Source of the DNA: a virus
Lineage: Duplodnaviria > Caudoviricetes
Length of the DNA: 45,162 nt
Reading direction: 5' to 3' (one strand)
IMG/VR virus record: IMGVR_UViG_3300020045_008887
Coordinates: 1-45,162 of that record
Shown piece after piece: positions 1 to 45,162 of the stretch. A model generated the notes under the pieces. The model was given only the letters and a program-made list of their open reading frames with translations. It did no database searches and was not told where the DNA came from. The position numbers and the translations under genes are program-made. Within the stretch, counting starts at the first letter, position 1. Every line of letters starts with the position of its first letter.

Positions 1-729
1 GATACCTAAGGTTTCGAAAAACACCGGTAACATGTTCTTTAAGTTGGTCAAGTTTTTATCGTTTTGCGCTCCATATTTCAGGATTTCGTTTAACGCTAAA
101 TTAAAACCACCTTCGTTGACCACTGCATTGTAAGCCCCGGCAAGTTTATTGACCCTAAACAATGTTTTCAGGTTAGCAAAAAGCATATCTTTTTGTCCAG
201 CCTTATTCACGGTTACGGTATCCAAACCAGCATCGAAAGCAAAAACACCATCACCGCCGTTGATCTGATCAATGCCTGAACAGACCTGGCTTTTATATGT
301 GTTTAAAACATTTGCAAACTGGGTTTCTTTTGCGGCTGCCATAGCTGCGAAAACCTCATCATACTTGTTCTGAACGTAATCAGACATTGCAATAGTGTTG
401 TTCTGAAACCAAGCCGGATAAACCTGGAATCCTGAAAAAATACTCACCGAAGTAAGCGTTTTTTGTTCGGAATCCGAAAGGTGGGCTGGGATGGTAAAAC
501 TTTCGACTGATGTAGTAGTGATAACATCTTCTTTTAGCCCTGTGTACTCGGTTGTTCTTCCTTCGACCGTCTGTAAATGTGCGGTCAACGTAGGGTTTAG
601 TACCTTATTGAAGGGCGTATTGTATTTCGCGCACTCAATAAGGCCGTACCTTTGTAATAATTTCTCGGTTTGGGTCATCCTATCTTGATAGGCCACCAAA
701 GTCGAAAAATCAATAAAACGATTTGCCAT
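1..729 (-). CDS. Probable major capsid protein (3' end runs off the window)
   Basis: Read by hand: ATG at 729, open to the window edge (MANRFIDFSTLVAYQDRMTQTEKLLQRYGLIECAKYNTPFNK...). Lies directly after the scaffold-like gene in terS-terL-portal-scaffold order. Confidence 0.7.
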   Translation of the reverse strand, partial: MANRFIDFSTLVAYQDRMTQTEKLLQRYGLIECAKYNTPFNKVLNPTLTAHLQTVEGRTTEYTGLKEDVITTTSVESFTIPAHLSDSEQKTLTSVSIFSGFQVYPAWFQNNTIAMSDYVQNKYDEVFAAMAAAKETQFANVLNTYKSQVCSGIDQINGGDGVFAFDAGLDTVTVNKAGQKDMLFANLKTLFRVNKLAGAYNAVVNEGGFNLALNEILKYGAQNDKNLTNLKNMLPVFFETLGI

Positions 730-779
730 AAAATTAAATTTTAAAAGTTAAATAAATGAGTGCATAAATGGTCTGTCAG

Positions 780-1634
780 TTATAGCACGTTGTTTTCCTT
801 GCATAATTCTGTAAATCTGGGGGAAAATTTCGGTGAAAGCTGGTCAATTTTTTCAACAGTCATAATGAACTCTTGGATTAATTGCTGGCTTGCACCTTTA
901 TTCATTCCCTCGGGAAGAATTAAAGCTTTTGTTTTGTTTGCAGGTGGTTTCCCCCCGCCACCGGATGCCTGGTCTATCAGGATAATTTCCTTCAGTTCTT
1001 CATCGTTTTTCAACAAGTCAGAAACTAAATACTTTTGATAATCTTTTGTAGCTATCAAATTGTCATTTTCATCGTAGGACAATTCGTAGTTCTTTTTTAA
1101 GCGGTCTATCGCATTTTGCTGTTTTGCTTTTGCCTCAAATGGATTTACATTGCTGTCCACCTTAGGCATTGCATCGGCTATCGACTTGCTAAACTTGAAA
1201 TTCTTGTGAGTGGTTTCCAGTTCAGAATACTTGGTTTTCCATTCATTTTCCTTTGCAGTAAGCAAATCCGGGATTTTTGCCACTTCAGCTTTTGTTTTTT
1301 CAAGTTCTGTCTTGATAGTAACATCACCCTCGTGGCTTTCAAATTTCTTTTTCCATTCGTCACGCTCTTTTTCAAGGGCGGTAAGTTTTGGCTTTGCAAC
1401 TTCCGGGATAAATTCTCCGGTTATCCGTTCAAAATACTGGGACACTTTTTCGTCAGTACCTTTGCGTGGAATCCCGGTAATAGTGGTTAATTTTTCAGCA
1501 AAGCCATTTAGGATGCCATCGGCATTTTTATTGGCCATCGCTTTCAATTCAGCCTCTTTGGTTGCATAAACTGTTTCAATTGCCTGAATCTGTTCAGGTT
1601 TTAAATCTTTTGCTAAATCTTCGGTAAGTAACAT
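780..1634 (-). CDS. Probable capsid scaffolding protein
   Basis: 284 aa, K/E-rich coiled coil with a SGGGGKPP linker near the C-terminus; immediately upstream of the capsid gene. Confidence 0.65.
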   Translation of the reverse strand: MLLTEDLAKDLKPEQIQAIETVYATKEAELKAMANKNADGILNGFAEKLTTITGIPRKGTDEKVSQYFERITGEFIPEVAKPKLTALEKERDEWKKKFESHEGDVTIKTELEKTKAEVAKIPDLLTAKENEWKTKYSELETTHKNFKFSKSIADAMPKVDSNVNPFEAKAKQQNAIDRLKKNYELSYDENDNLIATKDYQKYLVSDLLKNDEELKEIILIDQASGGGGKPPANKTKALILPEGMNKGASQQLIQEFIMTVEKIDQLSPKFSPRFTELCKENNVL

Positions 1635-1663
1635 AGTCTGTTATGTTTTAATTATTGTTAATA

Positions 1664-2158
1664 TTATTGTTTTGCTTTTTCGATCATTGCCTTTAAGTCA
1701 TCGGTTAAGATATTTTTCTTGACCGTTAAGCCTAATTCTTTAGCCTCTGCGAATAATGCTTTTCTTTCTTCCCTTACTTCGTCAGTTGAAGAAGTGGCTG
1801 ATTCGAGTACTTCCAGTCTTTCGGCCATTGCTTTGTTTTGTTCAATAATCAAAGCGTTTTGTTCCTTCAGTAATTGAACTTCTGTTTTTGGTTTTTCACC
1901 GACCTTGATGCTTTGTTTTATCCGGTCGTTTATTTCGGCTATTTTTTCGGTATCCTTTACCAAAGGTGATTTTGAATCATAGCACCCTACGCACTCAATT
2001 TCACAAGCCCCAAGTTTCTTCCAGTTCAAATCACCCAACAGGTCGGCAATTTCTTTTTCTCCTGCGAATTTAGATGTCACTACCTGGTTCTTCAATTTTC
2101 CGTTCTGATCGTAATTGGCCACTTTGCCCATTACCATCCTCATTTTGTAAACTTGCAT
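1664..2158 (-). CDS. Hypothetical head-module protein
   Basis: 164 aa ORF between portal and scaffold; coiled coil plus a short C-terminal helical motif (AKELGL...LKAMIE). Confidence 0.55.
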   Translation of the reverse strand: MQVYKMRMVMGKVANYDQNGKLKNQVVTSKFAGEKEIADLLGDLNWKKLGACEIECVGCYDSKSPLVKDTEKIAEINDRIKQSIKVGEKPKTEVQLLKEQNALIIEQNKAMAERLEVLESATSSTDEVREERKALFAEAKELGLTVKKNILTDDLKAMIEKAKQ

Positions 2159-3866
2159 AATCTATTATGTTTATTAATTTGTTTAATATGTTTCTTGCTA
2201 TCTCTAATTTTTTGCTCATTGATACCGATTCTCCAAAATATTCGGTGAAAAATATATTGATATTTCCATATTCAGCCTCAAATAAATCAATATAATAGTT
2301 AAAATTTAACCTTAATTCCTTCATTTTAGGGTCAATGCCCTGGATGGAGTTAAATTCTAAATCGCTGATAGTCGAGTAAGGTAGTAACTTATAGAGCAAA
2401 TTTGACCGTTCGAACCGTTCCGGGTTATTTTTATAGATCGAATAGTTCAGCCTGTTTATTATATTTTCCTTATCAATAGGATCGATGGCTTTTGCAAGCG
2501 ATTCCCTCAATTCGAATTCGGTTTCAAGATAAAAATCAGTTCCCCGGTCAATTGAGCAATCAATAAAAGAGTTTCCGAAAACAATCTTTAAAGCTTTAAA
2601 ATCTAACGATTTTTGTAGCTTAGAAAGTTTTCCGCTCAATTCGATCAATGTGTTTTCAAGTGTCTGGTTTCCACGTGCTATCTGATCTATATTTTTCGCT
2701 TGGCCATTAGATAGCTCAGTTCCTTTACCAACTAATATATATTTTATCTCGCTATATTTTTCATCAATAAATTTATTCCACCATTCCAATATTTCGACTG
2801 GGATGTAATGGAATTTAACAAAATTAGCATTAAGGTCAATTGGACTTTCCCCGTTGTCCCCGAATTTAGGGATGGGTAATCCTATGACAGTACCGGCCTG
2901 TATGATTGTTTTTGAGTTACAAATAGGACAGGGTATAAGTTCGTCTTTATTGCCCAATACTCCGTTCATCCCACCAATATACCCATTGATACATTTCGTT
3001 CCGTTGCTAAATTCCTTGTTGCATGGTTTTTGGTTTTGTTTATAATGGGTGATCACCGGCATTGCCCCATGTGGCAGGCACATTTTTTGAAGCGTATAAT
3101 AGTTTACATAATTTTCAAACTTCTCTTTCAAGTTCGAAAATATACTTTTACGCACCACAAAACTTTTATTGTTCAATGGTTCTACTGAAATAAAATCAGC
3201 AGGGCAACGGCTAATTTCGTGGGCGTTTTGGCTTTCTAAAATATAATCCTCACCCTGCATTATGTACACCGAATAAAATTCATCGGTATAATAAAAGTAG
3301 CGATCTTCTCCTTTTATGTTTTTGCCCTTAAATGCTATCTTTTTTATTTTGCCTTTATAAGTAGGTTCAATGGCAAAAACATCTCCAATCAATATTTCGT
3401 ACCTATAAGGTTTTTTTCTATCCTCGTAATCGGTGATAATGACTGAATTATGGTTATTGATAAGCGAATTAAAAACCTCATCTTTATAAAAAGTGTTCCA
3501 TTCTTTTAAAATGGCATTAGCTGGCTGCTTTGATGCGTTCGAGGTAAAATTATACTCATAATTGGCGTTCGTTGCGTCAAATACTTTCTTTAATTCCGGT
3601 ATAATGTCATCCTGGATAAGCGAAGCGGTGGGCAATGGATGGCGTATAAATTTCATAAATGACTTGAAATTTTCTTTTAGCATCCACCCACGCATCCAAT
3701 TAAGGAATGGGTTTTGCTGATTCCAAATGTCATCAATGATTTGGTCGGAATTTATATAGAAGTTTTTCGCTGAATTGGTCTGTATGAAGTAAGCAAGCTC
3801 TTGTTCGTATTTAACGGCTTCGTTTATTTCGGCTTTATACTTGCAATTTTCAATAAATTCTTTCAT
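2070..3866 (-). CDS. Probable portal protein
   Basis: About 600 aa directly downstream of terL, with a Cys-rich insert (C..C..CPIC). Likely start is MKEFIEN at 3866, just after the promoter at 3885-3892. Confidence 0.7.
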   Translation of the reverse strand: MKEFIENCKYKAEINEAVKYEQELAYFIQTNSAKNFYINSDQIIDDIWNQQNPFLNWMRGWMLKENFKSFMKFIRHPLPTASLIQDDIIPELKKVFDATNANYEYNFTSNASKQPANAILKEWNTFYKDEVFNSLINNHNSVIITDYEDRKKPYRYEILIGDVFAIEPTYKGKIKKIAFKGKNIKGEDRYFYYTDEFYSVYIMQGEDYILESQNAHEISRCPADFISVEPLNNKSFVVRKSIFSNLKEKFENYVNYYTLQKMCLPHGAMPVITHYKQNQKPCNKEFSNGTKCINGYIGGMNGVLGNKDELIPCPICNSKTIIQAGTVIGLPIPKFGDNGESPIDLNANFVKFHYIPVEILEWWNKFIDEKYSEIKYILVGKGTELSNGQAKNIDQIARGNQTLENTLIELSGKLSKLQKSLDFKALKIVFGNSFIDCSIDRGTDFYLETEFELRESLAKAIDPIDKENIINRLNYSIYKNNPERFERSNLLYKLLPYSTISDLEFNSIQGIDPKMKELRLNFNYYIDLFEAEYGNINIFFTEYFGESVSMSKKLEIARNILNKLINIIDYASLQNEDGNGQSGQLRSERKIEEPGSDI

Positions 3867-3884
3867 CCACAGACAATTGTTTCG

Positions 3885-3892
3885 CAAATATA
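3885..3892 (-). promoter_or_regulatory. Bacteroidota -7 promoter element (TATATTTG)
   Basis: Matches TAnnTTTG about 20 nt upstream of the portal ATG. Similar elements occur at 10914-10921, 16066-16073, 29921-29928, 31898-31905 and 37704-37711. Confidence 0.55.
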
Positions 3893-3951
3893 CAATTATT
3901 TACAAAACAATGCTAAATAACATTTATTATTTTTTGGAGTTGTTGATTATT

Positions 3952-3967
3952 TGTTCCACGTGGAACA
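3952..3967. promoter_or_regulatory. parS-like palindrome 1 (TGTTCCACGTGGAACA)
   Basis: Perfect 16-bp palindrome matching the chromosomal parS consensus TGTTNCACGTGNAACA; intergenic, abutting the terL stop codon. Confidence 0.85.
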
Positions 3968-5254
3968 TCAACCCATAGAGATATTGCCGTAATAATCCTC
4001 CATATTTTGGGTGTTGTAGGCAATATGGGCATATCTTGCAGCGTCCCACATGTGATTCCATTTGTCAATAGGTTGGTTGATGGCTATCCCATTGATCAAT
4101 TTCATTGTGTAGTTTTCTTGTTCTTTTCTGGCGAAGGAATAAAGATGATTTTTTACTATATGGATTTTCTTCTTTTTCATCGAAATTAGCCAATAAATTA
4201 CCGACTTTGATTTTCGCACTTTCTTAATGTTCCAACCCTTATCTTTTAATCCCTTGACCATTTCAATCGTGCCTTTATTTTCACCGGTGTATTTATCTGC
4301 ACTATCGGCACTGCATGGTATTTCTATATCAATTCCGTGGCTTAATGCAAAATCGTGTATCAATGTGTCATTTTCTGTAGGTTCATACAATAATGGCTCA
4401 AACCATATATTATAATCATCTTCAGCATATTTGACCATTACCGTTGGGTCGGTTGTAAATCCAAAATCCATTCCAAAAGAATATCCCATATCAGGAAGCT
4501 CATCTATCCAGTTAACATATTGAAATATCAATCCCTCAGGGGCTGATCGGATGCCCTCTCCATAGACCTGCCATCTATATTTATCCGCTGTGCCGTTTTT
4601 GCAGTTTTCAGGGTGGGGACGACGTTCTTTCTCAGGTAGGTTTAAATCATCAAAATGCCAAGGGCAAAGGCTTTCTATTTCTTGTACTACCGATTTTTGA
4701 AGGTGTTTATTGTTTTTGTAAGTTGAATGGGTAAAAAATGTATTCGGCTGGCCTTCCAAATCAAAACACCAATGTTGAGTATATTTAGGATTCCAGTCCA
4801 TAACGAGCAGTTTTCTGCACCTCAACCTTAAGCCATCGACCTTTGATTTATCTTGATTTTCTAAAGCTTCGTTGATGAAAATCATATCAGAGGGGTATCC
4901 CTCACTTGAATCATCAAGGCCACGAAACATTACTGGATTCCCAAATAAATTATAATCGGGTTTTTGTGGATTTCTTAGGTTTTCTTCGTCCCATATGCCG
5001 ATTTTTAAAAGGCATTTCTTGAATTCTTTAAATGTGTAATCTTTGCAGTTGGCCAAGGTCTCTCGAAGAATGTAAATTTCATTATGCTGGTTTTGGTTGT
5101 GGTCACAAAATAGAACTAAAAAATGGAAGAAGTCCCACGTCTTTGAACTACGGCTTGAGCCTTCATTGCATATTATTACTTTATTTTCTGGTGAGTAATT
5201 TTCTTTGTAAATCCTAACCATTTCATAAAACAAATAATTAGGGTCAAAATTCAT
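3968..5254 (-). CDS. terL: Terminase large subunit (PBSX-like)
   Basis: Walker A-like EGSSRSSKT, Walker B-like IFINEA, coupling motif DWNP, HSTYKNN, nuclease motifs GMDFGFTTDP and NHMWDAARYA. Confidence 0.92.
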   Translation of the reverse strand: MNFDPNYLFYEMVRIYKENYSPENKVIICNEGSSRSSKTWDFFHFLVLFCDHNQNQHNEIYILRETLANCKDYTFKEFKKCLLKIGIWDEENLRNPQKPDYNLFGNPVMFRGLDDSSEGYPSDMIFINEALENQDKSKVDGLRLRCRKLLVMDWNPKYTQHWCFDLEGQPNTFFTHSTYKNNKHLQKSVVQEIESLCPWHFDDLNLPEKERRPHPENCKNGTADKYRWQVYGEGIRSAPEGLIFQYVNWIDELPDMGYSFGMDFGFTTDPTVMVKYAEDDYNIWFEPLLYEPTENDTLIHDFALSHGIDIEIPCSADSADKYTGENKGTIEMVKGLKDKGWNIKKVRKSKSVIYWLISMKKKKIHIVKNHLYSFARKEQENYTMKLINGIAINQPIDKWNHMWDAARYAHIAYNTQNMEDYYGNISMG

Positions 5255-5655
5255 TCTGATTTAAGGTTTATTTCTTTACCGTTGTAGTTGAGTTGGATTT
5301 TAGGGGTAAATAATTCTTTCCCATTAGCCCCAGTTACTTCTTGTTTTATCCCATACTCTTTATTGAATTTCCTTTCAAGCATCCACGCAGCCGCTTGCCA
5401 AACTGGTTTACCTGAATCGGTGGCAGCTTTCAATATTACAGATTCGCATAATTCTTTTATTTTTAACTTTCCAGTATTTTCGGCTTTTTTAACGCTTTCG
5501 GAAAAATCGGAATTAAAACGAGGGCTTTTTTCATTCAACCAATCGCAGAAAGTATCAAAATGTATTCCTGCAATATGGCAACTCTGAACCCTTCCATTAC
5601 CTTTAGATAGGCTTTCTATTATTTTATTTAATATATCAGGATTATTGCTTTTCAT
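5251..5655 (-). CDS. terS: Terminase small subunit
   Basis: N-terminal HTH (CHIAGIHFDTFCDW), WQAAAWMLERK motif and EVTGANG tail; overlaps the terL start. Confidence 0.8.
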   Translation of the reverse strand: MKSNNPDILNKIIESLSKGNGRVQSCHIAGIHFDTFCDWLNEKSPRFNSDFSESVKKAENTGKLKIKELCESVILKAATDSGKPVWQAAAWMLERKFNKEYGIKQEVTGANGKELFTPKIQLNYNGKEINLKSE

Positions 5656-5670
5656 ATTTTAAAGATAAAA

Positions 5671-5689
5671 AGCCGGTTATTAACCGGCT
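5671..5689 (-). terminator. Intrinsic terminator
   Basis: AGCCGGTT-ATT-AACCGGCT hairpin with T-rich tracts on both strands, just after the 16-aa peptide ORF. Confidence 0.75.
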
Positions 5690-5696
5690 AATTTTT

Positions 5697-5747
5697 TTAA
5701 TACCATGCTCCACCCCAAGGGAGGATAGAATCATTAATTTTTTTCAT
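5697..5747 (-). CDS. 16-aa peptide MKKINDSILPWGGAWY (candidate radical SAM substrate)
   Basis: Translated by hand. Its ATG overlaps the last 14 nt of the radical SAM gene and its stop precedes the terminator. Confidence 0.5.
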   Translation of the reverse strand: MKKINDSILPWGGAWY

Positions 5748-6951
5748 TTTGCAAAGAATTAATATTAATTATTCGTTCAGTCGGGTAAATACCCTTATCG
5801 AAGTACAAAGATACATTTTTATTTGAATCCAAGATAGGTTTGTTGTCATTATTTACAATTGTACGATACGCCTGATTACGTTGCATGGATTGCGGGTATT
5901 TATTATTATTCCAAAATTCCCTCATAACTCCTTTTAGTGTATAGATATTATGTGCTTCAACCGATTCGCTCCACGCCTTTATTGACGACTTAACTAAATA
6001 TTTATTAACTTCCTTAAATTCACGTTCGAAAAAAGGTTTATTATCAACGCTTACATTATAAAAGTCGTCAAATGTATAAACCCCTGTCCCTTTGATGTGC
6101 GAATAATTGATGATATCATACTGATTTGGGAATATACTGCTGAATGTTTTTTTGATCCCATCGTAAAAATTTGTCTTATAGGGCATCCCTAATTTAACAA
6201 CATTAATACCTTCATTGATTAATATTGGGATTATCTTCTTTACATAGTCTTGGAATGTTTTCCGCTTTACCCCGTATTCAATTTCTTCTTTGGTAAACGA
6301 ATTTAATCTTGATGAAGAAAACGAATCAACTTCTTTTTGGTTCAAATGCAAGGCTTCAGTGCATATATTATAAATGCCTATTCTTTTACATCTTTCAATA
6401 ACTTTATATACATCATCAATAGGCATCCATGATTCTAAAATTGGGTTTAAAGCGATAATTACATGATACCCTTTGTTTTTTAATTTTTCAGCGGTTAAAA
6501 ATCTTTCTTCTGTTGATGGGGCGCCTGGTTCAATCCTTTTTCTTATTTCTTCGTCCAATGTTGTTATTGTAATATAAAAAACAATATCCATCCTATTACT
6601 AAATGCTTCGATAAATTTATCAATACCTTCGCCGGTTTTTGTTTGAACGAACAATCCATTTTGAAGTCGGTTTAATTGCCTTGCGAGTTCGATGGAATGG
6701 ATATAATTACTTTTACTGAACGGGTCGGTTTTGTTGGATAAACAAATCGGATAACCTTCTTTTATTAGGTTATCTTGAAATGTTTTGATGCATCTTTTGT
6801 CGATTTGCCGGATAACTGATTTTAATTCCAAGTACCTAGCCTGTTTCCTTATGTTTGCAAAACAATAGCAACAATTGTGGGAACATGTATTTCCGCTTAA
6901 TTCGAGCGGTGCGGGGTGAAACATAAATTCACCGATAAAGTTTTCTATCAT
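5734..6951 (-). CDS. Radical SAM enzyme (SPL-like family)
   Basis: CxxxCxxC motif CSHNCCYC, plus TDPF, QTK and ITITTLDEEIRKRIEPGAPSTEER, typical of SPL-like radical SAM proteins. Confidence 0.88.
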   Translation of the reverse strand: MIENFIGEFMFHPAPLELSGNTCSHNCCYCFANIRKQARYLELKSVIRQIDKRCIKTFQDNLIKEGYPICLSNKTDPFSKSNYIHSIELARQLNRLQNGLFVQTKTGEGIDKFIEAFSNRMDIVFYITITTLDEEIRKRIEPGAPSTEERFLTAEKLKNKGYHVIIALNPILESWMPIDDVYKVIERCKRIGIYNICTEALHLNQKEVDSFSSSRLNSFTKEEIEYGVKRKTFQDYVKKIIPILINEGINVVKLGMPYKTNFYDGIKKTFSSIFPNQYDIINYSHIKGTGVYTFDDFYNVSVDNKPFFEREFKEVNKYLVKSSIKAWSESVEAHNIYTLKGVMREFWNNNKYPQSMQRNQAYRTIVNNDNKPILDSNKNVSLYFDKGIYPTERIININSLQNEKN

Positions 6952-7181
6952 ATAAATTCAATTTTAAAGTATTTTTTCTGGTTTTCTTCAAATATTGATA
7001 TTGATTTGAATATCCGGGTTATTTTTTCTGACGTTAATTCATCCCGAAATATTAGGTTTTGAATATTTCCAAATAACCGGGTATATTTTTTGTTTTTTGA
7101 ATAACCGTGTTGGATATAATTAAGTGTCCCTTTTTTTATATTTTCAAAAGATGTACTTTTTACTTTTAATTCTATATCCAT
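6948..7181 (-). CDS. Small protein, possibly ASCH/PUA-like
   Basis: 77 aa; N-terminal LKVKSTSFENIKKG resembles the ASCH start; 4-nt overlap with the radical SAM gene. Confidence 0.45.
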   Translation of the reverse strand: MDIELKVKSTSFENIKKGTLNYIQHGYSKNKKYTRLFGNIQNLIFRDELTSEKITRIFKSISIFEENQKKYFKIEFI

Positions 7182-7193
7182 TTTTATCTTTTA

Positions 7194-7209
7194 TGTTCCA
7201 CGTGGAACG
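7194..7209. promoter_or_regulatory. parS-like palindrome 2 (TGTTCCACGTGGAACG)
   Basis: 15/16 identical to copy 1; intergenic. Confidence 0.8.
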
Positions 7210-7282
7210 GTTAGAAAATAAGTCCGAATTAAATTCATAACCCGGACTTTAACATCCGACAGAATTGTCGGAAACTGTCGGA

Positions 7283-7594
7283 TTATATCTTTGTCTGTCC
7301 GTATGGACGATACGTATTTAAAAACAAAAACTTTCCTTTATTAGTAACTAATAAATCCATTGCGAAACCATTACAATGAGCGTACCAATCGCCTCGGTTA
7401 CTGTTGTTGTCGTTCCCGTTTTCTACGGCGAATTTTTTGATTCTTTTTAAGTCAGAATCGGTCGTTGTAAATTGAAAAGATTTGTAATTACCTTCGATAA
7501 GGTTTTTTTGAAATTTTGAACCATTTTTTACGGTTACTGATACATTTTCCAATTTTGGATGAATGTTGATGTTGAACGTTTTCATAGTTGACAA
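7283..7594 (-). CDS. Hypothetical protein (moron-like, with its own promoter and downstream hairpins)
   Basis: ORF track. Upstream TACATTTAC element is shared with 11761-11790; hairpins follow at 7220-7284. Confidence 0.6.
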   Translation of the reverse strand: MSTMKTFNINIHPKLENVSVTVKNGSKFQKNLIEGNYKSFQFTTTDSDLKRIKKFAVENGNDNNSNRGDWYAHCNGFAMDLLVTNKGKFLFLNTYRPYGQTKI

Positions 7595-7672
7595 TTTTTA
7601 GTTATTATTTAATATGTAAATGTAGTTATAATATTTGAATACTTAATTTAACATAATACAATTAATTATATG

Positions 7673-8230
7673 TTATAAAACAGTTTTTAGAACCTTTAAA
7701 AATAACTTCAAATCATTATCTTCGCCCAATTCTCTTTTTAATTCTACCCATTTATCATAATCTTGTTTTGATACAACGATAGTGATTGGGTACGGTATTC
7801 GATCTTCAATGTATTGTTCTTTGTTTTGCATCTGTCTTTGAAAAAAACCATCTTTAACCTCAAAATCCCAATCTTCTAAAAATGATTTGTCAAAGTCGCT
7901 TTGGACTAAATCAATATCGAATGTACTGGAATCGCTTGCATGATTATCAATGAGGGCTAATTGTTTTCTTTTTTCATCAGATGTTTTTAAGTCAGTCCTT
8001 TTTATTGCTATCAATTCCGATCCGTCTGTTTCAATTATTTTTATTGGCCTATCCCCCCATCCTTCTTTTACCCCATTTCCGGCAATTATTTCATTATCCG
8101 AATCTATAAGGATTGAACGACCTGCTCCAAATTCATCTAAAGACCTTTTTATTATTTTCCTATTTTTATCGGAATGGTCTCTATAATTTCTTGCATCAAA
8201 TTTTATATTATTTCCTTTTTCAGCTTTCAT
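7673..8230 (-). CDS. ParB N-terminal (ParB/Srx-like) domain protein
   Basis: N.R.H...IKRSLDEFG..RSILID...IIAGNG..., LALIDN: the phage ParB-N type usually found beside terminase and DNA-modification genes. Confidence 0.8.
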   Translation of the reverse strand: MKAEKGNNIKFDARNYRDHSDKNRKIIKRSLDEFGAGRSILIDSDNEIIAGNGVKEGWGDRPIKIIETDGSELIAIKRTDLKTSDEKRKQLALIDNHASDSSTFDIDLVQSDFDKSFLEDWDFEVKDGFFQRQMQNKEQYIEDRIPYPITIVVSKQDYDKWVELKRELGEDNDLKLFLKVLKTVL

Positions 8231-8290
8231 AATCTATTATTTAAGCTTTATTTAACAATAATTTGTTATTTAGCCGGTATTTTGAGCATT

Positions 8291-8515
8291 TTATTTAACA
8301 TAAATAGATATAAAATCACTTATTTTTAATTTAATCCTTTTAAAATTGACCACTTTATTTGTTCGCGTGTCGATTGTAAATTGATAACCCCTGCCTGGTA
8401 TAAGCTCTTTGCCTTTGTTTGTCAGTAATTTTACTTCGTATATCCCGTGAGCAGGATTATTGACCTTACAATGTTCGTTTACTTTATTTTTCATTTTTTG
8501 GCTATTTCTTCCCAT
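8291..8515 (-). CDS. Hypothetical protein
   Basis: 74 aa ORF on the coding strand. Confidence 0.45.
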   Translation of the reverse strand: MGRNSQKMKNKVNEHCKVNNPAHGIYEVKLLTNKGKELIPGRGYQFTIDTRTNKVVNFKRIKLKISDFISIYVK

Positions 8516-8594
8516 ATTTTATCAAAATGCTCTTTTGAAGGCCAGTTGGTATTAAAGTCTATACGCTCTTTTGGCTTGTTTCTTTGTAATGGGT

Positions 8595-8846
8595 TTAATC
8601 TATTCGGGTAACAATAACAGGTAGTTTTTTGCTTCCTGAATATGTTTTCAATGTAAAAAGCACCACATTAGTAGGCTCTTTGCTTTTATCAAAAACAGGT
8701 TCGTACGGTTTGGTTGTATTAACTTTTGGCAATAATTCGCCTGTTTTTTCGATTTCTTTAACCATCTCGTCTCTCATTTTTCTTATTTTTTTTATTTTAT
8801 TTTTATACCCATCATCAAAAATAGGTTGAAAAGTATATTTATGCAT
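8595..8846 (-). CDS. Hypothetical protein
   Basis: 83 aa ORF on the coding strand. Confidence 0.5.
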   Translation of the reverse strand: MHKYTFQPIFDDGYKNKIKKIRKMRDEMVKEIEKTGELLPKVNTTKPYEPVFDKSKEPTNVVLFTLKTYSGSKKLPVIVTRID

Positions 8847-8874
8847 AAGTTATTTTATAAATAATTGATAAATA

Positions 8875-9195
8875 TTACAACCCCCGGTATTTAGTTATCC
8901 AAAGCGTCCCCCCCGATATTGCAATCTTTTCATTTGGTTTAATTATAAATTGCCTGGGTTGATTAGCCCACAGGGGCATTGTGCTTGAACTTGCTGCCGG
9001 GGTTGCTCCTATTGAGATAAAAGAATCCATGTCGGTATTTAATTCAACACATGTAATAGTTGAAATGCTAATTATACCTGAAGCCGCTCCTGTTAATACT
9101 TTTTCAGTTGTATCTGTATCCGGACTACCTATTTGTACAGGGTTGCCTTTTTCGTCATATAATAATGACATCGTTGCATAATCTCCTTTTGCCAT
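8875..9195 (-). CDS. Small beta-rich protein, possibly virion-associated
   Basis: 106 aa, S/T/G-rich, directly downstream of the SGNH-LamG gene. Confidence 0.55.
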   Translation of the reverse strand: MAKGDYATMSLLYDEKGNPVQIGSPDTDTTEKVLTGAASGIISISTITCVELNTDMDSFISIGATPAASSSTMPLWANQPRQFIIKPNEKIAISGGTLWITKYRGL

Positions 9196-9214
9196 TTTGT
9201 TTATGTTTTAAAAG

Positions 9215-10897
9215 TTAATTTTTAATTATAAGCCTTTGAATTGCGGTCAAAGTCTTTATTATCCTCAATTTTGATATTGAAACCAAGGCATCCAATCCGG
9301 CAAAATTATATTTTCCATAAGGCAAAACAGCCTGATCGGTAAAAGGAAAATCATATTTATTCAATAAACTTTTAATTGCACCACTTCCTGGAGCATAATA
9401 TGCCTCTTTTGTATACCCAGAAATAGTCAAATCATTATTTCCTGACACATTGATGTATTTATCGTTCACTGAATCATAATATACCGTGACCCCTTTTGTC
9501 AAATTAACCGGTTCATTATAATCACAGGTTTCGGCCCAAAATGTTGACTCGGTAATCCCAGTCATAGTACCATTATTTGCGTTGATATACCCATACCCTT
9601 TTACCCCATTCCGGTGGTTTAAAGGCCATCGGTCAACAATTGTCAACCCAGTTAGGCTTGTATACCTCAAATCGGTATATACGGCATTTTTTACGATCAA
9701 TAAATCCGTTATTTGCATTGCACCAAACACGGAAGCATTATTCCGGCTTGCCAAATGTAATTTTAAATTCGCTAAATTAGATGAAACTACTTCCTGGTAG
9801 GTAGTATCTTGAACCCCCACGCTTACAAAATCAACAAATAACGTCAATTGAGGGTTAGCTGTAGCATCCCTATTGATGACTAATTGAATGTAATGCCATT
9901 TTCCATCGCAAACATTTGTGTTATAATATACTTGGTTTGAACCGGTTGCACTTTTTACCCAAAAGTTTATTTTTGAACCAGTTGGGTTATTTGAGTTGAA
10001 TGCACATAATATGTCACCTGTCACCGAATAGTTAGTGCCGATTTCTAATCCTACAAAAGTGCTTGTTTGACTACTTTTAAACCAAAATCCGATAGTTAAT
10101 TTATTTGTATCAGCCAAGGTGATAGCGTTATCAGTTCTGAAGCAATCATCCGTGCCTTGAAAATTAGCAACAGTATTATTTGTGATAATTGCATTATAAA
10201 TGCCTTCTAATCCACTTAATGTTTGTAAAGCTAAATTTGCGAGTGGATAATAATCTTTCGGGTGCACCCCATCACTTGTATAAGTAGCCGGCACTTGCCA
10301 TTCGGGTATTGAATGCAGGTCAATATAACCGTGGGCAAATGTTTTATAATTATCTAAAATTAAAGCATTTACTGCTACATTATTCGTTTCAACGGCATGA
10401 TTGACTAAATTAGCAGTGCCCACTATAACGGTAGCCCCTTTACTTTTGCACCATAATCCAATATCCCTTATATTATTGTACACCTGGGTAACCGTTTTTC
10501 CAGCTCCTAGGTCGTTTAGATTTTCAAAATAAATTACATAATTTTTTTTTGTTTCCGAAAAAGAAGGAAGTACTTCAGCATCAAGCCCAGCCAATATAGC
10601 TGTACCTGTTTTGCTGTTTACCCCCAAATTAACGACCGTACACCCACTTCCTAAGTATGTTTGTAAAATTGTCGGATAAGATGGGGTTGTTGGACTGCCA
10701 AAAGTACCTAAAGTGATGGAATTTCCTACGCAAATGATATTTAGGTCGGTTGGTTCGATCAAACCAGCACCCTTAAACCCCCAATGTCCGTTCGAATATA
10801 CTGGGGCAGTCGAAAAAACATCCATAAGTTTTTTTAACCCATACGAACTTCCCCCTCCTAATTTGCCAAAATTGTTTAACCCTAAAAATCCAAACAT
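9215..10897 (-). CDS. SGNH/GDSL esterase fused to a ConA/laminin-G-like domain
   Basis: SGNH blocks VGNSIT, NLGVNS, NDL and DGVHP, then LamG-like LTIGFWFK, DGKWHYI and LTLFVD. Likely start is MFGFLG at 10897, after the promoter at 10914-10921. Confidence 0.8.
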   Translation of the reverse strand: MFGFLGLNNFGKLGGGSSYGLKKLMDVFSTAPVYSNGHWGFKGAGLIEPTDLNIICVGNSITLGTFGSPTTPSYPTILQTYLGSGCTVVNLGVNSKTGTAILAGLDAEVLPSFSETKKNYVIYFENLNDLGAGKTVTQVYNNIRDIGLWCKSKGATVIVGTANLVNHAVETNNVAVNALILDNYKTFAHGYIDLHSIPEWQVPATYTSDGVHPKDYYPLANLALQTLSGLEGIYNAIITNNTVANFQGTDDCFRTDNAITLADTNKLTIGFWFKSSQTSTFVGLEIGTNYSVTGDILCAFNSNNPTGSKINFWVKSATGSNQVYYNTNVCDGKWHYIQLVINRDATANPQLTLFVDFVSVGVQDTTYQEVVSSNLANLKLHLASRNNASVFGAMQITDLLIVKNAVYTDLRYTSLTGLTIVDRWPLNHRNGVKGYGYINANNGTMTGITESTFWAETCDYNEPVNLTKGVTVYYDSVNDKYINVSGNNDLTISGYTKEAYYAPGSGAIKSLLNKYDFPFTDQAVLPYGKYNFAGLDALVSISKLRIIKTLTAIQRLIIKN

Positions 10898-10950
10898 ATC
10901 CCTATATTTTAGGCAAATATAGCTTTTTTTAAATGATATACAAATAAAAA

Positions 10951-10971
10951 ACCCCTCTTTAATTGAGGGGT
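10951..10971 (-). terminator. Intrinsic terminator
   Basis: ACCCCTC...GAGGGGT stem followed by a T-tract on the minus strand. Confidence 0.65.
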
Positions 10972-10999
10972 CAGCCTTAGTATTTTTCAACTAAGGGAT

Positions 11000-11311
11000 T
11001 TAATCACATTCATTAATGATATTTTCAACCTCTAAAACATCAACATGTTCGTAATACCATTTACGAGCTTCTTTAATATCATATTTCTTTTCTTTTGCAA
11101 AAAGTTCAGCTGCACCTTCATTGGCTTGTGCGTTTGTTTTAGCAAACCACATCCAACCACAATCAGAGTTAATCCAACGGTAAGCGAATTTGTACCCAGC
11201 TTTTTTAATCGCCTGAAACCATTCTTTTGAACCTACTTCGATTTCACTTGAAATATTCAAACTTCCGCTTACTTCGTAGTAGTTTAAATTTAATACTGTA
11301 TTTGCTTTCAT
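11000..11311 (-). CDS. Hypothetical protein
   Basis: 103 aa ORF. Confidence 0.6.
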   Translation of the reverse strand: MKANTVLNLNYYEVSGSLNISSEIEVGSKEWFQAIKKAGYKFAYRWINSDCGWMWFAKTNAQANEGAAELFAKEKKYDIKEARKWYYEHVDVLEVENIINECD

Positions 11312-11333
11312 AGCTGTAATTTTTAGGTTTTAT

Positions 11334-11741
11334 TTAAAATTTTACTGATTTGATTATTTTAACAACCTCTGAATATTCACCAGCGGTCATATATTTTTTT
11401 GCTATTTTGCTTTCAGAAATTCCGAAATTACGGACCAAAAACTTAATGTCATATTCGCAAGAATCAGCTTTTGCGAATTTGAAATTCTGGCAATGTTGAA
11501 CAAAAGCGTAGGCTTTTAATTCGAATAAACTCTGTGGAGTTGCCTGTGCGTTTCCTGTTTCAATTGCGAAAATTTCAGCGAAAAACTTGTTTCCGTTTGC
11601 ATTTAAAAAATCAACAGAATCGGAACAAATAAAGGCTTCTTTTGAGGTCGTGTCGTTAACTAAATAATCAAGGTCGTTAGTATTGCGGTCACTTCCTAAG
11701 TTTTTTAAAGCCTGTCCTCCGATTAGTATTTTATTTTCCAT
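11334..11741 (-). CDS. Small nucleotidyltransferase-fold protein
   Basis: ILIGGQAL...G..R.TNDLDYL fits the Pol-beta superfamily GG...DxD signature. Confidence 0.65.
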   Translation of the reverse strand: MENKILIGGQALKNLGSDRNTNDLDYLVNDTTSKEAFICSDSVDFLNANGNKFFAEIFAIETGNAQATPQSLFELKAYAFVQHCQNFKFAKADSCEYDIKFLVRNFGISESKIAKKYMTAGEYSEVVKIIKSVKF

Positions 11742-11760
11742 TTTAGTTTTTGTTTGATTT

Positions 11761-11809
11761 CTTATGTAAATGTAGGTATAATATTTGAATTGGCAAATAT
11801 ATTAACCAA
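11761..11809 (-). promoter_or_regulatory. Repeated phage promoter with a 19-bp operator-like motif
   Basis: Minus strand TGGTTAATATATTTGCCAATTCAAA...TACATTTAC. Near-identical units at about 13436-13480 and 29382-29428. Confidence 0.65.
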
Positions 11810-11933
11810 TTATTTATATATTATTTATCTATAAGAATTGATTTTATATAGATTTTATCTATGAAAAAAGCCCCGGAAAACTGAGGGTTTTTTGGCCCGG
11901 GGCAGGAGTTGTAATTAACCAATTTTGAAGTAT

Positions 11934-12239
11934 TTATTTTGGAGTAGAATCATTAATCCAATACTTATTCATTATCAGCGCCGAATCAGCCTCCACGTCT
12001 ATTTCAAAAGGTGTTATTTTTTTGATCCTGGCATAATGCCTACCTTTTTGGTATCCGGCATTGTAGGCATCTTCAAATAACTCATATGATTGTTTTTTTG
12101 TCAAGCCCTGAATTATGTTATTTTTTTCAGGAGCTTGATAATTTTCACAACTTTTTATCATCAAAAAAGCCATAAAAAGCATCCAAAAAACTGTCAATAA
12201 TATTGTTATCGACAAAATAGGTACTTGTATTTTTTTCAT
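11934..12239 (-). CDS. Hypothetical membrane protein
   Basis: 101 aa with an N-terminal hydrophobic helix. Confidence 0.55.
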   Translation of the reverse strand: MKKIQVPILSITILLTVFWMLFMAFLMIKSCENYQAPEKNNIIQGLTKKQSYELFEDAYNAGYQKGRHYARIKKITPFEIDVEADSALIMNKYWINDSTPK

Positions 12240-12305
12240 ATTTTTTAAGTGTTAAATAGTTTAATTACTTAGTTATTAGTATTTTATCCGTATTTTAAAC
12301 GTTTA

Positions 12306-12395
12306 ATAATTTTTATACGGTTAAAACGCTTAACTGTCGTTTTTATCTCTGATTATGAAATAGTTAATAAAAACGTGCGTTTATTTGATAGTTAG
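12306..12395 (+). repeat. 90-bp repeat copy 1; candidate attI-like site heading the cassette array
   Basis: 86/90 identical to 27895-27984. Identity stops right after GTTAG (GTT at 12391), the first cassette boundary. Confidence 0.65.
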
Positions 12396-12401
12396 TGGCA
12401 A

Positions 12402-12710
12402 TTAAAAGCCACGATTAATCTGCTGTTCCATAATTCGCATTATTTCCTTTGTTAACCGTTCTGGAAACATAGATGATGTCCACGCTGCTCCAAATGATTC
12501 AGGAGCGTATTCGTGTAAATTTGATGATATTGCATCCATTATACTGTCATGTAATGGCGAATATTCTGAATCTCTTTTTTCATTAGACTCTCTCAAACCT
12601 TTATATTTATTAAGCAACCAATCTGGGGAAATAGGTTTGAAATGATTAACTTCCACTAACACACGGTTAGCGCAATTGCCGTTTTCGTGGGTATTTGAAG
12701 TTTCTTCCAT
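12402..12710 (-). CDS. Cassette 1 hypothetical protein
   Basis: Stop lies 11 nt from the GTT at 12391; start codon is inside attC1. Confidence 0.7.
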   Translation of the reverse strand: MEETSNTHENGNCANRVLVEVNHFKPISPDWLLNKYKGLRESNEKRDSEYSPLHDSIMDAISSNLHEYAPESFGAAWTSSMFPERLTKEIMRIMEQQINRGF

Positions 12711-12785
12711 TTTATTAAAGTATTTATAGTTTGATAAATTTGTGCTTTTAAGTCGGCAACTTCGCCAACCGTCACCGTTAACTGC
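12653..12785 (+). repeat. attC-like site 1
   Basis: CCACTAAC (complement of GTTAGTGG at 12391); arms CGGTTAGCGCAATTGCCG / CGGCAACTTCGCCAACCG; next core GTTAACTGC at 12777. Confidence 0.8.
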
Positions 12786-12789
12786 AAGG

Positions 12790-12963
12790 CTAAAGACCCG
12801 CTTCGTTATCAGTTCGTTTCTTAATTGTTTTATTCATTGCTTTTAATAAATCATCAATAAAAGGCTGATGAATCTTTGGTATTTTATTTTTGCGAACTGT
12901 TTGGCGTGAGCCGGAAAGCATCCGGCTCAATTCGCCCCAGTTTAAAAGTTCTTTAGCATCCAT
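12790..12963 (-). CDS. Cassette 2, 57-aa possible HTH protein
   Basis: Translated by hand: MDAKELLNWGELSRMLSGSRQTVRKNKIPK...; stop 13 nt from the GTT at 12777. Confidence 0.6.
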   Translation of the reverse strand: MDAKELLNWGELSRMLSGSRQTVRKNKIPKIHQPFIDDLLKAMNKTIKKRTDNEAGL

Positions 12964-13124
12964 TATTTTTTTGCTAAAATTGTGCGTTCTAAACTGTAAA
13001 TGTCATCTTCGTGTTCTACTTCTACGGCTTCAATAGCTGTTTCAGTTTCGTTTAAAATTTCAATGGCTTCGTTTGCGTTTTTTGCTTTAATGTAGCCGTC
13101 TGAGGTTGTTACATAGTGTTTCAT
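12963..13124 (-). CDS. Cassette 2, 53-aa acidic protein
   Basis: Translated by hand: MKHYVTTSDGYIKAKNANEAIEIL...; TAATG stop/start overlap with the next gene. Confidence 0.6.
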   Translation of the reverse strand: MKHYVTTSDGYIKAKNANEAIEILNETETAIEAVEVEHEDDIYSLERTILAKK

Positions 13125-13126
13125 AA

Positions 13127-13408
13127 TTAGATGGATTTATAAATTGTTTGGAAATTTTCACTTTTATTTTCAATCCAAAATTTAGCACTTGTTTGGGCTG
13201 ATAATTTTGCAATAATCATATCATATTGTGCTTTTACTTTTTCGTTATCCATTTTACCAGTAACCATGTTGCAAAGTCCTGAGATAACTTCTACAAAAAT
13301 ACTGGAAGCAAATTCAATTTGTTTTTCCGAGCCTTCAAAAGTTGGTATTTCAAATGAAAAAACTTCTTCGTTTGATTTGCCTAAGTTTGTTTTTACTGTT
13401 GTTTTCAT
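13127..13408 (-). CDS. Cassette 2 hypothetical protein
   Basis: Likely start is MKTT at 13408, after the AAAAAAATACAACT leader; contains FEGSEKQIEFA...SAKFWIEN. Confidence 0.7.
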   Translation of the reverse strand: MKTTVKTNLGKSNEEVFSFEIPTFEGSEKQIEFASSIFVEVISGLCNMVTGKMDNEKVKAQYDMIIAKLSAQTSAKFWIENKSENFQTIYKSI

Positions 13409-13513
13409 AGTTGTATTTTTTTTAATTGTTTGATGATGTAAATGTACAACTATTTTTTGAATTGGCAATTATATTAACCATTTATTTTCATTCTTAATAA
13501 CAAATAAAGCCCA

Positions 13514-13613
13514 GCAGTTAACACGTTGTATACGTCGGTTTTGCTGGGTAATTCCGTGTAAATTGATAGTTGTGTGCAAGCAAAACCGAACGCATACAAC
13601 AACCGTTATAACC
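13514..13613 (+). repeat. attC-like site 2
   Basis: GCAGTTAAC (complement of GTTAACTGC); arms GTTGTATACGTCGGTTTTGCT / AGCAAAACCGAACGCATACAAC; next core GTTATAACC at 13605. Confidence 0.85.
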
Positions 13614-13617
13614 AACC

Positions 13618-14454
13618 TTAAAGACCGCACAGCCCATTGCATTCTTCTATTAATTCAGGGAATAAGCTCGGATACTGTGTAAAGTCAATTTCTCTAAGTG
13701 GTTTTAAGTGTTTAGATAAAAACGTTTGCCTTTTCAAATTTGGATAGTTGCGAATTGCATCATCAAAATTACAAGCCTTTTCAAACTCATTCGGGTATTG
13801 CTTTTTAAAAACTTTCCAATAATTATCAGAATGAAAAGGGCATATTAGGCAAGCACTTTTGCCGGGTTCCCTCATTTCATTTTCACGGAACCAGTTTATT
13901 ATTTGGTCAATCCGTATTCTATTTTCAATAAGCGGATAGTAGTTTTCAATATATTTCACGGTACTATCCTTTATTCGCTCTATTTCGTCAAGGCTTATGC
14001 CTATCCATAGTCGTATTTTATTACCATTTCGTATAGTTTGTAAGTGTTTTCTAAGCGGTGCAATTTTATAATCATTTGTGCATTGGCGCATAATTAAACC
14101 ACCATTACCCGAAAGCCTTAAAGGCAATGCAGCTACACGGCTTTTTTTGCCATCCAAATAATTTAAGGTATCATCAACTATGTTGCCTGCCGAAACAATC
14201 ACTATATCAAAGTTGTATTTGTTTTTAACGTAATCTTTTAGCCATGTTACATAAGAGTAAACATAGTCAGGTTCACAACCAGTGTCACTGAATATTGCTA
14301 AATCAGGCTTGAATTTATAAGCACCTTCCAAAGCTGTTAATAGCATATAGCTACTTTGTTTACCAGCACCCAAAGAAATGACATTAATAAAAGGCTGGTT
14401 ATAACACGTGCTATATGCCAGTTGGGTTTTATCGGTATTTGAATCGTTCTGCAT
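13618..14454 (-). CDS. Cassette 3, PAPS reductase-like / PP-loop (adenine nucleotide alpha-hydrolase) protein
   Basis: SLGAGKQSS, FSDTGCE, RQCTNDYKI and KSACLICPFHS motifs, C-terminal ECNGLC; start codon is inside attC3. Confidence 0.8.
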   Translation of the reverse strand: MQNDSNTDKTQLAYSTCYNQPFINVISLGAGKQSSYMLLTALEGAYKFKPDLAIFSDTGCEPDYVYSYVTWLKDYVKNKYNFDIVIVSAGNIVDDTLNYLDGKKSRVAALPLRLSGNGGLIMRQCTNDYKIAPLRKHLQTIRNGNKIRLWIGISLDEIERIKDSTVKYIENYYPLIENRIRIDQIINWFRENEMREPGKSACLICPFHSDNYWKVFKKQYPNEFEKACNFDDAIRNYPNLKRQTFLSKHLKPLREIDFTQYPSLFPELIEECNGLCGL

Positions 14455-14531
14455 CTAATTTAGTTTAAGTGTAATTTGATAGGGCGGTGCTCTGTAATCC
14501 CAACCGGACACATAGCACCACCGTTATACGC
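14396..14531 (+). repeat. attC-like site 3
   Basis: TGGTTATAAC (complement of GTTATAACCA); arms GTGCTATATGCCAGTTGGG / CCCAACCGGACACATAGCAC; next core GTTATACGC at 14523. Confidence 0.85.
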
Positions 14532-14533
14532 AA

Positions 14534-14854
14534 TTAAGATTCTGCCAACTTTGAGATAGTTGCGATATAAGTTTCATTACATCTCGTTCTTTGGTTTTGC
14601 CAGTCGATAAACTTTTCCATAAGGTTATTATTTCCTGTACTTGAAATCATTTCTACAAGTTCGGATTCAATTTTCGATAACCTTTCAACTTGCTTTTTAT
14701 GTATTTCAATTTTAGTTTGAATTAGCTTTTCGTTCATAATTTTATTTGTTACTTTTTTACGGTGTTTTTTGAAATATCCATCTTGTGTTACCCAATCAGG
14801 GTCTTCAACTAAAATGGTATTCCCATTTCCGTCTGTTTTCTCAATCATTCTCAT
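14534..14854 (-). CDS. Cassette 4 hypothetical protein
   Basis: Stop 11 nt from the GTT at 14523. Confidence 0.65.
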   Translation of the reverse strand: MRMIEKTDGNGNTILVEDPDWVTQDGYFKKHRKKVTNKIMNEKLIQTKIEIHKKQVERLSKIESELVEMISSTGNNNLMEKFIDWQNQRTRCNETYIATISKLAES

Positions 14855-14884
14855 ATAGTTCCGATTAAAAAATTAATAATAAAA

Positions 14885-14909
14885 GCGTATACCACCATCG
14901 TTGGGCGCA
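14885..14909 (+). repeat. Collapsed attC-like site 4
   Basis: GCGTATA (partial complement of GTTATACGC) followed only 8 nt later by the core GTTGGGCGCA at 14900. Confidence 0.65.
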
Positions 14910-14911
14910 AC

Positions 14912-15112
14912 TTAAGCAAACTGCGAACCTTGCACCCATTTAGCTTTACATTGCTGTTTTAATTTATCTTTGATTTTTTCTGAACGATTCCAGTATTGCG
15001 ATTTATTACCAAAATACCATCCTTCTTCTTCGTTTTGATTTATCAAAGTTAAAATGTGAGCAATCTCACAATCTGTTAATGTTATAGTTTCTAATTTTAT
15101 CCTTCTACCCAT
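14912..15112 (-). CDS. Cassette 5 hypothetical protein
   Basis: 66 aa; stop 12 nt from the GTT at 14900. Confidence 0.6.
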   Translation of the reverse strand: MGRRIKLETITLTDCEIAHILTLINQNEEEGWYFGNKSQYWNRSEKIKDKLKQQCKAKWVQGSQFA

Positions 15113-15363
15113 CTATGTAATGTAAATTCAAGCCATTCGGCAGTTAGTTCGTTTTGGCGATTTTTAATATAAACAAGTTCCCAACCTTCACGTATTAATT
15201 CATTGAGCATATCCATTCTATTCCCGTCACGTTCGGGTAATATGCTTATTCTTGTAGTCATTAAGCATCCAACACTTTTTTCTCGATTGTGGTATTGCTT
15301 ACAAAATAAACTGCGCCCAACAACAGGTATATTCAATTGCGGTTTTTGCTTGTTATTGTTCAT
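15097..15363 (-). CDS. Cassette 5 hypothetical protein
   Basis: 88 aa; start is inside attC5 and the N-terminus KPQLNIPVVGRS is encoded by the attC arm. Confidence 0.6.
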   Translation of the reverse strand: MNNNKQKPQLNIPVVGRSLFCKQYHNREKSVGCLMTTRISILPERDGNRMDMLNELIREGWELVYIKNRQNELTAEWLEFTLHRWVEG

Positions 15364-15449
15364 TTTTATCTCGTATTTAAGTTATTACTGTTTGAAAATT
15401 TGGCGCTTCGTAGTCCGCAACTGAAATATACCTGCGGACGTTGTGTGCA
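15312..15449 (+). repeat. attC-like site 5
   Basis: TGCGCCCAAC (complement of GTTGGGCGCA); arms CAGGTATATTCAATTGCGG / CCGCAACTGAAATATACCTG; next core GTTGTGTGCA at 15440. Confidence 0.85.
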
Positions 15450-15492
15450 ATAGCCTTTTTTCGTAGCAAAGTTACTGCTTAATAAACCTTTT

Positions 15493-15657
15493 TTATTTAA
15501 TTTTTTGCCCACGCTCTTTGGTTTTTGCAAAACCATTTTGGATTAAAATCTGAATGTATCCGGAAAGGTTTTCCTTCCCGAATACTTCAATACTATCTTT
15601 TTTAGCTTTATCCTGTTGTTCTTGGGTAAGGCTTACAGTCACCTTCTTAGTCTTCAT
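15493..15657 (-). CDS. Cassette 6, 54-aa ribbon-helix-helix-like protein
   Basis: Translated by hand: MKTKKVTVSLTQEQQDKAKKDSIEVFGKENLSGYIQILIQ..., a strand-helix-helix pattern like CopG/Arc. Confidence 0.55.
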   Translation of the reverse strand: MKTKKVTVSLTQEQQDKAKKDSIEVFGKENLSGYIQILIQNGFAKTKERGQKIK

Positions 15658-16027
15658 CGTTTGGTTTGTAGCTCAACAATTCGTCTGGAGTTCCTTCAAA
15701 ATCATCAACCTTTATAATCAACTTATTGTCAATAAAGCGAACCTCGTAGTTATACTCCTGCTCATTATCTTTAGTTGTTAAATAAAACCCTCCAATTTTG
15801 GTCTTTTTTTCAGCCACATACTGCGCTGCCAAACACCCCATACCATTAGCAAAACCATCCTTCATTGTTTGTTTACCAATCCCATTAATTATTGTTTTGC
15901 CTTTTAAAAAGTTAGCTAAATCATGCCCAACGCCATCAATATAGCCATCAAATTGTTGGTACACACTTAAAATTGGTTCTTCTTTTTCAAATTCATTATA
16001 GAATTTAACAGTACTTCTTGTTCCCAT
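15647..16027 (-). CDS. Cassette 6 phage hypothetical protein
   Basis: MGTRS...YQQFDGY..GVG..L...NGMGCLAAQ; own promoter TATATTTG at 16066-16073. Confidence 0.75.
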   Translation of the reverse strand: MGTRSTVKFYNEFEKEEPILSVYQQFDGYIDGVGHDLANFLKGKTIINGIGKQTMKDGFANGMGCLAAQYVAEKKTKIGGFYLTTKDNEQEYNYEVRFIDNKLIIKVDDFEGTPDELLSYKPNDED

Positions 16028-16181
16028 TGTTTTAAAATTTAAGTTATTAATAATATTTATCGGTACAAATATAGTAAATACTTTTTAATTACAAACTATT
16101 TACTTATAAAAATAAAAATCCTCCCTAAAAAATTAAATAAAAAAGTGTTCGTACTTCGATTTAACAAAACTGGAAACTACA

Positions 16182-16260
16182 TGCACACAACACAGTATAA
16201 GTAAAAAAAACGTCTTGGTGCGTAATTGAAAGTATGTAGTTCTAATTAAGTTCATATCAT
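16182..16260 (+). repeat. Truncated attC-like site 6 (left half only)
   Basis: TGCACACAAC (complement of GTTGTGTGCA) followed by ACAGTATAAG and the internal AATTGAAAG motif; no matching right arm found. Confidence 0.6.
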
Positions 16261-16350
16261 TACTTGGCCAAGTGCCTTTTTGCCTTCAACAAGCTCTGCC
16301 GTTGAATTGGCTTCGATAATTTTATCAGTTATGCTTTCATATTAATTTTG

Positions 16351-16851
16351 TCAATTATTTTTAATTATACTATTTATTTTTTTTTGATCTGTCAATTTTC
16401 TTGATCTGTCAGGCATATTCCTGAATATTTCTAACCAATCAAGTTCTAATGTCTCTGTGTTTTTTATGTAAAATTTAATAGTAAAATGTTCACTATTTAT
16501 TTTTATTAGAGTGCTATTGTTAAATAGCTTTTCAACAGGTAATTTGTTTATTTCATTTATAAATTGACCCATTTCTTTTTCGAGCAGGTAATAATCGCAT
16601 TCGTTCAAAAATCCAGGTGTTTTAATTTTTAAGAATTTTCCTAAATTATACCCTGAATAAACACGAATGCCAAATTTTGAAAATATTGATCTTACTTCAC
16701 CACCCCAATCACTTATACCAAATGCGGTATCTTTTGTTACTGAAGTTTCTCCTTCTTCTATCAATTCTACAATTGAATTGTAGGCTGATGCTGAAATATC
16801 CAGTCGGTTTTCTTCGATATGATTTATGAGTTGAAATAATTTTGATTCCAT
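16351..16851 (-). CDS. Hypothetical protein
   Basis: 166 aa ORF. Confidence 0.6.
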   Translation of the reverse strand: MESKLFQLINHIEENRLDISASAYNSIVELIEEGETSVTKDTAFGISDWGGEVRSIFSKFGIRVYSGYNLGKFLKIKTPGFLNECDYYLLEKEMGQFINEINKLPVEKLFNNSTLIKINSEHFTIKFYIKNTETLELDWLEIFRNMPDRSRKLTDQKKINSIIKNN

Positions 16852-16865
16852 AAATATTATTTTTA

Positions 16866-16881
16866 TGTTCCACGTGGAACG
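16866..16881. promoter_or_regulatory. parS-like palindrome 3 (TGTTCCACGTGGAACG)
   Basis: Intergenic, between the tRNA-like RNA and the next ORF. Confidence 0.8.
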
Positions 16882-16889
16882 TTTTTTTG

Positions 16890-16991
16890 TGCCAATTGAT
16901 GGAATTGAACCACCGACCTTTATGTAATGATTTATACAATGTTATTATTGTAAACCTATACATTAATGCTCTGCCGCTGAGCTAAATTGGC
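16890..16991 (-). ncRNA. tRNA-like RNA with an elongated anticodon arm
   Basis: Acceptor stem GCCAATT/AATTGGC, D arm TAGCTCAGCGGCAGAGC, T arm GGTGG-TTCAATT-CCATC. About 47 nt of AT-rich hairpin replace the 17-nt anticodon arm. Confidence 0.75.
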
Positions 16992-17253
16992 GAAAGAAAC
17001 TATTTGTTCATTTCTAAGTTAAATATTCATAATGACTTAATCTTCTGAATATCTTACAATAAACAGCATATCTTAGCATGATTAGTGAATTTATAGTTTT
17101 TCATGGATTACTAGTCTCCACTTACCGATATTCACGGGATCACTTGTTTATCTTCAGCAAATAGTTTCAAAATTTTCAATGAACTTTTTTCTTTTAAAAA
17201 CCACCCGGACAAAGGCCGCATCATCGAAACTAAGCCGGGTGGTAAACCTCAAT

Positions 17254-17568
17254 TTAACTATGAAAAACTGTTTTAATATTGTTTTCAATCGGGAAAAAAC
17301 ATTCTGCGAAGTAATTTTCCCTAATCTTGAAATACTTTGGTTTTATGGCTAAAATAATCCATTCGGCTTGCTCTTTGTATTCGATCAAATAATGATCATA
17401 TAGTTGTTTGTATGTTAATTTGCTTTCTTCAAAAAGTTGATCATAAAACATTTGCTCTACTTCCATAAACATAGTCATTAGCTTTTTATACTCAAAAAAC
17501 ATCTGACGGCGGTCATAACGAACCTTTGGGTTCATTAATGGCTCAATGGGTTGTAATTTGTCGTTCAT
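17254..17568 (-). CDS. Hypothetical protein
   Basis: 104 aa ORF followed by a CCACCCGG...CCGGGTGG hairpin. Confidence 0.6.
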   Translation of the reverse strand: MNDKLQPIEPLMNPKVRYDRRQMFFEYKKLMTMFMEVEQMFYDQLFEESKLTYKQLYDHYLIEYKEQAEWIILAIKPKYFKIRENYFAECFFPIENNIKTVFHS

Positions 17569-17837
17569 ATTTTAATTTTTAAGCTCGAATTAATGCCAAT
17601 TAAAGTCCTCAATTTTTTATTCGCAGATTTTGCATTATCAGCCCAAATAGAGGCAGAGCCCCAGTTAGTCTCAAATTTATATTCAATCTTGCCATTACCG
17701 TAGGATAAAAGAGGTTTGGTGCGTTTGGGTGGTTGTTTTGGTTCTGGCAATGGTATTGATTCGCCAGCCATTGGATTGTATGCGCCTCCAATCAAGGCTA
17801 TTGAGGTAAGGAGTGCCATTCTTTTCATTGTACTCAT
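17565..17837 (-). CDS. Hypothetical protein
   Basis: 90 aa; 4-nt overlap with the next gene. Confidence 0.55.
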   Translation of the reverse strand: MSTMKRMALLTSIALIGGAYNPMAGESIPLPEPKQPPKRTKPLLSYGNGKIEYKFETNWGSASIWADNAKSANKKLRTLIGINSSLKIKI

Positions 17838-17864
17838 AAATTTAGTTTGAATTTTTTTTCATCG

Positions 17865-18092
17865 TTATATTTTTAACCGTAAAATATTTATTACCTCATT
17901 ATACGCCTGAATAGCATTCGAATACCGGTAATCATCCGAAAGTATTATTTCGTCTTTCCAGTCGGGTACAATTAGCAACTTTGTGCTTTCAAAAAGGTTC
18001 ATCCTTTTAACCATTTTATTGTATATTTTCGAAGCGGCCGTTTGATATTCAAAAGCTTCTTGTTGTAAGAAGCGTTTTGTTAATTTTTTCAT
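17865..18092 (-). CDS. Hypothetical protein
   Basis: 75 aa; preceded by the AAAAAATACAACT leader. Confidence 0.6.
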   Translation of the reverse strand: MKKLTKRFLQQEAFEYQTAASKIYNKMVKRMNLFESTKLLIVPDWKDEIILSDDYRYSNAIQAYNEVINILRLKI

Positions 18093-18116
18093 AGTTGTAT
18101 TTTTTAATCAGGGTAT

Positions 18117-18266
18117 TTATTCCAATATCTTTAATGCTTCATCAAGTGCATCAAGTTTGTTTGGACTTGATGTCGACTTTTTAAAATCCTCTAAAAGAAA
18201 ATATAAACGGTCTTTTTCTTCGGATGTTAGATAATTAATTAAATTATCAAATACTTGTTCGTTCAT
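18117..18266 (-). CDS. 49-aa protein, paralog of 28938-29090
   Basis: Translated by hand: MNEQVFDNLINYLTSEEKDRLYFLLEDF...; same leader sequence. Confidence 0.6.
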   Translation of the reverse strand: MNEQVFDNLINYLTSEEKDRLYFLLEDFKKSTSSPNKLDALDEALKILE

Positions 18267-18292
18267 AGTTGTATTTTTTTTAGTTGAGTAAA

Positions 18293-18826
18293 TTACAATT
18301 CAATTCCATTAATTACCTTGGTAATGTAATCATCATATTCATAGCCACAATCGTAAAGATGATCTTCAGTAAATGCAAAAATTATATTTGTCAAATAATA
18401 TTCATTATCATTCAACAACTGCTCTTTTGAAGATACACAATCACCATATTTTTTTTGATCTTCAGTAGGATTAATTATTATTTCTAAAGAGTCATATTCA
18501 TTTATCAAAAGAAATGGATATTTTACTTTATTTATATTCAAAGATATGTATATCTGTTTCTTTTGTTCAAATTCGTTTCTTTTTTTGATCCCTGAAACAT
18601 AATCGTTATATTCTTGAAGTATGACATCTTTATATTTTTCAAATTCAACATCCGATAACTCATAGATGTATTTCGAAAAATATATCTTATTTTTCCCACT
18701 CCCCAACGATCCATAAATACATACAACTTTTCTTCCATAAAATGTAGAACCTGAATTCGAAAAACTATCATATTCAATTACACGATGAGTTTTTAACGCT
18801 TCTTTTAATTCCAGTATATGTTCCAT
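18293..18826 (-). CDS. Hypothetical protein
   Basis: 177 aa ORF. Confidence 0.6.
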   Translation of the reverse strand: MEHILELKEALKTHRVIEYDSFSNSGSTFYGRKVVCIYGSLGSGKNKIYFSKYIYELSDVEFEKYKDVILQEYNDYVSGIKKRNEFEQKKQIYISLNINKVKYPFLLINEYDSLEIIINPTEDQKKYGDCVSSKEQLLNDNEYYLTNIIFAFTEDHLYDCGYEYDDYITKVINGIEL

Positions 18827-18921
18827 AATTTTAAATTTAATTGTTGAGTAAATTTAGTTATAATGATTTGATTTTATATTGTTTGATAGTGTGTTATATA
18901 GCATATTTTTAGTTTATATTG

Positions 18922-19833
18922 CTAAAATGGTAAATCATCCGGCGTGCTATCAAATTCATGCGATGCCTCAATCCGCTGGTTAGCATATTCGATTGAGGGA
19001 ATATTTTCAGTTGAAAAAAAGCCAGTTGGTAGTTCGTCCCTTACCGGGATTCCCTCTTTGTTCACCCGAAAAATCCAAGATTTAAATTGCTTATTCCTGG
19101 TCATTTCTGCAATTATTTCTGTTTCTCCATTGTCGTTAAATTTTTGAGTCCTGAAAACGGTTTCAGCCTTTCTAACCATGAAGCTGCCTAAGTGACCTAA
19201 TGGGTTTTGGTTGTCTTTCCCTGTGTGCAAAATCCCGTTAATATGACAATTAAAATCCAAGGAATATTTCATCAATTTTAGGACTACTTTTTTGCACTCT
19301 TTTTCGTCGTTCATCGAATAAACACAATCAATGAGGCCGTCTAAAATCATCAATCCAACGTTTCTTGTTTTCAAAATATGGCAAATAATAGCCATGATTG
19401 TTTCGGGTTCGTGTCCCCTCAAAATAAAATAATGGATCTGTTTAATGTCGCAATTTGCGAGTTTTTTTATCCGATATGCTACCCGGCTGGCATGATAAGG
19501 GGCTTGTTCTGTATCAATATAAATCAAATCCCGGTTGTTCAAATTTCCTTTGATTGCAAAATCTTTGCATCCTAACAAGCTGGCTGCAACCATTGAGCTA
19601 AAATACGTCTTTTTGCTTTTAGCCATCCCGATTGTCATTGAAATATTTTGCGGGGTCAACACTTCGATCTCGCTGTTATTTTCTTCGATAAACGAAACCA
19701 GCGTTTCGGGCTTGACATATTTTTTTAATAGGTCTATTTTTGCCCCTGAAACCAATAAATTTAGTTGTGGTTCGGTAAATTCAACCACTTCTTCATTCAT
19801 CGCCTCTTTGATTATTTTGTTAAAATCAATCAT
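18922..19833 (-). CDS. RecA-superfamily (AAA_25/RepA-like) helicase-type ATPase
   Basis: Walker A-like GMAKSKKT, YIDTEQ, Walker B MILDG, and ILH.GK....LGHLGS; located in the replication module. Confidence 0.8.
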   Translation of the reverse strand: MIDFNKIIKEAMNEEVVEFTEPQLNLLVSGAKIDLLKKYVKPETLVSFIEENNSEIEVLTPQNISMTIGMAKSKKTYFSSMVAASLLGCKDFAIKGNLNNRDLIYIDTEQAPYHASRVAYRIKKLANCDIKQIHYFILRGHEPETIMAIICHILKTRNVGLMILDGLIDCVYSMNDEKECKKVVLKLMKYSLDFNCHINGILHTGKDNQNPLGHLGSFMVRKAETVFRTQKFNDNGETEIIAEMTRNKQFKSWIFRVNKEGIPVRDELPTGFFSTENIPSIEYANQRIEASHEFDSTPDDLPF

Positions 19834-20384
19834 TTTTTAAGATATTGATTGTATAGTTTAATTTTTAGTTCATTTGGTTCAACCCCTTCAATCAAATCAA
19901 TTAGCTTTTTTTCAGCTGTCTTTTCTGCATGTTCGATAGGGTTTAAAAGACAATCCCGGACGCTTGACCAACTTACGTCAAAAAATCCTTCGGGCATATC
20001 GCCAATCCTATCGTCCGAAATTTGGCAAAGTAAATAAGCAACCTGCCAGCATTCGATCAAATATTTGTTCATCAGTTGGCCGCAATATTTTTGTTCCGGG
20101 AAACTTTTTACCATCCACCTCAAAAAATACTCATTTACTCCCTCGAATGTTTGTTCATCATAGCCTAATAGGTTGAGGATGTTTATTGCTTTTTGAAATT
20201 GACTATCATAATCACCGACCATGTTTATCCCTTGCATTTCAAATTTATGGCATTTCTCGTTTAAAACGTTAAATTTTGAGGTCAAATTAGCTAGGTTATC
20301 AGTTACTACCTTTTTTTGGTTATCGCTTATATTTGACTTTCCTATGATGCTTAGGATTGATTTTAGTTCTCGCTCGATGTCCAT
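19830..20384 (-). CDS. Hypothetical replication-module protein
   Basis: 184 aa; 4-nt overlap with the ATPase gene. Confidence 0.6.
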   Translation of the reverse strand: MDIERELKSILSIIGKSNISDNQKKVVTDNLANLTSKFNVLNEKCHKFEMQGINMVGDYDSQFQKAINILNLLGYDEQTFEGVNEYFLRWMVKSFPEQKYCGQLMNKYLIECWQVAYLLCQISDDRIGDMPEGFFDVSWSSVRDCLLNPIEHAEKTAEKKLIDLIEGVEPNELKIKLYNQYLKK

Positions 20385-20453
20385 GATTATTATTTTTTAT
20401 GTAGTTTACAATAATTAACTCGTTATTTCAATTCTAATGATACATTGTGTTGT

Positions 20454-20602
20454 GGCAATTATTTTAACCAAATCTCAGGTGGATATTGTTTATTGATTAT
20501 TAAGTAGTTGCGTGTTTTAGTGTTTATTCCTGATCCCATTGGTTTATATATTTTACTAAGTTATTGATTATCAATACTTGTAGTTTGGTTAATTTAATTG
20601 CC
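20454..20602. repeat. 149-bp element A bounded by 19-bp inverted repeats
   Basis: GGCAATTATTTTAACCAAA ... TTTGGTTAATTTAATTGCC, with IHF-consensus TAAGTTATTGATT at 20557-20569; homologous to 35189-35336. Confidence 0.75.
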
Positions 20603-21445
20603 ATAATTTAAGTACTGCTTTTCACGATTAATTAACACATATTCGCCTTTCTCGTCTTTACCGGTTCGCTGCCATGATGTTTTTTTATCATTAAGCCAAA
20701 CGGCAGAATCATTAACAGCTATCTGTATCCGTTCTTTTTCTTCTTTAGTAAGGTAGGTATATTTAGATTTATTGTTTTTAGGCATCCATTCTGATTCAAA
20801 TCCAGCCCAGCTTTTTTCGACTGCTTTTTTTATGCAATCATTGGCCGTGTGTCCTGATTTTTCTATTTGGGTTTTTATAGCTTCAAATGCTATTTCGGAA
20901 TTGATACCTTTTTTCTTTTTTCTAATATCTAACCATGTTTCGACTATTTTAGCGTCAATTCCTAAATTTAGAAGTGATTTTTTAAAGTTAAATTTAGGAA
21001 TTTCAATCGGCTTTTCTTCTTCTTTACTTTCTTTTAATTCTTTATCTTCTTTAGTTGTTGTTGGCTGTCTGTTGGCTGTCTGTTGGCTGTCTGTTGGCTG
21101 CATGTTATCTGTATGTTGATTTTCTTGGTATTCTTCATAATTACAGATAGTTACTCGTGTTGTTTTTCTTAAACCTTCCAAAATTACCATGTTATCTTTT
21201 TGAAGTAAATTAAAAAATGTTCTAATTTTCTGAATTGACCACCCATTACCAAAAATATTACACCATGAGTTTAATGAGTAAATTGATTGACCTCTTTTGC
21301 ATTCTATCAACTCACCTTCAATAAGCTCTTTTTTATCTTCATAATTAACCATTATAAGCATGGTTAACCAAGCTTTTAAATAAGCATCATTTTTGAAAAT
21401 CCAATGAGTTAATATTTTTCTATGAATTTTAATCCATCCGGTCAT
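20594..21445 (-). CDS. Phage replication initiator (replisome organizer-like)
   Basis: N-terminal GWIKIHRKI...KRGQ...TRVTICNYEEYQ, internal iterons, and a C-terminal helical domain. Confidence 0.8.
   Translation of the reverse strand: MTGWIKIHRKILTHWIFKNDAYLKAWLTMLIMVNYEDKKELIEGELIECKRGQSIYSLNSWCNIFGNGWSIQKIRTFFNLLQKDNMVILEGLRKTTRVTICNYEEYQENQHTDNMQPTDSQQTANRQPTTTKEDKELKESKEEEKPIEIPKFNFKKSLLNLGIDAKIVETWLDIRKKKKGINSEIAFEAIKTQIEKSGHTANDCIKKAVEKSWAGFESEWMPKNNKSKYTYLTKEEKERIQIAVNDSAVWLNDKKTSWQRTGKDEKGEYVLINREKQYLNYGN
21059..21113. repeat. 11-bp tandem iterons; probable replication origin
   Basis: Three perfect TGTTGGCTGTC units plus two degenerate ones inside the initiator gene, next to an A/T-skewed tract (lambda O-like layout). 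Confidence 0.75.
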
Positions 21446-21447
21446 AA

Positions 21448-21858
21448 TTATATTTTTGAAATATTTTTTTTCAATTCTTTTATGACAATATTTAAATGCC
21501 TTGGATTGTCGTAAATTGCAATAAAATTATCCAGGCAATATCCTATATGCAATAAAATTATCGAATTGGTAAAGTATGAAGTTCGATTAAAAAACCTCGT
21601 TTTTGCATCAGCTAAATAAAAAGCATCTTTAGTTGTAGTCATCGGGATTGCATAACAATAATCTTTAAATACCTTTATAACTACATTAGGTCGTTTTTTT
21701 ATAGCTGAATTTGATATTATTATGTCTCCTTTTTTAATTATTTTAGGAGGATAATAGTCTATTTTTGTGACTTTGTTTAAAACATGGACAACAAATTCTT
21801 TCGAATAAGTCTTATTTCCATCATTAAGCACTTCGTTAATTACATCTTCTTTTAACAT
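21448..21858 (-). CDS. PemK/MazF-like fold protein
   Basis: IKKGDII.....KKRPNVVI......AIPMTT resembles the PemK signature. Confidence 0.5.
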   Translation of the reverse strand: MLKEDVINEVLNDGNKTYSKEFVVHVLNKVTKIDYYPPKIIKKGDIIISNSAIKKRPNVVIKVFKDYCYAIPMTTTKDAFYLADAKTRFFNRTSYFTNSIILLHIGYCLDNFIAIYDNPRHLNIVIKELKKNISKI

Positions 21859-22044
21859 ATTTTAAATATTAAAGCCCCTACTGGATGCAAAAAATCCAAC
21901 TTTGAACCGGCATAGCTGCCTTTTAGTTGGATTATTGCCCCAATAGGGGTATTTTGTTCAATGTATGTCATATTTTCTATTTTTAACGGGCGGTTCAATT
22001 CCCGGCCAAAAGGCATCACGAAGGTAGTAAATTATTTCAAATAA

Positions 22045-22287
22045 TCAACAATTAGCTATTTTTATTGAATCAATGACATCAATGGCATCCTGGATGGTTT
22101 CAATATTTTCAATTTCTTCATCAGGGATATGGATATTAAATAATACTTCGCAATCAATAAGTAAATCAACTGCATCGAGTGAGTCAGCACCTAAATCATG
22201 GGTAAATCTAGCTTCTGGTGTAATTTCGGATTCGTCAATATTTAATTTGACAATAATCATCTTTTTTAATTCTTCTAATGTATCCAT
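22045..22287 (-). CDS. acpP: Acyl carrier protein
   Basis: 80 aa, acidic, with the phosphopantetheine site DLGADSLD and F.I.IPDEE.E.I.TIQDAID. Confidence 0.9.
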   Translation of the reverse strand: MDTLEELKKMIIVKLNIDESEITPEARFTHDLGADSLDAVDLLIDCEVLFNIHIPDEEIENIETIQDAIDVIDSIKIANC

Positions 22288-22304
22288 AATTTTAAATTTT
22301 AATG

Positions 22305-22796
22305 TTAAATAAATCCATATTCCCTATAAAAATCAACAAATGTTTTTTCATCTAAATTAACTAAGATTATACCCATGTTAGCCCTCGCATGTATTTTTAT
22401 TTTTTTTAGATATTCAGCAAATTCACTAGTGCCATTGTCTGGAGTATGAAATGAAATAAAGTCAATTATTTCACCTAACCATTCAAAATAAGTAAAATTT
22501 TGAATATATTTTTTTACTTCTTTCCATATTTCTGTACGGATTAGTTTTTCAATATGCTCATCCGATTTTTGCAGATACATTGCCCGGTAAAGAAAATGGG
22601 CGTGATTTTTATCCATTCCATTTTCGTGTTGGATGCAAGTCAGCCAAACCCAATATAAAGCATTTTGGTCATTAGTCCTCTGAATATCTTTTAATTTGCA
22701 TTCTTTGAGTTCGACCATCTTTTTATCGGTTGCCAGTTTGTTTGCAAATTCAAAAAAGCATTGCTTCTTATATTCATTTGATAAGTCGTATTTCAT
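22305..22796 (-). CDS. NinB/Orf-like recombination protein
   Basis: RTNDQNALYW motif and C-terminal EFAEYLKKI..HA...GI.L. Confidence 0.6.
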   Translation of the reverse strand: MKYDLSNEYKKQCFFEFANKLATDKKMVELKECKLKDIQRTNDQNALYWVWLTCIQHENGMDKNHAHFLYRAMYLQKSDEHIEKLIRTEIWKEVKKYIQNFTYFEWLGEIIDFISFHTPDNGTSEFAEYLKKIKIHARANMGIILVNLDEKTFVDFYREYGFI

Positions 22797-23425
22797 ATTG
22801 TTAAATTAATTAATTCATCATAACTTTTTTTTAAGAACTGAAAAATAGATTCATCATCTTTTTGTTGGAAACTATTCGTCCAGCCTGATTCGTAATCGAA
22901 TTCTTTAAATGAAAATTCGTATTTAACTATCCAACCACTTCCGGTCGTATATATGGCTATATTAATAATTTTAGGATCGTTCCCATTTTTATGTTCAGAA
23001 TGATGGAATTTTTTTTTAAGCAATTTACCTTCAAATTCGAAAATAGTCCAAATATACCAATAAATATTTTTTTGGGAATCAACAGGAATCGAATCGTTAA
23101 TATTTAGCATCCTATATTTTTCCGAGAAAATAGATTCATTTTTTCGCCATATTTTTAGTACATTATTTTCTTGAGCATAAATCGCCCGTGCAAATATTGC
23201 ATCAAAAAACAAATCAAAATCATTATCTTTTGGCAGGCAGGCAGGTGCATTGTGATTATTCGCAGAATAAGAAAGCAATGATTTGTTGATACCATCTATA
23301 TACCAGCCATGGCTATATGTTATTCTTTTTCCTGTCTTTAACATCCAATCCAAAACAAACATTTTTGTTTCAATTGGGTAATGATTACCAATCAATTTTG
23401 AAAAATCAATTTTAACTTTTTTCAT
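22793..23425 (-). CDS. Hypothetical protein
   Basis: 210 aa; overlaps both neighbours. Confidence 0.6.
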   Translation of the reverse strand: MKKVKIDFSKLIGNHYPIETKMFVLDWMLKTGKRITYSHGWYIDGINKSLLSYSANNHNAPACLPKDNDFDLFFDAIFARAIYAQENNVLKIWRKNESIFSEKYRMLNINDSIPVDSQKNIYWYIWTIFEFEGKLLKKKFHHSEHKNGNDPKIINIAIYTTGSGWIVKYEFSFKEFDYESGWTNSFQQKDDESIFQFLKKSYDELINLTI

Positions 23426-23609
23426 GATTTATATTTAATTTATCCAATTCTTTGATATGTGATTCGATTTCTTTGTCATAAATCGAATTTATGTATTCCA
23501 ATTCAACAGCTACCTTGCAAATGTTTCGCACTTTTTCAATGCCCAATAATTCAACTTTTTTACGGCTGATTTGGAAAGTGACGTTCATTAGGTCGCTTAG
23601 GTTTTCCAT
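23412..23609 (-). CDS. Hypothetical protein
   Basis: 65 aa; overlaps both neighbours. Confidence 0.5.
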   Translation of the reverse strand: MENLSDLMNVTFQISRKKVELLGIEKVRNICKVAVELEYINSIYDKEIESHIKELDKLNINHEKS

Positions 23610-24187
23610 GGGTTGCTAACTTTCATTTCCTTTAAAAGTGCATTGAATTTAAGCCGGTATTTGGTTGCTTGCTCCCGGTAAAATAACTCAGTATCTTCGC
23701 CGGTAAATAAAGACAATTGACGTAAATTGTCAACTGCTTCAACCCCGATTTCAGCGGCTAAATTTAAGCCAAATTGTGCATGTTTTCCTGAACGGTATCT
23801 ATTGCAATAAGTATCTTGAGGCCGGGCGTTATTTTCGTCAAATCTGGTCAACTTATTCTCGCGCCCGCAATAATGGCCGTTGTCGATATTTTTTATATGG
23901 TGAATTGCCCCACAAGTATAGCACTTGCAAAATCTTTCCCCGTTCATTTCAAAGGAAAATTTCAAACGGATATATCTACTAAACCATTTATCAGCCGTAT
24001 CCATCGCATTTTGCCGGGGCGTTTTTCCTTTTTTTAGCTTATCTTGATGTTTTCCTTTTTTCATTGACGAACCTTTCAAAATTGATTGCCTTTCTTTTTT
24101 AGCACAATATCCGCACGGATGGAATAAAGTGCTATTCCATACTTGGCGAAGTGGTTTTTTGCATTTAGGGCAATTTTTCATAATCAA
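23597..24187 (-). CDS. NinG/Rap-family endonuclease
   Basis: ADKWFSRYIRL, CYTCG, DNGHY.GR and TRFDENNARPQ...CN motifs. Confidence 0.85.
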   Translation of the reverse strand: MIMKNCPKCKKPLRQVWNSTLFHPCGYCAKKERQSILKGSSMKKGKHQDKLKKGKTPRQNAMDTADKWFSRYIRLKFSFEMNGERFCKCYTCGAIHHIKNIDNGHYCGRENKLTRFDENNARPQDTYCNRYRSGKHAQFGLNLAAEIGVEAVDNLRQLSLFTGEDTELFYREQATKYRLKFNALLKEMKVSNPWKT

Positions 24188-24438
24188 TGGCCTTGATTTT
24201 TAGCCTGCATTTTTACTTTAGTATACTTTCTTTTATCATTTGCCAAAATAGCTGTCATTTTTTTCTTTTTCCTTTTATTTAAATGACTATTAAATTTTAA
24301 TTTTGAAAACCCGCCAATACCTTTCCAAATAATTTCATTTAACTCATCCCCCTTTTGTTTGTCGATTCCAGGTTTTTTAATCCTAAATTCTAAAGGTATG
24401 TGAATTTTGTCTAAAATTTCATCGGTAAAAGTAATCAT
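24184..24438 (-). CDS. Hypothetical basic protein
   Basis: 84 aa ORF. Confidence 0.5.
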   Translation of the reverse strand: MITFTDEILDKIHIPLEFRIKKPGIDKQKGDELNEIIWKGIGGFSKLKFNSHLNKRKKKKMTAILANDKRKYTKVKMQAKNQGH

Positions 24439-24576
24439 GCTGCAATTGAAATAAACCCATCGTAGATATACGGTCTCATTGTTATCTAGGCAATATTTTA
24501 CCGGTAAATCATAGTGTTTTCCAAATCCAAATATGCTTTTTTTCGGTCAATTTTCTTAATAATAACCTATCCATAG

Positions 24577-24759
24577 TTATAGCTTTTCATAACATTTTTT
24601 GAAATAATAATCCGGCTTTTCAAATTCCTTAAAGCCTTTTAAGCCGTCGTTTTCAACTTCTCGAATGTACGTGACCATCCCGCGATCTATTCCGGTAACT
24701 TCCACTTTTACACCTGAAAAAATGTTCTGGTGAGTTGGAGTGATTTTTTCTTTTGTCAT
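24577..24759 (-). CDS. Hypothetical protein
   Basis: 60 aa ORF. Confidence 0.5.
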   Translation of the reverse strand: MTKEKITPTHQNIFSGVKVEVTGIDRGMVTYIREVENDGLKGFKEFEKPDYYFKKCYEKL

Positions 24760-24779
24760 ATTTATTTAGTTTAATTATG

Positions 24780-25331
24780 TTAATAACGAAATGGGGTAAA
24801 ATGTATAATTGCCAGCGGTTCGTTTATGTCGTAATTTTTAAACCAGGCTTCAAAATCAGGCAATGAAAGGCCGTCATTTTTTGCTATTTCTGACCAATCA
24901 AATACCATTGGATCAAAACCTTTTTCATTACAAATAAAAGCCCCATGATGTTCTTTATACATCATCATTTCTTGCAACCCGATCCCATCATCTTTACCAA
25001 GCTGGCAAATGGTTACTGTTTTTGATTTGCGGGGTTTACCTGACCAATAATATAGTTCCAAAACAGCCTCACCGCCCATTATATTTTTAAAGCGTTTTTC
25101 CCAAAGAGGGTAATTTTTGCGGCATGTGTGGAGTTTTGGTTCACAGGTATTAAAGTAAAATTCAGAAAATGGAGATAACCTTTCTATTTCTTGGTTAGAC
25201 AATAAACTGCAGGGGATAATTCCATTTAACAATTCTTCTACAAAAAACGTAGGGTCACCCTTCCTCGGATGAGTTGCCGGGAATGTCCGTGAAATTTGAA
25301 TCCTGTAGCGGACGATTTTTTTTGGTTTCAT
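24780..25331 (-). CDS. Conserved phage protein, ASCH/PUA-like
   Basis: KLHTCR, WSGKPRKS and IAKNDGLS..DFEAWF motifs. Confidence 0.65.
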   Translation of the reverse strand: MKPKKIVRYRIQISRTFPATHPRKGDPTFFVEELLNGIIPCSLLSNQEIERLSPFSEFYFNTCEPKLHTCRKNYPLWEKRFKNIMGGEAVLELYYWSGKPRKSKTVTICQLGKDDGIGLQEMMMYKEHHGAFICNEKGFDPMVFDWSEIAKNDGLSLPDFEAWFKNYDINEPLAIIHFTPFRY

Positions 25332-25488
25332 ATTTTAAATTTAAAATTTGGTTCGATTAAAAAATGACAGGCAAGCGTGGACTTGGTTATCCGTAGGTCG
25401 AGGCCTTTGTTGTCTTTGTGACGTGGACACTTCCAGACTCGCCCGTCAAAATATTTATACACGCAGTTTTTTAGGCACATTTTTTCAG

Positions 25489-25686
25489 TCATACATTATT
25501 GTTCTCTTTATAATGTTTCCATGACATTTTGAAAGCATCCCATTTGGTCGCATACATGCAGCTTTCAAAGTTTTCAATTACAAAGTGATAATGTTCGTCA
25601 TATTCCCACCATTTAACCCGGTATCCGGGAGGTAATTTTTGATTTGGGGAAAATTTAACTTCTATTTCTTCCATGATTTTTAACAA
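25489..25686 (-). CDS. Hypothetical protein
   Basis: 65 aa ORF. Confidence 0.5.
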   Translation of the reverse strand: MLKIMEEIEVKFSPNQKLPPGYRVKWWEYDEHYHFVIENFESCMYATKWDAFKMSWKHYKENNNV

Positions 25687-25877
25687 TCAAATGTGTTTTG
25701 TAAAATTTTAGCATTTAAGTTAGCTATTCCAAGTTCTGTATGCTTGATTTTAGCCTTGATTTCGTCATAATAATTGCAAGGTAACTTGATGTATTTACCT
25801 GAAGGGTTTAATTGCTTTTTTAAGTCCTCTAAATGATTTTCGAGGACGTTTTTGCAATATGATAAGGATTCGTTCAT
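25680..25877 (-). CDS. Hypothetical protein
   Basis: 65 aa ORF. Confidence 0.5.
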   Translation of the reverse strand: MNESLSYCKNVLENHLEDLKKQLNPSGKYIKLPCNYYDEIKAKIKHTELGIANLNAKILQNTFDC

Positions 25878-25949
25878 AGTTTCAATTTTTAGTAAAATTA
25901 ATATTTATTAATTGATTTACTGGCTTTTTTGGTATGTTATAAAACAGGA

Positions 25950-26384
25950 TTACAAAGACATTTCGTTTAGTTTTGCTTCAAAATCTGTGAATCGCAAAAA
26001 ACCATAATCGCTGTTTATTTTTTTGATCATTTCTTTTTTTATTTTGTCAATGACTTTTTCGGGAGGCAGTGTAGAATAGCATTGCCCGAAAATACCGTTC
26101 GGGAAATACGTTTCTTTTGTTACTAAAGAGACGTTGATTTCGTCTAAATAATGGTAATAACTGTCCTTTCTGCTGCCTTCTTTCTGCCTGTCCAATAATG
26201 TTATCCAATCATTTGACAATGCTATTTTGTAAGGTGTCTGAAATACTATTTTTAAAACTTCAACCTGAATACCATCTTTCCGGGATGAAGTTGATAAGTG
26301 CTTCGAATCATCAGCCCTTACATTTACTTCAATATCGTAAATTATTTGGCCTATTTTGGTGTTTAATTTGAATTTTGGTTTCAT
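25950..26384 (-). CDS. Hypothetical protein
   Basis: 144 aa ORF. Confidence 0.6.
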   Translation of the reverse strand: MKPKFKLNTKIGQIIYDIEVNVRADDSKHLSTSSRKDGIQVEVLKIVFQTPYKIALSNDWITLLDRQKEGSRKDSYYHYLDEINVSLVTKETYFPNGIFGQCYSTLPPEKVIDKIKKEMIKKINSDYGFLRFTDFEAKLNEMSL

Positions 26385-26391
26385 TTAATGG

Positions 26392-26850
26392 TTATTTAAT
26401 TTTTTCTAATTTAATAAAAGGTTTGCTCATCTCACGGATTGCAGGGGTCATAATTTCGCCCGTTTGTTCGTTGACAACTCCCGGGGCAACCCCGCCATTT
26501 TCGAATTCAGAATTGACATTTAATGAGGCTTGCAATTGATAGATTTTTTTTGCTTGTTCTTCGATTGAGGATAACTTCGCTTTTTCGTCAACCCATTTTT
26601 CAATGTGATCAAATTTCCAAGTGGTTTTTTGTTGAACTTTAGCGCAATAACCACCGACGATTAACCCTTGTTTTTCAGGCTCACGGCTTACTTCATTTAT
26701 AACCGATTCGTTAATGTTGTCGATTGTTGTTTTTACGCATTCCGACAAACTTTTTAACTCAATAAAAGCTTTTAAGGGTGAAATTTCACCGTCCAAAACT
26801 TGTTGCTCGTATTCGCGCAACTCTTCGAAAATTCTACTGTTGATTCCCAT
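26392..26850 (-). CDS. Hypothetical recombination-module protein
   Basis: 152 aa, overlapping the SSAP gene; contains a VNEQTGEI motif. Confidence 0.6.
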   Translation of the reverse strand: MGINSRIFEELREYEQQVLDGEISPLKAFIELKSLSECVKTTIDNINESVINEVSREPEKQGLIVGGYCAKVQQKTTWKFDHIEKWVDEKAKLSSIEEQAKKIYQLQASLNVNSEFENGGVAPGVVNEQTGEIMTPAIREMSKPFIKLEKIK

Positions 26851-27547
26851 TTTTTTCGTTGTTAAATTTATCTTTCAATTCCTTCATTTTTTTGTCGAAC
26901 GACTGAACGCCTTTAAGGACTTTATACCTGCTATTATAAGCCTTTACCATGTCATCACCATTTGACCATGTTTCGCATTCAATTTCGAAATTTAAAAGTA
27001 TTTCGTCAAGCCTGCTGTTTTCTTCGTCCCAGTTTTTTAGGTTATCTTCAAATACTTTACTTGTATTAGTTGATGCTTTTTTAACCGGTTGTTTTGGCTC
27101 AACAGGTTGATCTTTGTACTTTGAACCCGTCCATGAGCCCATATAAATATCAGCGGCTACTCCAATTGCTTTCATTGCGACACTTAAGGCATCAGTAAGA
27201 GCCATTTTTATGGCTTCGTCACTTGTATACATCCCATTTTTTTCTTTTGCAACAAAAGACGAACCACCAGTTCCCGGAATTGCTTCGCTCCATTCTTCTT
27301 TTATCTTAACAAAAAGGTCGATGTCAACAAAGCAAGCTACTTGATTTTCGCTGCCCGATTCAAATCGTTTTTCTTTTATCACATATTTCCAGCCAAACCC
27401 ACATAAACCAAAGGTTTCGGTCATAATTTCAAACCTCCATTGCGGTTTAATGTCTGTCATTCCGCTTAACCTACCTCCTGTAATTTGTTTTAACGCGGCT
27501 GCTGGTGGCTGTTTTAATTTGTTGTAAATTTCCAGTTGATTCTCCAT
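26834..27547 (-). CDS. Rad52/Sak-like single-strand annealing protein
   Basis: TDIKPQWR...MTETFGLCGFGW and DEAIKMALTDAL..A...IGVAADIY. Confidence 0.8.
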   Translation of the reverse strand: MENQLEIYNKLKQPPAAALKQITGGRLSGMTDIKPQWRFEIMTETFGLCGFGWKYVIKEKRFESGSENQVACFVDIDLFVKIKEEWSEAIPGTGGSSFVAKEKNGMYTSDEAIKMALTDALSVAMKAIGVAADIYMGSWTGSKYKDQPVEPKQPVKKASTNTSKVFEDNLKNWDEENSRLDEILLNFEIECETWSNGDDMVKAYNSRYKVLKGVQSFDKKMKELKDKFNNEKNGNQQ

Positions 27548-27713
27548 ATATTTATATTTAAATTAATATTCGAATTTACTTATAATTACTTGAATAATAA
27601 ACATGTTTAAAAACAGAACCGGAGCGATTCAAGGTTGAAATTCCGGTCCTGTCACCCTCGCCGGTCAACTGCCGGGTAAGAACGTGTTTAGAGTCACAAT
27701 AAGACTGTAAAAA

Positions 27714-27896
27714 TTATTTAACCCTCCGTTTGAATATAAACAGGTAACTCGAATGTTCATTAGGATTTGTAAGCATTTTGCTTATTTCCAAATGAACCAA
27801 TTCCCATCCCGCTTTACCTTTTTCATTAAGGTAAACATCAAACTTATTAACTGTCAATTTATTAGCAGTCTCAACTGTCGTTTTGTATTCCCACAT
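27714..27896 (-). CDS. DUF4177-like small protein
   Basis: WEYKT...LNEKGKAGWELV...FIFKR. Confidence 0.7.
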   Translation of the reverse strand: MWEYKTTVETANKLTVNKFDVYLNEKGKAGWELVHLEISKMLTNPNEHSSYLFIFKRRVK

Positions 27897-27984
27897 AATT
27901 TTTATACGTTTAAAACGCTTAACTGTCGTTTTTATCGCTGATTATGAAATAGTTAATAAAAACGTGCGCTTATTTGGTAGTTAG
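27895..27984 (+). repeat. 90-bp repeat copy 2 (attI-like, no array follows)
   Basis: 86/90 identical to 12306-12395, ending at GTTAG (GTT at 27980). Confidence 0.7.
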
Positions 27985-28105
27985 CAAACAGCGTACAACT
28001 TCAAATTTCCATCTAATCATAGTATTATACCAATAATCGCTTCGTGAGCACGATATTATTTTGATAAACATGCCAAAGTTTTCTTTAAGTTCGTTCATCT
28101 TTTCA

Positions 28106-28309
28106 CTAATTAAGCGCATTATTAAACATAATGTTCATTTCCCTGATCGTTTTTTCGATCGCAGCCAAATGCTTGCTGTTAAATTTTCGGCCTAGCTTGA
28201 TCCGGCTTAAAAGCACTGGATCGATCCCGGCATGTTCACAAAATGCTTTTTGGCTTATGATTTTCCCAATGTCAGAATTGAGTAAATCGGTTAGTTGTTC
28301 TTCTGTCAT
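28106..28309 (-). CDS. Small Cro/XRE-like HTH protein
   Basis: ISQKAFCEHAGIDPVLLSRIKLG. Confidence 0.65.
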   Translation of the reverse strand: MTEEQLTDLLNSDIGKIISQKAFCEHAGIDPVLLSRIKLGRKFNSKHLAAIEKTIREMNIMFNNALN

Positions 28310-28397
28310 GATTAACGATTTTGGTTAGTGTACTTTGCTTTTCTGGCTTTGTCGATGTCGAATTTGCCTGGTTTTGTCTTTTTCGTTTTCATTTTAG

Positions 28398-28742
28398 TTA
28401 TATTTTATTGATTAATTCTATCATTTCTTCAGCATATTCAATATTATTTGTGCGGGTATGTTCATTATATGAATGCACCCATCTATATTGTGGATGAAAT
28501 TTACTAAAACAAGTACACCCATTTTGCCTAATTGGGCATCCTGGACAATCATCATACCCTTTGCAAAATTCATCACAAAATGGTTCAATTTCTTTTTCTT
28601 CAATATTATCGTACATCCATTCAGGATGCTCTATTTTTTTTATAAATTCAGGATGTTTTTCTAAAAACCCAAATTCACTACCATTATTTACGATATATTC
28701 CCATTTTAATAGGGTTAGCCGTTTTGCTTCATTTATATCCAT
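28398..28742 (-). CDS. Hypothetical Cys-rich protein
   Basis: FCDEFC....CPGCPI....TC. Confidence 0.6.
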   Translation of the reverse strand: MDINEAKRLTLLKWEYIVNNGSEFGFLEKHPEFIKKIEHPEWMYDNIEEKEIEPFCDEFCKGYDDCPGCPIRQNGCTCFSKFHPQYRWVHSYNEHTRTNNIEYAEEMIELINKI

Positions 28743-28743
28743 C

Positions 28744-28926
28744 TTAATTGTATTTTAAAGTGAATTTACTACCCATTTTAACTAGATCAGCCCCGCAAGC
28801 TTGCTTCATCCCATCAATCATATCCTGCTCGGTTATTTTAAGTGACAATTTTTCCAGGTCGGATTCGTTCAAATCAATTGGGAATTGTCTCCAGATGATT
28901 TCTATTATTTCGGATTTCGAATACAT
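28744..28926 (-). CDS. Hypothetical protein
   Basis: 60 aa ORF. Confidence 0.5.
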   Translation of the reverse strand: MYSKSEIIEIIWRQFPIDLNESDLEKLSLKITEQDMIDGMKQACGADLVKMGSKFTLKYN

Positions 28927-28937
28927 ATCTTTAGTTT

Positions 28938-29090
28938 TTAAGATTGTTCTATTTCTTTTAATACTGCTTCAATTTTTACCTGTGCTGATTTATTTCCTAA
29001 GTGGTTTGATTCAAATTCATCTATCAAGTTCCACAATTGGTCTTTTTCTTCTGAAGATAACCAATTTAACATTAATTCAAAGTTGTTCAT
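28938..29090 (-). CDS. 50-aa protein, paralog of 18117-18266
   Basis: Translated by hand: MNNFELMLNWLSSEEKDQLWNLIDEF... Confidence 0.6.
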   Translation of the reverse strand: MNNFELMLNWLSSEEKDQLWNLIDEFESNHLGNKSAQVKIEAVLKEIEQS

Positions 29091-29168
29091 AGTTGTATTT
29101 TTAAGGTTTGTTTACATCCCCCGAAGGGGATGGCTCACAATTTTTCCCGGACTGGCCACCGGCAACCA

Positions 29169-29354
29169 TTACATGTAATTTTCATAAAAAGTATCAATTT
29201 CTACTTTTTCTATTTTTGTAACCCCCCAAGTGTTTAAAATGGTTACATACTTGCGACCAATAGTTTTGATGTAGATTCCAGCGCTTACTTGATTTTCAGG
29301 TATTGCACTGTACTTTTCTTTAATCTCTGTTGATTTTTCTTTTAAAGTTTTCAT
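29169..29354 (-). CDS. Hypothetical protein
   Basis: Likely start is MKTL at 29354; the upstream in-frame extension is the repeated promoter/leader. Confidence 0.6.
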   Translation of the reverse strand: MKTLKEKSTEIKEKYSAIPENQVSAGIYIKTIGRKYVTILNTWGVTKIEKVEIDTFYENYM

Positions 29355-29648
29355 AGTTGTATTTTTTTTAATTGTTTGATGAAGTAAAGATAATACTTTA
29401 TTTTGAATTGGCAATTATATTAACCAAATATTTTATGTGTTATAAAACATATTATTTGGTGGGCAAATTGCATATATGCAAATAAATATACATATGTGAA
29501 AATAAAATACCGCCCCGGGTGCGCATCTTTGAGAGGCGTGGGCGGTAACTTTAGTTAATACTATGCACCTTCCTGCGGATAACCTTAATTTAACCTTGTT
29601 ATTTCAGGTTAACCCCGTCGGTATTTCTGGCGCTTCAACGGTATTTTG

Positions 29649-29722
29649 AGCCATCGGCAGGAATTGAACCCGCGACCCGCTGATTACAGATCAGCCGCTC
29701 TGGCCTACTGAGCTACAATGGC
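29649..29722 (-). tRNA. tRNA-Thr(TGT)
   Basis: GCCATTG/CGATGGC acceptor stem, GCTGA-TCTGTAA-TCAGC anticodon arm, GGTTCAATTCC T loop; CCA is not encoded. Confidence 0.85.
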
Positions 29723-29904
29723 AAATTAACTTGTTCATCAATATAATCAGACACTAAATTTAATGCTTTTTCTAAAGCAATTACGGCATCTGTCAATTTA
29801 ACGTCTGCACCTAATTTTTCAACTTCATAAATAGCTATCCCTATCGCTAATTCAGCAGGTAATTGGCTATCTAACTTAATCCTTCGTGGCATTTCGTTTA
29901 ACAT
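29713..29904 (-). CDS. Hypothetical protein
   Basis: 63 aa (PAELAI..A..EVEKLGADVKLTDAV); its stop codon lies within the tRNA 5' end. Confidence 0.6.
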   Translation of the reverse strand: MLNEMPRRIKLDSQLPAELAIGIAIYEVEKLGADVKLTDAVIALEKALNLVSDYIDEQVNLPL

Positions 29905-30063
29905 ATTGATATATTTTTAGCAAATGTAATAAAAAAACCGGAAACTTTTGGCAAAATTTCCGGCTGCCTGGTCAAATGATTTTCCGACATCATTCGTTAA
30001 CGTGGTAAATATAATCAAATATAGATATTTATTTGATAAGTACAAATATATGAGCATAAAAAA

Positions 30064-30087
30064 AGCCCCGGTCGTTAAACCAGGGCT
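30064..30087 (-). terminator. Terminator of the lysis operon
   Basis: AGCCCCGG...CAGGGCT stem followed by a T-tract on the minus strand. Confidence 0.6.
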
Positions 30088-30129
30088 CAAAATTAAACCT
30101 AAAAATATATGAAACCTATGAAAAAAGTA

Positions 30130-30423
30130 TTATTCGTGATTGATTTTATACTTCCCACCACCTTTTTTATTGTCAGGTATCAAGCTGACAGCCCAGGTTA
30201 GCAACCTCATAACAACATCGGCATTTTTTGTTGGGATCAAACGATATAAAATATAACATAATATGCCGCTAATTAACGGCCAGTTGTCGGAAATAAACCC
30301 AAAGATAGAATCAAATACCGAACCTGATTGGTTGACTACGGTTGTATCTTGCCCGAATGCCGGGGCTGCCATAACCAACAAAGCAACCATTATAAATAAT
30401 GCCCAATTTTTAAAGTTTTTCAT
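30130..30423 (-). CDS. Lysis-module membrane protein (holin-like)
   Basis: Signal-like N-terminus, a TM helix and a basic C-terminus. Confidence 0.5.
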   Translation of the reverse strand: MKNFKNWALFIMVALLVMAAPAFGQDTTVVNQSGSVFDSIFGFISDNWPLISGILCYILYRLIPTKNADVVMRLLTWAVSLIPDNKKGGGKYKINHE

Positions 30424-30659
30424 TTCGCTTGTTTTTTTAGTTTATTAAAAATCCTCCCAAATATACGTTTTTTTTCGATATATGGCGTTTTTTCTTTAGC
30501 AAATAAATCAATCATAGTCCCGGGACTATCTTTGATTACTTGTTTTCGCAATGATACATTTGTCACCTGATCGGGCGTATTGCCAATTTTGGCCACGTAT
30601 GATCCCAGAATTGCACCTAATATTATCCCGATTATCAACCCGATTAAAAAAGCTGTCAT
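30420..30659 (-). CDS. Lysis-module membrane protein
   Basis: N-terminal TM helix; 4-nt overlaps on both sides. Confidence 0.5.
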   Translation of the reverse strand: MTAFLIGLIIGIILGAILGSYVAKIGNTPDQVTNVSLRKQVIKDSPGTMIDLFAKEKTPYIEKKRIFGRIFNKLKKQAK

Positions 30660-31126
30660 TTGTCCGCGTCTTTAATATTATACCAAACTTCCTCGCCATT
30701 TTCCAAAAGAGGGTAAACTTTATCATAAAATAACTTCATACAATCGGCTGCTGGTGGCACATCTGATCTGTATTCGCCATCAATAATTTTAACTTCAGTT
30801 GTAAATCCTTGACAACCTTCTGTATATTGTTCGCTCGTGACTATATGAAAATAAACGCCTGTAAAATTAGGAACATTCAATACTTCAATATGATAATCAA
30901 ACCAACTACTATACCAATTGCTCGCACGATGTTTTAACGTCAAAGGTGTATCTTCTTTTCTGATCCCTAACCGATAGCGACCGGCTGGAATCCTGGTTTC
31001 ACCTTTTATTTTAAATACTCTTGGTTCGTCCTCAATGCTAAAAGCAAATGGGTTTTCGTTGTCAAAACTTATTAATCCAAGGGTTGATTTATTTGTGTGC
31101 GAAATTCGTTGATTAGTTATTTCCAT
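30656..31126 (-). CDS. DUF5675-like protein, candidate endolysin
   Basis: STLG.....F..ED..R..KI.GETRIPAGRY, NVPNFTGVYFH and TEGC motifs; flanked by membrane genes. Confidence 0.7.
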   Translation of the reverse strand: MEITNQRISHTNKSTLGLISFDNENPFAFSIEDEPRVFKIKGETRIPAGRYRLGIRKEDTPLTLKHRASNWYSSWFDYHIEVLNVPNFTGVYFHIVTSEQYTEGCQGFTTEVKIIDGEYRSDVPPAADCMKLFYDKVYPLLENGEEVWYNIKDADK

Positions 31127-31132
31127 AATTAA

Positions 31133-31384
31133 TTATTTACCCATTAATTTATCCTTAATAATATTTAGATCGCTTTGGATTTGAGCGTATTGCATGCTTA
31201 TTTCCTTATGTACTTTTTCGTGATCAATAATCGCCTTATCGGTGTACGATTTAGCACTTTGTAAAGTTGTTTCAATGTCTTTTTTTGAAGCAGTATCATT
31301 GATTTTGCTTGCGACATAAACAATTATAGCTACCGCTATTGCGGCGATTACCGTAATTAAAACGGCCTGGAGGATCGGGTGCAT
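31133..31384 (-). CDS. Holin-like protein (TM plus coiled coil)
   Basis: Likely start MHPILQ; a single TM helix; directly upstream of the endolysin candidate. Confidence 0.5.
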   Translation of the reverse strand: MHPILQAVLITVIAAIAVAIIVYVASKINDTASKKDIETTLQSAKSYTDKAIIDHEKVHKEISMQYAQIQSDLNIIKDKLMGK

Positions 31385-31731
31385 GATTGATAAAGTTTTA
31401 TGGCCCCAAAACACAATAACGCTACCGACCAAATGGATAGTATAGTGTTGATTTCAAAGCTATTAATTGAATTAATGAATTTTTCGTATGATTCATTTAT
31501 ACATCCCCACATAAATCCAAGCCTGATAAAAAAAGTTAAAGATATTGCTATCCTTAAAAAAGCATAGGCATTTTTTTTGAACTGAAGTAATGGAAGGATG
31601 GTTAATGTTAAATATAAAAATGTGAATATAAATAATGACCAATGGGTAGATTTAGCTCCCCATTGTTCGTAAATTATCCACGCAAAAGATAAAATAGATA
31701 ATATTATTATATCTCTATTTTCTTTTTTCAT
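31357..31731 (-). CDS. Multi-pass membrane protein
   Basis: About four hydrophobic segments. Confidence 0.55.
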   Translation of the reverse strand: MKKENRDIIILSILSFAWIIYEQWGAKSTHWSLFIFTFLYLTLTILPLLQFKKNAYAFLRIAISLTFFIRLGFMWGCINESYEKFINSINSFEINTILSIWSVALLCFGAIKLYQSCTRSSRPF

Positions 31732-31733
31732 CC

Positions 31734-31877
31734 CTATGGTTTTTTTGTGGGGATTTCAGGTTGACCAGGAATGGTTGTTGTGGTTACAATTTCGTCGCTG
31801 GTTACGGTTTCCGTAGTTGCTACTGATGAGTAATCATTCTCATCTTGCCCGGTCATTAAATCATCGTCTTCGCCCAT
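31734..31877 (-). CDS. 47-aa acidic, Thr-rich peptide
   Basis: Translated by hand: MGEDDDLMTGQDENDYSSVATTETV...PTKKP; follows the promoter at 31898-31905. Confidence 0.45.
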   Translation of the reverse strand: MGEDDDLMTGQDENDYSSVATTETVTSDEIVTTTTIPGQPEIPTKKP

Positions 31878-31910
31878 AATTGTAAATTTTAATTAAGCAA
31901 ATTTAGCAAA

Positions 31911-32249
31911 TTAAATCCTATGCACACATTTTTTATAACGATTTTTGTATTTATGGTCACGAACGGCATCAATTATGGTATAAGTTAAAAAAAGAGTAGC
32001 CGCTCCTGATATAGCAACCAGCATTTGCTGGCCTTCAGTCATGTTCGTGCATACATAGCGATTGACAAGAAAAGTACCACCGACGGCCACTATTCCGATA
32101 TACACCTTCGGGTCTTCTAAGGTTGACGGTGTTTTCTGAGTTAAGTTATAACTTACCAATTTGGTTTGTTTTTGTTTGTATTCTTTTGAATACTGCCCAA
32201 ATGAGTTAAAATAAATCAGGCATAATAAGATAAATAGTGATTTTTTCAT
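31911..32249 (-). CDS. Membrane protein with a signal peptide
   Basis: MKKSLFILLCLIYFNSFG-Q followed by two TM segments. Confidence 0.6.
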   Translation of the reverse strand: MKKSLFILLCLIYFNSFGQYSKEYKQKQTKLVSYNLTQKTPSTLEDPKVYIGIVAVGGTFLVNRYVCTNMTEGQQMLVAISGAATLFLTYTIIDAVRDHKYKNRYKKCVHRI

Positions 32250-32252
32250 AGT

Positions 32253-32525
32253 TTATTTGTTTAATATTTCAATTGCTTCATCTAAAAATTGATCAAAATG
32301 TTCCTTAGTGGTTAAATTACATAAGTCATGCTCGGATATTGTGTTTATCGCAGAATAATCAATTTCAAAACCAAAAAGATTATGTTTTACTGTTATTCTA
32401 TACTTTTCATCAACTTTAACCAATTCATCCATGCTATCTTCGTCTTGAAAATTCAAATAAATAGGATATTCCAATCCAGATTCAAAATAAGTTGTTATTG
32501 TTTTTCTTATAATTACCTTTGACAT
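32253..32525 (-). CDS. Hypothetical protein
   Basis: 90 aa ORF. Confidence 0.55.
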   Translation of the reverse strand: MSKVIIRKTITTYFESGLEYPIYLNFQDEDSMDELVKVDEKYRITVKHNLFGFEIDYSAINTISEHDLCNLTTKEHFDQFLDEAIEILNK

Positions 32526-32586
32526 ATCGTTTAAATTTTAACCAAAATTACTAATTTAAACAATATGAAAAATGTGTTTAATAGCA

Positions 32587-33291
32587 TCATTCATAAGTAG
32601 GGTCGTTGTCGTAATAACACCACGCACCAGTTGTTAATCCAGCCCACGTTGCATTGTCGGTAACTTCTGGGATTGCATCACCATTGTTCAGGTGCTTGCA
32701 TTTCCAATTTGATGCCGTCCAATATTGAGTGCCTATCAAAACGACTGAATATACGTTCCCATCGTAATCGGTTACTGTTGTCGGTGTTCCTAATCCTGTG
32801 TATATTAGTCGAACAGACGTGCCTGATTTTAACACTGATGTGAATTCAACACATTGTGCATTGAAATAGGTAGGTTTTCTGACATAATATGTAGATCCTG
32901 ACAAATTGTTTATAAATAAATGCAAATACTCTTTTAATTGTGAAAAAGTTCCATTTTCATCTCTAATCCCAGATCCTAAAGCATTAAATTGACTTGAATT
33001 GTCAGCTCCTGAATTTGGAGTATTCCAGTGATTCAGCCCCGATTCTTTCATCTTGCCTCCGGCAATAGAAGATCCACCTAATTCAGCTATTAACGCATCG
33101 TAATCTGCCCTCTCGGGTACTTTCCAATCTGTAGGCGCAAAATTAGCATCGCTAGCAGCATACCAATTATATAATAATCCATATCCTAATGTTTCCGAAT
33201 CATCAGTAAATTGATTATGCCCATAAAACATTTGCCCACTCGATATTAGCGAGGCAAAGACAACCAAAAATATTAAAATTACCTTTCTCAT
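32587..33291 (-). CDS. FISUMP (Fibrobacter succinogenes major paralogous) domain protein, circularly permuted
   Basis: YGLLYNWYAA, W.VP, AGGKMKESG..HW..PN, SVRL and TDYDGNVY..V.IGTQYW; signal peptide from MRKV at 33291. Confidence 0.85.
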   Translation of the reverse strand: MRKVILIFLVVFASLISSGQMFYGHNQFTDDSETLGYGLLYNWYAASDANFAPTDWKVPERADYDALIAELGGSSIAGGKMKESGLNHWNTPNSGADNSSQFNALGSGIRDENGTFSQLKEYLHLFINNLSGSTYYVRKPTYFNAQCVEFTSVLKSGTSVRLIYTGLGTPTTVTDYDGNVYSVVLIGTQYWTASNWKCKHLNNGDAIPEVTDNATWAGLTTGAWCYYDNDPTYE

Positions 33292-33292
33292 A

Positions 33293-35128
33293 TTAGTTAT
33301 AATTTTTCCCATAGTTAATATAAAGGTTAGTACCATCATAGGTATAGCTTATAATGTCTATGCTATTTGCAGTCGTGCTTAAAGTGACGACACCAGCCCC
33401 GCCATTGATCACTTTAGGAGTTGGAGAAATGGTTATTGTCCGGCCACCCGTCCCATCCTGGATCACGATTATATTACCTTCATCTCCATTGGTCAAATTT
33501 GATAAAGTCAAGGCGCAATTTCCGGTAAGGGTTATTTTAGCATTCGCCCCAATGTTGGTGTTCATCGTTACCGAGGCGGCATAAGTCAGCGTTTGATGTG
33601 CTTTTGTAACTTCGGGTGTAGATAAGTGTTTATTGAACTCAAATAAGTCCTTTGAACTGTTTAGTTTAATTGAACTGGTCGCATTTTCGACAAGCAAGAC
33701 ACTCGTGGTATATTTTTTAAGGTGTAAAAGGGTGTCACAGTAATCAGCTTGTGAAATTAATGGAATAGTCCTATAACCGTATGAAATAAAATTAGCCGTT
33801 ATCCCATCATTAGCATCATTTTCGCCTTGAAAATTAGTCGAATAACGCCCGGACGAATAGGAGTAAAAAGAAACAGCACTTTCGGCGGTGGTTGTTGATT
33901 GTACATTCCCTACACTATTATTTCCAGTTACTTCCAAAACGCCGCTCATAGTTATTTTTTCTGATCCGTTTGTTGTAACGAATTTCAGCAATCCTGTTTT
34001 TTCGCTTGCATCAAAAGATAAAGCACTTGTCTGGTTGTCGTAAAGTAGCCAGTTTGGGGCGGTGGTTAAACTTGAAATATCCCCACCGGCCAAAGAAATA
34101 GCATAATTTCCATTGCCATTGACTGCCCGGCAACTCATCCCTACATTAACACCTCCCGAATGAGTATCTTCTGAACGAAAATAACCACCTATTGATGCGC
34201 CAGTGTCTCCTGATGCTGAAACTTTACCTACACCGGCAACGCCTCTACCTTGGTTAGCCGCATTAGTAGATGCCACCCCGCCAACGCCTGTACCTGTATC
34301 TGAAGTTCCGGCAATTGCTTCTCCAATAGTACCAATGTTTCCCGTGTACGTGTGTCCTGTGTTACCTTTTGACGAAATAAAATTAGCAAGCGGAAAATCA
34401 GTTAAACTGGCATTTGTACCTATCAAAATAGGTTTGTTAAATAGAAACGAATTTTTAGAACTGTTAAAATTTACAGATGAAGTTGAATTTAATACTCCAA
34501 GCACTTCAGTTGTTGATTTATACAACTGCAAAATGGTATCGCAATGTAGCGAATATGCCCACATAGGTATCGTCCTGTATCCATATGATGAAAATTGCGA
34601 AACAAAACCGTCATTTCCATAATTTTCACCCCAGAAATTTACCGAAGCATTTCCTGAATTATATCCATAAAATCCTTTAGCACTTGATCCAGTCCCATAA
34701 CTATAATATGATAATGAATTACTACCAGTATTAGTTGCCTGATAAGCTCCATTACTAGTCTCGTCAATATTTATGATACCGTTTTCGAAAGTTTTTGTTT
34801 CAAAAATAGTATCTATTGTTGTTTTATAAACAATATTGGCGGTATCTAATGATGTAATTGATTGACTGTCAATTGTTATTGTTCCACCTTCAGCAATATT
34901 AATGCCTTTAACAAATAGATGCTTATTGAAAGTATAAGCATCTTGGTTGGTTCTGAATTTGACTGAATCCTGATATATTTCAATCAAAGACGAATCATTA
35001 CCGGCTTTATAAATTTGCAACAAATCCAAATACGGCAATTTGCCTATGTTCGTAGAAACAGGGACAACGCCCTGAGAAAATGCCCCAAATGAGGCTAAAA
35101 TTAAAAGTGATAAGATAAATTTTTTCAT
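33293..35128 (-). CDS. Tail fibre/adhesin-like protein with a signal peptide
   Basis: G/S/T/N-rich beta repeats and C-terminal IIVIQDGTGGRTIT...IDIISYTYDGTN; start MKKFILSLLIL at 35128. Confidence 0.65.
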   Translation of the reverse strand: MKKFILSLLILASFGAFSQGVVPVSTNIGKLPYLDLLQIYKAGNDSSLIEIYQDSVKFRTNQDAYTFNKHLFVKGINIAEGGTITIDSQSITSLDTANIVYKTTIDTIFETKTFENGIINIDETSNGAYQATNTGSNSLSYYSYGTGSSAKGFYGYNSGNASVNFWGENYGNDGFVSQFSSYGYRTIPMWAYSLHCDTILQLYKSTTEVLGVLNSTSSVNFNSSKNSFLFNKPILIGTNASLTDFPLANFISSKGNTGHTYTGNIGTIGEAIAGTSDTGTGVGGVASTNAANQGRGVAGVGKVSASGDTGASIGGYFRSEDTHSGGVNVGMSCRAVNGNGNYAISLAGGDISSLTTAPNWLLYDNQTSALSFDASEKTGLLKFVTTNGSEKITMSGVLEVTGNNSVGNVQSTTTAESAVSFYSYSSGRYSTNFQGENDANDGITANFISYGYRTIPLISQADYCDTLLHLKKYTTSVLLVENATSSIKLNSSKDLFEFNKHLSTPEVTKAHQTLTYAASVTMNTNIGANAKITLTGNCALTLSNLTNGDEGNIIVIQDGTGGRTITISPTPKVINGGAGVVTLSTTANSIDIISYTYDGTNLYINYGKNYN

Positions 35129-35188
35129 ATTATTTATATTTAACATTAATTAACTCATTATTTTGAATTGGATGGTACATTGTATATT

Positions 35189-35336
35189 GGCAAATATTTT
35201 AACCAAATGTGAAGTGGATATTGTTTGTTGATTATTAGATAGTTACGCGTTTTAGTTGTTTTTCTCGTTTTCATTGTTTTAGTTATTTGCTAAGTTGTTG
35301 ATTATTAGTGTGTTTAGTTTGGTTAATATTATTGCC
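35189..35336. repeat. 148-bp element B bounded by 19-bp inverted repeats
   Basis: GGCAAATATTTTAACCAAA ... TTTGGTTAATATTATTGCC, with IHF-consensus TAAGTTGTTGATT at 35291-35303. Confidence 0.75.
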
Positions 35337-35348
35337 TTTTACGTTTGT

Positions 35349-35966
35349 TTATAATCCGTAAATATAAGACCTCAAAGAAGGTATGTGAGTTTCAAGCCTA
35401 CCTCCGATATTCCTGGCAATGATAAATTCATACGTACCAGTTGGTGGGGTTGCGCCCTCAACGTAAGCGGATAAAGACGAAACAACCGAATAAGAAAAGG
35501 CAGTAGTTGCTATTGTATAAGTTAACTTTATCCCACCGCCATCCGGTATGTCTGAAATGGTAGCCGTCAATACATCATACGCCGAGAAGTCTGGCATTGC
35601 AATAGTACCAGCTGGGAAAATTACCGACAAAACAGTACTGACTTCGGTGACTGTTAATAAATCATCGTATTTGAACAATGTCCTATTTGCCCGCTTATTG
35701 AAATCGATAAGCTTTTTTAATTCTGCCCCCTGGGTTGCCGCAAGTGCATTGGTAGCCGTCAATGATGTTAAATTATCTTCAATCGTTGTGAAGAATTTAC
35801 CAGCTGCGACCTTGTAGTTTTTCCCTAAGTGAGTCAACAAAAGATAATCAGTAATCGCAATATCTTCAGGTGCAAGCAAATCTTCTTCTACTATCGTATT
35901 TGCCTCAACTGTAAATGTGTAGGTTAGGCCATCTTCTCCGGTTAGTATTATTGTTTTTGTTGCCAT
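35349..35966 (-). CDS. Tail-associated protein
   Basis: IEDNLTSLTATNALAATQGAELKKLID is a repeat motif typical of tail fibres. Confidence 0.6.
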   Translation of the reverse strand: MATKTIILTGEDGLTYTFTVEANTIVEEDLLAPEDIAITDYLLLTHLGKNYKVAAGKFFTTIEDNLTSLTATNALAATQGAELKKLIDFNKRANRTLFKYDDLLTVTEVSTVLSVIFPAGTIAMPDFSAYDVLTATISDIPDGGGIKLTYTIATTAFSYSVVSSLSAYVEGATPPTGTYEFIIARNIGGRLETHIPSLRSYIYGL

Positions 35967-35967
35967 T

Positions 35968-36789
35968 TTATTGATGTATGTTTATTTCAAATATCCAATC
36001 TTGACCAGACAAACCATTCGCAAAATATATATCTCCTGACGCATCGATATATCCAGCAGCTGATTGCGTTCCCGTTAAAACGGTATTTGTCCCGCTAAAA
36101 TAAACAATATAACCAGGGCTTATATATCCAGTAATATTACATAATTTTTTAGCATTACTTAATACAACGGCATTCGTCATTGTCACTGATCCGTGAATTA
36201 TCATTATGCCACCTCTAATATATCCATTTAAAACATGTGTAGTAAATTCAGCATCAATATCGGTATAATCAAAAACAACAGCAGTATTGGTTGTCGCTAA
36301 TTTATACGTCCATGGATGATAATCAAGTGTAGGCGTATAGACTGTTTTATTATCAATACCTAAAGTTTGCTTTTGTAAATTCTGAATAAATAAAATAGAT
36401 CCAATAGATATTATCCTAAAATAAAGCGTTGTTAGTGTTGAATTAAAATAATCAACAGTTCCACTTGCGAAAGCAATAGTTAAAGTACTTCCCTTTGTTA
36501 TTTTTAGAAAAACCTCACTGTCGGTTGGGATGTTGGTTAATGTTATAGTACCTGTAACTCCTATAATAAGCGGATTTATTGTTAAATTAATTTGCTCTAT
36601 CTTAAAAAACGACAAAGTACCTGTAGCAGAATCAGTCCAACTTACTGAACTATTAACCCGGGTGTTCAAAATAGTATTTAATGTCTGCTGTTCGGTTTCT
36701 GGCGTCGTACCGCTTGGGTGGTCTAATTCTATGACATATCCCAAATCTTTTCCTGCTTTTTCTTCAAGCTCTGAAATTCTTTTTCCCAT
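35968..36789 (-). CDS. Tail-associated protein
   Basis: KRISEL N-terminus, Thr-rich, located in the tail module. Confidence 0.55.
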   Translation of the reverse strand: MGKRISELEEKAGKDLGYVIELDHPSGTTPETEQQTLNTILNTRVNSSVSWTDSATGTLSFFKIEQINLTINPLIIGVTGTITLTNIPTDSEVFLKITKGSTLTIAFASGTVDYFNSTLTTLYFRIISIGSILFIQNLQKQTLGIDNKTVYTPTLDYHPWTYKLATTNTAVVFDYTDIDAEFTTHVLNGYIRGGIMIIHGSVTMTNAVVLSNAKKLCNITGYISPGYIVYFSGTNTVLTGTQSAAGYIDASGDIYFANGLSGQDWIFEINIHQ

Positions 36790-36793
36790 AATA

Positions 36794-37699
36794 TTAATTA
36801 TTATATGTTCGTTCCGTTAATCCTGTTGACCTATCATCTAATCCAGTTGACCTATATTCATCTTCAAATACAGGGTTAGTACCTGTAAATTCTTCATCCT
36901 CTGCAAAGTTATAGTAATTTTTCTGGGTTAATTTTATTTTTGAAGGATAAAGACAGTTATGTGTTGCTTCAAAATCCCAGCTTTCATTAGTACCGAACTC
37001 AACCCCGTTGACCCAAAATGATTCGTGGCCAATAGCCAATTCCAAAACAGTTTGTACATATTCCGGGACTAAATCGACTTGCAAAAGTCTTTGGTTTTTA
37101 GGCAATGAATATGTATTTTCAACATTGCCGTCCGTATCTTCGTACACGCTATTTTCATTACCACTCAATTTGCGTTTTATTTCACCTACAATCCTTAAGG
37201 TAGCGTTTTGAGCATCCCATATAAAAGGGTCGTTTAGCGAATCTGAACCAAACCACTCTATTTTTAGCCCCGGGCAATCTTGTTCCACGTGGAACGCTTC
37301 GCTCTCAAAAGTAAGTATAGGCTTTAAAATCTCATAACAATAAATCTGAACGTAATAATCACCGCTCAACGAATTCAAATCAATATCTGTTTGATAAAGT
37401 CTTGACCCGTAAAATTCGCTGGTAGAATCATAGCTCAAAAGCAATGTCTTTGAAAGCGTACCAATTATCGTCCCGGTACTCGAATAAAGGGTAATTGTAA
37501 ATTCTGAATAGTCAGTTCTGTATTGAAAAAATGCCGGATCGGTCTGGTCAAATGAAAAATAATATGGCTCATCAAACTGCCTATCTTGGTACTCGTAATC
37601 CCGGAAAAACCTAGTCTTTTCGGTCTGCATCTTCAAAAGATAGTCTTCTTTTCTGACAAAACTAAAAGGCGTATTCGGTAATATATTAAACTTTGCCAT
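36794..37699 (-). CDS. Tail tip/structural protein
   Basis: 301 aa, downstream of the tape measure region. Confidence 0.55.
   Translation of the reverse strand: MAKFNILPNTPFSFVRKEDYLLKMQTEKTRFFRDYEYQDRQFDEPYYFSFDQTDPAFFQYRTDYSEFTITLYSSTGTIIGTLSKTLLLSYDSTSEFYGSRLYQTDIDLNSLSGDYYVQIYCYEILKPILTFESEAFHVEQDCPGLKIEWFGSDSLNDPFIWDAQNATLRIVGEIKRKLSGNENSVYEDTDGNVENTYSLPKNQRLLQVDLVPEYVQTVLELAIGHESFWVNGVEFGTNESWDFEATHNCLYPSKIKLTQKNYYNFAEDEEFTGTNPVFEDEYRSTGLDDRSTGLTERTYNN
37281..37296. promoter_or_regulatory. parS-like palindrome 4 (inside a CDS, encodes FHVEQ)
   Basis: TGTTCCACGTGGAACG. Confidence 0.75.
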
Positions 37700-37708
37700 A
37701 TTGCAAAT

Positions 37709-40000
37709 TTAAGTTAATTCTATCAAATAATTCAAATCATCCACGTATATTAACCCATCGTGATTAATGAGTAGTTTAAATGCTCCAATGTCTGGCGGGA
37801 AACATTCAAAGCCACTCCAATTTGTAGGCTCGTTTTTTACCGGTTCGCTGGTTATCGTATCAATAGCCATAAAGATTACTTCCTCTGTTATCCTGTCGGT
37901 TAACCGTAATATCCCGCCCGGATTGGCTTCTAATAATAGCCACATCGCACTTGTCACCGGTGCGTTAAATCCGATTTTATAACCGCTCAAAACAGGTGCG
38001 CCCAAACGACTATTAAGTATGTTTTTGTTTTCGTAAAGTATTTCTGTTTCACCTGTTTTTAAAGTGCCTAAATCAGTGACAAATGATGATTTTGCATAGA
38101 TTAAATTATATGATGGGTATTTCCAAAGCCCTACATTTAGCCAAAAACCCCACCTTAGTAATGCCCTGGCCGGGGTTAAATTTAAGTTCATTGGAGTTGT
38201 GATTAAAGGAATTCCTTCAATTGGCAATGTAAACCCTTCTGTTGTTAACTGCATTAGATTACCGTCACCATCTTTGATAAGGTCTATAACAAAATTATAA
38301 CCATCCCATTCCGTGTCAGTTGTCGAATATTCCAACAACGGATAACGCCGGCAAAATTCAACAGCATAACAGGCAGTTTTGTAATCAGTGATCAATTCTA
38401 AAGGGTTATCGACCGGTTTTATACAAGTCGAAAATTCGGACGTACCGCAATACTCTTCCAACCCTGATGTTTTTTCGTATGCTTCGACCTCACATCCCAA
38501 TTTAACCGAATTGAAATATAAATCAGTAGCCCTTTCTTTAGTAAAGGATTTCATTTCTATTGGTGGAATGTCGGCTATTATTGTATCGTTAAAAAAGTCC
38601 TCACGTTTTTTGATCACTACCTTTTCTATCCCGTCAATAGTTTCGATAGTCCACCCAAGGCACTTGTTTTTATTGTAAAAATCAAATAGTTTTTCGAAGG
38701 TAAATGTAAGTTGTGCAACTTTTACAGCATCGGGGCCGATTACATTTCCTTGCGGAAAATTACGCAATAACATGCCGTTCGTTAACCCAATGTAGGCATA
38801 TTCACCCTCGCTTGTGTAACCCAAATCAGTACGCCCAAATATTTCAGAATAAAAAGCATCGGGTACACCGGTGATACCTTCGATTACCCGGCTAAACGCC
38901 TCGTGAGGTAAGATAAATTTTGTATAAGTTATATTATATTTGTCGCTATAATCTAATGATATGTAGCTATTTGCCAATACGGTTAAATTACTTTGAGCAT
39001 TCGTTAATGCGTTAATGGCGTAATGGTAGGCATATAAAAGCAAACCCTCGTTTGGTTCTAAATCAATTGTTCCATCTGTCGCAAATAAATAATTAAACAA
39101 TGGCCCCGTGTAATTAGTTTGCTCATATACCTTAACGAAACTCGCTCCAATCGGATTCCCATCAATATCAAATACAGCCTTATAAAGAACAATCCTCAAA
39201 TCCCAGTCGTTTGGCTGGATGGATAATGTACTTCGATGATTGACCAATAAATTAATATCATAAGTTACACGTGCGTATCCATTCGTGTAAAAAAAGCAAT
39301 CGGTTGTACTCGCAGAATTAATGATCGTATAAACAGCCCCGCCAAACTCAAGTGCCGCAACCTCTTGCACAACTGGGTTAATGTATGCTGTTGTAATTCC
39401 TAAAACAACATTACGAGGGCTGTCAGTAGTTGAATATGTTTGTTCGTCAATAATATAAGGTACTCCTTTATCAGCTACATCAATCCCAAATACTTTAATC
39501 GTCCGGTAACCGTCCGTATCATGGAAAGTATTGCCACCACCAAAATCAGAATCAATGGAAGGATAAGGATCAATAGCCGTGCCGTCAACTGTTTCTAACC
39601 TATCGTAAGGCACTTCAATTGCTTTGCGGGCATCTAAAACCTGTTCAAACCCGGACGCAACCAAGGATATTTTAACCCCTTTACCATATTCGGTCGAATA
39701 ACTAAAAGTCGTGAAGTCAAACTTAAGGTAACTTTCTTGCTCGTAAATGCCGGTTTTACCATTCAACCGCTCAACTTTTAACCAAACATCGGCATTGATC
39801 CCGTCTGTCGTTTCGATTGAATCAAGCAAATCAAACCCATCTTTGATAAAAGTCAAATCTGATGTAAATTTTCTGAACAACCCGATAGCCGACATTGAAC
39901 GGGTAATCGCCCGGTTGCGCTTATCCCACCCGACCGGGGCATGTTCCAGAACCGTTGAAACGGAATTATAAATTATGGTAAATTGATGGGTATGTTTCAT
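37709..40000 (-). CDS. Large tail tip/hub protein
   Basis: 763 aa immediately after the tape measure gene. Confidence 0.6.
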   Translation of the reverse strand: MKHTHQFTIIYNSVSTVLEHAPVGWDKRNRAITRSMSAIGLFRKFTSDLTFIKDGFDLLDSIETTDGINADVWLKVERLNGKTGIYEQESYLKFDFTTFSYSTEYGKGVKISLVASGFEQVLDARKAIEVPYDRLETVDGTAIDPYPSIDSDFGGGNTFHDTDGYRTIKVFGIDVADKGVPYIIDEQTYSTTDSPRNVVLGITTAYINPVVQEVAALEFGGAVYTIINSASTTDCFFYTNGYARVTYDINLLVNHRSTLSIQPNDWDLRIVLYKAVFDIDGNPIGASFVKVYEQTNYTGPLFNYLFATDGTIDLEPNEGLLLYAYHYAINALTNAQSNLTVLANSYISLDYSDKYNITYTKFILPHEAFSRVIEGITGVPDAFYSEIFGRTDLGYTSEGEYAYIGLTNGMLLRNFPQGNVIGPDAVKVAQLTFTFEKLFDFYNKNKCLGWTIETIDGIEKVVIKKREDFFNDTIIADIPPIEMKSFTKERATDLYFNSVKLGCEVEAYEKTSGLEEYCGTSEFSTCIKPVDNPLELITDYKTACYAVEFCRRYPLLEYSTTDTEWDGYNFVIDLIKDGDGNLMQLTTEGFTLPIEGIPLITTPMNLNLTPARALLRWGFWLNVGLWKYPSYNLIYAKSSFVTDLGTLKTGETEILYENKNILNSRLGAPVLSGYKIGFNAPVTSAMWLLLEANPGGILRLTDRITEEVIFMAIDTITSEPVKNEPTNWSGFECFPPDIGAFKLLINHDGLIYVDDLNYLIELT

Positions 40001-42282
40001 CGTCTGCTTCTTTCAAGTCGTTTGTCGAATTTAGCATCATAGCGATTAATGATGTTAACGGTCGGTTTACTTTCCCTCACCGATCTATTCAAAGCATCTA
40101 ATCTTCTTTCAATGCCTATGGTTGACATTCCAGACATTTGGCTTGCGGCCAGCATTTTTTGAGTTTCTTCGTGAGGAAATATTTCGGCATGCTCATATTT
40201 AGACCCGGAATAAATCTTTGGTTTGGTGGCCAATTCATACCCTCCGCTAGCTAGTTTCATTAACTCATAACCAGCTTCACCGGCTAAGAAAGTACGGGCT
40301 GCGTCATCTGTACCTTCAGCATATGCCGGCATTACAGGAGGCTTTTGGGCTAAAACAATCCCCGCCTGTAATACTGCCATTGCTGCATAAAATCCAGTCA
40401 ACGCCGGAGCTTCAACACTATTAACAGCCGCCGCAATTGCTATGTCTGCAATTGCCTTTTGTTGAGATAATTTAAACTCTTTAAGTTGTATTTGATATTT
40501 TTTGATGGCATATTCACGCTCTAATTTATCGGTATTCTTACCAAGATTGCTTTCGCTTTCAATTCTTGACTGATAATATACATCCAAAGCATCCATTTCC
40601 TGGCTCAATCGTAGTTCCTGGATGCTAAAAATAGTATCAGATGTTTGTTTTACAAGAGAATGAATAGCATCTTGCTTTTGTTTTTCTAATGCTATTTCTT
40701 TTTGCGCTGCATCTTCATCGTCTTGTGCTTTTTTATCTAAAAATTTTTTATTTTCTTTATATCTTTTTTTCATCCCATCAGATAATCCTACAGTCAATGT
40801 TTCATCTGTTTTCAAACGTTCATTCATTTGCTCTTTTATAAAAGCAGTTATCTGTAATTCGTTTTCATAATGAACATTAGTCAAGTTTTTTAAATTATCT
40901 TTTCTTGCAGCAACTTCATTTTTTAAATTTTCTTCAATCATAGTGCTTCTTTTTGTTGAAGCTTTCATTGTATTTTCTAATGCTGATTGCTCGGCTGATT
41001 TCATTACCTCGTATGTGGCTACGATCCTATCCCTTGTTTTATCGTCTAATTGAGCCATATTTTCAATAACTTCTCGATAATGCAATTCTTGTTCTGATGC
41101 AGGATTTTTTAACATTTCAGTCAATTGTTTCATTGATTCTTCCATGTATTCCTGCGATGTTTTACCGTATTGCAATTCTAATTTTTCAAGTTTCTTTTGG
41201 TTTGCTTCGTATTCTTCATTTTTCTTTTCGTCATATTCCGTAAATGCCTCATAATTAGTTATGTAATCCATTATTTCAGCTTCACTTAATTTACTCCTTT
41301 CGCTTGCTATTACTATTTCTGCCCTAAATGCCTGTTTAGCAACACGTGTCCGCTTGTCCGATAATTCTTGCTCTTTTGCGATATATTTATCAATAGCTGA
41401 AATCCTTTCGGTATTTGATTTTGTATTGTCTTTATATATTTTTTCTAATGCCAGTAATTCATCTTTTGCATTTGACTCAGCAACCCTTAAGGCTAATTGC
41501 CTATCTCCAAGGTCGTCCAATAATGCTGCATATTCCCTGCCGGCTGCTACTGCATCTTTAAAATTTTGTATTAAATTTTCAAACGTAAGTCCACCGGTTG
41601 CCATTCCCCTAAGAAATGAGTTAAAACCTTCTTTTAAACCACCCGTAACAATTGCGAATTTATCAGCCGTTGTTTGGATTGATTCTATTGATTGTTTTGC
41701 AATATCAATACCTTTTTTAAATAACTCAATTCCACCAACCGCCAAACCCAAAGCCCCGGCTGCTTTCATTATTCCCTGAAAGTATTTACCTACACTATTC
41801 GAAGCAGGTGCGCCGGTCGTATCGTTGACCCTTTTTAGTTCGGCTTGTAATTTATTTGCTTTAGCGGCTGCAACTGTTGCCTGTTCGCTCGTTTTGCCGT
41901 ATTGAACTGCCATTTCTCGAGCATATTTAACCGCTTCGCTTGTTGTTTTCTTTAATTTTTCATATTCTGAATTTTGTTTTTTTGTTATCTCAATATCTTT
42001 TTCTTTCTGTTTTACTTTTTTAGCTTCAACAGTTACAAGTCTTTCAGTTTCCTTTGCTAAAGCTTGTTCATTTTTGATAGCCTGCGCATCGGTTTGAAGC
42101 TTTAATTTATTGAGTTTTTCAAGTTCCTGTTCTTCTTTGATTTGAACACGGGTTTTGTCCGAAATCATATCGTAAACCTTACCCAATTCGGCATACTTCG
42201 TAGCAGCCGTTTCGAGCATCTTTATAAATTGCTCCCCTTGTTTGATCGCTTCGGGCGAAAGTAGTTCGTTAATCTCGGCCAT
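39997..42282 (-). CDS. Tape measure protein
   Basis: 761 aa, A/K/E-rich and helical, with SVGKY..G, Ala-rich hydrophobic stretches and a C-terminal YAEGT...AGEAGYE motif. Confidence 0.8.
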   Translation of the reverse strand: MAEINELLSPEAIKQGEQFIKMLETAATKYAELGKVYDMISDKTRVQIKEEQELEKLNKLKLQTDAQAIKNEQALAKETERLVTVEAKKVKQKEKDIEITKKQNSEYEKLKKTTSEAVKYAREMAVQYGKTSEQATVAAAKANKLQAELKRVNDTTGAPASNSVGKYFQGIMKAAGALGLAVGGIELFKKGIDIAKQSIESIQTTADKFAIVTGGLKEGFNSFLRGMATGGLTFENLIQNFKDAVAAGREYAALLDDLGDRQLALRVAESNAKDELLALEKIYKDNTKSNTERISAIDKYIAKEQELSDKRTRVAKQAFRAEIVIASERSKLSEAEIMDYITNYEAFTEYDEKKNEEYEANQKKLEKLELQYGKTSQEYMEESMKQLTEMLKNPASEQELHYREVIENMAQLDDKTRDRIVATYEVMKSAEQSALENTMKASTKRSTMIEENLKNEVAARKDNLKNLTNVHYENELQITAFIKEQMNERLKTDETLTVGLSDGMKKRYKENKKFLDKKAQDDEDAAQKEIALEKQKQDAIHSLVKQTSDTIFSIQELRLSQEMDALDVYYQSRIESESNLGKNTDKLEREYAIKKYQIQLKEFKLSQQKAIADIAIAAAVNSVEAPALTGFYAAMAVLQAGIVLAQKPPVMPAYAEGTDDAARTFLAGEAGYELMKLASGGYELATKPKIYSGSKYEHAEIFPHEETQKMLAASQMSGMSTIGIERRLDALNRSVRESKPTVNIINRYDAKFDKRLERSRR

Positions 42283-42833
42283 TACGCTGGTTTTTTAGGT
42301 AACTTTTTCATTGCTAAATCGTGATAACCTTTGAGTTTAAATAGTTTTTCCCTTCCAATCGGATAGCCTAATAAATCCTCAATTCTCATCACGTGTTCGA
42401 CTGTTGACATTTTTTGATCTTGTACGGGTTGCTTAAACCTATCAGTCAATTGTTTAAGCAATATCTTTAGTTTTTGTATCTTGTCTGTTATTTCACCTAT
42501 GTTTTCAGGAGAATATTCATGTTTAAAATGCTTTTCAAATATGGCTAACATATCCTTTCGAGGTTCAATCATCCCGCCTACTATAAAAGATTTGTACATC
42601 AAAATGTACAGGTTTATTTTGGCCTCTAAATGCGTGATCATTGTCTTGTCATACATCAAATATTTAGCCTCTTTTTTATTTATCTTCGAGGCCATTTTTC
42701 TATTTAGTTTATTGATTGCTTTAACAAGGTATTTTTCAGGCCACGGGTATTTTATCAAAAGAATAGCAGTAGGGTTTTCTTCGAGTTGACAAAATTCGTC
42801 AATAATTAAAGTATAGTATCCTTTATAAATCAT
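42282..42833 (-). CDS. Probable tail assembly chaperone
   Basis: Position directly before the tape measure gene. Confidence 0.4.
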   Translation of the reverse strand: MIYKGYYTLIIDEFCQLEENPTAILLIKYPWPEKYLVKAINKLNRKMASKINKKEAKYLMYDKTMITHLEAKINLYILMYKSFIVGGMIEPRKDMLAIFEKHFKHEYSPENIGEITDKIQKLKILLKQLTDRFKQPVQDQKMSTVEHVMRIEDLLGYPIGREKLFKLKGYHDLAMKKLPKKPA

Positions 42834-43276
42834 CCGTGTAATTGTTTTGCGTATTCTTCTAAGTATTTAGGGGTTATTATTTTCCTTGCTTGATCTTTGC
42901 TTGTTTCATTATATTCGAATATTTCAAGACTATAACGACCTTGTAAGTCCATTGTCTTTGAATCTGAACTGGTGAAATTATACTCATCCGACCCAATGAA
43001 TATAAATATTCCTTTTTGAAAATTACCTATTACATAAAAATCAGCCCTTCCTTCTGCAAAATATGTAGGTAATGTTTCTTTGTATTTCAAATAACCGGGA
43101 GAATAAAGAGGGGTTTCGCCTTTACTAGTAAAACCGCCTCTCATTTGGTATCTTAAAATGTCGCAAAGATATTTTTCATTATCCCTAATAATTGTGATCA
43201 AAATAGCCTTAGTGTCGATCTTTTGCAACCGGTCTAAGAGCTGTTTGATTTTATTATCAGGATTTATGTTCGACAT
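42830..43276 (-). CDS. Probable neck/tail-completion protein
   Basis: 148 aa with YS..Y..YK and DFY..GNF; located in the tail module. Confidence 0.45.
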   Translation of the reverse strand: MSNINPDNKIKQLLDRLQKIDTKAILITIIRDNEKYLCDILRYQMRGGFTSKGETPLYSPGYLKYKETLPTYFAEGRADFYVIGNFQKGIFIFIGSDEYNFTSSDSKTMDLQGRYSLEIFEYNETSKDQARKIITPKYLEEYAKQLHG

Positions 43277-43448
43277 CTTTTTTTGTAGTTTTCTTTTCGA
43301 TTATACCGCCAATTTTTTCGTAGGCTGCCTCGAAATCACCGTAAAACCCTACACCTTCCAGAAATGATTTAAACTTTGGAAAATCAAGGCTTTTGTATGT
43401 AGGGCTAACCTCTGCCAGCCCTACATCCTTAGTTTTTTCAACCGACAT
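43257..43448 (-). CDS. Small hypothetical protein
   Basis: 63 aa, abutting the tail tube candidate. Confidence 0.5.
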   Translation of the reverse strand: MSVEKTKDVGLAEVSPTYKSLDFPKFKSFLEGVGFYGDFEAAYEKIGGIIEKKTTKKDVEHKS

Positions 43449-44342
43449 TTAAGGCACTTTTAAAGTGATTATTTCGGTCATTGTATTAAATATTGCAGAT
43501 GTTTTTTTATGCAATTTGAATTTAATCCAATCGCCTGAAACTAAAGTAACCGGGCTGGACCCCTTTGTGATGGTTAAAGCAGATACGCCCGATGAAGGAG
43601 CACCAACGGTAACAGCGGCACTAACCATAGTAGTCCCGGTAACAGAATCATAGCTATCAATAATGGTAGCAGTCAAAGTATCAGTTACCAAAGCAGTTTT
43701 GTCAGCAAGGGCAAACAAAGTAATATTGATGTTAGTTGCTGCATAAGTCGAAGCGACCATGGTATAACCCAAAGCGGTTGGATTCAGTGCTAAATAATCA
43801 GCCAGCGGATCGACCAACTCAACAATTTCAACATCTTTAAACTGGTCTACATTTTCCCAATCCAGCCTTAAAGTGTATTGTTTTGTTTTGTCGGTTAATC
43901 CGGGAATCCCGGTGGGGACTGCGGATGCTTGTGCTAGAAACCCGCAATAAGTACCATTGCTGTTTTTATGCAGCAATTTATGTCCACTACCCAAATACAA
44001 TTCGCAATAATAACGGCCACCTGTAAAGTTTTTGACGGCTGAATTATGCGACCACGGGTTTGAATCAAGATAAACGATAATTCCACCAGGGGTAAATCTA
44101 GTTACCCGGTTTGCACCAAATCCGGTACTTTCGGTAACTGCTTCTGGCTTGGTTGCTTCTAAATCCTGAAAACTTTGTGTAATGTGCATTGATAATGCAG
44201 TATCGACCCATGCCTTACATCCAGCTGTTGATTTTGCAGCGGTCAAATTAGCATAGGTATTGTTGACGTTTGAAATCCCCAACATTTTAGGATCACCGTA
44301 ATACTCGATGATAGGGGACATTCCTAAAGGTAAAGCGCTCAT
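43449..44342 (-). CDS. Probable major tail (tube) protein
   Basis: 297 aa, T/S/A-rich, with an Ig-like C-terminal part; position in the tail module. Confidence 0.55.
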   Translation of the reverse strand: MSALPLGMSPIIEYYGDPKMLGISNVNNTYANLTAAKSTAGCKAWVDTALSMHITQSFQDLEATKPEAVTESTGFGANRVTRFTPGGIIVYLDSNPWSHNSAVKNFTGGRYYCELYLGSGHKLLHKNSNGTYCGFLAQASAVPTGIPGLTDKTKQYTLRLDWENVDQFKDVEIVELVDPLADYLALNPTALGYTMVASTYAATNINITLFALADKTALVTDTLTATIIDSYDSVTGTTMVSAAVTVGAPSSGVSALTITKGSSPVTLVSGDWIKFKLHKKTSAIFNTMTEIITLKVP

Positions 44343-44352
44343 AATATGTTTT

Positions 44353-45084
44353 TTAAATTAATTTAAAATTTGCTTGTGCTGAAATACTCGCATACATCTT
44401 AACGTAAGTAAGCGCGCTGGTATTAATCATGCCATCAATCAACCAGTAATCGAATTGATACCCGGTATTTGGGATAGCATTTATAGGGACAATTACAGGA
44501 TTGTTTTTTGAATGAGGGTGCGAATAAACACCGGCAACCGGTAAAGTAGTACCATTTGATCCGGCCAATATTGTTAAGTCAACCGAACTTATAGGAGTAC
44601 CAACACTTACCTCATTTAATGGTATCGACCCGTCAATCCTAAACATCGCAAATGGCTGCATATCATGCTTATTTTGACTTGATCCTTTCCAATATGAAAA
44701 CGATTCTTTTCCAATCACGGTGTTTTGATACCGGAAAGCTGAGAACCTCAACACGTCCGAAATATCACGGGCTGCAACCTCGAAAGCATCCCTATTATCT
44801 TCTGTTGGATAAAGTTTCAAAAGATTTGCATAAATATACAACTGTACGCTTATCGGCTCTCCATTTCGTTTATTAGCCGGTAAAATCCTCCAAAATAATT
44901 GAGCATCGTTTTTGCCATCTAACAAAACCTCTGAATACCTATCAATAGTTGCAATAGTAGGTATAACCCCATTTTCAGAAGCGACCTCGAAAACCCGGCC
45001 ATAAAACACAACGGTTTTTCCTAACCATAATTTTGCAGTCAGTAAATCGTTGATGTTTTTTATTGCCAAGTCAATTCCAATCAT
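44353..45084 (-). CDS. Probable tail terminator/head-tail protein with a C-terminal InlB B-repeat-like domain
   Basis: C-terminal NGTTLP..G.Y...V.INAIPNTGYQFDYW...ISAQANF. Confidence 0.5.
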   Translation of the reverse strand: MIGIDLAIKNINDLLTAKLWLGKTVVFYGRVFEVASENGVIPTIATIDRYSEVLLDGKNDAQLFWRILPANKRNGEPISVQLYIYANLLKLYPTEDNRDAFEVAARDISDVLRFSAFRYQNTVIGKESFSYWKGSSQNKHDMQPFAMFRIDGSIPLNEVSVGTPISSVDLTILAGSNGTTLPVAGVYSHPHSKNNPVIVPINAIPNTGYQFDYWLIDGMINTSALTYVKMYASISAQANFKLI

Positions 45085-45162
45085 ATAGAGCTAATTGTGT
45101 AAGCGTCCTTTTCATTTTCCAAAAATGCAGAATCTTTGTAGCCTAATTTTTCAATCGTGGCC
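45081..45162 (-). CDS. 3' end of an upstream structural gene (partial)
   Basis: Open frame ...ATIEKLGYKDSAFLENEKDAYTISSI*, with an ATGA overlap onto the next gene. Confidence 0.5.
   Translation of the reverse strand, partial: ATIEKLGYKDSAFLENEKDAYTISSI

Follow-up and report, generated by a model that had tools for sequence, protein, structure and literature searches.

An integron-like cassette array with no recombinase gene in a tailed phage, and its counterparts in Bacteroidota and their phages

Six cassettes with integron-like ends lie in a row at positions 12306-16260 of a tailed phage genome (Duplodnaviria; Caudoviricetes; record IMGVR_UViG_3300020045_008887), headed by an attI-like site and lacking a recombinase gene, which raises the question of what moves such cassettes and whether they still move. 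We analysed the whole 45,162-nt stretch, here called the window. The phage likely infects Bacteroidota: 74 of the 75 records matched by its portal protein are Bacteroidota phages, although its best terminase match (78%) is to a record labelled Rhodobacteraceae phage. We are fairly sure of the answer developed below, that the array, with its attI-like head, four intact hairpins and no recombinase gene, forms part of an integron-like system which Bacteroidota share with their phages, and is likely served in trans by a predicted Xer-like enzyme without the IntI insertion. Its features are as follows.

12306..12395, plus strand: attI-like docking site whose G|TT crossover is predicted at 12391/12392
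12392..12777, plus: cassette 1, made up of a body that runs to 12660 and hairpin site 1; core and far end agree at 6/7
12402..12710, minus: 102-aa ORF of cassette 1, ATG within hairpin 1, reading through its arm and the AAC box
12658..12779, plus: hairpin site 1, attC-like, 119 nt from AAC to GTT
12778..13605, plus: cassette 2, in which a promoter-like leader precedes three small minus-strand ORFs; hairpin site 2 follows
12790-12963 (phrog_34662), 12963-13124 and 13127-13408, minus: ORFs of cassette 2 (ORF list, PHROG)
13400..13487, minus: repeated upstream module of cassette 2, with copies outside the array
13520..13607, plus: hairpin site 2, 85 nt long, minus-strand z -3.5
13606..14523, plus: cassette 3, including hairpin site 3; mobile by comparison with other DNA
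13618..14454, minus: PAPS-reductase-like protein of cassette 3, 278 aa (phrog_424, E 4.7e-39), first 17 codons in hairpin 3
14403..14525, plus: hairpin site 3, 120 nt
14524..14900, plus: cassette 4, with a minus-strand ORF at 14534-14854; its collapsed site (14885-14902) has just a right arm
14901..15440, plus: cassette 5, hairpin site 5 at 15319-15442; found in other DNA
14912-15112 and 15097-15363, minus: ORFs of cassette 5, the latter starting in the hairpin
15441..16215, plus: cassette 6, closed by TGCACACAAC and a left arm that lacks an intact right-hand partner
15493-15657 and 15647-16027, minus: ORFs of cassette 6 (weak phrog_1987; virus-dominated clusters)

The array is real. All 12 of the GTT cores and far ends listed in a first-pass annotation lie where it had placed them, and a structural scan of the 45,162 nt (AAC, 55-200 nt, GTT, arms aligned) returned exactly the four intact hairpins it had described, all within the array and in a single orientation (AAC/GTT at 12658/12777, 13520/13605, 14403/14523 and 15319/15440), with 0 sites outside the array and 0 in 20 block shuffles of the window. 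The stretches between AAC and GTT are indeed imperfect hairpins, of 85-121 nt by our measurement rather than the 100-140 nt first given. Each core resembles the far end of its own cassette and not the adjacent core, as had been noted: 6, 6, 7, 7 and 7 of the 7 bases after GTT agree in cassettes 1, 2, 3, 5 and 6, and only 2-5 of 7 agree with the other intact ends. The chance that a random GTT/AAC pair in the window agrees is 0.0032 for at least 6 bases and 0.00023 for 7, and the product of these values for cassettes 1-3, where both ends are fixed independently of the match, is about 2e-9. Two of the six sites are decayed. At the fourth, the GCGTATA at 14885 had been paired with the core; this pair has no AAC, GCGTATA occurs four times in the window, and the stretch reads as a collapsed site, likely the product of a deletion between two GCGTATA copies. 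At the sixth, the far-end motif is present, but the hairpin consists of a left arm only; a distant right arm near 16360-16375 was rejected, as it scored 24, below threshold, inside another ORF.

In whole-site folding, the 85-nt site is the single one to fold better than its shuffles (z -2.6 on the plus strand, -3.5 on the minus), with z of -0.4 to -1.7 for the remaining three intact sites. Whole-site energy is a poor test because the loops are AT-rich, and the hairpin signal resides in the arms, not in total energy. Position matrices of the left and right arms gave no further clear site within the window, Rfam had no match to the array sites, and sigma-70 promoter and terminator scans of the window stayed at chance level. 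A weak tRNA-like Rfam match at 16890-16991 was discarded, as ARAGORN makes no tRNA call there. The reported lack of an integrase holds: tyrosine recombinases were found in 0 of 65 window ORFs, and an hmmsearch of all six frames, using a profile built from 77 related recombinases, detected neither gene nor relic in the window (best domain E 1.7). The array appears to work like an integron CALIN, and it is not an IntI integron: our own structural scanner counts at least two attC-like sites with no integrase nearby, the class itself being defined by the attC model of IntegronFinder.

A feature absent from the first-pass annotation is that all array ORFs lie on the minus strand and point towards attI, reversed relative to the sites. 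Since they are reversed, the cassette genes lie on the one strand that this phage transcribes (ATG ORFs of at least 100 aa: 47 minus, 0 plus). Three of them, in cassettes 1, 3 and 5, start within their own hairpins, whose loops would supply the start codon and the first 15-18 residues. The 102-aa ORF belongs to no known family in Pfam or PHROG, the 278-aa PAPS-reductase-like protein has no Pfam or PDB match, and the protein matches of cassette 6 are to Proteobacteria phages. The module at 13400-13487 has two copies that are not part of the array, one at 29347-29426 (91% over 80 nt), the other at 11747-11815 (80% over 69 nt); from its position, and from a motif that we take to match the Bacteroidota promoter motif, it is likely a phage promoter and leader.

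At the head of the array, a matrix built from 34 recombinase-adjacent sites (training scores 5.4-22.0) ranks 12306-12395 first among the 1786 GTTs of the window, with a score of 6.4 at the low end of the training range; folding and the structural scan found no hairpin before it. The head thus appears to carry an attI site with its G|TT insertion point, the position at which joints fall in Freya phages (see below), although the function of this copy is predicted from sequence. A head-site pattern search found one unrelated viral contig and no metagenome contig, and the site was covered by none of the contigs of seven runs (X1-X7), which share only 5-6% of the window's words and do not contain this phage. 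A second copy lies further along:

27895..27984, plus: second attI-like copy, 86/90 identical to the head site; likeness stops 2 nt past GTT
27714-27896, minus: DUF4177 gene, starting at the left edge of the second copy, in the place of the recombinase in relatives

We found no matching far end or hairpin 3' of this copy. The two decayed sites and this partnerless copy speak for an array of the same origin that is now frozen, in which the row was built by an ancestor's own recombinase whose gene has since disappeared, and on which host enzymes have ceased to act; that account, which we think unlikely though well worth weighing, differs from the one we favour in present activity only. Against it, the two attI-like copies have been kept at 86/90 up to the crossover, and the cores beyond differ.

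Whether such cassettes move can be seen in related phages, where the first-pass annotation had proposed looking for change exactly at the GTT, and there we found it. In the genome records of six sibling isolates of the Polaribacter phage Freya, which is in culture, cassettes have been lost or gained precisely at G|TT: Freya_1, 2, 5 and 9 equal Freya_10 minus 4942, 4100, 3198 and 307 nt, with GTT alone shared at the joint; Freya_8 lacks 902 nt relative to Freya_10, with GTTG common at the joint; and Freya_6 carries a 469-nt insert at attI that is absent from Freya_10, all with 3000 nt of identical flanks in all six. The window's own cassettes 3 and 5 likewise have other neighbours elsewhere, joined at the same GTT. 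Record 2 of run X5 (4765 nt) matches 13605-14527, cassette 3 with its right-hand hairpin, between flanks of other sequence cut at the GTTs, and four further sequences (L337-L340) match cassette 3 from G|TT onward beside different left neighbours. Cassette 5 is spanned end to end (14899-15442) by record 20 of run X3, while record 27 of X4 departs from the window at 15446, past the cassette, and record 4 of X5 enters at its start, 14899, out of other sequence. The copies of cassettes 3 and 5 are 92-95% identical in DNA, so both arrived fairly recently, which argues against a frozen array. Both ends of cassette 6 were seen in runs X1 and X7, joined without the window's middle part, and hairpin site 1 was found by itself between other sequences in record 16 of X7.

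These comparisons show that cassettes are lost, gained and moved as units from G|TT to G|TT, each comprising the gene body and the hairpin up to the next G|TT, with new units located at the head site. An initial reading of the varied N-termini, in which the hairpin belonged to the cassette on its right, was refuted by the Freya joints and run X5, and also by two shared cassettes (right hairpin 0.79-0.90, left 0.38-0.46). For the window array itself, recombination today is a prediction, shuffling having been seen by comparison in other DNA. No close backbone relative with a different array emerged from protein, blastn, head-site and terminase searches, and that no variant of the window array turned up is consistent with a frozen state. 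Cassette 6 and right-flank proteins led to no close relatives, blastn of the array against isolated phages gave a single 42-nt match, and the terminase relatives had no cassette in common with the window.

The same joints bear on the view that early genes use the hairpins as leader or terminator elements of their RNA and are swapped by homologous recombination between them. Three genes beginning inside a hairpin, better folding of the transcribed strand and exchange at the AAC end too would fit, but the window hairpins are just 39-58% identical to one another, the Freya joints share 3-4 nt, and the complementary cassette ends, a head site that has no hairpin and keeps a fixed distance to a recombinase, and the opposite-strand arrays of hosts would go unexplained; we regard this account as very improbable indeed. 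We return, then, to site-specific recombination and its enzyme.

In viral contigs, a 266-aa XerA-like recombinase has the same sites upstream of it, and in Bacteroidota chromosomes they adjoin its relatives. Over 80 of the 151 viral contigs retrieved with the recombinase protein, 170 sites lie upstream in the window's orientation, 9 in the opposite one and 0 downstream (386 kb upstream and 528 kb downstream scanned, near-duplicate loci included). At least two sites occur at 37 of the 52 viral loci with 2 kb upstream and at 0 of 73 downstream, near-duplicate loci again included, and 39 of the 60 loci having a site show a GTT without a hairpin, preceded by a motif they have in common, at 32-102 nt from where the recombinase begins. 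Relatives of the recombinase are present in 64 of 201 genomes of the phylum, some beside arrays of forward genes; at our threshold of at least two upstream sites, only 3 of the 43 host regions with 2 kb upstream (45 regions in all) qualify, and host downstream arrays were seen only within the 4 kb fetched. The link between enzyme and sites, drawn from gene neighbourhood, is thus a predicted one. Relatives carry the enzyme right beside attI where the window phage has none, as a frozen array would lead one to expect, but a head site and cassettes with no adjoining recombinase ORF also occur in other phage stretches (L185, L419, P12002L), which argues the other way. A literature search turned up no publication describing this recombinase system.

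The first-pass annotation had read the array as the signature of IntI, and this part of its claim fails, as the linked enzyme scores 164 bits against the IntI profile TIGR02249 (cut-off 265), lacks about 45 residues of the IntI insertion region (36 versus 84 residues compared with 2A3V) and groups apart from 18 true IntIs. Over the listed enzymes, those of Bacteroidota and phages reach at most 181 bits and IntIs 384-455. The spacing from lysine turn to HxxRH is 53-62 residues in linked enzymes versus 100-102 in IntIs, counted where the motif search worked and leaving out two mis-parsed values (95 and 227). A quick tree that included one Xer family as outgroup gives the IntI clade support of 99 and joins the Bacteroidota enzymes in one group with weak support (78). 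The Freya recombinase and the reference enzyme share only 40% identity. The substrates of Xer enzymes are double-stranded dif sites. XerA, XerC and XerD (NF040815; PDB 4A8E, 5HXY) are the best sequence matches of the linked enzyme (4A8E, E 5.9e-39) and share its short catalytic domain; unlike them, it stays below every Xer cut-off (L014 enzyme: NF040815 196.7 of 220, XerC 159 of 335, XerD 162 of 330), has a Phage_int_SAM_4 N-domain and adjoins cassette arrays.

In classical attC sites the extrahelical bases lie on the R''-L'' arm, whereas here the extra bases, 2-4 per site, fall on the R' side of the top strand in 4 of 4 window sites and 195 of 195 viral sites, a count partly built in because the scanner presumes an R'-side offset. 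At least 6 of 7 bases match the own end in 66 of 118 site pairs and the adjacent core in 10 of 118, and the bottom strand folds better in 183 of 195 sites. As in integrons, there is an attI head, palindromic R''/R' sites, G|TT crossover and a recombinase divergent from the array, and the hairpin travels with the upstream body and folds better on the bottom strand (the parts consulted of PMC8946536 and PMC8618304). Integrons recombine through the single-stranded bottom strand, with replication resolving the product, and their genes are mostly promoterless and read away from attI by Pc. Here the genes point to attI, as they do in 107 of 109 oriented viral cassettes, and some may begin within the site; the linked enzyme lacks the IntI insertion and the window lacks an enzyme gene. 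By gene orientation, 107 viral cassettes are reverse, 2 forward and 5 neither, and 23 host cassettes are forward, 2 reverse and 2 neither.

CALINs of virulent phages, Polaribacter phage P12002L among them, have been published (PMC9892861, consulted in part, as in what follows). They too are clusters of attC-like sites in a phage without an integrase, and by our scan and the primer sequences the P12002L sites are of the same family, with reversed genes. In that work, however, the sites are treated as IntI substrates of divergent direction, and the portions consulted name no separate recombinase, head site or hairpin starts ('Bacteroid', 0 matches in text). That ordinary attC sites are recombined by a classical host IntI, as the first-pass annotation held, would agree with the R''/R' boxes, G|TT crossover and bottom-strand folding bias shared with attC (PMC8946536, in the part consulted) and with recombination of P12002L_attC2 by IntI1 (PMC9892861). 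By our reading of its supplement and the genome, however, P12002L attC2 is the head site and not a hairpin, and P12002L_attC1, the one tested hairpin of this site family, was the sole failure of six with IntI1. The ties of the sites to a non-IntI enzyme, and a complete-genome survey that, in the part consulted, names Salinibacter ruber M1 as its complete Bacteroidetes integron (10.1101/2022.02.28.482270), also weigh against a classical IntI, which we consider highly improbable.

In the mechanism we favour, the minus (bottom) strand of each site would fold, and the Xer-like enzyme would join two R' boxes and release a circle whose two ends are complementary; the freed circle would then re-enter at attI. 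The host chromosome, a prophage or another phage infecting the same cell may supply the enzyme; as phages and prophages also encode the linked recombinase, the source need not be the host chromosome. Because relatives carry it 50-70 nt left of attI, an ancestor of the window phage probably owned the enzyme. The proposal that a host integron integrase is used therefore stands in part: the cassettes are mobile at G|TT, the phage has no enzyme of its own and Bacteroidota hosts often encode one beside the same sites, but it is not IntI. Similarly, the cassettes are mobile, as the suggested gain of accessory genes requires, but the cargo looks phage-born and not drawn from host arrays, because its genes are reversed and the cassette 2 module has a copy at a locus of this genome away from the array, with 91% identity over 80 nt.

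Hairpins may also be swapped between cassette bodies at the AAC box, likely via recombination on the other strand, which would alter the N-terminus of the gene. Elsewhere, cassette 3 carries three other right-hand sequences (identity to site 3 of 0.45, 0.58 and 0.64; unrelated median 0.53), 12-13 different leaders were counted among 16 of 120 homologues, and 44 of the 107 reversed viral genes start within the hairpin (frames 32/10/2). Repeated cassette formation, or homologous exchange between similar loops, could produce the same pattern.

More tentatively, and with more doubt than conviction, we suggest a second, independently tuned integron system in Bacteroidota phages, in which an insertion-less enzyme recombines hairpins at both boxes, cassettes derive from the phages' own early genes, the hairpin is a swappable translation start, and phages with no enzyme retain at least two docking sites at which a borrowed one loads cassettes. 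The Freya isolates and their cultured host allow this to be tested directly, since the variants are already in public genome records. If true, cassette shuffling at hairpin sites would be possible without the insertion that defines integron integrases, and a phylum in which surveys turned up few integrons would have a common system shared with its phages. It would also account in part for how fast small early genes turn over in these phages, and for the unusual variability of their protein N-termini.

All twelve core motifs on which the first-pass annotation based its six paired segments were found in place, though two of the sites are incomplete: neither the AAC nor the left arm survives at site 4, and site 6 is reduced to a left arm. 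A scanner aligning the 22 bases after AAC to the reverse complement of the bases preceding GTT, 55–200 nt apart, recovered four sites in the whole 45 kb, as many as the intact hairpins annotated, all in a single orientation and within the array (about 12306–16260), and 0 sites in 20 block shuffles of the window. Three of these (119, 120 and 121 nt) fall within the annotated range of 100–140 nt and one (85 nt) does not. Each core was said to match the far end of its own cassette, and this was the case at 6–7 of 7 bases, versus 2–5 for the other intact ends; random pairs match at 6 or more bases with p = 0.0032 and at 7 bases with p = 0.00023. Whole-site folding energy was better than that of shuffles for site 2 only. 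The array opens with an attI-like head site lacking a hairpin (12306–12395), whose GTT at 12391 ranked 1 of 1786 in the window against a matrix of 34 head sites, with a score near the bottom of the training range.

The window, a virus contig of 45,162 nt, takes in the entire record; it carries terminase, portal and structural genes, and all 47 ATG ORFs of at least 100 aa are on the minus strand. Bacteroidota phages account for 74 of 75 portal matches; the top terminase match is labelled Rhodobacteraceae, so a Bacteroidota host is no more than likely. We found no recombinase in 65 ORFs or the six frames of the window, in agreement with the missing integrase annotated earlier. Other features of the window are:

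5734–6951, radical SAM protein
9215–10990, GDSL-domain protein
16890–16991 (−), just right of the array, tRNA-like Rfam match uncalled by ARAGORN
22045–22287, acyl carrier protein
27895–27984, second head-site copy, 86/90 identical, likeness stopping just after GTT; its left edge is the start of a DUF4177 gene, and a different core without a partner end comes next
29648–29722 (−), tRNA-Thr(TGT)

The hairpin 5 pattern returned 23 viral loci, many with arrays having the own-end match, and in three of them a tyrosine recombinase lies left of the array (two complete, 266 aa). Around its protein-based relatives in 80 of 151 viral contigs, near-duplicates included, 170 sites lay upstream in the window's orientation, 9 in the opposite one and 0 downstream, and at least two sites occurred at 37 of the 52 loci having 2 kb upstream, versus 0 of 73 downstream. 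The first cassette starts at a hairpin-less GTT 32–102 nt from the enzyme start in 39 of 60 site-bearing loci; a shared AT-rich motif precedes it in those 39, and 35 of them match the first far end at 9–10 of 10 bases, the GTT itself having been picked for that match. Comparison across loci links sites of this kind to the enzyme family by gene neighbourhood. Gene-less micro-cassettes of ~20–30 nt with matching ends were seen near 4263 in L022, 15186 in L419 and 2358 in L185, all fetched sequences, and several reversed cassettes in L001, L007, L010, L013 and L017 encode proteins with N-termini resembling, by eye, DNA methyltransferases.

The linked enzyme is not an IntI. It scored 164 bits on TIGR02249 (cut-off 265), versus 384–455 for true IntIs from the same search, and its best model was the XerA-type NF040815 (197 bits, cut-off 220). 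In an alignment with the IntI structure 2A3V, a stretch of 84 residues in IntI corresponds to 36 in this enzyme. In a tree built quickly with a single Xer family as outgroup, true IntIs formed their own clade (support 99), with 56 phage, prophage and host enzymes on the other side at a weak support of 78. The earlier proposal of a host integron integrase is in this respect not supported. Its relatives were present in 64 of 201 Bacteroidota genomes. We fetched 45 host regions, five of them in addition to 40 chosen by score and flank from 75 matches. At least two upstream sites were present in only 3 of 43, and 26 sites lay downstream within the 4 kb fetched. Nine of these regions, inspected in detail, carried forward-gene arrays with matched ends in two layouts: longer enzymes (310–401 aa) with the array downstream in L291, L295, L299, L306 and L313, and enzymes of ~280–306 aa whose array lies upstream, in divergent orientation, in L297, L300, L307 and L308. 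Prophage-like copies with reversed genes are found in Flavobacterium urumqiense and also in several assembled genomes.

Ten Polaribacter phage Freya isolates encode a relative of the enzyme at 40% identity, and we compared Freya_10 with six of its nine siblings (Freya_1, 2, 5, 6, 8 and 9; Freya_3, 4 and 7 were left out). Four siblings lack 307–4942 nt from the head site on, with GTT alone common at the joint. From another, an internal stretch of 902 nt is missing and its joint shares GTTG; the last has gained 469 nt at its head site that Freya_10 lacks. A 3000-nt flank is identical in all compared. In the losses, the hairpin goes out together with the body on its left. Gain and loss of cassettes among the Freya siblings falls exactly at G/TT. 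Cassette 3 (13606–14523), encoding a 278-aa PAPS-reductase-like protein, recurs in four metagenome contigs at 86–94% identity, its likeness beginning at most 4 nt from G/TT and its left neighbours differing where readable. Public sequencing runs with matches to the array lack the window phage, and the cassettes there sit in other genomes: run X5 holds 13605–14527 inside a 4765-nt contig with foreign sequence on either side, and run X3 holds cassette 5 and its hairpin as one whole contig piece. Comparison shows the unit boundaries, insertion point and orientation. In public runs the ends of cassette 6 (15440–15509 and 16109–16194) are joined without the middle, as though phage genes had been loaded into a common cassette shell.

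Matched cassettes in viral contigs were mostly reversed (107, with 2 forward and 5 without an ORF), and those in host chromosomes mostly forward (23, with 2 reversed and 2 without an ORF). An ORF starts within the hairpin in 44 of the 107 reversed viral cassettes, predominantly in a single frame (32/10/2), and in window cassettes 1, 3 and 5. Homologues of the cassette 3 protein mostly have ~256 aa and begin with the first conserved motif; the junction peptide is present in 16 of 120, with 13 distinct leaders by script (12 after merging one truncated record). Because cassette 3 carries hairpin 3 itself in runs X2 and X5 and is followed by different sequence after AAC in three contigs, hairpins appear both to move with their own cassette and to be exchanged. 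Top-strand recombination would be our preferred route for this exchange; in classical integrons it is described as about a thousandfold rarer than bottom-strand recombination (PMC8946536). A module within cassette 2 is 91% identical to a copy outside the array, which suggests cassette assembly from phage DNA.

Previous work reported 17 CALINs from phage genomes, among them that of Polaribacter phage P12002L, whose attC1 was the sole site of six not recombined by IntI1 and whose attC2 was recombined (PMC9892861). The two published sites lie in P12002L (L326) at about 29170–29250 and 30010–30060.

The published attC1 primer corresponds to a short hairpin of the array's site family, and in our own interpretation attC2 reads as a head site of the same system. 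One complete integron is named for Bacteroidetes in 10.1101/2022.02.28.482270, and PMC8618304 lists Bacteroidota among integron-bearing phyla without detail. The Freya paper (PMC8776804) gives genomes of 44.0–48.9 kb and interprets the integrase as pointing to a temperate lifestyle; its main text has 0 occurrences of 'integron' and 'cassette'. A literature search, largely of titles and abstract openings with few subscription journals, returned no account of such a recombinase system.

The window array differs from IntI integrons in enzyme, site geometry and gene direction. We suggest that its sites fold as single strands on which the enzyme, supplied in trans, would act catalytically, that cassettes would form circles, and that translation may start from the hairpin. 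The array could instead be a frozen relic with no present activity, which we consider rather unlikely; two of its six sites are incomplete. It is a real integron-like array, one that would work like an integron though outside the IntI integrons. Owing to the cultured Freya isolates, this mechanism is directly testable.

What the first reader, a model, noticed from the sequence alone, without database searches (positions are those of the whole stretch)
12402..15449. Cassette genes are antisense and start inside their own attC
Seen: cassette genes run on the minus strand and stop 11-13 nt from the GTT core in five of six cassettes (12402, 12790, 13618, 14534, 14912). Three ORFs start within the hairpin (12710, 14454, 15363), so the attC arm encodes their N-termini (NRVLVEV, YSTCYNQP, LNIPVVGRS). 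Six arm mismatches are A-C on the plus strand, which become G-T wobbles on the minus strand. That makes minus the better-folding 'bottom' strand and also the coding strand, the reverse of normal cassettes. Inference: a phage-specific cassette type in which attC also supplies translation initiation, and perhaps forms mRNA hairpins.
Basis: partly seen in the sequence, partly recalled or inferred. Interest (0 to 1): 0.85.

Follow-up and report, generated by a model that had tools for sequence, protein, structure and literature searches.

The report
Backward gene cassettes in Bacteroidota phages
This phage carries a row of six integron-like gene cassettes, at least four of which also turn up beside other neighbours in other DNA, whose genes face the opposite way to bacterial cassettes with the same hairpin sites, and three genes likely start inside their own recombination hairpin, which would let the phage express its own cassettes while leaving host-type ones silent.

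Summary
Observation confirmed. Four intact attC-like hairpins sit on the plus strand only; a fifth has collapsed and a sixth is truncated. All cassette genes are on the minus strand. Plus is the top strand: cassettes travel with the hairpin at their gene's 5' end and change neighbours at the right-hand GTT (relatives; contigs from two wastewater studies). The better-folding minus strand is therefore normal; the gene is what is reversed. The class is widespread: 127 of 151 viral cassettes are antisense, and 29 of 34 beside host recombinases are sense. It is not strictly phage-specific (3 antisense cassettes in one host array), and only 32 of 83 antisense genes have a start inside the hairpin. 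For the PAPS-reductase-like gene the hairpin start is near-obligatory. The window has no integrase. Linked host and phage recombinases lack the IntI insertion, and the hairpins lack canonical extrahelical bases. One gene body carries many unrelated hairpin-encoded heads, which points to repeated attC replacement or cassette creation. Cultured Polaribacter phage P12002L has the same design. This scan noted the class before on other DNA; my literature searches found no description of it.

The parts
12306..12393 (+). Likely entry site (attI-like) ending at the first GTT core (12391); no hairpin
   Evidence: 96% copy at 27895-27984; contigs start at 12391; ranks 4 of 1783 GTTs with a small matrix from 7 phage entry sites, which is weak
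12392..12777 (+). Cassette 1 with hairpin C1 (AAC 12658, GTT 12777)
   Evidence: Same unit, 88% identical over 12382-12792, with other neighbours in L311/L269
12402..12710 (-). Cassette 1 gene, 102 aa, unknown function; ATG in the C1 loop
   Evidence: only one relative found, with the same kind of head
12778..13605 (+). Cassette 2 with hairpin C2 (AAC 13520, GTT 13605); three minus-strand genes (12790-12963, 12963-13124, 13127-13408 from its first ATG) and a promoter-like leader
   Evidence: contigs from 12776; the leader 13401-13488 recurs outside any cassette at 29347 (90%) and 11729 (69%)
13606..14523 (+). Cassette 3 with hairpin C3 (AAC 14403, GTT 14523)
   Evidence: a contig covers 13601-14389
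13618..14454 (-). PAPS-reductase-like gene, 278 aa; ATG in the C3 loop, about 18 residues encoded by the hairpin
   Evidence: phrog_424, E 4.7e-39 from residue 23; homologues; second ATG at codon 37
14524..14900 (+). Cassette 4; gene 14534-14854 on minus starts in the body; its hairpin has collapsed (14885-14902), likely fusing it to cassette 5
   Evidence: sequence: the remnant matches the 14523 core and runs straight into a right-arm end
14901..15440 (+). Cassette 5 with hairpin C5 (AAC 15319, GTT 15440); genes 14912-15112 and 15097-15363 on minus
   Evidence: a contig covers 14914-15442, and loose ends fall behind 15442/15443 in 3 runs
15097..15363 (-). 88-aa gene with ATG in the C5 loop
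   Evidence: the relative in L312 is conserved from residue 20, upstream of the first internal Met at 35
15441..16272 (+). Cassette 6; genes 15493-15657 and 15647-16027 on minus, promoter-like motif at 16066-16073; hairpin C6 truncated (AAC 16189, no right arm; right end approximate)
   Evidence: the core at 15440 is complementary to 16182-16191; a contig covers 15439-16194
27895..27984 (+). Second copy of the entry-site-like sequence (GTT at 27980) with no hairpin detected behind it
   Evidence: not in the top 12 of the matrix scan

Best explanation
This is an integrase-less array of integron-like cassettes of a Bacteroidota-type family whose genes lie backwards inside otherwise normally oriented cassettes, likely moved by a host or helper-phage recombinase acting on the folded minus strand and likely expressed from the phage's own minus-strand transcription. 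Shown: hairpins and their polarity, gene direction, cassette boundaries at the plus-strand GTT in other DNA, and no tyrosine recombinase in this genome. Inferred: the recombinase is the XerA-like, insertion-less enzyme found beside such arrays in Bacteroidota chromosomes and in some phages. Because the site lies at the gene's 5' end, genes that lost their native Met at the junction use an A-rich ATG in the loop and gain a 15-25 residue hairpin-encoded head; others keep a start in the body. Phage arrays point against phage transcription, so reversed cassettes would be read and host-type cassettes would be silent; the reverse would hold in host arrays.
For: (1) Orientation. The same site family has sense genes in bacteria: 29 sense, 3 antisense, 2 unclear of 34 cassettes downstream of the recombinase in 10 genomes. 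Viral loci give 127 antisense, 3 sense, 21 unclear of 151. Phages with their own recombinase give 22 antisense, 1 sense, 1 unclear of 24. (2) Crossover. 16 of 22 gene-body families keep the hairpin and change the right neighbour. Cassette 1 matches L311 only between its two GTT cores. Contigs begin at 12391, 12776 and 15439 and leave after 15442/15443 (4 runs, 2 studies). (3) Gene reversed inside the cassette. The flanks keep the same polarity in antisense and sense cassettes: AA at +9/+10 after GTT in 64 of 88 and 25 of 37, and 0 on the other flank in both. (4) Loop starts. 32 of 83 vs 2 of 37, with A at -3 in 19 of 32 and at -12 in 25 of 32; A-3 favours initiation in Flavobacterium (PMC6847099, abstract). 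77 of 116 PAPS-reductase homologues start within 9 residues of the conserved motif, where the window's copy has no Met. (5) Cargo is phage-like: PHROG hits for 28 of 77 antisense genes (15 DNA methyltransferases) vs 2 of 35 sense genes. Coding DNA outside viral arrays is on the cassette-gene strand in 32 of 39 left and 29 of 35 right flanks. (6) Cultured phage P12002L has the same design.
Against: No recombination, transcription or translation was measured. The recombinase is tied to the sites only by position: 10 of 25 short host loci show a site within the flank held, mostly about 1.5 kb. My detector is home-made and sometimes calls a site on the wrong strand (three such pairs seen), and orientation was called from ORF coverage. 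The seed patterns came from this window, so the sampling is biased to its subfamilies. Extra bases lie mostly on the arm next to the crossover (93 vs 18 of 249 viral sites); by the IntI rule (PMC5027507) this would favour the other strand. In 2 of 19 headed genes with a domain match (L008, L075) a body Met precedes the domain, so the loop ATG may be unused there. Loops are A-rich on that strand, and I ran no composition control for the A profile. The entry-site match is weak. The silencing benefit is inference only.
Confidence: 0.75

Rival explanations
1. Both boxes are used. Besides normal movement at the right-hand GTT, the recombinase also cuts at the gene-proximal box and swaps hairpins, and so protein heads, on a fixed gene body. 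The same reaction could be how native phage genes become cassettes. This extends the main reading.
For: Among the 14 closest PAPS-reductase homologues (83-96% identical) at least seven unrelated heads join at the same Cys-Tyr, the codons that span the box. The CYxQPF-headed form needs 6 changes on the tree and has short-headed sisters (quick tree). 6 of 22 body families carry hairpins under 62% identical, switching at or just after the AAC. Three close viral relatives show a different hairpin (L076, L077) or none (L078). Canonical sites with inverted extra bases can recombine on both strands (PMC5027507, passages).
Against: No true reciprocal product was seen: the three apparent cases were wrong-strand calls. 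Short-headed homologues have no DNA context and may be cassettes too. Homologous exchange within conserved arm sequence could give the same picture. The careful tree did not finish.
Confidence: 0.4
2. The cassettes are ordinary and the strand is misassigned: minus is the top strand, the genes are sense, and each start comes from the previous cassette's site.
For: The extra bases lie on the plus-strand right arm, which in canonical attC marks the uncut arm. Core complementarity alone does not tell the two readings apart.
Against: The same sites in the same polarity carry sense genes in host arrays. The hairpin travels with the gene on its left. The array has a plain site at its left end and hairpins at its right end. 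A-C outnumbers G-T 280:51 on this strand in viral and 140:19 in genome cassettes. Qi et al. assign the bottom strand of P12002L attC1 the same way.
Confidence: 0.05
3. These are host cassettes inserted or flipped in the wrong orientation (top-strand recombination, or inversion between the two boxes), then kept by the phage.
For: Top-strand insertion exists at low frequency (PMC5027507). Stop and start offsets of body-start cassettes roughly mirror those of sense cassettes.
Against: Wrong-way insertion would invert the hairpin too, and inversion between boxes would swap the flanks; neither is seen. The cargo is phage-like, and cassette 2 holds a leader shared with non-cassette genes of this phage.
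Confidence: 0.07
4. The hairpin ORF extensions are chance read-through, and true starts lie in the body or at non-ATG codons.
For: 51 of 83 antisense cassettes have no loop ATG open into the body; 13 of 37 sense cassettes have a loop ATG open to the box by chance; body Mets in L008 and L075.
Against: For the window's PAPS-reductase-like gene the only other candidate is a TTG inside the conserved motif. The native Met position holds Phe in headed forms. All three reading phases are used, each with its own open arm (12/11/9).
Confidence: 0.12

Closest known systems
CALINs in phage genomes, especially Polaribacter phage P12002L (Qi et al. 2023, PMC9892861; I read parts 2-4 of 7, passages and supplement part 1 of 2)
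   Same: Several attC-like sites, no integrase, DNA methyltransferase cargo. In P12002L I find the same site geometry, antisense genes with a stop 11 nt from the core, and a duplicated entry sequence heading two arrays.
   Different: In what I read the paper notes only 'divergent directions' for P12002L and describes no antisense genes or hairpin starts. Its attC1, a member of this family, was the one site of six that IntI1 did not recombine. Its 'attC2' matches the duplicated entry sequence rather than a hairpin site (my comparison).
Canonical integrons: IntI, attI, attC (Nivina et al. 2016, PMC5027507; introduction part 1 and passages)
   Same: AAC/GTT cores, imperfect hairpin, G-T excess and lower energy on the bottom strand, movement at the downstream GTT, arrays fed from a plain entry site.
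   Different: Genes are antisense. The central spacer is 2 nt on one arm and 3-7 on the other. There is no extrahelical G on the far arm, and extra bases lie mostly on the crossover arm. Linked recombinases lack the IntI insertion and score under the TIGR02249 cut-off. Host enzymes point the same way as their arrays.
Integron-like subgroup of tyrosine recombinases (Smyshlyaev et al. 2021, PMC8138268; passages)
   Same: [quoted passage not shown]
   Different: The paper calls the insertion essential for integron function, yet here insertion-less enzymes head mobile cassette arrays. Membership of that subgroup was not tested with their profiles.

Membership tests
Integron (complete) | intI gene in the element | tested here: not met
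   No PF00589 match in the 45 kb record rated complete
Integron (complete) | IntI-specific insertion in the catalytic domain of the linked recombinase | tested here: not met
   35 residues in the L323 enzyme span 83 in VchIntI4, and it aligns continuously to XerA 4a8e; host enzymes reach at most 221.5 bits against a cut-off of 265
Integron (complete) | attI at the head of the array | tested here: inconclusive
   Duplicated plain site ending at the first core, similar ending to host and phage entry sites, but rank 4 of 1783 only
attC site | AAC and GTT cores flanking an imperfect hairpin | tested here: met
   4 intact sites vs 0.25 per shuffle
attC site | Bottom strand more stable, with G-T excess | tested here: met
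attC site | Extrahelical G and T on the arm opposite the cut AAC; central spacer 5-6 nt on each arm | tested here: not met
   Extra bases on the cut arm only in 93 and on the far arm only in 18 of 249 viral sites; 34 and 9 of 147 genome sites; spacers 2 and 4-5 nt in the window
attC site | Cassette moves with crossover at the downstream G|TT | tested here: met
   Comparative only:
attC site | Recombined as folded bottom strand by IntI | not testable with these tools
   A family member from P12002L was not recombined by IntI1 (PMC9892861)
Integron gene cassette | Promoterless gene on the top strand, site behind the gene | tested here: not met
   All genes on the bottom strand with the site in front; cassettes 2 and 6 hold promoter-like leaders
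CALIN (phage) | Two or more attC-like sites without an integrase | tested here: met
   By my detector; the IntegronFinder model was not available, and Rfam gave no match here

The most novel reading that the evidence does not exclude
Bacteroidota and their phages share a second, IntI-independent integron system. Phages mint their own cassettes from native genes, backwards, by joining a hairpin at the start codon and a core just behind the stop, and keep swapping hairpins at the gene-proximal box, so one site is at once recombination substrate, ribosome entry site and exchangeable N-terminus. Gene direction would act as a firewall between phage and host cassette pools, and cassette birth, an open question in integron biology, could be watched in a cultured phage.
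Probability: 0.35. Interest if true: 0.93.

Novelty: new variant of a known kind. Interest (0 to 1): 0.8.

Why it matters
[quoted passage not shown] Here a large cassette pool has reversed genes inside normally oriented cassettes. One gene family occurs without a site, with a start in the body and with many hairpin-encoded heads, which offers before-and-after pairs. The linked recombinases lack the insertion thought essential for hairpin recombination, so IntI-based tools would likely miss the system. The cargo is rich in DNA methyltransferases, so shuffling would plausibly tune escape from restriction. A cultured phage (P12002L) and compact 265-aa phage enzymes make this directly testable.

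Tried and rejected
Exact patterns from the entry-site repeat found nothing in viral contigs. Rfam has no family for the hairpins. The C5 hairpin and the L323 recombinase had no match among GenBank phages, and C1 gave only chance hits. No RNA holder was listed as such; the four runs laid are contigs and say nothing on expression. An nhmmer profile from 118 seeds found C1, C3 and C5 but not C2, so I used a structural detector. Core complementarity was rejected as a test of orientation because it is symmetric. Three pairs that looked like reciprocal crossovers at the gene-proximal box were wrong-strand calls and were dropped. The integrase in L042 is a different enzyme (26% over 172 aa to the host one) lying in an over-long unit. 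One search printed stale integrase fields for most rows and was redone. A single frame lock at the gene-proximal box was rejected (phases 12/11/9). The look-up by place gave nothing, as did a word look-up on hairpin replacement. Literature searches returned no description of antisense phage cassettes or hairpin starts. The library lacks most subscription papers, and the Dryad annotation file of Qi et al. was not seen.
Full report
Setting. The window is a 45 kb virus record rated complete. It has terminase, portal, tail and replication genes, and every ORF with a family match is on the minus strand. It has no PF00589 tyrosine recombinase. The host is probably a Bacteroidota bacterium: an arm pattern from this window hit mostly Bacteroidota and related genomes among 110 loci.

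Observation. A stem detector that I wrote (AAC, 2 nt, 19-bp stem, 3-7 nt, GTT) finds four sites, all on plus, against 0.25 per shuffled window. They carry six A-C and no G-T mismatches on plus, and minus folds better by 1.0-3.1 kcal/mol. Five stops lie 11-13 nt from a core, and three ATGs lie in loops. Site 4 has collapsed to its two ends, and site 6 keeps only its left arm. Cassette 2 contains a leader that recurs at 29347 (90%) and 11729 (69%) outside any cassette, which suggests phage-born content. It and the motif at 16066-16073 resemble the Bacteroidota promoter consensus (recalled, not tested).

Which strand is top. The sites are near-palindromic, and core complementarity is symmetric, so I tested this by comparison. 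First, in 10 genomes read downstream of the linked recombinase, cassettes with this site polarity are 29 sense, 3 antisense and 2 unclear of 34. Second, the hairpin travels with the gene on its left. Of 46 pairs sharing a left body, 28 keep the hairpin and change the right neighbour; of 23 sharing a right neighbour, 19 differ in hairpin (pairs are not independent). By family this is 16 of 22. Cassette 1 matches L311 over 12382-12792 only. Contigs from four wastewater runs (two studies) start at 12391, 12776 and 15439 and leave after 15442/15443. So plus is top, and the G-T-rich minus strand is the usual bottom strand (PMC5027507, passages); the gene is what is reversed.

Extent. In 83 viral loci found with two arm patterns, 127 of 151 cassettes are antisense, 3 sense and 21 unclear. 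Genome loci give 45 sense, 16 antisense and 13 unclear of 74; some antisense genome hits look like binned phage contigs, which I did not classify. Eighteen viral contigs encode a compact relative of the host recombinase. In seven of them an entry site lies 36-52 nt before the enzyme's ATG, and cassettes upstream of these enzymes are 22 antisense, 1 sense and 1 unclear of 24, on the same strand as the enzyme. Antisense cassettes also occur inside host arrays (three in L317; a PAPS-reductase cassette in L161), so the class is phage-typical, not phage-exclusive. PHROG families match 28 of 77 antisense genes, 15 of them DNA methyltransferases, and 2 of 35 sense genes. Coding DNA outside viral arrays is on the cassette-gene strand in 32 of 39 left and 29 of 35 right flanks.

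Not a flipped host cassette. Wrong-way insertion would invert the hairpin, and inversion between the boxes would swap the flanks. The flanks keep one polarity in both classes: AA at +9/+10 after the GTT in 64 of 88 antisense and 25 of 37 sense cassettes, and never on the other flank. The gene is reversed inside a normal frame. Antisense stops cluster at +13 (47 of 147) and inside the core at +1 (32 of 147).

Starts in the hairpin. A loop ATG open 150 nt into the body occurs in 32 of 83 antisense and 2 of 37 sense cassettes. All three phases are used (12/11/9), and the upstream bases are A-rich, with A at -3 in 19 of 32 (no composition control). A-3 favours initiation in Flavobacterium (PMC6847099, abstract). 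For the window's PAPS-reductase-like gene the domain match begins at residue 23, the next ATG is codon 37, and the only TTG lies within the conserved motif. 77 of 116 homologues start within 9 residues of that motif, and headed forms have Phe where the Met usually sits. For cassette 5 a relative is conserved from residue 20, before the first internal Met. For cassette 1 only a same-headed relative exists, so its start is least tested. Against: two of 19 headed genes have a body Met before the domain, and most antisense genes start in the body. As RNA, C1 and C5 fold with the AUG in the large loop, while C3 folds otherwise.

Heads are exchanged. Among the 14 closest PAPS-reductase homologues at least seven unrelated heads join at the same Cys-Tyr, the codons spanning the gene-proximal box. 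On a quick tree this headed form needs six changes (4 of 120 rows lacking the motif were left out, and the careful search did not finish). Three close viral relatives have a different hairpin (L076, L077) or none (L078). Six of 22 body families carry hairpins under 62% identical (random pairs: median 37%, 95th percentile 56%), several switching at the AAC. I found no true reciprocal product. Second-box recombination, repeated cassette creation and homologous exchange all remain open.

The recombinase. Host arrays follow a co-directional tyrosine recombinase. 24 of 81 genomes sampled hold one, and 10 of 25 short loci show a site within the flank held, mostly about 1.5 kb. These enzymes and the phage ones score below the integron-integrase cut-off and lack the IntI insertion, which PMC8138268 (passage) calls essential for integron function. 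The sites are non-canonical too: the spacers are 2 and 3-7 nt, and extra bases lie mainly on the crossover arm, whereas canonical ones lie on the opposite arm (PMC5027507). That this enzyme moves the window's cassettes is inference from position.

Entry site. A 90-nt sequence ending at the first core is repeated at 27895-27984 with no hairpin behind it. Its end resembles host and phage entry sites, but a small matrix ranks it only 4 of 1783 and does not place the second copy in the top 12. I treat it as likely, not shown. P12002L likewise has one duplicated sequence at the head of two arrays.

Why backwards (inferred). Phage arrays point against phage transcription. Reversed cassettes would be read in the phage operon, and host-type cassettes, many of which encode anti-phage defence in other integrons (10.1101/2024.07.02.601686, search listing), would be silent. 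GC skew is negative on plus throughout. If that marks replication direction, the bottom strand would be the lagging template, which affects folding and excision (PMC5371416, abstract). Neither idea was tested.

Known versus new. Phage CALINs are known (PMC9892861). In the parts I read, the paper does not describe antisense genes. Its P12002L attC1 belongs to this family and was the only one of six sites that IntI1 did not recombine. My searches found no account of the class. Earlier notes of this scan report it on other DNA. I reached the orientation result and the candidate recombinase before reading them, and my phase counts do not support a single frame lock for this family. The element works like an integron array but fails the IntI, extrahelical-base and gene-orientation tests, so I file it as a new variant of a known kind. 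Interest 0.8.

Noticed in passing
window 29509-29545 (-): abiF RNA motif above the Rfam gathering score (45.7 vs 37)
   Followed up: no
window 29099-29165 (-): Weak twister-P3 ribozyme match (34.6 bits, below the 39.9 cut-off), just behind ORF 29169-29414
   Followed up: no
window 16890-16991 (-): tRNA-like sequence with about 30 extra bases in the anticodon arm, found by Rfam but not ARAGORN; tRNA-Thr at 29648-29722
   Followed up: no
window 3947, 7189, 16861, 37276: Four copies of a palindromic motif around TTCCACGTGGAA, possibly an operator or packaging signal
   Followed up: no
window 20387-20602 and 35122-35336: A long intergenic sequence repeated at 76-80% identity (families D2, D11, D16)
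   Followed up: no
window 21048-21124: Five 11-nt tandem repeats inside the replication-initiator-like gene 20594-21445, a likely origin
   Followed up: no
L274:730-2340: The host recombinase has a long N-terminal extension with a weak HARP-domain match (E 2e-4, below cut-off); it might replace the missing IntI insertion
   Followed up: no
L312:440-830: The cassette 5 gene is fused in frame behind another small phage protein through what looks like a decayed hairpin head, suggesting such peptides become fixed in phage proteins
   Followed up: partly
L183, L204, L224: A 203-bp cassette with no ORF of 35 codons on either strand recurs in Saprospiraceae arrays
   Followed up: no
L341 (NC_028924) 29175-29239 and 37200-37265: The published P12002L 'attC2' matches a duplicated entry-site-like sequence heading two arrays, not a hairpin site
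   Followed up: partly
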